Part shown: in pieces, positions 1 to 12,767 of the stretch
How the letters are laid out: every line of letters starts with the position of its first letter
Position numbering within the stretch: the first letter of the stretch is position 1
IMG/VR virus record: IMGVR_UViG_2526164619_000005
Coordinates: 1 to 12,767 of that record
DNA: 12,767 bases
DNA from: a virus
Lineage: Duplodnaviria > Heunggongvirae > Uroviricota > Caudoviricetes
Strand: one strand, 5' to 3'
Position numbers and translations under genes: made by a program
Notes under the pieces: model-generated
The model's database searches: none
What the model saw: the letters and a program-made list of their open reading frames with translations, nothing else
What the model was told of the DNA's origin: nothing

Positions 1-244
1 AATATATCTCGCTCAAGGCGAGCTTCATTTAACGCCTTACGCAGTTGCAGAATTTCAGATTCCAGTTCAGCCACCGTGCGGGAACCAGGAGTACCGAGCC
101 CTTTTCTGGCGGCGGTAACCCATTGTCCTAAAGTGCCTTCAGGAAGGGATAATCGGGAAGCGCCTTCACTGATCGAAAGTTGATTTTCAAGAACCGTTCT
201 GACAGCTTCGGCTTTGAACTCTTTAGAGTAACGTTGGTTTTTTC
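1..244 (-). mobile_element. Partial IS3-family (IS600-like) copy: orfA codons 3-86 on the minus strand, cut by the window edge and by the IS66-family element at 244/245
   Basis: Reverse complement of 1-244 matches 8219-8462 (orfA of the complete copy) base for base as far as I could compare by eye; the match stops exactly where GTAAGCG begins at 245. Confidence 0.85.
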
Positions 245-330
245 GTAAGCGTAAACTGACCGCCGTATGTAGCCATTAAGCCTGTATTGGTAACGTAGGT
301 GCCCACCTTTTCAACTAGTGGACACCTGTT

Positions 331-751
331 ATGGAACAGAAAGCATTATCTGCAGAACCCCGCAGATCATTTTCAAATGAGTTTAAACTTCAAATGGTTA
401 AACTGGCTTCACAACCAGGAGCCTCTGTTGCCCGTATTGCCCGGGGAACACGATATCAATGATAACCTGCTGTTCAAATGGCTCAGGCTCTGGCAGAACA
501 AAGGGCGCATATCGCGGCGTCTTCCGGTAACAACCTCTTCTGACACTGGCGTTGAATTATTACCTGTGGAGATAACGCCGGATGAGCCGAAAGAACCGGT
601 GGCTGCTCTTACTCCGTCTTTATCTACTCAGACTACAGTTAGTGCCAGCTCCTGCAAGGTGGAGTTCCGTCACGGTAACATGACGCTGGAAAATCCTTCA
701 CCAGAGCTGCTCACAGTGTTGATCCGTGAACTGACCGGGAGGGGACGATGA
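331..751 (+). pseudogene. IS66-family orfA (accessory helix-turn-helix protein), frameshifted
   Basis: ATG at 331 opens a reading frame giving MEQKALSAEPRRSFSNEFKLQMVKLASQPGASVARIAR, which hits a stop at 460-462. The protein continues in the +1 frame (EHDINDNLLFKWLRLWQNKGRISRR... to 751). The switch sits at a run of four G at 443-446, consistent with one extra G. Confidence 0.7.
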
Positions 752-1098
752 TCTCACTCCCGTCAGGCACCCGCATCTGGCTCGTTGCTGGGATAACCGA
801 TATGCGTAAGTCTTTCAACGGGCTGGGTGAACAGGTACAGCATGTGCTGAATGATAATCCCTTCTCCGGTCACCTGTTCATCTTCCGTGGCCGACGGGGT
901 GACATGATTAAAATCCTGTGGGCTGATGCTGATGGTCTGTGCCTGTTCACCAGACGCCTGGAGGAAGGCCAGTTTATCTGGCCTGCTGTGCGTGACGGCA
1001 AGGTATCCATTACCCGCTCGCAACTGGCAATGCTCCTCGATAAGCTGGACTGGCGTCAGCCAAAAACATCCCGCCTTAACGCACTGACAATGTTGTAA
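748..1098 (+). CDS. IS66-family orfB (TnpB-like accessory protein), apparently intact, 116 aa
   Basis: ORF begins MISLPSGTRIWLVAGITDMRKSFNGLGEQV...; its start overlaps the orfA stop (ATGA at 748-751), the usual IS66 arrangement. Confidence 0.8.
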   Translation: MISLPSGTRIWLVAGITDMRKSFNGLGEQVQHVLNDNPFSGHLFIFRGRRGDMIKILWADADGLCLFTRRLEEGQFIWPAVRDGKVSITRSQLAMLLDKLDWRQPKTSRLNALTML

Positions 1099-1128
1099 AA
1101 ATGTCATGGCCGGATTATAAAAACGGCC

Positions 1129-2721
1129 ATGAATCAAAAATACCTCATTCGCATTGCAGAACTGGAATGCCAGCTCCGTCAGAAAGACCAGCAACTGAGT
1201 CTGGTTGAAGAGACGGAGGCCTTCCTGCGCTCTGCACTGGCCCGCGCCGAAGAAAAGATCGAAGAAGATGAACGGGAAATAGAACATCTGCGGGCTCAGA
1301 TAGAAAAACTGCGCCGGATGCTGTTCGGTACCCGTTCTGAAAAACTGCGTCGTGAAGTTGAACAGGCTGAGGCCCTGCTGAAACAAAGCGAACAGGACAG
1401 TGATCGTTACAGTGGGCGGGAAGACGATCCGCAGGTTCCCCGCCAGTTGCGACAGTCTCGTCATCGTCGCCCGTTACCGGAGCATCTGCCCCGCGAAATA
1501 AATCGCCTGGAGCCAGAAGAAAGCTGTTGCCCGGAGTGTGGCGGTGAGCTGGATTATCTGGGGGAAGTCAGCGCAGAACAACTGGAACTGGTGAGCAGCG
1601 CTCTGAAAGTGATCCGCACAGAACGGGTAAAAAAAGCCTGTCCAAAATGTGACTGCATCGTTGAAGCACCGGCACCATCCCGTCCGATAGAGCGTGGTAT
1701 CGCGGGCCCGGGGTTACTTGCCCGCGTGTTAACGGGAAAATACTGCGAACACCTGCCACTGTATCGTCAGAGTGAAATTTTTTGCCCGTCAGGGTGTCGA
1801 ACTGAGCCGTGCATTACTCTCCAACTGGGTTGACGCGTGCTGCCAGTTAATGACGCCGCTGAATGATGCTCTGTACCGTTATGTGATGAACAGCCGCAAA
1901 GTTCACACTGATGACACACCAGTAAAAGTGCTGGCACCGGGCAGGAAGAAGGCGAAAACAGGATATATCTGGACGTATGTCCGGGATGACAGGAATGCCG
2001 GTTCGCCAGAGCCTCCGGCGGTCTGGTTCGCCTACTCACCGGACCATCAGGGTAACATCCGGAGCAGCACCTTAGTCCCTTCCGGGGTATCCTGCAGGCA
2101 GATGCGTTTAATGGTTACGATCGGCTGTTCAGTGCCGAACGAGAAGGCGGCGCGTTGACGGAAGCAGGATGCTGGGCTCATGCGCGGCGCAAAGTCCACG
2201 ATGTATATATCAGTACCAAAAGCGCGACAGCGGAAGAAGCCCTGAAACTAATCGGTGAGCTGTACGCCATCGAGCACGAAATACGCGGGTTGCCGGTGTC
2301 TGAACGCCTGGCGGTCAGGCAAATGCAGAGTAAACTGCTACTGACTTCTCTGTATAAGCTGATGCAGGAGAAAGAACACACGTTATCGAAAAAATGCCGT
2401 CTGAGAGATGCGTTCCGGTATATCAGGAAGCACTGGGTTGCGTTGTGCAACTTCAGTGATGATGGTCTGGCTGAGGCGGATAATAATGCCGCGGAAAGAG
2501 CGCGTCGTGCAGTCTGTCTCGGAAAGAAAAACTTTATGTTCTTCGGCAGCGATCACGGTGGAGAGCGTGGTGCGCTACTGTACGGGCTGATCGGCACCTG
2601 CCGACTGAACGGTATCGATCCGGAAGCGTATCTGCGCTATATCCTGAGCGTACTGCCGGAATGGCCTTCCAACCGTGTTGACGAACTCCTGCCATGGAAC
2701 GTAGCACTCACCAATAAATAA
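1129..2721 (+). pseudogene. IS66-family transposase (orfC/TnpC) broken into three ORFs by two single-base indels
   Basis: Three pieces (1129-1833, 1772-2158, 2155-2721) together read as one transposase (zinc-finger-like CPECGG...CPKCD motif, then ...YIWTYVRDD..., ...AGCWAHARRK...). The frame changes +1 at a run of six T (1778-1783) and returns at a two-A site (2054-2055, ggtaacatcc). Confidence 0.75.
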
Positions 2722-2809
2722 GCGTCAATACGGTGCTCCGTTGACGCTGATATGACTTTCCGTGTCAAACCGGAATCTCTAATTTTGACGATTTTCTTTT
2801 TAGGTTTAA

Positions 2810-2996
2810 TTCCCTGAGGGCGACGTAGCAGTAAATCCGACGGTGAATCACGCTGATATTCGCGGGTTGGATACCGCATTACAGAGGTCCGTCATATGAG
2901 CCTGCCACTTTCTTACGTCGCGAATCAGCTTTGTTCCGCCGTCGCCAAGCGCTAACGTGGGTTACTCTTGTACCGGGCTACGTCGCCTTCAGGGAA
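2810..2996. repeat. Pair of 20-bp inverted repeats (2810-2829 ttccctgagggcgacgtagc; 2977-2996 gctacgtcgccttcagggaa) flanking a 147-bp spacer
   Basis: The arms are reverse complements with one mismatch. They lie between the IS66 transposase stop and the IS110-family transposase stop; meaning unknown. Confidence 0.5.
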
Positions 2997-3013
2997 CTGG
3001 TTATTCTCATTTT

Positions 3014-4141
3014 TTATTTGTGACATTGTGGTTGTTGTGCGACAGACATTGCTATTCGGCCCATATCCCAGATAAAACCCGCCAGCTCACGTGCAACAGC
3101 AACAATTGTAATATTGACATTCTTTCCTTTGGCCTGAAGTTTTCGATACCTCTTACAAAGCCTGAGTTGAGCATCCCATGCTCTGTCAATGACGGGGCGG
3201 GGTAAATTTTCCTGCCTTTTTTGTATTGCCGGACTGATGCGTGCCGGATGACGGTAACTCCACGCTGCCTCGACCAATAGCTTTCTGGCATAGCTGTTTC
3301 CGGCTTTGGTAATGCTGCCCTGATGTCTGCTTCCACCCGATGAATATTCTGATGGCGTGATACCAAACCATGACATCAGTTGTCGTGGATGTTCAAAACG
3401 GGTCAGATCACCCAGTTCAGAAATTAATCCAACCGCAGTAATAAACTGAATCCCTCGCATGGCTTGCAGCGCCTCTACTACCGGATACAGCCTCCATTCG
3501 GTAACGGCCTCCTTCAGGGCGGATTCCAGCCGTTCACATTGTGCCTGCCGGTCTTCTATTGTACGACGGTGTTCGTCAAAAGCTAATTGTCGCCAGGGAC
3601 TTTCGAATGAGTATTTGCTGAGCCAGCGTCGGTGTGCAGGGCCCCAATCTGCTCGCCCGACATAATGGACCCCATGAACCAGAAGAAACGATTTCAGACG
3701 TTGCCTTGCATGCCGTAAATCATCGCGGGCAGATGCCCATGCCCGGGCCAAATCCCGGAATGCCTCATCTTCAATGCCGGGTACGTAGACAGCAGAAAGA
3801 TCTCCTGCACGCAGTGAACGCACAAGTCTGATGGCATCACGGCGATCGGTTTTAACCCGCTCCCCCGGTTTTTTCGGGATAAGTGAGGGGGCGCAGACCA
3901 TGCAGTCAAAACCGGATTTCACCAGCCGACGATAAAGTCCATAACCACAGGGCCACGCTTCATAAACGATACTGACCTGCGATGACTTTGACCTGAGACG
4001 TTTACAAAGATTCTGAATATCAGTAGGTGATGTGCCAATTTTACCCATCAGTTCAACAGGTTCTGAATTGATAGCATAAGCGACAGTAATCGATTCTTTG
4101 TGAACATCTAACCCGACGTACAATGTGTTATTGTTGTTCAT
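3014..4141 (-). CDS. IS110-family transposase (DEDD type), 375 aa, apparently intact
   Basis: Begins MNNNNTLYVGLDVHKESITVAYA... (IS110 N-terminal motif) and has the family's C-terminal region (...GIQFITAVGLISELGDLTRFEHPRQLMSWFGITPSEYSSGG...). GGAGG ribosome-binding site upstream of the ATG at 4139-4141. The six-frame ORF extends to 4189 but the first ATG with a ribosome-binding site is used here. Element boundaries not determined. Confidence 0.85.
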   Translation of the reverse strand: MNNNNTLYVGLDVHKESITVAYAINSEPVELMGKIGTSPTDIQNLCKRLRSKSSQVSIVYEAWPCGYGLYRRLVKSGFDCMVCAPSLIPKKPGERVKTDRRDAIRLVRSLRAGDLSAVYVPGIEDEAFRDLARAWASARDDLRHARQRLKSFLLVHGVHYVGRADWGPAHRRWLSKYSFESPWRQLAFDEHRRTIEDRQAQCERLESALKEAVTEWRLYPVVEALQAMRGIQFITAVGLISELGDLTRFEHPRQLMSWFGITPSEYSSGGSRHQGSITKAGNSYARKLLVEAAWSYRHPARISPAIQKRQENLPRPVIDRAWDAQLRLCKRYRKLQAKGKNVNITIVAVARELAGFIWDMGRIAMSVAQQPQCHK

Positions 4142-4356
4142 GCTGGCCTCCGTGGTGGAAATACCGGGGTGTAGCAACAGCTCACCCATGCGGCTCTGAC
4201 AACGATGTTAACCCGCGTTAAATATCCCACGTTGGCCAGCATCTGTCTCACGGAAAGTCATACTGCCTTACTATCGTATTGATTGATCTGCATCAAATTA
4301 ACGTAAAAGCAACTTCAGATAATACAAATCAGCAACACTGAATATGGGGAAACATT

Positions 4357-4557
4357 ATGTCATCAAAGAACAGAACCCGCAGAACAACAACCCGCAACAT
4401 CCGATTTCCAAACCCGATGATTGAACAAATTAACATCGCTCTTGATCTGAAAGGTTCAGGAAACTTTTCAGCGTGGGTTATTGAAGCCTGCAGGAGAAGG
4501 CTGGCAACAGATGCAACGCATCTGCGCCCGGCCAGCATGAAAAATAACGAGAAATGA
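4357..4557 (+). CDS. Small YlcI-like protein (DUF3950-type, likely ribbon-helix-helix DNA binding), 66 aa
   Basis: MSSKNRTRRTTTRNIRFPNPMIEQINIALDLKGSGNFSAWVIEACRRRL... resembles, from memory, prophage DLP12 YlcI. GGGGA ribosome-binding site before the ATG. Confidence 0.55.
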   Translation: MSSKNRTRRTTTRNIRFPNPMIEQINIALDLKGSGNFSAWVIEACRRRLATDATHLRPASMKNNEK

Positions 4558-4688
4558 ACGTTCGGTTACAGGAGCAGGTACCCACTGTCCTCCAACAATA
4601 TTTCATCTTCATATCCGACGGAACAAGACTTACCCTGCCGGGATGTACAGAATAACAACAGAGTGATAATTAATTTCTGATGAAATAA

Positions 4689-5015
4689 TCAGGGTGCAGA
4701 AGGACTAAAGATAAACGTTTTCTTCACGCCTTTACACGGCCTGTCCTTCTCAAATCGCCATTTTGCCATCGCCTTTACAACCTGCTCATCAAACAAATGG
4801 TGCGGCTCTGAACGGATAAACTCAATTCGAGTGACAGTACCATCAGCACCAATATCAAACTTCACATCAACCCGTCCCTTTATATAATTTGCCGCTGCAT
4901 AGGCCGGATATTGTGGTAATGCCTTAACCAACTGTCGGGGCATATCTGTTTTATGTTGCGTACAGCCCATAACCAGAGAAGACAACAAAATAATTAACGG
5001 AAGGTTTCTTTTCAT
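4689..5015 (-). CDS. Lipoprotein with a TonB C-terminal-like domain, about 108 aa
   Basis: N-terminus MKRNLPLIILLSSLVMGC has signal-peptide character with a lipobox-like VMGC. The body (PQYPAYAAANYIKGRVDVKFDIGADGTVTRIEFIRSEPHHLFDEQVVKAMAKWRFE) aligns motif by motif with the E. coli TonB C-terminal domain as I recall it. Start could be ATG 5021 or 5015; the ORF track's 5030 start is a GTG. Confidence 0.7.
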   Translation of the reverse strand: MKRNLPLIILLSSLVMGCTQHKTDMPRQLVKALPQYPAYAAANYIKGRVDVKFDIGADGTVTRIEFIRSEPHHLFDEQVVKAMAKWRFEKDRPCKGVKKTFIFSPSAP

Positions 5016-5035
5016 TTTCATTCCCGGCACAGATA

Positions 5036-5078
5036 AGAATAAGTCTTATTCTAACAATGCCACCCTGTCGGTCATCAA
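5036..5078 (-). promoter_or_regulatory. Putative sigma70-type promoter plus perfect palindrome (AGAATAAG-T-CTTATTCT, 5036-5052) upstream of the lipoprotein gene
   Basis: On the minus strand: TTGATG (5073-5078), then TAGAAT (5048-5053) with a 19-nt spacer, longer than optimal. The 8-bp-arm palindrome overlaps the -10 element, as an operator would. Confidence 0.3.
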
Positions 5079-5359
5079 TCCTCTGCTTAATGGCAACGAC
5101 AATTATCCGACTTAAATCACAAATCAGACACATGACATAACAGAGCTTGCGAGGTAACACATCGTCCGGTTTCTTCCACCATCGCACCGGACCAGCGACC
5201 ATGAGGGGACAACGCCGCGCTCCGTTAACGCGGTAAACCCCGGTGTGTATCGTTTTTGATTATCCCCGCACACTCGCGCAGAGGAGTCTCCCGGTCGGGC
5301 TGCGGTCTCTGTTAATGCGGGGATACGGCGACAATACCGCGCATGGTTAATAAGGTCGC

Positions 5360-5583
5360 TCAACACACTGGCTGTAATGCAGCGGATACCATGCGGCATT
5401 TAGCGGCATTCATCGTACACTCAACGGTTAGCTCTTCATTCGTGGCATTCACCTGAAAGGTCCGGGAGTGTAATTGCGTACATTTACCACTGAACGAACC
5501 TTCAACAAGAACACGACCACGCTGCAAAATACGGAACGGAATTGTTCCCTGAAAAGGCTTTACGGTTACCAGTAATTTCTTCA
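5360..5583 (-). CDS. Hypothetical 74-aa protein downstream of Rz
   Basis: ATG at 5581-5583 preceded by a GGAGA ribosome-binding site; MKKLLVTVKPFQGTIPFRILQRGRVLVEGSFSGKCTQLHSRTF.... No family recognised. Confidence 0.4.
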
Positions 5584-5607
5584 TGCATTCTCCGGATAAC
5601 AAAAATA

Positions 5608-6081
5608 CTAGTTAATACACTGAGTGCGGATATATTCCTGCGCCCCTTCCAGTTGCTTCTGCATTGTCATCAACCGCTCTCTGAGGGTGAAATAATCCCG
5701 TTCAGCGGTGTCTGCCAGTCGGGGGCCGGTTGCATTATCCATTCCGGAGGTGCCGGTGGCTTCACGCACGGTACCGGAGCAGGTGGCGTTGATCCGCAGG
5801 CGCTTACGACCAGCGGCAACATCAGCACGCAGAGTTTCATTTTCAGCTCTCGCATCGGCTAATTCCCTTGAGTATCTGGCATCAAGCGCAGCAACATCAC
5901 GCTGGCGCTGCTGCATGTCAGTAATGGTTGCGTTTGCCAGCTCCAGCTCTCTGGCTTTTTTATCGCGCTGCGCTTTGTAGGTGATGGCGTTATCACGGTA
6001 ATGGTCTGTTGCCAGCCACAGCGCACCACAGACCACCAGCAGAATAACGGTAAACGCGGAAAGCATTCGGTTTATGTTCAC
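5608..6081 (-). CDS. Rz: Rz inner-membrane spanin (i-spanin), lambda-like
   Basis: ...[55 protein letters not shown]...[27 protein letters not shown] matches lambda Rz closely from memory. Start is either GTG 6079-6081 or ATG 6064-6066. Confidence 0.85.
5670..5840 (-). CDS. Rz1: Rz1 outer-membrane lipoprotein spanin (o-spanin), embedded in Rz in the +1 frame
   Basis: [56 protein letters not shown]: lipobox, proline-rich, same architecture as lambda Rz1. Confidence 0.8.
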
Positions 6082-6209
6082 CCCAGCAGCCCCGACGAAG
6101 ACAACATCATCCAGGCCATGGAAAGAAAAAGAGCAACCAGCATTAGTGAAAATGAAATGCCGACAATTACACAGAGGATCTTCGCCAGCGTTATGAGTTT
6201 GTCTGACAT
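6078..6209 (-). CDS. 43-aa hydrophobic single-helix membrane peptide
   Basis: [49 protein letters not shown] ribosome-binding site 8 nt upstream; its TGA stop overlaps the GTG start of Rz (GTGA). Confidence 0.45.
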
Positions 6210-6223
6210 GCTTAATCCTCCCT

Positions 6224-6406
6224 TCACGATTTCAACGCAATGACCAGTTTTGCCAGCCCATACAGCATCGGGGACACAGCAACACCGACCGCCACCCACT
6301 TAATGGCAAAAGCCAGTGCTCTGCTGATGTCATCAGTTACAGGCGCTTTCAGTTCAAGGCCGTTTTTCATGGTCAACCTCAACAGAATTCGTTTATACTT
6401 CGCCAT
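6224..6406 (-). CDS. 61-aa small protein with a C-terminal hydrophobic helix
   Basis: [66 protein letters not shown] ribosome-binding site upstream; stop is 14 nt before the 43-aa ORF. Confidence 0.45.
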
Positions 6407-6432
6407 GTTCTCCCTTGCCTTACTCAAGGTCA

Positions 6433-6467
6433 GAAACACAAAACCCCGCTTGGTGCCAACAAACGGG
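6433..6467 (-). terminator. Rho-independent-type terminator hairpin (minus strand), between endolysin and the small ORFs
   Basis: Minus-strand RNA: 8-bp stem CCCGUUUG/CAAGCGGG (one G-U pair), loop UUGGCAC, then GUUUUGUGUUUC. The plus strand also shows a hairpin followed by TTTTTT (6468-6473). Confidence 0.55.
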
Positions 6468-6604
6468 TTTTTTACTTTTATTCACTTACGTTTCGCCAGT
6501 TCGCAGGATTTCGTGTTATCCGTCCGCGTGCTCATGTCTTATTTTTCAGCAAAATATTCTGCTTATCTGTCGATGTCCCAGCACGCCAGCGCACTTTCCT
6601 GGTC

Positions 6605-7096
6605 TCACCGGGATACCTGACCGTAGCAATTATTTGAGCGGATACGGCAGTCTCTGCCACCGTCCTTAATCCACCAGCGAATCGCTTCGCATGCTCCCCT
6701 GCGGTCACCAGCATTAATCCGTCTGTAAAACGTCGACGGGAAACACTTACCGGGGCCAATGTTATAGGGACAAAATGACGCGATACCCGCTTTCTGGGGT
6801 TCGGTCAGCGGCACTTTAATATTGCGCTCCACCCATGCCAGCGCCTTATCACGCTCAATGGCGTTGACCTGGTCGCATTTTTCCTTCGACAACTTCATGC
6901 CCGGGACGACAGGTTTACTATCCACCAGGATGGCACCGCGGCAGATGGTCCAGATACCCGCGCCATCACGGTATGCCGTGGTGTGGTTACCTTCCTTTTC
7001 ATCCAGAAACTGGTCGAGGATTTCAGGCGCAGGCGCACCTGCGGCAATCAGCGCCAGAACGGCAGCCGACAGGCCGTATTTGATTTTGGTGTTCAT
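6605..7096 (-). CDS. Phage endolysin (lysozyme) of the signal-anchor-release type, RrrD/P21-like
   Basis: N-terminal hydrophobic anchor (MNTKIKYGLSAAVLALIAAGAPAPE) followed by a lysozyme-like body (...EGNHTTAYRDGAGIWTICRG...). Stop is TGA at 6605-6607 (see findings). Confidence 0.85.
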   Translation of the reverse strand: MNTKIKYGLSAAVLALIAAGAPAPEILDQFLDEKEGNHTTAYRDGAGIWTICRGAILVDSKPVVPGMKLSKEKCDQVNAIERDKALAWVERNIKVPLTEPQKAGIASFCPYNIGPGKCFPSTFYRRINAGDRRGACEAIRWWIKDGGRDCRIRSNNCYGQVSR

Positions 7097-7138
7097 GGAT
7101 ATTTATCAGGGTTTATCGATTTCAAATCCCTGGATATG

Positions 7139-7471
7139 TTAAGTCTTCAGAGAACCAGTAATTATTCCCGGTAGTTTTCCTCTGTAGGTTATCAACACAT
7201 CCTGCGCCTCTAAAATTACGGGGCGCTTTTCCGGCAACGGACCATCCCCTTCACATAACCCGGCAGCAACATCCATGAAAAACTGCTTCGCCTGCTTTTT
7301 CGCCTCAGCTTCGTAAAACTCCAGCGTGGCATCTTCAGTACGGTCAAGACTAATCGCCACATCTGGCAACAACAGTGACGGACACCCACCAATTTCCAGT
7401 GCCACAGTAACAGTAATCTTATTCGGGTAATTATTTATCCCTTTAACAACCAGTTCGTATTTTTTCTTCAT
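7139..7471 (-). CDS. Hypothetical 110-aa protein between holin and endolysin (possibly YdfR/DUF1327-like by position)
   Basis: ATG 7469-7471 with GGGGAGAG ribosome-binding site, 4 nt after the holin stop. MKKKYELVVKGINNYPNKITVTVALEIGGCPSLLLPD.... Family assignment is by synteny memory only. Confidence 0.55.
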   Translation of the reverse strand: MKKKYELVVKGINNYPNKITVTVALEIGGCPSLLLPDVAISLDRTEDATLEFYEAEAKKQAKQFFMDVAAGLCEGDGPLPEKRPVILEAQDVLITYRGKLPGIITGSLKT

Positions 7472-7475
7472 CGCT

Positions 7476-7691
7476 TTACTCTCCCCGCGCCGCCTTACGA
7501 CGGTCCTCTCTGATTTTGAAATACAGGTTAGTCAGATATGTCAGCAGCCCAAACAACAGACTCCCCAGCACGCCTATTGCCGCCCACTGAGACGGGGAAA
7601 CCCTGTCCAGCAACTGCAGGAACCAGTAGCCCGTTCCCACCGCAGATGTGGTGTATGACACACCTGTTGTGATTTTTTCCATCTGGTACAT
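7476..7691 (-). CDS. Class II holin (S21-like pinholin) with dual-start motif MYQM
   Basis: [71 protein letters not shown]: S21/EssD-like. Two in-frame ATGs (7689-7691 and 7680-7682) would give 71- and 68-aa forms. Confidence 0.85.
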
Positions 7692-7767
7692 ACCCCGTCT
7701 CCCGCAATCCGGAAGCTCACAACAATATAAAGACCACCGGCACACACCGATGGTCCCTTGCGCATGC

Positions 7768-12767: not shown

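What the first reader, a model, noticed from the sequence alone, without database searches (positions are those of the whole stretch)
331..2721. IS66-family element carries three single-base indels at homopolymer or short runs, two of them compensating
orfA shifts frame at GGGG (443-446). The transposase shifts +1 at TTTTTT (1778-1783) and back at the two-A site (2054-2055), so the segment between is read out of frame and hits a stop at 1831-1833. Indels confined to short runs in several elements are the signature of either genuine decay (common in Shigella-like genomes) or homopolymer sequencing errors. This matters for how far to trust every pseudogene call in the window.
Basis: seen in the sequence. 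Interest (0 to 1): 0.4.

Follow-up and report, generated by a model that had tools for sequence, protein, structure and literature searches.

The report
Frameshifted IS66 copy in Shigella draft
An ordinary IS66-family insertion sequence in a 2012 draft genome of Shigella flexneri K-315 carries three one-base frameshifts found in no other copy examined, and they look slightly more like assembly errors in a repeated element than like true gene decay.

Summary
Against ten other copies of this IS66-family element, the window has +G (G4, 443-446), +T (T6, 1778-1783) and -A (A2, 2054-2055). As written, TnpA stops at 460-462 and TnpC at 1831-1833.

The window is the whole contig AKMY01000008.1 of Shigella flexneri K-315. 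The element spans 245-4272, wider than reported, because an IS110-family ISSso6 sits 3 bp inside its right tip.

Reads are needed to decide whether the indels are real; I lean to artefact (about 0.55 against 0.40).
- **For artefact:** a sister copy on K-315 contig 6 reads T4 at the same run, where every other copy reads T5. That copy has four different private indels. K-315-internal differences are indel-rich, 10 indels to about 8 substitutions. None of about 2,000-3,000 E. coli copies carries G4, T6 or A2.
- **For real decay:** 4,029 bp beside the element match four other assemblies exactly. Two further K-315 IS66 copies are intact. One IS600 indel is not in a homopolymer.

Pseudogene calls in the validated 4196-8224 stretch can be trusted; indels inside the IS copies cannot yet. 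This is ordinary biology of low interest.

The parts
1..244 (-). Fragment of IS600 (orfA region) abutting the IS66 left end. It lies at the start of the contig.
   Evidence: It is 100% identical over 244 bp to the intact IS600 on K-315 contig 18 (L027 5766-6009).
245..2744 (+). Body of the IS66-family element. It holds the left inverted repeat (IRL, GTAAGCGTAAACTG...), tnpA, tnpB, tnpC and most of the right inverted repeat (IRR).
   Evidence: Homology to IS66 copies starts at 245. An uninterrupted relative ends ...GACGCTTAC (L023). NCBIfam gives transpos_IS66 440.7 bits, IS66_TnpB 119.5 bits and IS66 TnpA 87.7 bits.
331..751 (+). tnpA (orfA), frameshifted. As written it yields 43 aa, ending at TGA 460-462. 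Deleting one G restores 139 aa.
   Evidence: HTH_Tnp_1 in the 43-aa stub. The repaired TnpA is an exact match to proteins of two other S. flexneri datasets.
443..446 (+). G4 run. It carries one extra G relative to all ten other copies, which read G3.
   Evidence: No exact match among 1,354 E. coli records (1,999 places).
748..1098 (+). tnpB, intact (116 aa). Its ATG overlaps the tnpA stop (ATGA).
   Evidence: It is identical to the TnpB of L001 and L003.
1129..2721 (+). tnpC (DDE transposase) broken into three frames. The ORFs are 1129-1833, 1772-2158 and 2155-2721.
   Evidence: The repaired 530-aa protein differs from the Shigella plasmid TnpC at R87S, T172P, P403L and L459R.
1778..1783 (+). 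T6 run. Nine other copies read T5 and the sister copy on K-315 contig 6 reads T4.
   Evidence: No exact match among 1,965 E. coli records (3,051 places) or 338 plasmids (464 places).
2054..2055 (+). A2 run. All ten other copies read A3.
   Evidence: No exact match among 477 E. coli records (644 places).
2745..4269 (-). ISSso6 (IS110 family) inserted 3 bp inside the IS66 right tip. Its transposase occupies 3014-4141 and is intact. Its boundaries are ambiguous by 1 bp.
   Evidence: The annotation of identical copies names it ISSso6. NCBIfam transpos_IS110 gives 271 bits. The insertion point follows from comparison with the uninterrupted ends of L023 and L026. There are no indels relative to L001 or L003.
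4270..4272 (+). The last 3 bp (TAC) of the IS66 right end.
4273..4280 (.). TATCGTAT, one half of the 8-bp target-site duplication of the ancestral insertion. The other half flanks the left inverted repeat (IRL) of the copy on K-315 contig 6.
   Evidence: L024 and L025 read ...TATCGTAT|GTAAGCG, and the window reads ...CCTTAC|TATCGTAT.

Best explanation
The object is an ordinary IS66-family insertion sequence with tnpA, tnpB and tnpC, a GTAAGCG left inverted repeat and 8-bp target duplications. It lies in a degraded lambdoid prophage of Shigella flexneri K-315. An ISSso6 (IS110 family) sits 3 bp from its right tip.

As deposited, the copy cannot make TnpA or the DDE transposase TnpC, because of +G at 443-446, +T at 1778-1783 and -A at 2054-2055.

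My best reading is that these three one-base differences are mostly or wholly consensus errors of the draft assembly. They would have arisen inside a 4-kb element that is present at least twice in near-identical form in this genome, so that reads from the two copies were partitioned poorly. On this reading they are not mutations carried by the bacterium.

Shown: the indels exist in the record, are private to this contig, and lie in short runs. Inferred: that they are technical.
For: 1. All ten other copies read G3 and A3. These include three further copies in the same K-315 assembly and copies from independent short-read datasets of related strains. Nine of the ten read T5.
2. The sister copy on K-315 contig 6 shares the derived substitutions 500A, 1387A, 2336T, 2349T and 3955A. 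It reads T4 at the very run that is T6 here. It also has four other private one-base deletions: A2 to A1 at 1622, the T run, T6 to T5 at 3010, and C3 to C2 at 3078. It shares none of the window's indels.
3. The two copies share a history. The 8-bp duplication TATCGTAT flanks the left end on contig 6 and the right end here. Despite this, the two copies differ by 7 indels against 6 substitutions.
4. Across all K-315-internal and K-315-versus-relative comparisons I count 10 indels and about 8 substitutions. With a natural indel share of 0.1-0.2 (my own estimate from published spectra), 7 or more indels in 13 events has P = 1e-4 to 7e-3.
5. None of the G4, T6, T4 or A2 alleles occurs in any complete E. 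coli genome record carrying the same 61-63-mer. The counts are 1,999, 3,051, 107 and 644 places respectively, and T6 is also absent from 464 plasmid places. These runs are therefore not natural hot spots, which makes independent T6 and T4 events in one genome unlikely.
6. In a related strain the copy at the prophage Nu1 junction (L025) carries the lineage marker 500A and reads G3.
7. K-315 also differs from that relative by a T6-versus-T7 run in terminase gpA.
Against: 1. Window 4196-8224 (4,029 bp, with 207 runs of 3 or more and 15 runs of 5 or more) is identical, with no gap, to four other assemblies. In addition, 9.1 kb of contig 6 differs from a relative by one indel and one substitution. 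General homopolymer error in this assembly is therefore low, and an error mechanism specific to the repeat has to be assumed.
2. Two other IS66 copies in the same assembly (contigs 18 and 32) have no indel in 2 x 2.5 kb.
3. The A7 run at 1628-1634 is correct in both broken copies, while G3, A3, A2 and C3 runs are hit. That is not the classic pyrosequencing error profile.
4. One IS600 indel in the window (+C at 9162) is not in a homopolymer.
5. The two broken copies are exactly the two that carry ISSso6 in their right end. Neutral decay of immobilised copies would predict this.
6. I could not establish the sequencing technology or the read depth.
Confidence: 0.55

Rival explanations
1. Genuine decay. 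The copy is an old IS66 relic immobilised by the ISSso6 insertion in its right end and by rearrangement of its flanks. It has really acquired three slippage frameshifts in vivo, as many Shigella pseudogenes have.
For: - The unique sequence next to it is reproduced exactly in four other assemblies.
- Intact IS66 copies in the same assembly show no indel.
- The two ISSso6-bearing copies are the two broken ones, and the two ISSso6-free copies are intact.
- The window copy lacks a direct target duplication (GGTTTTTC against TATCGTAT), so its flanks have been rearranged.
- Four of the five coding substitutions that set this lineage or copy apart from the intact K-315 copies are non-synonymous: TnpA E57K and TnpC R87S, T172P and P403L.
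- An EIEC pINV copy has its own independent frameshift, -G at 2367.
- The IS600 in the window has a non-homopolymer +C.
- Shigella genomes carry at least 199 pseudogenes each (PMC7373316).
Against: - T6 here and T4 in the sister copy, at a run that is T5 in thousands of other copies, would need two independent rare events at one site.
- No indel is shared by the two sister copies, although all five lineage substitutions are shared.
- The indel-to-substitution ratio is about 1 or higher, against roughly 0.1-0.2 expected.
- Five of six ISSso6-bearing copies elsewhere have intact tnpA, tnpB and tnpC, so carrying ISSso6 does not by itself go with decay.
Confidence: 0.4
2. Regulated recoding or phase variation. 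On this reading the short runs are slippery sites at which ribosomes or RNA polymerase shift frame, or tracts whose length switches transposase expression on and off.
For: The T run shows three lengths (T4, T5, T6) among copies of one assembly. IS3-family elements such as the neighbouring IS600 do use an A-run for programmed -1 frameshifting (established knowledge).
Against: - All other copies encode TnpA and TnpC in a single frame at these sites.
- Two separate shifts of opposite sign, plus one more in tnpA, would be required.
- An in-frame stop follows 48 nt after the T run.
- G4 and A2 are not slippery motifs.
- No length variant occurs in about 3,000 other copies.
Confidence: 0.02

Closest known systems
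IS66 family insertion sequences of Enterobacteriaceae. NCBI's annotation pipeline names near-identical copies 'IS66-like element ISEc22 family' or 'IS66 family transposase'; relatives at 88-93% identity are named ISEc23 or ISEc43.
   Same: - It has the tnpA-tnpB-tnpC order with an ATGA overlap of tnpA and tnpB.
- It has a DDE transposase with LZ, zf-IS66 and DDE_Tnp_IS66 domains.
- Its left inverted repeat starts GTAAGCG.
- 8-bp target duplications are seen in relatives.
- It is 99.3-99.7% identical to copies in E. coli and in Shigella plasmids.
   Different: This copy has three private one-base indels that break tnpA and tnpC. It also has an ISSso6 3 bp from its right tip, and no direct target duplication around it.
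Frameshifted IS and other pseudogenes of Shigella genomes (genome degradation, PMC7373316)
   Same: It is a small indel in a short run inactivating a gene, in a genome rich in IS elements and pseudogenes.
   Different: The inactivated gene here is the transposase of an IS copy itself. The indels are not confirmed by any second dataset, and a sister copy in the same assembly carries a conflicting run length.
Homopolymer-length consensus errors of early draft assemblies (recalled from general knowledge; the technology used for K-315 was not established here)
   Same: The changes are one-base gains and losses confined to runs of one base. They are private to one assembly and outnumber substitutions.
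   Different: The unique parts of the same contigs are nearly error-free, the longest run (A7) is unaffected, and one neighbouring indel is not in a run.

Membership tests
IS66 family | DDE transposase TnpC matching the IS66 transposase models | tested here: met
   The repaired TnpC scores 440.7 bits on NF033517 (cut-off 180). As written, LZ_Tnp_IS66, zf-IS66, DDE_Tnp_IS66 and DDE_Tnp_IS66_C are spread over three ORFs.
IS66 family | Accessory TnpB (PF05717 / NF033819) upstream of tnpC | tested here: met
   Window 748-1098 scores 119.5 bits (cut-off 50) and is intact.
IS66 family | Accessory TnpA with a helix-turn-helix motif, its stop overlapping the tnpB start | tested here: met
   The repaired TnpA scores 87.7 bits on NF047595 (cut-off 74). 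An ATGA overlap lies at 748-751. As written, it is truncated at codon 43.
IS66 family | Imperfect terminal inverted repeats starting 5'-GTAAGCG | tested here: met
   The left repeat at 245 reads GTAAGCGTAAACTGACC. The right repeat of the uninterrupted relative reads ...GACGCTTAC, matching 20 of 25 positions by my own reading. In the window the right repeat is split 3 bp from its tip by ISSso6.
IS66 family | 8-bp target-site duplication | tested here: inconclusive
   There is no direct duplication around the window copy (GGTTTTTC against TATCGTAT). The matching TATCGTAT flanks the left end of the copy on K-315 contig 6. Relatives show clean 8-bp duplications: TTTTAATC in L001 and GTTTTTCT in L023.
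IS110 family (the ISSso6 insert) | DEDD-type IS110 transposase | tested here: met
   NF033542 scores 271 bits (cut-off 140). PF01548 and PF02371 hit the product. Identical copies are annotated ISSso6.
Programmed frameshift sites of IS elements (IS3-type recoding) | The frame change is conserved in all functional copies and lies at a slippery motif, with no stop before the shift can act | tested here: not met
   All ten other copies are in one frame at the three sites. The window's shifts are private to it. A stop lies 48 nt after the T run.

The most novel reading that the evidence does not exclude
The T run in tnpC (T4, T5 and T6 among four copies in one genome) could be a genuinely unstable tract in this strain. 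For example, a mismatch-repair-deficient episode in the K-315 lineage could have selectively riddled non-essential IS copies with run-length changes. The indel-rich spectrum would then be biological and would mark a past mutator phase.
Probability: 0.05. Interest if true: 0.3.

Novelty: already known. Interest (0 to 1): 0.1.

Why it matters
The practical value is in deciding which pseudogene calls in this contig can be believed.
- **Trustworthy:** the prophage stretch 4196-8224 is reproduced exactly in four other assemblies, so its broken genes are real.
- **Not yet trustworthy:** frameshifts inside the repeated IS66 and IS600 copies are private to this 2012 draft. Before resequencing they should not be counted as evidence of IS decay, used to call the element non-autonomous, or fed into pseudogene statistics.

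Nothing here changes what is known about IS66 elements.

Tried and rejected
- **Exact-protein look-ups of the frameshift products.** The 234-aa, 102-aa and 188-aa products were found only in this contig. I rejected this as evidence. NCBI's annotation pipeline (PGAP) gives pseudogenes no protein. Short-read assemblies break inside IS copies. Even ordinary genes looked 'unique' only because the submitter chose different start codons (L019 against the window).
- **Homology search with the two out-of-frame tails.** No candidate was found. This is uninformative, because only cluster representatives are searched.
- **Comparing the prophage part with complete E. coli genomes.** Identity is only about 90%, too distant to count errors.
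- **Uniform sequencing error across the contig.** Rejected. There were 7 indels in 8.06 kb of the two composites against 1 in 12.3 kb of validated unique sequence (Poisson P = 6e-6; conditional binomial test P = 0.008).
- **'The two K-315 composites are one physical copy assembled twice.'** Not adopted. The assembly shows two different left junctions and two different right junctions, and three of the four also appear in other assemblies. Chimeric joining inside the repeat is not excluded.
- **Literature search for the K-315 sequencing method**. Nothing was found.
- **Rfam scan.** Nothing in the IS region; it found only three prophage tRNAs and STnc100.

Full report
**What the window is.** An exact-protein look-up shows the window is the complete 12,767-bp contig AKMY01000008.1 of assembly GCA_000268165.1. 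The protein names identify the organism as Shigella flexneri K-315. The contig consists of:
- an IS600 fragment at 1-244;
- an IS66-family element with an inserted ISSso6 at 245-4272;
- a lambdoid prophage lysis region interrupted by a second IS600 at 8145-9414;
- a tRNA and methylase region.

**Checking the observation.** I aligned the region to the following copies.
- An intact copy in the E. coli FDAARGOS_943 chromosome (L001) and a copy on an enteroinvasive E. coli pINV plasmid (L002).
- Three Shigella plasmid copies, L003, L004 and L006. A fourth plasmid copy, L005, was compared only by BLAST.
- Three further copies in K-315 itself, on contigs 6, 18 and 32.
- Four collapsed short-read contigs from related strains.

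At all three sites the window alone deviates. It reads G4 against G3, T6 against T5 and A2 against A3. The frame consequences are as stated.
- TnpA stops at 460-462 after 43 codons.
- TnpC stops at 1831-1833 after 234 codons.
- The native frame continues in ORF 1772-2158 and returns in 2155-2721. The Pfam DDE_Tnp_IS66 profile is covered piecewise by the three ORFs.

Repairing the three sites in silico gives a 139-aa TnpA and a 530-aa TnpC. Only 14% of the element's bases lie in runs of 3 or more, so three hits out of three in such runs is not chance (about 0.003).

**What the element is.** It is a standard IS66-family element.
- The repaired proteins and the intact TnpB pass NCBI's curated IS66 models.
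- tnpA and tnpB overlap by ATGA.
- The left inverted repeat starts GTAAGCG at 245.
- Uninterrupted relatives end ...GACGCTTAC and are flanked by 8-bp duplications (L023).

In the window the right end reads ...GACGCT[about 1,525 bp]TAC. The insert is an IS110-family ISSso6 (transposase 3014-4141, 271 bits) sitting 3 bp from the tip. The same composite, with the same insertion point, occurs in E. coli, in EIEC pINV and in S. dysenteriae, S. boydii and S. flexneri plasmids. In L001 the composite is flanked by the duplication TTTTAATC.

**Evidence that the sequence of this contig is generally sound.** Four other assemblies match window 4196-8224 perfectly, 4,029 bp with no mismatch and no gap. They are GCA_049894805.1, GCA_026022055.1 and Logan assemblies of ERR200335 and ERR6006326. 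That stretch holds 207 runs of 3 or more bases and 15 runs of 5 or more. The gene disruptions in that part of the prophage are therefore real. A uniform homopolymer error process is excluded.

**Evidence that changes the picture.** Look-ups of repaired proteins gave three results.
- The repaired TnpA, which carries the lineage substitution E57K, exists intact in two other S. flexneri datasets.
- K-315 itself carries two intact IS66 copies without ISSso6, on contigs 18 and 32.
- K-315 carries a second ISSso6-bearing copy on contig 6 (L024).

That second composite shares with the window the derived substitutions 500A, 1387A, 2336T, 2349T and 3955A. It has none of the window's indels. Instead it has four other one-base deletions, and at the tnpC T run it reads T4. 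One assembly therefore gives T6, T4, T5 and T5 for its four copies, while every outside copy gives T5.

The two composites are historically linked. The 8-bp TATCGTAT lies left of the left inverted repeat on contig 6 (and in the relative L025), and right of the right inverted repeat in the window. These are the two halves of one ancestral insertion between the prophage lysis cassette and Nu1. The two contigs are therefore either reciprocal recombinants of two copies or chimeric paths through the repeat.

**Weighing artefact against decay.** Since their common ancestor, the two sister copies differ by 7 indels and 6 substitutions. The window's IS600 differs from K-315's own intact IS600 by 2 indels and 1 substitution. 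K-315 contig 6 differs from a relative over 9.1 kb by 1 indel (T6 against T7 in gpA) and 1 substitution.

Such an indel share is very unusual for natural mutation. With an indel share of 0.1-0.2, which is my estimate from published spectra, 7 or more indels in 13 events has P = 1e-4 to 7e-3. It is typical of run-length miscalls.

A census with 61-63-mers centred on each variant found no exact match in complete E. coli genomes:

| Variant | Places searched | Exact matches |
|---|---|---|
| G4 | 1,999 (E. coli) | 0 |
| T6 | 3,051 (E. coli) and 464 (plasmids) | 0 |
| T4 | 107 (E. coli) | 0 |
| A2 | 644 (E. coli) | 0 |

The runs are therefore not natural hot spots. Two opposite changes at the same T5 run in one genome are hard to explain biologically.

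Against an artefact:
- Unique flanks are clean.
- The two ISSso6-free copies in the same assembly are clean.
- The A7 run at 1628-1634 is untouched in both broken copies.
- One IS600 indel (+C at 9162) is not in a run.
- The broken copies are exactly the two with a disrupted right end, as neutral decay of immobile copies would predict.

I could not find the sequencing method or the read depth. I put the artefact reading at about 0.55, genuine decay at about 0.40, and recoding or phase variation at about 0.02.

**Comparison with what is known, and verdict.** Either way the object is a known kind of thing: an IS66-family copy that is non-functional as written. It sits in a genome known for IS expansion and pseudogenes (PMC7373316). 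The finding has practical value for annotation quality only. The prophage pseudogenes between 4196 and 8224 can be trusted. The IS-internal frameshifts need read-level or amplicon confirmation. Interest is low.

Noticed in passing
window 2745-4269; also L001, L002, L003-L006 and L024: ISSso6 (IS110 family) is inserted at the same point, 3 bp inside the IS66 right tip, and in the same orientation in every composite copy. These copies come from E. coli, EIEC pINV, Shigella plasmids and two K-315 contigs. In L001 the composite is flanked by an 8-bp duplication. This suggests either sequence-specific targeting of the IS66 right end by ISSso6, or movement of the composite as a unit.
   Followed up: partly
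window 4273-4280, L024 8392-8399 and L025 9907-9914: The two halves of one 8-bp target duplication (TATCGTAT) lie on two different K-315 contigs, each of which holds a full IS66::ISSso6 composite. The cause is either an IS66-mediated inversion or recombination in the chromosome, or reciprocal chimeric joins in the assembly.
   Followed up: partly
window 8145-9414 (IS600): This IS600 copy differs from K-315's own intact IS600 in three ways: A7 to A6 in the run used for programmed -1 frameshifting (near 8462), a non-homopolymer +C at 9162 that splits orfB, and one substitution (9268).
   Followed up: partly
L024 6155 (K-315 contig AKMY01000006.1): The terminase gpA gene has a T6 run where a related strain's assembly (GCA_026136285.1) has T7 and an intact 642-aa gene. 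This is the only indel in 9.1 kb of otherwise identical prophage DNA.
   Followed up: no
window 6469 region against L014 (Logan SRR066119): A Logan assembly of the 2010 run SRR066119 reads A5 where the window and four other assemblies read A6. This is a weak hint that runs from that period and project carry run-length noise. I do not know which strain the run belongs to.
   Followed up: no
window 11230-11470 against L019: All five differences from a relative's contig (four substitutions and a C2/C1 run) cluster in the prophage tRNA cluster. They probably reflect a paralogous prophage path in the short-read assembly. Three tRNAs (11273-11519, minus strand) and the sRNA STnc100 (11004-11194, minus strand) lie here.
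   Followed up: no
window 2810-2829 and 2977-2996: A 20-nt inverted repeat, 95% complementary with 147 nt between its arms, lies in the non-coding region downstream of the ISSso6 transposase gene. It may be a structured RNA of the IS110-type element. No Rfam family matched.
   Followed up: no

Follow-up and report, generated by a model that had tools for sequence, protein, structure and literature searches.

The window, the whole 12,767-nt stretch of DNA analysed here, is a remnant of a lambdoid prophage. Its minus strand carries genes for an S21-type pinholin, a DUF1327 protein, a phage lysozyme and the spanin Rz with its embedded Rz1, and further along a sialate esterase gene (Table 1). Downstream of this lysis cassette, in the same direction and approximately 590 bp past the Rz/Rz1 pair, lies a gene for a small lipoprotein with a TonB C-terminal domain (the TonB_C gene), which is the subject of this report. 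The prophage has been broken by insertion sequences. Its intact relatives continue into HNH and terminase genes, which are missing here. None of the complete E. coli genomes searched for the window arrangement matches it over 80% or more of its length.

Two clades of the gene are distinguished in what follows: clade A, which contains the window allele, and clade B, which contains that of phage 21. The minus-strand open reading frame listed in the initial annotation is a real gene, encoding 108 amino acids with a match to TonB_C profiles and a lipoprotein signal. It can be opened at a GTG or at ATG codons within it. The ATG at 5015, from which the product begins MKRNLPLIILLSSLVMGC, is the likely start codon, because GGGA is found 6 nt upstream, because RefSeq starts the gene of phage JLK-2012 at the equivalent ATG, and because the ATG at 5021 is changed to ATA in six related loci, leaving 5015 as the sole in-frame ATG there. 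The Shine-Dalgarno sequence at the equivalent position in clade B is AGGA. An identical product (100%) is encoded on 26 IMG/VR viral contigs. The same annotation described the gene as prophage-borne, in agreement with the lambdoid lysis genes of the window and with the phage-encoded copies found elsewhere.

Table 1. Positions of genes, signals and protein segments in the window
Feature	Position	Strand	Basis or remark
S21-type pinholin	7476-7745	minus	
DUF1327 gene		minus	
Phage lysozyme	6605-7096	minus	
Rz	5608-6081	minus	embedded Rz1 at 5670-5855
Cassette of 604 bp (moron, from sequence): promoter region, TonB_C gene, 126-nt tail	4563-5166	minus	insertion relative to 783R2
Weak -35-like hexamer ATGACC	5070-5075	minus	promoter scan
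Extended -10 TGtTAGAAT (predicted)	5048-5056	minus	promoter scan
Perfect palindrome AGAATAAG-T-CTTATTCT	5036-5052	read on plus	spans -10 to about +10
Shine-Dalgarno GGGA	5022-5025	minus	direct reading; 6 nt before ATG 5015
TonB_C lipoprotein open reading frame	4689-5030	minus	GTG start
TonB_C lipoprotein CDS, 108 aa	4689-5015	minus	ATG start; RefSeq label 'TonB family protein'
Signal peptide and lipobox, residues 1-18 (L-V-M-G-C18), +2 = Thr	4962-5015	minus	direct reading
Short tether TQHKTDM, residues 19-25	4941-4961	minus	low-pLDDT start of model
TonB C-terminal domain, residues 26-104 (E. coli TonB 153-231)	4704-4940	minus	profile, PDB alignment, model
Sialate esterase	further along the window	minus	

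The inserted cassette and its predicted expression signals

The TonB_C gene is part of a cassette that includes 151 nt upstream of it and that, relative to phage vB_EcoS-783R2, is a clean single insertion with AACCG at both junctions. The flanks of the insertion are a conserved upstream element on one side and a convergent DUF3950/YlcI-like gene on the other. In 783R2, which is without the cassette, the element directly abuts the DUF3950 gene, and in WGPS4 another short spacer separates the two. The G+C content of the cassette is 41-45%, against 55-58% for the flanking element and Rz. Morons are extra genes that phage genomes have gained and that form transcription units of their own (PMC3594210). 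The cassette is a discrete insertion between conserved neighbours that is missing from a close relative, 783R2, and as judged from its sequence it is a moron in this usual sense.

The upstream element is a stretch of approximately 175 nt directly upstream of the cassette (about 5165-5340, minus strand) that is conserved, apparently structured and unannotated. It occurs in 398 phage records (lambda-like, phage 21, mEp460, Stx1, Stx2 and 933W-like) and in 1911 of 5426 E. coli genomes, reaching 9 copies in a genome, with no feature annotated under the matches listed; the TonB_C cassette may accompany it or be absent. At its 3′ edge the conservation stops sharply, and beyond it the flanks diverge. 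Indels of 1, 9 and 17 nt indicate that it is not coding. A five-helix model pairs 95.4% of cells over 88 distinct variants, compared with 39-60% when the partners are slid. Many changes are from U-A to U-G or from C-G to U-G, compatible only with the late-operon strand, and one clean double change (CCGG/CCGG to CCUG/CAGG) falls in a terminal hairpin whose loop is conserved. Since the sequences are closely related, the covariation support for the element is moderate. Single-sequence stability is unremarkable and uninformative (z-score -0.31), and Rfam 15 gives nothing credible in 4200-5700 or 5140-5360. Anti-sRNAs of the AgvB/AsxR type were considered for the element and rejected, as those occupy the PR' moron site and not this one.

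A promoter scan places an extended -10 and a weak -35-like hexamer upstream of the TonB_C gene, with a spacer of 16 nt. The extended -10 is invariant in 83 clade-A loci and reads TGtCAGAAT in clade B. The -35-like hexamer varies within clade A (ATGGCC, ATGATC, ATGCCC) and is not conserved in clade B. The upstream blocks that the two clades share are the extended -10 with the AAGAC that follows it, and the Shine-Dalgarno sequence. The scan of 4300-5700 returned 2 sites where 2.2 are expected, which is chance level; the predicted promoter, with its -10 conserved between the clades, is plausible. The initial annotation gave the gene a promoter-like region of its own, and the conservation of both the extended -10 and the Shine-Dalgarno sequence between clades speaks for it. 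Downstream of the gene the scan predicts no intrinsic terminator, and between Rz and the gene the sole terminator-like site is a weak 5-bp stem (5548-5533). As the gene is co-directional with the late operon, late read-through is also expected.

A palindrome at this promoter had been noted at the outset and read as an operator. The palindrome is perfect and does overlap the candidate -10; its reading as an operator fared less well. A dimeric repressor, either Fur or a phage-encoded regulator, could bind a 17-bp site that covers the predicted cassette promoter from -10 to about +10, and the site aligns with the Fur consensus at 13 of 19 positions (GATAAGAATAAGTCTTATT). Six sites in the window reach at least 13 of 19, however, where 2.2 are expected, and the Fur box was rejected. 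Although this is the sole perfect 8+8 palindrome (loop 0-3) in the window, dinucleotide shuffles yield 0.89 per window. The right arm lies within a 13-nt stretch that is missing from clade B (phage 21), and it is mismatched in 6 of the 83 clade-A loci, so that it varies at least as much as the flanks do. We consider an operator improbable and not supported by these comparisons, from which we conclude that the conserved feature is the -10 of the predicted promoter and not an operator.

The lipoprotein and its TonB-type domain

The protein begins with a signal, MKRNLPLIILLSSLVMG-C, that has a positively charged n-region, a hydrophobic core and a lipobox. The lipoprotein signal first read from the sequence (LVMG-C18) holds up in the family comparison. 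Cys18 is invariant in all 32 homologues aligned, 31 of which have a canonical lipobox (pattern [LVI][ASTVI][GAS]C). The residue at +2 is S, T, A or V in these homologues and never Asp. Sorting of lipoproteins to the outer membrane is decided by the Lol +2 avoidance rule, under which Thr at +2 in the window allele, in a family without Asp there, predicts a lipoprotein of the inner leaflet of the outer membrane. Its tether would be very short. In the AlphaFold2 model, residues 19-21 have pLDDT values under 50, after which the block mean climbs to 81; across the 32 homologues the distance from the Cys to the YP motif is 14-26 residues.

The remainder of the protein is a TonB C-terminal domain. 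It matches Pfam PF03544 (E 1.3e-14, 54.8 bits; cut-off 24.6 bits) and NCBIfam tonB_Cterm, TIGR01352 (1.1e-14, 54.5 bits; cut-off 27.1), and it aligns without gaps to E. coli TonB sequences in the PDB at approximately 1e-16. The AlphaFold2 model, made as a single chain from a 32-sequence alignment, has a domain pLDDT of 96-98 and the TonB C-terminal fold, in which a three-stranded sheet packs on two helices. Its best PDB matches in Foldseek are 1u07, 2gsk_B and 2grx_C (rmsd 1.1-1.4 A, target-normalised TM 0.88-0.91), aligned gap-free over TonB 153-231 and 37-39% identical to the E. coli TonB chains. The TonB_C assignment had been made by matching sequence motifs; the two profile searches and the closeness of the model to 1U07, 2GSK and 2GRX agree with it.

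In the ungapped alignment the YP motif is retained (Y36-P37, TonB Y163-P164), and F53, F75, W86, F88 and F103 correspond to TonB F180, F202, W213, Y215 and F230, aromatic positions known to be functionally important. P37 and W86 are invariant across the family. No part of the domain is missing up to and including the last strand, residues 97-105 corresponding to TonB 224-232; in TonB it is this strand to which the TonB box is paired in 2GSK and 2GRX, the complexes with BtuB and with FhuA, respectively. Two TonB residues implicated in contacts with the TonB box are altered: Q160 is Leu here and variable in the family, and R166 is Tyr here, a residue nearly invariant in the family.

The likeness to E. 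coli TonB thus takes in the fold, the YP motif, the five aromatics and the TonB-box-pairing strand. Outside the domain the two proteins differ. NCBIfam equivalog models for TonB align over their C-terminal 80 positions only, scoring 49-74 bits against cut-offs of 265-448. TonB is held by an N-terminal inner-membrane helix that couples to ExbB-ExbD, whereas the sole hydrophobic segment at the N terminus here is the 18-residue lipoprotein signal, so that a lipid anchor takes the place of the helix and the membrane, judged from the +2 residue, is probably the outer one. The proline-rich spacer with which TonB spans the periplasm is also missing, the gap between Cys18 and the domain being 7 residues, and there is no ExbB or ExbD gene nearby. 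Unlike TonB, the protein has Leu and Tyr for Q160 and R166 and is phage- and plasmid-borne. Because it is without the TonB membrane anchor and proline-rich spacer, the TonB_C lipoprotein cannot be an energy transducer. The predicted mature form starts with the Cys and its lipid, continues through the seven tether residues and ends in the entire TonB C-terminal domain, which is well folded in the model.

Distribution, family and selection

Clade A was found in 417 of 5426 complete E. coli genomes, in every case on the chromosome and annotated as 'TonB family protein', and it is also present in the Stx1a-converting phages JLK-2012 and Lys8385Vzw. Clade B, 72% identical to clade A, is found in 1225 of the same genomes. 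In UTI89 it adjoins iss; in the classical phage 21 it adjoins bor, under the depositors' label 'TonB C-terminal domain protein' (CPT_21_ tags). Taken together, the two clades place the gene in about 30% of E. coli genomes, pathogens included. Comparison of clade A with the phage 21 allele gives a dN/dS of 0.13, with dS near saturation; the gene is under strong purifying selection.

An exhaustive HMMER search and a profile search define a family of lipoproteins of 105-135 residues. All the full-length members found come from Enterobacterales: Escherichia, Rahnella, Pantoea, Erwinia, Sodalis and one record labelled Salmonella, and further Klebsiella, Raoultella, Serratia and Pseudescherichia. 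Members of 35-50% identity lie right after lysis cassettes of unrelated types and ahead of terminase, in a Klebsiella phage, a Rahnella prophage, a plasmid-borne Salmonella prophage and a Sodalis prophage. Plasmid members occur in Klebsiella, Pantoea, Salmonella and Serratia, one of them on a Klebsiella IncF conjugative plasmid. Plain chromosomal contexts were found in Pantoea, Klebsiella and Serratia (beside dsbB-nhaB). The phage TonB_C genes are therefore part of a lipoprotein family of enterobacteria that predates them, and do not stem from recent capture of tonB.

The TonB_C gene is a very common prophage gene, uncharacterised in the literature. Full-text searches found no functional literature on the lipoprotein, and the genome announcement of phage 21 is silent on the gene. 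It has no match in the PADLOC anti-phage defence catalogue, nor in the BFVD viral structure library at E <= 1e-3.

Possible roles of a tethered TonB C-terminal domain

The best-supported reading, raised as a hypothesis in the initial annotation and put first here tentatively and somewhat short of even confidence, is that the TonB_C lipoprotein is a decoy that competes with host TonB, lowers TonB-dependent uptake and protects the lysogen or the infected cell. The lipoprotein would sit in the inner leaflet of the outer membrane, as the Lol rule suggests, beside the periplasmic face of the TonB-dependent transporters. Its domain would bind TonB boxes by edge-strand pairing of the TonB type and deliver no energy. 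Among the TonB boxes bound would be those of transporters such as FhuA, BtuB, FepA and Cir, and perhaps also the ones that incoming group B colicins carry. Competition with scarce host TonB would reduce TonB-dependent uptake, and the cell would be protected from TonB-dependent phages, colicins and microcins. Expression would probably come from the gene's own extended -10 promoter in the lysogen and from late-operon read-through in lytic growth.

Several properties of the gene favour a decoy. The domain is complete and keeps the YP motif, the aromatics and the TonB-box strand. The gene is under strong purifying selection (dN/dS 0.13) with an invariant lipobox. It stands alone on temperate phages and conjugative plasmids, on which exclusion and immunity genes usually spread, and it is frequent in E. 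coli. Phage outer-membrane lipoproteins that hit a TonB-dependent transporter from the periplasmic side, such as Llp and Cor, represent an established strategy. According to PMC9841981, transporters compete for scarce TonB, and a study cited there is reported to have found that overexpression of the TonB periplasmic domain inhibits iron import by TonB-dependent transporters in E. coli. As a hypothesis, the role is mechanistically reasonable.

Several considerations weigh against a decoy. Q160 and R166, which are implicated in contacts with the TonB box, are altered. The iron-uptake cost expected of an effective TonB inhibitor is hard to square with presence in approximately 30% of E. coli genomes. 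Chromosomal members of the family suggest a host physiological role, which need not be exclusion, and the constant site after diverse lysis cassettes could mean a lysis-linked role. The native receptor of phage 21 is LamB, which is not TonB-dependent, so exclusion, if there is any, would be directed at colicins or at other phages, and phages of its own type would not be the target.

The gene could instead be a moron comparable to Bor/Iss, with a role in the envelope or in virulence. Its outer-membrane lipoprotein would alter the surface, serum survival or envelope tethering and use the TonB fold only as a scaffold or peptidoglycan-contact module. The gene shares with the Bor/Iss moron of lambda-like phages the slot between the lysis genes and cos/terminase, where it even adjoins iss in UTI89 and bor in phage 21, and both encode a small lipoprotein with expression signals of its own, those of the TonB_C gene being predicted. 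The chromosomal relatives are found among envelope genes (an mltB-like SLT gene, dsbB and a glycine-zipper lipoprotein gene). The sequences are unrelated, however, and bor is transcribed against the late operon while the TonB_C gene is transcribed with it. Conservation, moreover, tracks the TonB core and the YP motif and marks out no new surface, and the very short tether suits the bases of transporters. We regard such an envelope role as unlikely.

The tethered domain might instead act on TonB itself, by forming a heterodimer with the C-terminal domain of host TonB and trapping it at the outer membrane in an unproductive state. According to PMC9841981, the transporters far outnumber TonB, so fewer decoy molecules would be needed; the periplasmic domains of TonB homodimerise at one stage of the energy cycle (bioRxiv 10.1101/2022.09.26.509584). 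The AlphaFold model, in contrast, matches the monomeric 1U07-type fold. The phenotype of such poisoning would be hard to distinguish from that of competition for TonB boxes, and we think it distinctly unlikely.

A part in lysis, as a spanin-like or spanin-modulating outer-membrane lipoprotein co-expressed with the lysis cassette, is suggested by position and by one database label. In five genera the gene comes, on the same strand, after a holin, endolysin and spanin set, and these sets are of several unrelated kinds; PHROG 1267 ('Rz-like spanin') matches the whole protein at 7.7e-43. That label looks like a propagated annotation, because it also sits on an ORF drawn across a nearby non-coding element in VT2phi_272. 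Like the o-spanins of the Rz1 type, this is a lipoprotein gene near a lysis cassette; unlike them it is neither embedded in nor paired with an i-spanin gene, and the window already has its own complete Rz/Rz1 pair. The product is a globular domain of 90 residues with no C-terminal transmembrane segment (it ends ...FIFSPSAP), which sets it apart from o- and u-spanins alike, and the phage 21 record annotates separate spanins. A lysis accessory is accordingly very improbable. That the gene is the functionless, decaying remnant of a captured tonB fragment, as might be supposed of a prophage riddled with insertion sequences and without terminase genes, is disfavoured and scarcely credible against a dN/dS of 0.13 at near-saturated dS and an invariant lipobox. 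Approximately 1600 complete genomes of E. coli have the gene intact, as do functional phages, phage 21 among them.

One close precedent for a TonB-box decoy is engineered. Periplasmic fragments of TonB (Howard et al. 2001, J Bacteriol 183:5885, as cited in PMC9841981) are reported to inhibit FecA- and FhuA-mediated transport, the mechanism put forward for the decoy. As in the TonB_C lipoprotein, the periplasmic domain is there uncoupled from energy; those fragments are soluble, overexpressed laboratory constructs, whereas the phage protein is natural, putatively lipid-tethered by a short linker and under selection. Among natural proteins, Cor (phi80, N15, HK022) and Llp (T5) are likewise small phage lipoproteins of the outer membrane, the sorting of the TonB_C lipoprotein being predicted. 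They have no relation to it in sequence or fold: no Llp entry is among the top 50 Foldseek PDB matches, which are TonB and TolA domains and weak unrelated chains. Cor and Llp block FhuA, the receptor of their own phage. Since phage 21 uses LamB, the expected range of targets for the TonB_C lipoprotein is instead every TonB-dependent route and not one receptor.

A wider proposal, which we offer as a possibility and with clear reservations, is that outer-membrane-tethered TonB_C domains are a widespread family of natural dominant-negative inhibitors of TonB coupling, spread by phages and plasmids. They would provide a receptor-independent form of exclusion or immunity that closes all TonB-dependent entry, including that of T1/phi80-type phages, group B colicins, many microcins and siderophore antibiotics. 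If true, this would be a new kind of lysogenic conversion, one that disables the energy-coupling step common to many receptors, in contrast to Cor and Llp, each of which blocks a single receptor. It would bear on colicin and microcin warfare in the gut, on the host range of TonB-dependent therapeutic phages and on the uptake of siderophore-conjugated antibiotics of the cefiderocol type. The protein would also be a natural reagent with which to probe TonB-box engagement, and with the gene present in UTI89 and in Stx1 phages, its action would bear on iron acquisition in pathogenic E. coli.

A conserved non-coding element upstream of the cassette

On the upstream side of the cassette lies a conserved non-coding element of about 175 nt (table below), with the lysis genes on one side and the cassette on the other. 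It is contained in 398 phage records and present in 1911 of 5426 E. coli genomes, at up to nine copies per genome, and it is without annotation in all matches listed. Its 3′ boundary is sharp, and the lengths of its indels are not multiples of three. Wobble pairs and compensatory changes support a five-helix model, on the strand of the late operon only. A search of Rfam with the element gave no match. Lambdoid phages may thus have here a new structured RNA; alternatively, the element may be a sequence that marks a recombination boundary.

In relatives that lack the cassette the element is directly adjoined by the DUF3950 ORF, which in the window is convergent with the TonB_C gene. By eye, the predicted DUF3950 product (RFPNPMIEQINIAL...FSAWVIEACRRRL) looks like a candidate ribbon-helix-helix DNA-binding fold.

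Features flanking the cassette and within the lysis region
Feature	Coordinates	Strand	Size	Basis or position
DUF3950 / YlcI-YnfO family ORF	4357-4557	+	66 aa	family assignment
Conserved non-coding element	5165-5340	minus	~175 nt	alignments A3 and A4
ORF (MKKLLVTVKPFQG...)	5360-5602	minus	80 aa	directly after Rz
DUF1327 gene	7139-7471	minus	110 aa	inserted between pinholin and endolysin

Extra reading frames and the spanin label

In phage 21 the pinholin and endolysin genes are contiguous, whereas in the window the DUF1327 gene separates the two. The 80-aa ORF had no match in Pfam or NCBIfam; conservation was seen for its last ~40 nt only, in some Stx2 phages and in the cassette-free relative 783R2, and these ~40 nt lie at the 5′ edge of the query used in the comparison.

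The PHROG 1267 label ‘Rz-like spanin’ covers the TonB_C lipoprotein family, and it is also carried by an ORF (L093 1476-1721, VT2phi_272) drawn across the non-coding element. The label is probably an annotation that has spread by position near lysis genes. Among metagenome-derived clade-B proteins, six (P0012, P0013, P0016, P0018, P0019 and P0021) change frame near codons 86-95 and end in unrelated tails; these switches may be assembly errors, pseudogenes or the work of a slippery tract.

Prophage decay and chromosomal relatives

Insertion sequences break up the prophage at 299-4189, 8212-9368 and 12472-12747, yet the TonB_C gene is still intact. The transposase ORFs of an IS66-like element, assigned to that family from RefSeq labels, are split, and other transposase ORFs appear by eye to be IS110-like, IS3-like and IS1-like. 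The HNH and terminase genes that come next in intact relatives are missing from the window, whose gene arrangement was found in none of the complete E. coli genomes searched.

Relatives of the TonB_C lipoprotein at 38-46% identity occur in Serratia grimesii (L228), Klebsiella sp. I138 (L219) and Pantoea agglomerans (L005), the Serratia gene being flanked by a CxxCxxCC gene and dsbB-nhaB. Since all three neighbourhoods are chromosomal and non-phage, they imply that the family has a host function older than its spread among phages.

Follow-up and report, generated by a model that had tools for sequence, protein, structure and literature searches.

An ordinary Qin/Stx-type prophage lysis cassette carrying two conserved genes for small, predicted membrane proteins and a terminator-like hairpin

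The window, meaning the whole 12,767-nucleotide stretch analysed here (positions 1 to 12,767 of the caudoviricete record IMGVR_UViG_2526164619_000005), contains a lysis cassette at positions 5608-7691, all of whose genes lie on the minus strand (Table 1). Holin, YdfR-family protein, lysozyme, a hairpin, two short open reading frames (ORF60 and ORF43) and the spanin genes Rz and Rz1 follow one another in the order given by the first-pass annotation, which however listed the first short frame as 61 aa, whereas it encodes 60 (ATG at 6406, stop at 6224-6226). The core genes are an S21-class pinholin, a signal-anchored lysozyme and Rz/Rz1, while three accessory genes fill two variable junctions; overall, the interval reads as an unexceptional lysis cassette from a lambdoid late operon, of the Qin/Stx-phage type. 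The prophage that hosts it is of E. coli type and decaying: three IS elements lie in the window, the lysozyme gene carries a nonsense codon, and no terminase gene was detected in the window. The 73-aa gene beyond Rz probably belongs to the same block; it is found 3' of the spanin slot in related cassettes, after Rz in one (L207) and after the lipoprotein gene Lpp60 in another (L097).

Table 1. Features of the lysis cassette and its flanks, with positions in the window
Feature	Position	Strand	Basis
Class II (S21-type) holin, 71 aa	7476..7691	-	PF04971, E = 9e-33, residues 5-67
YdfR-family (DUF1327) protein, 110 aa	7139..7471	-	PF07041/DUF1327, E = 8e-44
RrrQ-like GH24 lysozyme, signal-anchor-like N-terminus, 163 aa	6605..7096	-	PF00959, E = 4e-23
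Conserved flank 3' of lysozyme, ~90 nt	6476..6562	-	in Stx phages too, upstream of ant
A-tract, GC hairpin (stem 6467-6445) and T-tract, terminator-shaped	6434..6474	-	terminator scan, fold
Promoter-like motif TGGTCA-18 nt-TATACT, opposite ORF60	6370..6399	+	promoter scan
ORF60, 60 aa, cationic (net +7)	6224..6406	-	phrog_1115, 3e-43
ORF43, 43 aa, essentially one transmembrane helix (residues 11-36)	6078..6209	-	phrog_4906, 2e-23
Rz i-spanin	5608..6081	-	PF03245, E = 7e-50
Rz1 o-spanin lipoprotein, within Rz in another frame	5670..5855	-	PF06085, E = 1.5e-19; lipobox VVSAC
73-aa conserved gene (MKKLLVTVKPF...)	5360..5581	-	phrog_2571, 2e-27

The assignment of the holin to the S21 type, proposed at first reading, is confirmed by its Pfam match, and the protein also matches phrog_9876 and phrog_20, both annotated as holin. 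Its N-terminus, MYQM, reads as a Met1/Met4 dual-start motif, although it lacks the additional positive charge that S21 has between its two starts. One clear hydrophobic segment covers residues 36-54, in addition to a putative, weakly hydrophobic first one. The 110-aa frame that had been described as tightly coupled between holin and endolysin begins 4 nt past the holin stop and was identified by family search as YdfR/DUF1327; it occupies the position of ydfR in K-12 Qin, and its relatives are annotated 'YdfR family protein'. YdfR is a cytoplasmic protein reported to bind RNase E and RNA (2026 study, PMC13232886).

The lysozyme is about 90% identical to rrrQ of K-12 Qin, and the catalytic triad E35-x8-D44-x5-T50, read from the translation, is that of the GH24 fold. 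Residues 9-27 (LSAAVLALIAAGAPAPEIL) have a Kyte-Doolittle hydropathy of 1.74, a value compatible with a signal anchor, the sequence being equally compatible with cleavage and with release. Of the original description as a phage 21/DLP12-like signal-anchor-release (SAR) endolysin, the signal-anchor-like N-terminus therefore stands, while the kinship is with RrrQ of Qin and not with R21/DLP12. A premature TGA at 6605-6607 (CGA-to-TGA; an Arg codon in 190 of 190 relatives) shortens the product to 163 aa and cuts off 14 C-terminal residues, with remnant codons extending to about 6563, so that this copy is not an intact full-length SAR endolysin. Rz and Rz1, called lambda-like from the outset, match the corresponding Pfam families and overlap as in embedded two-component spanins. 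Rz can start at GTG 6081, where the GTGA overlap with the ORF43 stop noted earlier is indeed present, or at ATG 6066; the latter, which PGAP picks in relatives, may be the actual start.

Comparison with known cassettes places these genes in a familiar setting. K-12 Qin (essQ-ydfR-rrrQ-rzpQ/rzoQ) shares the holin family, the position of YdfR and the lysozyme; there, rrrQ abuts the spanin gene, ORF60, ORF43 and the hairpin are absent, and the spanin is of the DUF2514 type rather than the lambda Rz type found here. Stx phages (BP-4795, 933W-like, Sakai Sp10), arranged as S-(YdfR-like)-R-ant-ORF50-Rz, share the holin, the lysozyme and its 3' flank, which is 84% identical by blastn to BP-4795 and a 933W-like phage as far as the start of the hairpins. 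Their insert likewise opens with a terminator-like hairpin, of a sequence differing from the one here, and a homologue of ORF43 (BP-4795 ORF50, Sakai ECs_1966) directly precedes Rz as in the window, while a 189-aa Ant-like gene with a P22_AR_N domain stands in the place of ORF60. Among the architectures seen across about 310 loci is the order holin, (YdfR), GH24 lysozyme, either ORF60 or Ant, ORF43 and Rz.

The lysozyme-to-Rz interval was found in 990 of 5426 complete E. coli genomes (about 18%), counting those that carry at least 80% of it, and also in the plaque-forming phages PhiR12 and PhiR5. In the E. coli genomes, the annotated order is holin, YdfR family, lysozyme, hypothetical, hypothetical and lysis protein. 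The arrangement is thus not the unusual one that it was first taken for: the holin-YdfR-lysozyme order is that of K-12 Qin, and the small frames are widespread. Whether they are established lysis components is answered half in the affirmative, as they are conserved and annotated, albeit as 'hypothetical protein' and with no known function; all three extra genes belong to conserved, uncharacterised families. Working cassettes without ORF60 and ORF43 are many, those of lambda, phage 21 and K-12 Qin among them, and neither can be a core lysis gene.

The strong ribosome-binding sites described ahead of both short frames were recovered, AAGGGAG before ORF60 and GGGAGGA 6 nt ahead of the ORF43 ATG, as was the hydrophobic nature of both products (Kyte-Doolittle 1.88 over a 19-residue segment of ORF60, and 2.89 for ORF43). 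AlphaFold gives ORF60 helices at residues 2-15 and 22-59 (pLDDT 69), which, together with hydropathy, describe an amphipathic N-terminal helix and a long hydrophobic C-terminal one; a beta-hairpin N-terminus, also considered, was discarded on this model. In both genes dN/dS is lowest in the annotated frame (0.17 for ORF60, 0.38 for ORF43) and reaches 0.7-4.2 in the others, save the reverse frame sharing third codon positions (0.34-0.40). Changes in the first 15 codons are mostly synonymous, and both families are kept across Escherichia, Salmonella, Klebsiella, Serratia and Yersinia. On this comparative evidence, ORF60 and ORF43 are real genes under purifying selection. Frameshifted copies of ORF43 occur in some prophages, and the constraint on it is therefore not universal. 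Overlapping plus-strand frames (6001-6243 and 6240-6620) were ruled out by the frame-specific dN/dS.

Profile searches of the small products, suggested at the outset, placed them in PHROG families 1115 and 4906 (Table 1), whereas NCBIfam, PADLOC and PDB profiles matched neither. The whole Pfam library, DUF2730 included, gave no match for ORF60 and a sub-threshold one to DUF3930 alone for ORF43 (E = 0.08). One-genome-per-species scans returned no relatives of ORF60 and, for ORF43, one 328-bp contaminant contig only, and a full-text literature search for the protein accessions returned nothing.

The two genes differ in their surroundings. In 276 phage records, among them most Stx phages, ORF43 is the gene immediately before Rz; it adjoins or overlaps the genes on either side and carries no regulatory signals itself. 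ORF60 follows three unrelated endolysin types, being found after GH108 or M15 endolysins as well as GH24 lysozyme, and also occurs outside lysis cassettes: in baseplate operons, between tail tube and chaperone genes, and after tail-fibre genes, always co-oriented with the late genes. These relatives in tail and baseplate operons weaken the case for a function tied to lysis. In some cassettes the ORF60-ORF43 pair precedes a small lipoprotein in place of Rz; a miniature two-component spanin made of ORF60 and the 60-aa lipoprotein was rejected, the periplasmic length being too small in both.

The hairpin between endolysin and Rz, reported initially and recovered by the terminator scan on the minus strand, consists of CCCGTTTG, a 7-nt loop and CAAGCGGG, followed by GTTTTGTGTT. 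A C-to-A change weakens it in this copy, to -10 kcal/mol, whereas close relatives reach -18 to -21. All full-length copies examined have the element just 14-70 nt upstream of the ORF60 start codon, only a truncated Yersinia remnant of the unit lacking it, and 4 of its 12 stem pairs show compensatory changes. As judged from this linkage, the hairpin element is part of the 60-aa gene unit, which looks like a small mobile gene unit carrying its own terminator. With both an A-tract and a T-tract the hairpin is able to terminate in either direction; in the window the antisense side has the better T-run, and the A-rich tract upstream is conserved.

A terminator inside a lysis operon had been regarded as an oddity, but such hairpins are normal in a Q-antiterminated late operon, and a second terminator-like hairpin lies just upstream of the holin (7758-7729). 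It is firmly established that in phage lambda RNA polymerase, once modified by Q, transcribes past terminators. The ORF60 unit also brings a strong terminator into a P2-like tail operon, a case that Q antitermination cannot explain. Scans of the window and of five other lineages detected no sigma-70-like sense promoter (match of at least 9 of 12) between hairpin and ORF60, which makes the transcript once envisaged as starting after the terminator unlikely. An Rfam scan of window positions 5000-8300 and six related loci gave no match at the hairpin or leader; just sub-threshold, chance matches to terminator-containing leader families were seen. Single-sequence folds of the leader and of a putative antisense RNA were not more stable than shuffled controls (z ~ -1).

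Opposite the 5' end of ORF60 lies a promoter-like motif, from which a transcript would start opposite the ORF60 ATG and stop at the hairpin and T-run after about 70 nt. The form T[AGT]G[TA]CA-18 nt-TATA[CA]T recurs, without a shift in position, in 72 of 72 unique ORF60-family sequences, against a background of 0.43 hits per kb per strand, and is likewise present in tail-operon copies. A Salmonella lineage with a diverged ORF60 N-terminus keeps the TATACT -10 with another -35 and a 16-nt spacer (TTGGCC-16-TATACT). The codons under the motif (K-Y-K and L-T-M) are themselves conserved, and protein constraint alone may account for the conservation of the motif.

The explanation we favour, at roughly even chances for the cassette as a whole, is an ordinary Qin/Stx-type cassette to which late-expressed accessory inner-membrane peptides that modulate lysis have been added. 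The ORF60 unit would be a self-contained, mobile assembly of A-tract, GC hairpin, T-tract, short Shine-Dalgarno leader and reading frame. As it has no coding-strand promoter of its own, we infer that production of ORF60 depends wholly on late transcription passing the hairpin, the polymerase being presumably Q-modified in lambdoid phages, and the hairpin would keep expression from leaking in the lysogen. From the motif within the first 12 codons, a short antisense RNA ending at the same hairpin could act as a second lock. Translation of ORF43 is probably linked to the preceding gene and to Rz, so that it would be made together with the spanin. The two peptides, predicted to enter the inner membrane late in infection, are taken as non-essential modulators of envelope disruption, affecting the timing or efficiency of lysis. 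More speculatively, and with a low probability, the ORF60 unit may represent an undescribed type of mobile late-operon cassette whose peptide, under a double lock in the lysogen, would be freed only in lytic growth, with ORF43 alongside. Such a cassette would combine a bidirectional terminator, a leader and a gene for a 45-68-aa cationic membrane peptide with an antisense promoter in its first codons, in Enterobacterales prophages.

The cassette itself being ordinary, interest centres on two conserved, coding families of small predicted membrane proteins that sit in many E. coli prophage lysis regions and lack both a name and a Pfam family. Shiga toxin exits the cell largely via phage lysis, and any lysis-timing factor in Stx phages is therefore medically relevant. 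On the more speculative reading given above, ORF60 and ORF43 would form a new class of accessory envelope-acting peptides that could set the timing of lysis and so of toxin release. The ORF60 unit offers a concrete case of a terminator-first mobile gene in phage late operons, possibly under antisense control.

Among the alternatives, a minority share of probability goes to ORF60 and its flank being a type I toxin-antitoxin-like unit for prophage maintenance or abortive infection, not lysis. ORF60 would then be a small membrane toxin kept from being translated by a cis-antisense RNA that runs from the first-codon promoter to the bidirectional hairpin. In symE/SymR and hok/Sok, type I loci with a 5'-overlapping antisense RNA, a small hydrophobic frame, an opposite-strand promoter-like motif in its 5' end and a terminator placed shortly before the ribosome-binding site are found as in ORF60. 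The cationic, hydrophobic product, the two-way hairpin with its better antisense T-run, the A-rich tract that only an antisense terminator needs, the recurrent promoter-like motif, the -10 retained in Salmonella and the movement of the unit alone among unrelated operons all fit. Unlike those loci, ORF60 has no toxin promoter in any lineage scanned and no homology to any known family, Rfam and PADLOC matches included, and its hydrophobic helix is C-terminal, whereas the transmembrane helix of type I toxins is usually N-terminal. The 18-nt spacer and the confounding of motif by codon conservation also weigh against it. Among the Hfq-bound prophage RNAs of EHEC Sakai (Tree et al., 2014, Table S2), those checked lie elsewhere than antisense to ORF60. 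EcOnc11 is encoded just downstream of Rz in Sp10 and EcOnc12 at an equivalent distance in Sp9, but Sp10 has Ant and not ORF60, so this lead is a dead end. The Pas sRNAs, considered as RNAs of the interval, lie between an esterase gene and the holin, outside lysozyme-to-Rz.

It is rather improbable that ORF60, ORF43 or both are required lysis factors, at the holin/endolysin-release step in the manner of Lcc6 or releasin, or at the outer-membrane step in the manner of disruptin. Extra small membrane proteins are needed in some pinholin/SAR systems, as with LambdaSo Lcc6 (bioRxiv 10.1101/2024.01.23.576932). Lcc6 (65 aa) and the Mu releasin gp25 are single-pass inner-membrane proteins aiding pinholin and SAR endolysin and are small, like ORF60 and ORF43, but without sequence similarity to them; releasin belongs to DUF2730, to which neither product matched in Pfam, and Lcc6, whose gene is remote from the lysis genes, is indispensable for lysis. 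The location of the main ORF60 subfamily and of all ORF43 copies inside lysis cassettes, beside the spanin slot, speaks for such a role, as does the lipoprotein in the Rz/Rz1 position after ORF60 in Rz-less cassettes. The strong positive charge of ORF60 recalls disruptin (phiKT gp28), a cationic amphipathic peptide without a membrane-spanning helix from a spanin-less phage; ORF60, at +7, has a 19-residue hydrophobic segment of the membrane-spanning type and is accompanied by Rz/Rz1. Both genes are patchily present among close cassettes with the same holin, lysozyme and Rz, for which reason they are judged dispensable, and ORF60 is found in tail operons too.

Marginally less probable still is a role of the two in lysogenic conversion, as classical morons have: the prophage would express them, and their products would act on the host envelope like Bor, Lom and Cor; superinfection exclusion and stress tolerance are examples of the roles proposed. 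Both products are predicted small membrane proteins, the junction sites are empty or hold another accessory gene (Ant) in other phages, and in one lineage ORF60 stands between the tail-fibre genes and a terminator, a classic moron site. In lambdoid phages, a moron as classically defined (Juhala et al., 2000, cited in PMC4104026) is flanked by a promoter of its own on the upstream side and by a terminator on the downstream side. The ORF60 unit resembles one as extra DNA between genes adjacent elsewhere (rrrQ-rzpQ in Qin), at many late-operon junctions, and differs in having a strong terminator upstream and no sigma-70 sense promoter detected there. All copies are co-oriented with late genes, and ORF43, hemmed in by its neighbours, has no signals for independent expression. 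Of the three guesses first offered for the small genes, 'moron' nevertheless fits the 60-aa gene best, as regards a mobile, self-contained unit, though not as regards a promoter of its own.

That the frames are chance openings in a non-coding spacer, as their very short length and the disagreeing start calls of ORF60 might suggest, deserves next to no weight, being refuted by dN/dS well below 1 just in the annotated and mirror frames, by the synonymous bias of the first 15 codons, by retention across five genera and by the strong ribosome-binding sites. Different gene callers give ORF60 lengths of 60, 48 and 71 aa, and the conserved GAGG ahead of Met13 could instead be where ribosomes bind to make a shorter, 48-aa isoform.

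The cassette is one more copy, partly degraded, of the very common Qin/Stx-phage type of lambdoid lysis cassette, and its three 'extra' genes are already in the databases, none of them new, with roles that are predicted at most. The gene order given in the first-pass annotation was right, with every gene on the minus strand and the families matched by profile search. The first of the two small ORFs is present as described, with a length of 60 rather than 61 aa (hereafter ORF60; the second, preceding Rz, is ORF43). A GTG start of Rz overlapping the ORF43 stop is possible, the alternative being an ATG 15 nt downstream, which is the PGAP choice in relatives. The lysozyme had been assigned to the phage 21/DLP12 enzymes and instead shares ~90% identity with K-12 RrrQ. 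Nor is the 110-aa gene an unusual interruption: its placement is a long-known arrangement, because the cryptic prophage Qin of E. coli K-12 has the order essQ-ydfR-rrrQ-rzpQ, with the YdfR gene likewise between holin and lysozyme. YdfR was reported in 2026 to bind the catalytic half of RNase E and to co-purify with RNA (PMC13232886).

Features of the lysis cassette in the window
Feature	Coordinates	Strand	Description
S21-class holin	7691-7476	minus	71 aa; PF04971, E = 9e-33; Met1 and Met4 starts
YdfR/DUF1327	7471-7139	minus	110 aa; PF07041, E = 8e-44; start 4 nt past holin stop
GH24 lysozyme	7096-6605	minus	163 aa; PF00959; Ala/Gly-rich hydrophobic N-terminus; E35-x8-D44-x5-T50
Spacer with hairpin	~6604-6407	minus	~155 nt past full-length lysozyme end (~6563); hairpin 6467-6445
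ORF60	6406-6224	minus	60 aa; phrog_1115
ORF43	6209-6078	minus	43 aa; phrog_4906
Rz	6081 or 6066 to 5608	minus	157 or 152 aa; PF03245
Rz1, embedded in Rz	5855-5670	minus	61 aa; PF06085

The 571-bp lysozyme-to-Rz interval was found at ≥80% coverage in 990 of 5426 complete E. coli genomes, in up to 10 places in a single genome. RefSeq labels its genes class II holin, YdfR family protein, lysozyme, hypothetical (60 aa), hypothetical (43 aa) and lysis protein, and the identical gene order occurs in plaque-forming temperate phages of the PhiR12 and PhiR5 series. The surrounding window is a decaying prophage. A premature TGA at 6605-6607 (-), where 190/190 relatives have CGA (Arg), deprives the lysozyme of its last 14 C-terminal residues. 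Upstream of the holin, an IS3-family element (8212-9500, +) parts the sialate esterase gene (9393-10781) from the DUF826 gene, the holin and the remaining late operon, while an IS110-family element (3014-4189, -) and a split IS66-family element (1129-2721, +) fill the region downstream of the cassette. The lysozyme TGA and these three nearby IS elements mark the prophage as defective; no terminase gene was detected within the window.

ORF60 and ORF43 are real genes. Pooled pairwise Nei-Gojobori estimates, from the unique sequences among ~310 related loci, gave dN/dS values in the annotated frame of 0.17 for ORF60, 0.38 for ORF43 and 0.33 for the divergent 'RWW' branch of the ORF60 family. The reverse frame sharing third codon positions gave 0.34-0.43, as expected of a mirror frame, and the remaining four frames 0.7 to 4.2. 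Third codon positions hold most of the variable sites, and changes in ORF60 codons 1-15 are nearly all synonymous. Both proteins match PHROG families of unknown function (1115/4493 for ORF60, 4906 for ORF43). Pfam returned nothing for ORF60 and only a sub-threshold DUF3930 match for ORF43 (E = 0.08), NCBIfam, PADLOC and PDB profile searches gave zero matches for either, and database relatives are named 'hypothetical protein' throughout. The ORF60 family is small, with 30 representatives in 1.84 billion cluster representatives, and is confined to prophages of Escherichia, Salmonella, Klebsiella, Serratia, Yersinia and Enterobacter.

The gene orders tabulated across the ~310 loci make the lysozyme-to-spanin junction a variable slot. 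The window order is S21 holin > (YdfR) > GH24 lysozyme > ORF60 > ORF43 > Rz. In BP-4795, 933W-like phages and Sakai Sp10, the Stx-phage order has, in place of ORF60, the Ant-like 189-aa gene with a P22_AR_N domain (Ant): S21 holin > (YdfR) > GH24 lysozyme > Ant > ORF43 > Rz, ORF43 there being ORF50/ECs_1966. Two-holin cassettes carry a GH108 or M15 endolysin, (a 93-aa protein), an ORF60 relative and a 60-aa lipoprotein, without Rz, and a further pattern is GH108 endolysin > ORF60 relative > Rz. ORF60 and ORF43 are also paired in a GH108 cassette, followed by a small lipoprotein in Rz's stead and then by the conserved 73-aa gene (MKKLLVTVKPF..., phrog_2571) that lies after the spanin slot in the window (5360-5581, -) and in locus L207; in GH108-type cassettes, this gene comes after the small lipoprotein, not after Rz. 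By tblastn, ORF43 was found in 276 phage records, mostly without annotation, and wherever the locus reached far enough downstream it stood directly before Rz or, in three loci, before the 60-aa lipoprotein. ORF43 is thus the slot's constant member beside the spanin position, with ORF60 and Ant as alternatives upstream of it.

Lipoproteins of 60-65 aa occupy the Rz/Rz1 position between the same flanking genes in three loci (L155 3246-3428, L156 1259-1441, L097 3325-3522), in cassettes without a recognisable spanin. They belong to phrog_7528, with a lipobox LLVGC and a mature part of ~30 aa containing three Cys, and may represent an undescribed outer-membrane lysis factor; bacteriocin-release/lysis lipoproteins are similar in size. 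Elsewhere, a third small gene following ORF43 corresponds to the C-terminal 38 residues of ORF60 (L002 2276-2392, L034 2432-2545, L041 2637-2750), the single database protein P0092 is an ORF43-ORF60 fusion, and thirteen loci have a frameshift in the ORF43 C-terminus. Partial copies, fusion and frameshifts indicate a junction that is actively recombining and decaying.

ORF60 is also found far from lysis genes. Distant relatives lie between baseplate hub and sheath-initiator genes in myovirus prophages of Klebsiella and Serratia, between tube and tail-chaperone genes in a P2-like tail operon, and behind tail-fibre genes in Salmonella and one metagenome contig; a truncated copy precedes Rz in a Yersinia enterocolitica prophage remnant. 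Upstream of each full-length copy, in any context, an A-rich tract, a GC hairpin and a T-rich tract are found 14-70 nt away, with the hairpin core AAAACCCCG...CGGGGTTTT and a variable inner stem showing compensatory changes in 4 of 12 pairs. Because it precedes full-length ORF60 in every context, the hairpin element is part of the ORF60 unit and not of the lysozyme. The window and the Stx phages share ~90 nt 3' of the lysozyme (window 6476-6562, -; L085 1647-1740), and the match stops exactly at the hairpin onset. This flank contains the motif GGATAACAC(G/A)AAATCC, which is seen again in a Salmonella-type cassette, there behind an unrelated endolysin (L089 ~2860-2900). With one C of the hairpin lost, the window copy has a folding energy of -10 kcal/mol, compared with -18 to -21 in close relatives.

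A transcript starting after this terminator, as first envisaged, found no support, since neither the window nor five other lineages showed a sigma-70-like coding-strand promoter in the stretch from hairpin to ORF60 or immediately upstream; the short hairpin-to-ORF60 distance leaves insufficient room for one. ORF43 adjoins or overlaps its neighbours on either side. From this layout, both genes presumably depend on late-operon transcription entering from upstream. The suggestion of a moron suits ORF60 if the word means a mobile add-on and fails by the classical definition, given the missing promoter and the terminator upstream. In lambdoid phages, Q-modified polymerase reads the late operon, ignoring intrinsic terminators, as is established for lambda. 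A second, strong terminator-like hairpin (13 pairs plus a T-rich run, 7758-7729, -) separates the DUF826 gene from the holin start, making terminators in the late operon the rule and not an oddity; PasA/PasC-type prophage sRNAs have been reported between esterase and holin genes, and an sRNA of this type could have its 3' end at this hairpin. On the simplest reading, the ORF60 hairpin would silence the small membrane peptides in the lysogen and be read through in lytic growth. Lytic read-through does not explain the copy in the P2-like tail operon, a setting in which no Q-type antitermination would be expected; in that operon the hairpin may reduce expression of the genes behind it by terminating transcription partially.

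A promoter scan identified a plus-strand motif, TGGTCA-18 nt-TATACT, at window 6370-6399. In the form T[AGT]G[TA]CA-18 nt-TATA[CA]T it occupies the identical position in 72/72 unique family sequences, the background for promoter-like matches being 0.43 per kb per strand, and it is kept in the tail-operon copies. The -10 becomes TATAAT in Klebsiella and Serratia; a Salmonella lineage with a diverged N-terminus (DKYNRISVEAN) retains the TATACT -10, spaced 16 nt from a different -35 hexamer (TTGGCC-16-TATACT). An RNA initiated at the plus-strand motif would have its 5' end opposite the start codon of ORF60, run across the ribosome-binding site and the leader, and stop at the hairpin, whose A-tract would supply a U-tail on the antisense strand. 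The putative RNA, ~70 nt in the window and up to ~100 nt in other lineages, would have a layout like that of SymR/symE-type antisense control. Serious doubts attach to such an RNA: the motif sits in conserved codons (K-Y-K and L-T/S-M/I), where only the Tyr codon third position is an informative synonymous site, its spacer is 18 nt, and an invariant GAGG before Met13 could serve a shorter ORF60 isoform called by many gene callers. Predicted folds of the leader and putative antisense RNA were no better than shuffled controls, and the Sakai Hfq-bound RNAs checked lie elsewhere. ORF60 is a mobile unit headed by its terminator, and the antisense promoter-like motif that it carries is conserved.

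A single very hydrophobic helix (Kyte-Doolittle 2.89 across residues 11-29) makes up most of ORF43, which otherwise has a short N-terminus of slightly basic character and a tail of 7 residues. For ORF60, of net charge +7, AlphaFold (24-sequence alignment, pLDDT 69) predicted two helices joined by a short loop: an amphipathic one at 2-15 (KYKRILLRL) and one of 38 residues at 22-59, which is predicted to be membrane-like in its second half (Kyte-Doolittle 1.88, residues 38-56). Both products would be late, inner-membrane and dispensable, since lambda, phage 21 and Qin lack both and close cassettes have one, both or neither; dispensability points to an accessory role, in which they would modulate envelope breakdown without belonging to the core lysis proteins. 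ORF43, a bare membrane helix that would be translated along with Rz, probably works via helix-helix contacts with a neighbouring protein, for instance the anchor of Rz, the pinholin or the signal anchor of the lysozyme. The scattered contexts of ORF60 argue that it may act independently of adjacent lysis genes, and its terminator-plus-antisense layout suggests a product harmful at the wrong time; that the small ORFs encode toxic peptides, an early proposal, is a minority reading. Extra small membrane proteins are known in pinholin/SAR systems, namely Lcc6 of Shewanella LambdaSo (bioRxiv 10.1101/2024.01.23.576932) and the Mu releasin, with zero homology to ORF60 or ORF43. What carries forward is ORF43 as a near-constant, unnamed Rz partner in Stx phages; the terminator-first ORF60 unit is a second point of general value beyond this cassette copy.

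Downstream of the spanins, the abundant Hfq-bound RNA EcOnc11 (Tree et al., 2014) maps in Sakai Sp10 to 1946819-1946867 (-), in the gap just past Rz, antisense to the late operon and adjoining the small minus-strand gene ECs_1967; EcOnc12, placed by distance alone, lies at a comparable distance in Sp9. In the window, the region downstream of the spanins encodes a 113-aa lipoprotein with a TonB C-terminal domain (PF03544; 4689-5030, -). Its family, phrog_1267, is named 'Rz-like spanin' in PHROGs, which looks like a mislabel. Its position corresponds roughly to that of bor in lambda.

Follow-up and report, generated by a model that had tools for sequence, protein, structure and literature searches.

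The lysozyme gene considered here has its closest described relatives in RrrQ (YdfQ) of the Qin cryptic prophage, an 89% identical protein with the same RRDQESAL-CWG tail, and in R of the Stx phage H-19B (AAD17382.1), the R region of which is 92.5% identical in DNA. Both RrrQ and H-19B R are full length at 177 aa, whereas the allele studied here carries a TGA at codon 164. The gene order at the RrrQ and Stx-phage R loci, comprising a P21 S-type holin, ydfR, the lysozyme and Rz/Rz1, is also the order found at the present locus. R21 (3HDE/3HDF) and RrrD (4ZPU), the prototype SAR endolysins, have a GH24 fold in common with the enzyme (Foldseek probability 1.00 over 173–183 aligned columns) and, like it, are paired with a P21 S-type holin. 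The likeness extends to a Gly/Ala-rich N-terminal segment, the Glu-Asp-Thr residues and the Arg pair and Trp of the C-terminal helix; compared with R21 and RrrD, however, identity is 36%, and the RrrQ type adds a 7-residue Cys-rich insertion (RIRSNNC) and eight invariant cysteines. In endolysins of the P21/P22 type the catalytic Glu forms a salt bridge with a conserved Arg on the C-terminal helix, as described with the structure of AcLys (PDB 6ET6; PMC6024848).

The stretch of DNA analysed (12 767 nt, hereafter the window) was identified by exact-sequence look-up as contig AKMY01000008.1 of assembly GCA_000268165.1, Shigella flexneri K-315, and represents the late/lysis region of a lambdoid prophage lying on the minus strand. 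The truncated endolysin ORF (6605–7096, minus strand) starts with the ATG at 7096 and runs for 163 codons to the end ...NNCYGQVSR, followed by the TGA at 6607–6605. Its 163-aa product, on deposit as EIQ25818.1/WP_001092880.1 ('phage lysozyme family protein [Shigella flexneri K-315]'), was recognised as a GH24 phage lysozyme by a match to PF00959 (E=4e-23; 82.5 bits, cut-off 22.3) covering residues 33–149 and profile positions 2–114 of 125. Beyond the TGA lies the orphaned 3' end of the gene (6563–6604, minus strand), consisting of the 13 codons GAC CAG GAA AGT GCG CTG GCG TGC TGG GAC ATC GAC AGA, which read DQESALACWDIDR, and the original TAA at 6565–6563. A run of 13 sense codons past a stop has a chance probability of (61/64)^13, about 0.54, and is not significant on its own, so that the meaning of this tail has to rest on homology. 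The ORF and the tail together make up 534 nt (177 codons and a stop), the same length as in annotated homologs; the orphaned end is identical to that of the intact allele, with all 13 codons matching its C-terminus, and no homolog was found to end naturally at GQVSR. Two annotated homologs, WP_109966835.1 ('lysozyme', from an E. coli chromosome) and H-19B R, have an Arg codon at the site of the TGA, and in both loci the tail-coding sequence and the 3' flank are conserved. A terminator-like hairpin with a T-run, recognised by consensus match only, is located 3' of the lysozyme gene (6445–6467, minus strand) and is kept in the E. coli and phage H-19B relatives. A further hairpin, at 6540–6612 (minus strand), spans the last part of the lysozyme gene whichever allele is present, the mutation turning a C–G pair into U–G.

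An initial annotation of the window had placed the TGA, the tail peptide and the TAA at exactly these positions, as borne out by minus-strand reading and translation of 7096 to 6563. It had also proposed that the TGA replaced an Arg codon and that the last 14 residues were lost, and both proposals held in comparison with intact loci, which revealed a single CGA to TGA transition at base 6607 and a shortening of the polypeptide from 177 to 163 aa. The C-terminal sequence that it gave for such lysozymes, ...GQVSRRDQESALACWGIDR, is a genuine C-terminus of close relatives (for example, P0007 and P0021), and the codons downstream of the stop match lysozyme C-termini at 13 of 13 positions. Its label of an RrrD-type enzyme had to be replaced. 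K-12 RrrD (DLP12) is 36% identical and ends in ...GLMTRREIEREVCLWGQQ, in contrast to K-12 RrrQ, with 89% identity over 177 aa and the RRDQESAL-CWG tail; on sequence grounds the enzyme is assigned to the RrrQ type (or the Stx-phage R type), not to the RrrD type. Direct reading of residues 8–24, GLSAAVLALIAAGAPAP, revealed a Gly/Ala/Ser-rich, weakly hydrophobic SAR-like segment that aligns with the SAR region of RrrD. The catalytic positions E35, D44 and T50 (Glu-8aa-Asp-5aa-Thr) are invariant with respect to RrrQ and RrrD and in 26 relatives, and a P21 S-type holin gene (PF04971) is located two genes upstream of the lysozyme. The SAR segment, the catalytic positions and the class II holin together constitute the predicted anatomy of a SAR endolysin.

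The origin of the stop was examined by comparison with further loci carrying either allele. The TGA base recurred in at least five further assemblies or read sets obtained independently (GCA_049894805.1, GCA_026022055.1, ERR200335, ERR6006326 and SRR066119). Flanking DNA was 100% identical across 3.4–4.0 kb between the window and the TGA-carrying loci L004–L007, and a single 1-base gap in about 2 kb separated it from the TGA carrier L008; the TGA carriers therefore represent one small clonal sublineage with a true allele. The 163-aa form occurred in 7–10 contigs of the public collection. The restored 177-aa protein, in which the stop is replaced by Arg and the rest is unchanged, was found there verbatim in at least 999 contigs (1244 index blocks); it is named 'MULTISPECIES: lysozyme [Enterobacteriaceae]' and has the UniRef representative A0A3T2V0Z0_SHIFL (S. 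flexneri). Of the chromosomal loci in which the lysozyme gene is intact, ten were retrieved and seven (L009, L010, L012, L014, L015, L016 and L018) were compared with the window column by column. Inside the lysozyme gene the sole difference private to the window was base 6607, with C in all seven intact loci and T in the window on the coding strand, altering codon 164 (6605–6607, minus strand) from CGA (Arg) to TGA. Identity between the window and the intact loci L010, L012, L015 and L018 was 99.0–99.4% across 5.4–7.9 kb, and in these four loci the downstream order of Rz, the TonB_C ORF, DUF3950, IS110 and IS66 was as in the window.

Degenerate-pattern scans identified no viral contig with TGA at codon 164, and CGN was present at this codon in at least 120 viral contigs (72 CGT, 18 CGA, 15 CGG and 15 CGC among the matches listed). 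A 100-mer containing the TGA matched no complete E. coli genome at more than 96%; the best matches among these genomes were 94% over 701 nt and 96% over the 100-mer. The background of the allele is essentially absent from the complete E. coli set, and allele frequencies in E. coli are not derivable from that search. An exact-pattern scan of species-representative genomes matched neither allele, Shigella presumably not being separately represented there. A Dcm (CCWGG) deamination hotspot was considered as the source of the mutation and rejected, as the mutated C sits in GGCGAG and direct reading places the nearest CCAGG at 6598–6602. The change at base 6607 is a plain single G:C to A:T transition.

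The segment removed by the stop is strongly conserved. Among 26 relatives (76–95% identity, many enterobacterial genera), which have lengths of 174–182 aa, residues R163, R164, Q166, E167, S168, L170, C172 and W173 were invariant. A natural short isoform was rejected on the basis of these lengths and of the invariant tail. Other short members of the 90% cluster were contig-end partials or mis-clustered terminase fragments and did not have the same stop. An AlphaFold model of the restored protein (mean pLDDT 80.8, pTM 0.81) placed the last helix at residues 161–171, and Foldseek matched this model to full-length R21 (3HDE, 173 columns), the DLP12 endolysin (4ZPU) and other GH24 endolysins, with the AcLys endolysin (PDB 6ET6) also among the structure matches. 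In the profile alignment GQVSRRDQESALA is set against GLMTRREIEREIC of R21, so that R163 and R164 correspond to R152 and R153 of R21 and RrrD. According to the model, the stop takes out nearly all of the last helix (161–171). R164, C172 and W173 are lost, R163 is left as the last residue and the loss of C172 leaves an odd number of cysteines, seven of the eight invariant ones. A complete GH24 fold with the C-terminal helix is present in the ancestral 177-aa allele and absent in the 163-aa product. Conservation and structure indicate that enzyme activity is likely to be lost or strongly reduced, since the missing helix would position the Arg that is tied to the catalytic Glu in homologs; the 163-aa product may possess residual activity, since the SAR segment, the catalytic triad and the terminal R163 are all retained. 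Literature searches yielded no specific deletion study of the C-terminal helix in SAR endolysins and nothing specific on this Shigella pseudogene, the AcLys structure paper being the only relevant one retrieved.

The P21 S-type holin, of the class II, pinholin-like kind (7476–7691, minus strand; 71 aa; PF04971, E=9e-33) is the same protein as in the intact loci, with two lineage-private synonymous changes at 7647 and 7644. ydfR (DUF1327; 7139–7471, minus strand; PF07041) encodes 110 aa compared with 114, its last four codons (PPLA) having been lost to a 20-bp deletion near 7151 (between 7139 and 7160) that is confined to the K-315-like lineage; the 20 bp are present in all seven intact comparison loci. 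In addition, ydfR has a lineage-private Y30C at 7383, and three further private substitutions, beyond the holin and ydfR changes, were found in the 3.9-kb cassette of the K-315 lineage. The i-spanin Rz (5608–6081, minus strand; 157 aa; PF03245, E=7e-50) is the same as in the intact loci. An intact Rz1-like ORF (5670–5855, minus strand) lies within Rz in the +1 frame and, on direct sequence reading, encodes a proline-rich polypeptide with a lipobox-like LVVSAC, which is likely to be the o-spanin. The cassette has been damaged elsewhere in a different manner. Three sister loci (L009, L013 and L016), in which the lysozyme is intact and which have the IS1 insertion in common with the window, carry a 75-bp in-frame Rz deletion between two DVAA-coding repeats (at about 9197–9205 in these loci, corresponding to 5825–5899 of the window). 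The embedded Rz1 ORF loses its beginning, start codon included, through this deletion, an event independent of the lysozyme stop but affecting the same cassette.

The prophage around the cassette is extensively decayed. The order of features in the window is a DNA methylase gene, three tRNAs, an esterase gene, the holin, ydfR, the lysozyme, two small ORFs, Rz/Rz1, a TonB_C ORF, IS110 and IS66. The start of an IS1-like element (12417–12767, plus strand; ORF at 12472–12747), delimited by alignment with the IS1 of L009 and continuing past the contig end, interrupts the prophage DNA methyltransferase gene. An IS3-family element (8149–9408, plus strand; rve/HTH_21; ORFs at 8212–8499 and 8549–9211), with boundaries taken from alignments to L010 and L012, has truncated the DUF1737/SASA (sialate O-acetylesterase-like) gene at 9393–10781 (minus strand), which lacks its 3' part and encodes 462 aa compared with 621 when intact. 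About 0.7 kb is missing beside this insertion, comprising part of DUF6645 and a DUF1378 ORF. An IS110-family element (2749–4266, minus strand; PF01548/PF02371) is located where packaging and structural genes would begin; it is absent at that point in L009, L013 and L016, and L011 and L014 have the terminase there. The adjoining IS66-family element (245–2748, plus strand) is itself decayed, since its transposase (1129–2721) is split into ORFs of 234, 128/102 and 188 aa compared with a single 530-aa ORF in L012 and L015. IS110 and IS66 together occupy the site at which related phages carry terminase and head genes, and gene and Pfam annotation identified no terminase or structural genes in the window. 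The element is thus a non-viable remnant broken by four IS elements, and consequently nothing selects for phage release.

The upstream part of the remnant contains RNA genes. The tRNA cluster (11270–11519, minus strand) has the anticodons CAT (assigned to Met by ARAGORN and to tRNA-Ile at the homologous E. coli locus L001), TCG (Arg) and TCT (Arg), a three-tRNA arrangement which we take to be that of Stx-type lambdoid phages. A predicted STnc100 sRNA (11004–11194, minus strand; strong Rfam match of 139 bits, gathering score 47) is located just downstream of this cluster and upstream of the esterase gene. The methylase/tRNA segment (12416–11015) is 99% identical to loci of the L009 type and only 92–95% identical to those of the L010/L012/L015 type, whereas the lysis segment has 99% identity to both; this difference in similarity to the two locus types indicates mosaic recombination among prophage remnants.

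The mutation and its ancestry were observed directly, as were the scarcity of the allele, the degree to which the tail is conserved and the decayed state of the surrounding prophage, and the gene has an early stop compared with near-identical intact orthologues and a remaining frame that is recognisable, as in a nonsense pseudogene. We consider it very probable that the locus carries a recent loss-of-function (nonsense) allele of an RrrQ-type SAR endolysin gene in a defective S. flexneri prophage. Following the G:C to A:T transition at 6607, which made codon 164 a stop, translation now ends after R163 and the truncated enzyme is most likely misfolded or inactive, so that the gene would be a pseudogene; only the youth of the mutation would explain why the 13 codons beyond the stop are intact. 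Because particle production would be impossible in such a remnant, lysis would be unselected, and the mutation may represent neutral decay or may have been mildly favoured by disarming a potentially lethal enzyme. In enterobacteria UGA leaks more than the other stop codons, and a small fraction of full-length protein may still arise in this way. A related but rather unlikely proposal is that the remnant is still transcribed and that its lysis cassette is under selection for disarming instead of drifting, with R164stop in this lineage and the 75-bp Rz/Rz1 deletion in the sister loci as independent outcomes in separate S. flexneri sublineages. The driver in that case would be the lethality of a membrane-tethered SAR endolysin upon membrane depolarisation; in a weaker variant the 163-aa product would survive as an attenuated, host-tolerated muramidase.

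Loss of function has to be weighed against continued function of the shortened enzyme, in which the C-terminal helix would be dispensable and the allele kept by the host as a functional, perhaps attenuated or detoxified, variant. The SAR segment and E35/D44/T50 are kept, the truncated product still scores 82.5 bits against PF00959, and the holin, Rz and Rz1 are intact in the TGA lineage, as would fit a cassette with some remaining role. Domesticated, attenuated GH24 lysins are known from other systems, such as the SpmX muramidase domain (6H9D, a fold match here; bioRxiv 10.1101/418723). Nevertheless, few segments of the family are as well conserved as the tail, which makes up the final helix of the fold and bears the Arg pair that, in homologs, is tied to the catalytic Glu; C172 is lost with seven cysteines left, and the allele is limited to about ten contigs; we therefore regard a working 163-aa enzyme as improbable. 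Decoding of the TGA appears more improbable still. It would involve programmed or leaky readthrough by tRNA-Trp or a near-cognate tRNA-Arg(UCG), or insertion of selenocysteine, with low-level full-length endolysin serving as dosage control. The 13 codons downstream are intact, a stable hairpin spans the TGA (-22.0 kcal/mol, z=-3.1) and the prophage has genes for tRNA-Arg(tcg) (11360–11436) and tRNA-Arg(tct). However, intact downstream codons are expected of any young mutation, and an invariant Arg is needed at this position. The ancestral CGA allele folds into an identical hairpin of greater stability (-24.6 kcal/mol), so that the hairpin predates the mutation and did not evolve around the stop, and Rfam identified no family at the stop. 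Moreover, the stop was present in none of the seven orthologous loci and was without a match in at least 120 viral relatives or in complete E. coli genomes. As to a sequencing or assembly error in one draft genome, the window is indeed a short contig of a draft assembly, but the recurrence of the base in the independent assemblies and read sets listed above refutes this explanation and leaves it next to no probability.

With the gene interpreted as a recent nonsense pseudogene, the consequences beyond annotation are small: the ORF calls for a label as a pseudogene, or as a truncated allele of an RrrQ-type SAR endolysin, in place of its entry as an ordinary 'phage lysozyme family protein'. The locus provides a clean, datable case of stepwise lysis-cassette decay in an IS-rich Shigella prophage remnant, and base 6607 could mark membership of the K-315-like sublineage. 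Should the 163-aa enzyme prove inactive, the allele would show in nature that SAR endolysins need their C-terminal helix, as solved homologs already lead one to expect. The process is ordinary gene decay and involves no new mechanism, and the allele is already in databases. Pseudogenes are a general and well-established feature of Shigella genomes rich in IS elements and of defective lambdoid prophages. As in the present case, they can arise by a single nonsense mutation in an otherwise intact background, adjoin IS insertions and deletions, and are accompanied by independent disabling lesions in sister lineages; in none of these respects is the lysozyme allele of S. flexneri K-315 distinctive among them.

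Follow-up and report, generated by a model that had tools for sequence, protein, structure and literature searches.

A YdfR-family (DUF1327) gene behind a P21-type pinholin gene: a conserved 72-residue core with a variable tail

The DNA analyzed here (the window) is a stretch of 12,767 nucleotides from a tailed phage (Caudoviricetes; IMG/VR record IMGVR_UViG_2526164619_000005, positions 1 to 12,767), and its lysis genes lie on the minus strand. The first of them, at 7476..7691, has 71 codons and encodes a P21-type class II holin (pinholin), S (PF04971, E 1.9e-32; phrog_9876, holin), with the Met1/Met4 dual-start motif. It is followed by an open reading frame (ORF) of 110 codons plus TAA at 7139..7471 and then, after a 42-nt spacer (7097..7138), by the 163-codon gene of a SAR-type lysozyme, endolysin R, at 6605..7096 (PF00959, E 4e-23), whose N-terminus is hydrophobic and SAR-like. 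The cassette ends with the gene of the i-spanin Rz (5608..6081; PF03245, E 7e-50), in which the gene of the o-spanin Rz1 is embedded (5670-5855; PF06085, E 1.5e-19). Our subject is the 110-codon ORF, which is intact from its ATG at 7471-7469 to its TAA at 7141-7139. An initial annotation of the window, made from its letters alone, had placed a 110-residue gene at exactly these coordinates between the holin and the endolysin, leaving its strand unstated.

The surroundings of the cassette showed several further features. A 13-bp terminator-like stem-loop (7729-7758, minus) lies immediately upstream of the holin start, between S and a DUF826 gene (7768-8020, minus; E 1.6e-43) that in many Stx phages likewise directly precedes the holin; the stem-loop may be a terminator needing Q antitermination, or may control holin translation. 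The program's ORF call for the DUF826 gene (142 residues, start at 8196) is too long, as only residues 62-136 are matched; an internal Met (MSEITSL…) is the probable start of the gene. An IS600 element (IS3 family, orfA/orfB; ~8212-9368, plus strand), 99% identical to copies in E. coli genomes, has inserted between the DUF826 gene and a NanS-p-like esterase gene (9393-10781, minus). Beyond the latter, 11004-11519 (minus) holds tRNA-Met(CAT), tRNA-Arg(TCG), and tRNA-Arg(TCT), then a match to the STnc100 sRNA (139 bits). The order of tRNAs, toxin slot, nanS-p, and S is that of Stx-converting phages, with no stx genes in the slot here. The 520 bp between the endolysin and Rz (6082-6604, minus) hold two overlapping small ORFs (6078-6299 and 6224-6439) without a family match, at a site where BP-4795 and POCJ13 have a gene for an antirepressor (ant). 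An IS110-family transposase gene (3014-4189) lies beyond Rz and a split DNA methylase gene at 11560-12430, and these, together with IS600, suggest that the surrounding prophage is decaying and possibly of Shigella type. Relative to the 177-codon R of BP-4795, the usual length of R in related loci, codon 164 (near 6605-6607) has changed from CGT to TGA, which leaves 163 residues; the remaining 13 codons are readable past the stop in the window.

Between the holin stop codon and the start of the ORF lie exactly 4 nt, as the initial annotation had it. The junction (7472..7486, minus) reads GGGGAGAG-TAA-AGCG-ATG, so that the last holin codons form the Shine-Dalgarno (SD) sequence of the downstream gene. 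That ribosome-binding site had been called strong. An SD is indeed present, with a predicted duplex of -8.5 kcal/mol with the 3′ end of 16S rRNA, but it is better described as good than as exceptional, because this value falls between the 1st and 5th percentiles (-9.5 and -7.0 kcal/mol; mean -2.8) of the background over all window positions. The arrangement GGAGAG-TAA-NNNN-ATG was found in every copy of the gene behind a P21-type holin, its spacer varying in sequence and constant in length, and this recurrence supports well, from sequence, the earlier proposal of translational coupling to the holin. The endolysin ATG, on the other side of the gene, has no SD (duplex of +0.6 kcal/mol against -8.5), and its SD-free leader, CCTGATAAATATCC (window 7097-7138), is conserved in other loci as well (L001, L002, and L097). 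Predicted RNA folding at the holin-ydfR and ydfR-R junctions was no better than that of shuffled sequences (z of -0.36 and, for the 42-nt spacer, -0.03), and a CAGGG…CCCTG repeat in the spacer was rejected as a coupling device on the same grounds. No minus-strand promoter-like site was predicted within 6400-8300, and Rfam gave no match in or near the gene.

We are virtually certain that the ORF encodes a genuine member of the YdfR (DUF1327) family behind a P21-type pinholin. A search with the DUF1327 model (PF07041), which had been proposed as a check, matched residues 1-100 of the protein with 148.2 bits (E 8.1e-44) against a gathering cut-off of 25 bits, and phrog_406 matched with an E of 1.5e-61. 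The best match in an E. coli genome is 99.7% identical and is named “YdfR family protein” by NCBI. The Pfam match, this name, and the gene order of the Qin prophage (below) show that the identity, which the initial annotation proposed only tentatively with reference to Qin, was correct. Nor is this a chance reading frame, given the 148 bits, a ratio of non-synonymous to synonymous change (dN/dS) of 0.23-0.44 in the N-terminal domain, and the occurrence of the gene at the same site in ~100 phage records. Its five PHROG matches, which include PHROGs 2091 and 1085, are all annotated “unknown function” and none is lysis-annotated, and no NCBIfam model matches the protein.

The gene is thus no new kind of element; it belongs to an already known and widespread family of unknown function. 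Matches were present in 3159 of 5426 complete E. coli genomes (58%), at up to 8 places per genome, which places ydfR among the commonest uncharacterized prophage genes of E. coli. As a protein family it is very narrow: at E <= 0.001, an exhaustive profile search of 1.84 billion representative proteins found no more than 90 clusters. Its distant members have 72-76 residues, and their alignment with the window protein is confined to residues 1-72.

Structure prediction, also called for by the initial annotation, divided the protein at the same place. The AlphaFold2 model, which used an alignment of 41 sequences, gave a core of three strands and a helix, β1(5-14)-β2(18-27)-β3(37-43)-helix(50-73), with pLDDT of 75-94. 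The conserved core therefore comprises codons 1-72 (7256..7471, minus), as delimited by the model, the stand-alone homologues, and dN/dS. The C-terminal tail, EGDGPLPEKRPVILEAQDVLITYRGKLPGIITGSLKT, comprises codons 73-110 (7142..7255, minus). Residues 74-110 had pLDDT of 30-60 both in this model and in an earlier one with a shallower alignment (~46-61 by ten-residue block) and no secondary structure, and are predicted to be disordered. Within the core, Y53-E54 at the start of the helix are invariant across the family, and the other conserved positions (Y5, V9, V21, and a D/E-R/K-x-E-G turn) are present. The window protein has D47 where most members have G, a residue that it shares with 17 IMG/VR loci. 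The spacing of the conserved residues fits a helix that packs against a sheet, suggesting that they are mostly scaffold and that few surface positions are conserved. A BFVD structure search returned nothing below an E of 0.01, no PDB sequence matched the family profile, and no clear structural match to the dsRBD fold (α1-β1-β2-β3-α2 topology) was obtained; among BFVD, PDB, Pfam, PHROG, and NCBIfam we found no fold or sequence relative of known function. With a pI of 5.5 the protein is acidic; it has no signal peptide and, in agreement with the initial annotation, no transmembrane segment (highest 19-residue Kyte-Doolittle mean of 1.38).

The two parts may also differ in how they evolve. Between diverged alleles, dN/dS in the N-terminal domain is 0.23-0.44 with synonymous sites near saturation, a sequence signature of clear purifying selection at the protein level. 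For the tail, pairwise dN/dS among E. coli alleles is 0.56-1.1 at low divergence (pS 0.09-0.16), so that the similarity among tails probably reflects mainly recent shared ancestry. These values speak against strong constraint as the cause of tail conservation; the polymorphism ratio (0.62 in the tail against 0.52 in the domain) does not clearly separate the two parts and is not decisive. A mosaic boundary lies near codon 70. When the window was compared with four other cassettes, DNA identity was 78-87% in the 3′ half of the holin gene and mostly 70-98% in the endolysin gene, with a divergent island of ~28-35% identity around codons 22-42, the β2-β3 region.

What follows the domain is diverse. 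In Evi the protein consists of 72 residues with no tail, in Qin and mEp460 the tail is of unrelated sequence, and the 110-residue form of the window is the common 114-residue form minus 20 nt between CTGAAGACT repeats. Long forms of 176-329 residues, such as gp05 of Stx2 phage 86 with its 268 residues, occur in other phages. In the long forms (L098:2501-3307, which is gp05; L056; L091-L096) the DUF1327 domain and tail are followed by a coiled coil and then by a C-terminal domain of ~150 residues (phrog_1085/36381/26186); this extension has no Pfam match, and its PHROGs are all of unknown function. One protein, P0152, has the coiled coil before the tail without a DUF1327 domain, which indicates that the modules of the long forms have been shuffled.

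Among the known relatives is YdfR of the E. coli K-12 Qin prophage (b1555, P76160). It belongs to the same Pfam family and has the same N-terminal β3-α domain, and the Qin order, essQ (holin), 4 nt, ydfR, rrrQ (lysozyme), rzpQ/rzoQ, is that of the window. The K-12 protein is 47% identical to the window protein over residues 1-74 only, and the C-terminal 30-37 residues of the two are unrelated. Where the window has its 42-nt spacer, Qin has an overlap (ATGA) of the ydfR stop with the endolysin start. Much closer in sequence is ORF47 of the Stx1 phage BP-4795, 96.4% identical as a protein and in the same place after S, as are an unannotated ORF of H-19B and the gene in Stx1a and Stx2c converting phages. 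The BP-4795/H-19B group shares both the junction and the downstream endolysin leader with the window. Copies of this type have 114 residues (…SLKTPPLA), whereas the window protein, after the 20-nt loss, ends …SLKT; it further differs by D17N and G47D, both common to the 17 IMG/VR loci, and by Y30C, which is unique.

Homologues in other lysis cassettes, on which the initial annotation had made its reading depend, were found at the same site in all seven regions opened (Qin, BP-4795, mEp460, Evi, PhiR55_1, PhiR42_1, and Stx2 phage 86), and those in H-19B, BP-4795, mEp460, Evi, PhiR55_1, and Stx2 phage 86 belong to plaque-forming or inducible phages. The gene is far from universal among such cassettes. 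A translated search of a phage collection found DUF1327 in 101 records and a P21-type holin in 434, the former being absent from ~3/4 of the records with the same holin type. The carriers include H-19B, BP-4795, Stx2 phage 86, mEp460, Evi, PhiR55_1, and most Stx1a/Stx2c converting phages. Among Stx2a-converting records, DUF1327 occurs in 2 and the holin in 124, and the 933W-like Stx2a phages as a group have the P21-type pinholin cassette without an extra gene. Shigella phage POCJ13 shares with the window a SAR-type lysozyme, Rz/Rz1, and a holin of 100% identity, but has no gene between S and R. Because the gene is absent from POCJ13 and nearly all Stx2a-converting records, we conclude that it is dispensable for pinholin-type lysis. 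In POCJ13 it is R itself that starts 4 nt after the holin stop, so the window ydfR occupies the holin-coupled start that R uses elsewhere.

The position between holin and lysozyme, typical as it is, is not the only one. By exact-protein look-ups, distant homologues of 72-94 residues (from Sodalis ligni and metagenomic prophages) were found in lambda-like tail clusters, not in lysis cassettes, either before gpL or between gpI and gpJ. These tail-cluster copies share a conserved leader of their own, AGCCGAAAGGCAGGA. Genes with 30-45% protein identity (L005:2965-3000, L006/L007, L010:3965-4000, and L012:1060-1093) have the same leader, AGCCGAAAGG(C/T)(A/G)GGA, which could form a GCC-GAAA-GGC tetraloop hairpin beside the ribosome-binding site. 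Some of these leaders come directly after a terminator-like hairpin and T-run, resembling the signature of a mobile gene cassette, and the neighbors include HicB-like, ORF6N, and Arc-like cargo genes. A third arrangement occurs in Salmonella-type prophages, where the gene lies between a PF16080 holin and the lysozyme, ~120 nt from that holin. A P21-type holin has left its last ~15 codons (…KEDKRKAARGE-stop) directly upstream of these copies (L103-L105:3380-3500), ending …GGAGAGTAG-TACA-ATG; this relic indicates that the gene, when it moved, took the 3′ end of its original holin with it. The coupling junction was, then, inherited with the gene as a block, which makes it a weaker argument that the gene is functionally tied to each holin. 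A gap of 230-450 nt, in which an antisense ORF often lies, separates the ORF from the endolysin in Evi, Stx2 phage 86, and the Salmonella-type loci; in PhiR42_1, as in Qin, stop and start overlap.

A literature search returned a single paper that mentions DUF1327 and a single functional study of YdfR. Residues 1-72 of K-12 YdfR were recovered three times in a two-hybrid screen with RNase G (Rng, the RNase E paralogue) as bait, and follow-up assays indicated a preferential interaction with RNase E 1-597 (PMC13232886). Rne 1-598 co-purified with Strep-YdfR, accompanied by DNase-resistant nucleic acid; few transcripts changed upon overexpression of YdfR, and the authors did not assign it a function (PMC13232886). 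The contact, reported for the K-12 protein only, is with the catalytic N-terminal half of RNase E (PMC13232886). Elsewhere the gene is mentioned incidentally, as giving a 3-fold higher streptomycin MIC upon overexpression and as the label of a probe set in an in vitro σS run-off array.

The RNase E-binding region of K-12 YdfR, residues 1-72, coincides with the conserved domain, and the two genomic settings of the family share only their late-gene location. For these reasons the explanation that we favor, tentatively, is that YdfR is a cytoplasmic, late-expressed binding module, with RNase E or RNA as candidate partners, and not a core lysis protein. Its RNase E/RNA component, extrapolated by analogy from a homologue of 47% identity, is somewhat doubtful. 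Under this explanation ribosomes that reach the end of the pinholin gene on the late transcript of the phage would go on to translate ydfR, giving a small, soluble, acidic protein whose expression and cytoplasmic location we infer from the gene and its product. The working part would be the 72-residue domain of three strands and a helix, and the 37-residue tail a variable and probably disordered appendage. The gene would be an optional passenger of the lysis cassette, with no part in the hole-forming, wall-degrading, or spanin machinery, and its product would bind a cytoplasmic host target late in infection, for which the catalytic N-terminal half of RNase E and RNA are the candidates.

Alternatively, the gene may be a moron, i.e., mobile cargo (such as a host-defense inhibitor, a superinfection exclusion gene, or a host fitness gene) that occupies permissive slots of the late operon and has a fast-evolving target. 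The narrowness of the family (90 representative clusters in 1.84 billion proteins), its extreme mosaicism, in which the β2-β3 segment is hypervariable and its flanks are conserved, and the few conserved surface residues are all in keeping with this. So is its occurrence in at least two unrelated slots that differ in the 5′ junction inherited with the gene (GGAGAG-TAA-N4 for lysis cassettes and AGCCGAAAGGCAGGA in tail clusters, there sometimes after the terminator-like hairpin), with cargo genes of HicB-like, ORF6N, and Arc-like types among the tail-cluster neighbors. Against it, a promoter and terminator of its own flanking the gene were not found for the window copy, which has no promoter-like site within 6400-8300 and starts 4 nt after the holin stop; such a copy would be silent in a repressed prophage, unlike classical morons. 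Membership in a defense system was rejected, as PADLOC gave no match for ydfR, its long forms, or the neighboring DUF826 gene, and the K-12 data point to RNase E/RNA and not to a defense system (PMC13232886). We consider the moron explanation unlikely, while part of the family, namely the tail-cluster copies that follow a terminator-like hairpin and T-run, may qualify as morons.

Another explanation would be a role in lysis timing. YdfR would in that case be synthesized at a constant ratio to the holin and act in the cytoplasm as a partner of the pinholin/SAR-endolysin pair; it would bind the cytoplasmic C-terminal tail of the holin or keep the SAR endolysin export-competent, such that triggering is delayed or sharpened. 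Cytoplasmic or accessory antiholins of this sort are T4 RIII and P1 LydB, and S107 and S21-71 are dual-start antiholins. YdfR resembles them in being a small protein that would be co-expressed with the holin encoded beside it. The stop-start coupling would give holin-proportional synthesis, the gene is present in functional phages, and it keeps its place between holin and endolysin in prophages of both Escherichia and Salmonella, behind holins of the unrelated families PF04971 and PF16080. The C-terminal tail of the holin (…RKAARGE) is moreover identical in cassettes with very different YdfR alleles. Yet position in the cassette does not by itself make YdfR a lysis protein. Unlike the dual-start antiholins it is a separate ORF after the holin stop and not an N-terminally extended holin; it has no hydrophobic segment or signal peptide to suggest a membrane or periplasmic sensor domain, and no relationship to a lysis-annotated family or PHROG. 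About three quarters of the phage records with the same holin, including the one with a 100% identical holin, do without it, and homologues of the conserved domain sit in tail-gene clusters. In the Salmonella-type loci the gene is ~120 nt from the real holin, and the junction there is the relic inherited in a block. On balance a timing regulator is, like the moron explanation, unlikely.

It is also conceivable that translation of the ORF matters and its product does not. As a relay acting in cis, the ORF would push the endolysin to a start without an SD and, by termination and reinitiation, set a lower or delayed ratio of endolysin to holin. Such a relay would fit the start of the endolysin 4 nt after the holin stop in cassettes without ydfR, the difference between the two start sites (+0.6 against -8.5 kcal/mol), the ATGA overlaps in Qin and PhiR42_1, and the great variability of the 3′ part of the ORF in sequence and length. 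We regard it as very unlikely, however, in that the N-terminal domain is under purifying selection as a protein, the gene is free-standing in tail clusters, and the 42-nt spacer gives no RNA structure signal. In Evi, Stx2 phage 86, and the Salmonella-type loci the relay is impossible, because of the gap of 230-450 nt, often with an antisense ORF, before the endolysin. That the window ydfR is merely an unexpressed, functionless remnant in a defective prophage, as the IS600 insertion upstream in the late operon, the nonsense codon at position 164 of the endolysin, the split methylase and downstream IS110-family transposase, and the otherwise unseen Y30C might suggest, is extremely unlikely for an intact ORF that is 96-99% identical to copies in viable phages and retains its start, its SD, and all family-invariant residues, and would in any case concern the state of one copy and not what the gene is.

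Returning to the binding-module explanation, phages are known to encode modulators of RNase E, namely T7 gp0.7, phiKZ Dip, and T4 Srd. If the contact between YdfR and RNase E has a function, YdfR could be analogous to these, as a phage protein that would act on host RNA decay. Searches of the PDB detected nothing similar to YdfR in sequence or fold. A more far-reaching version of the explanation is that DUF1327 proteins are phage ligands of a new class, with structured RNA or the catalytic half of RNase E as their target, and are encoded by a self-contained late-operon cassette that also rewires the coupling of holin and endolysin. We consider this version quite improbable. If it were true, a cassette with its own start junction would enter the holin/endolysin junction or the tail genes, and a single insertion would change both the fate of the late mRNA and the ratio of holin to endolysin.

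What our analysis adds to the known DUF1327 family is the 72-residue core, the variable tail predicted to be disordered, the optional presence of the gene, its takeover of the holin-coupled start, and the homologues in tail clusters. The value of these data lies in a cleaner description of a known DUF, with two genomic settings and a coupled start taken over from the endolysin. The description may also matter for Stx phages, in which the late region that contains the lysis cassette also contains, upstream of it, the toxin genes, and in which toxin release has been linked to phage lysis. Because of this shared location and link, an effect of YdfR on RNase E, or on when or how fully lysis occurs, would, if there is one, have a bearing on the release of Shiga toxin.
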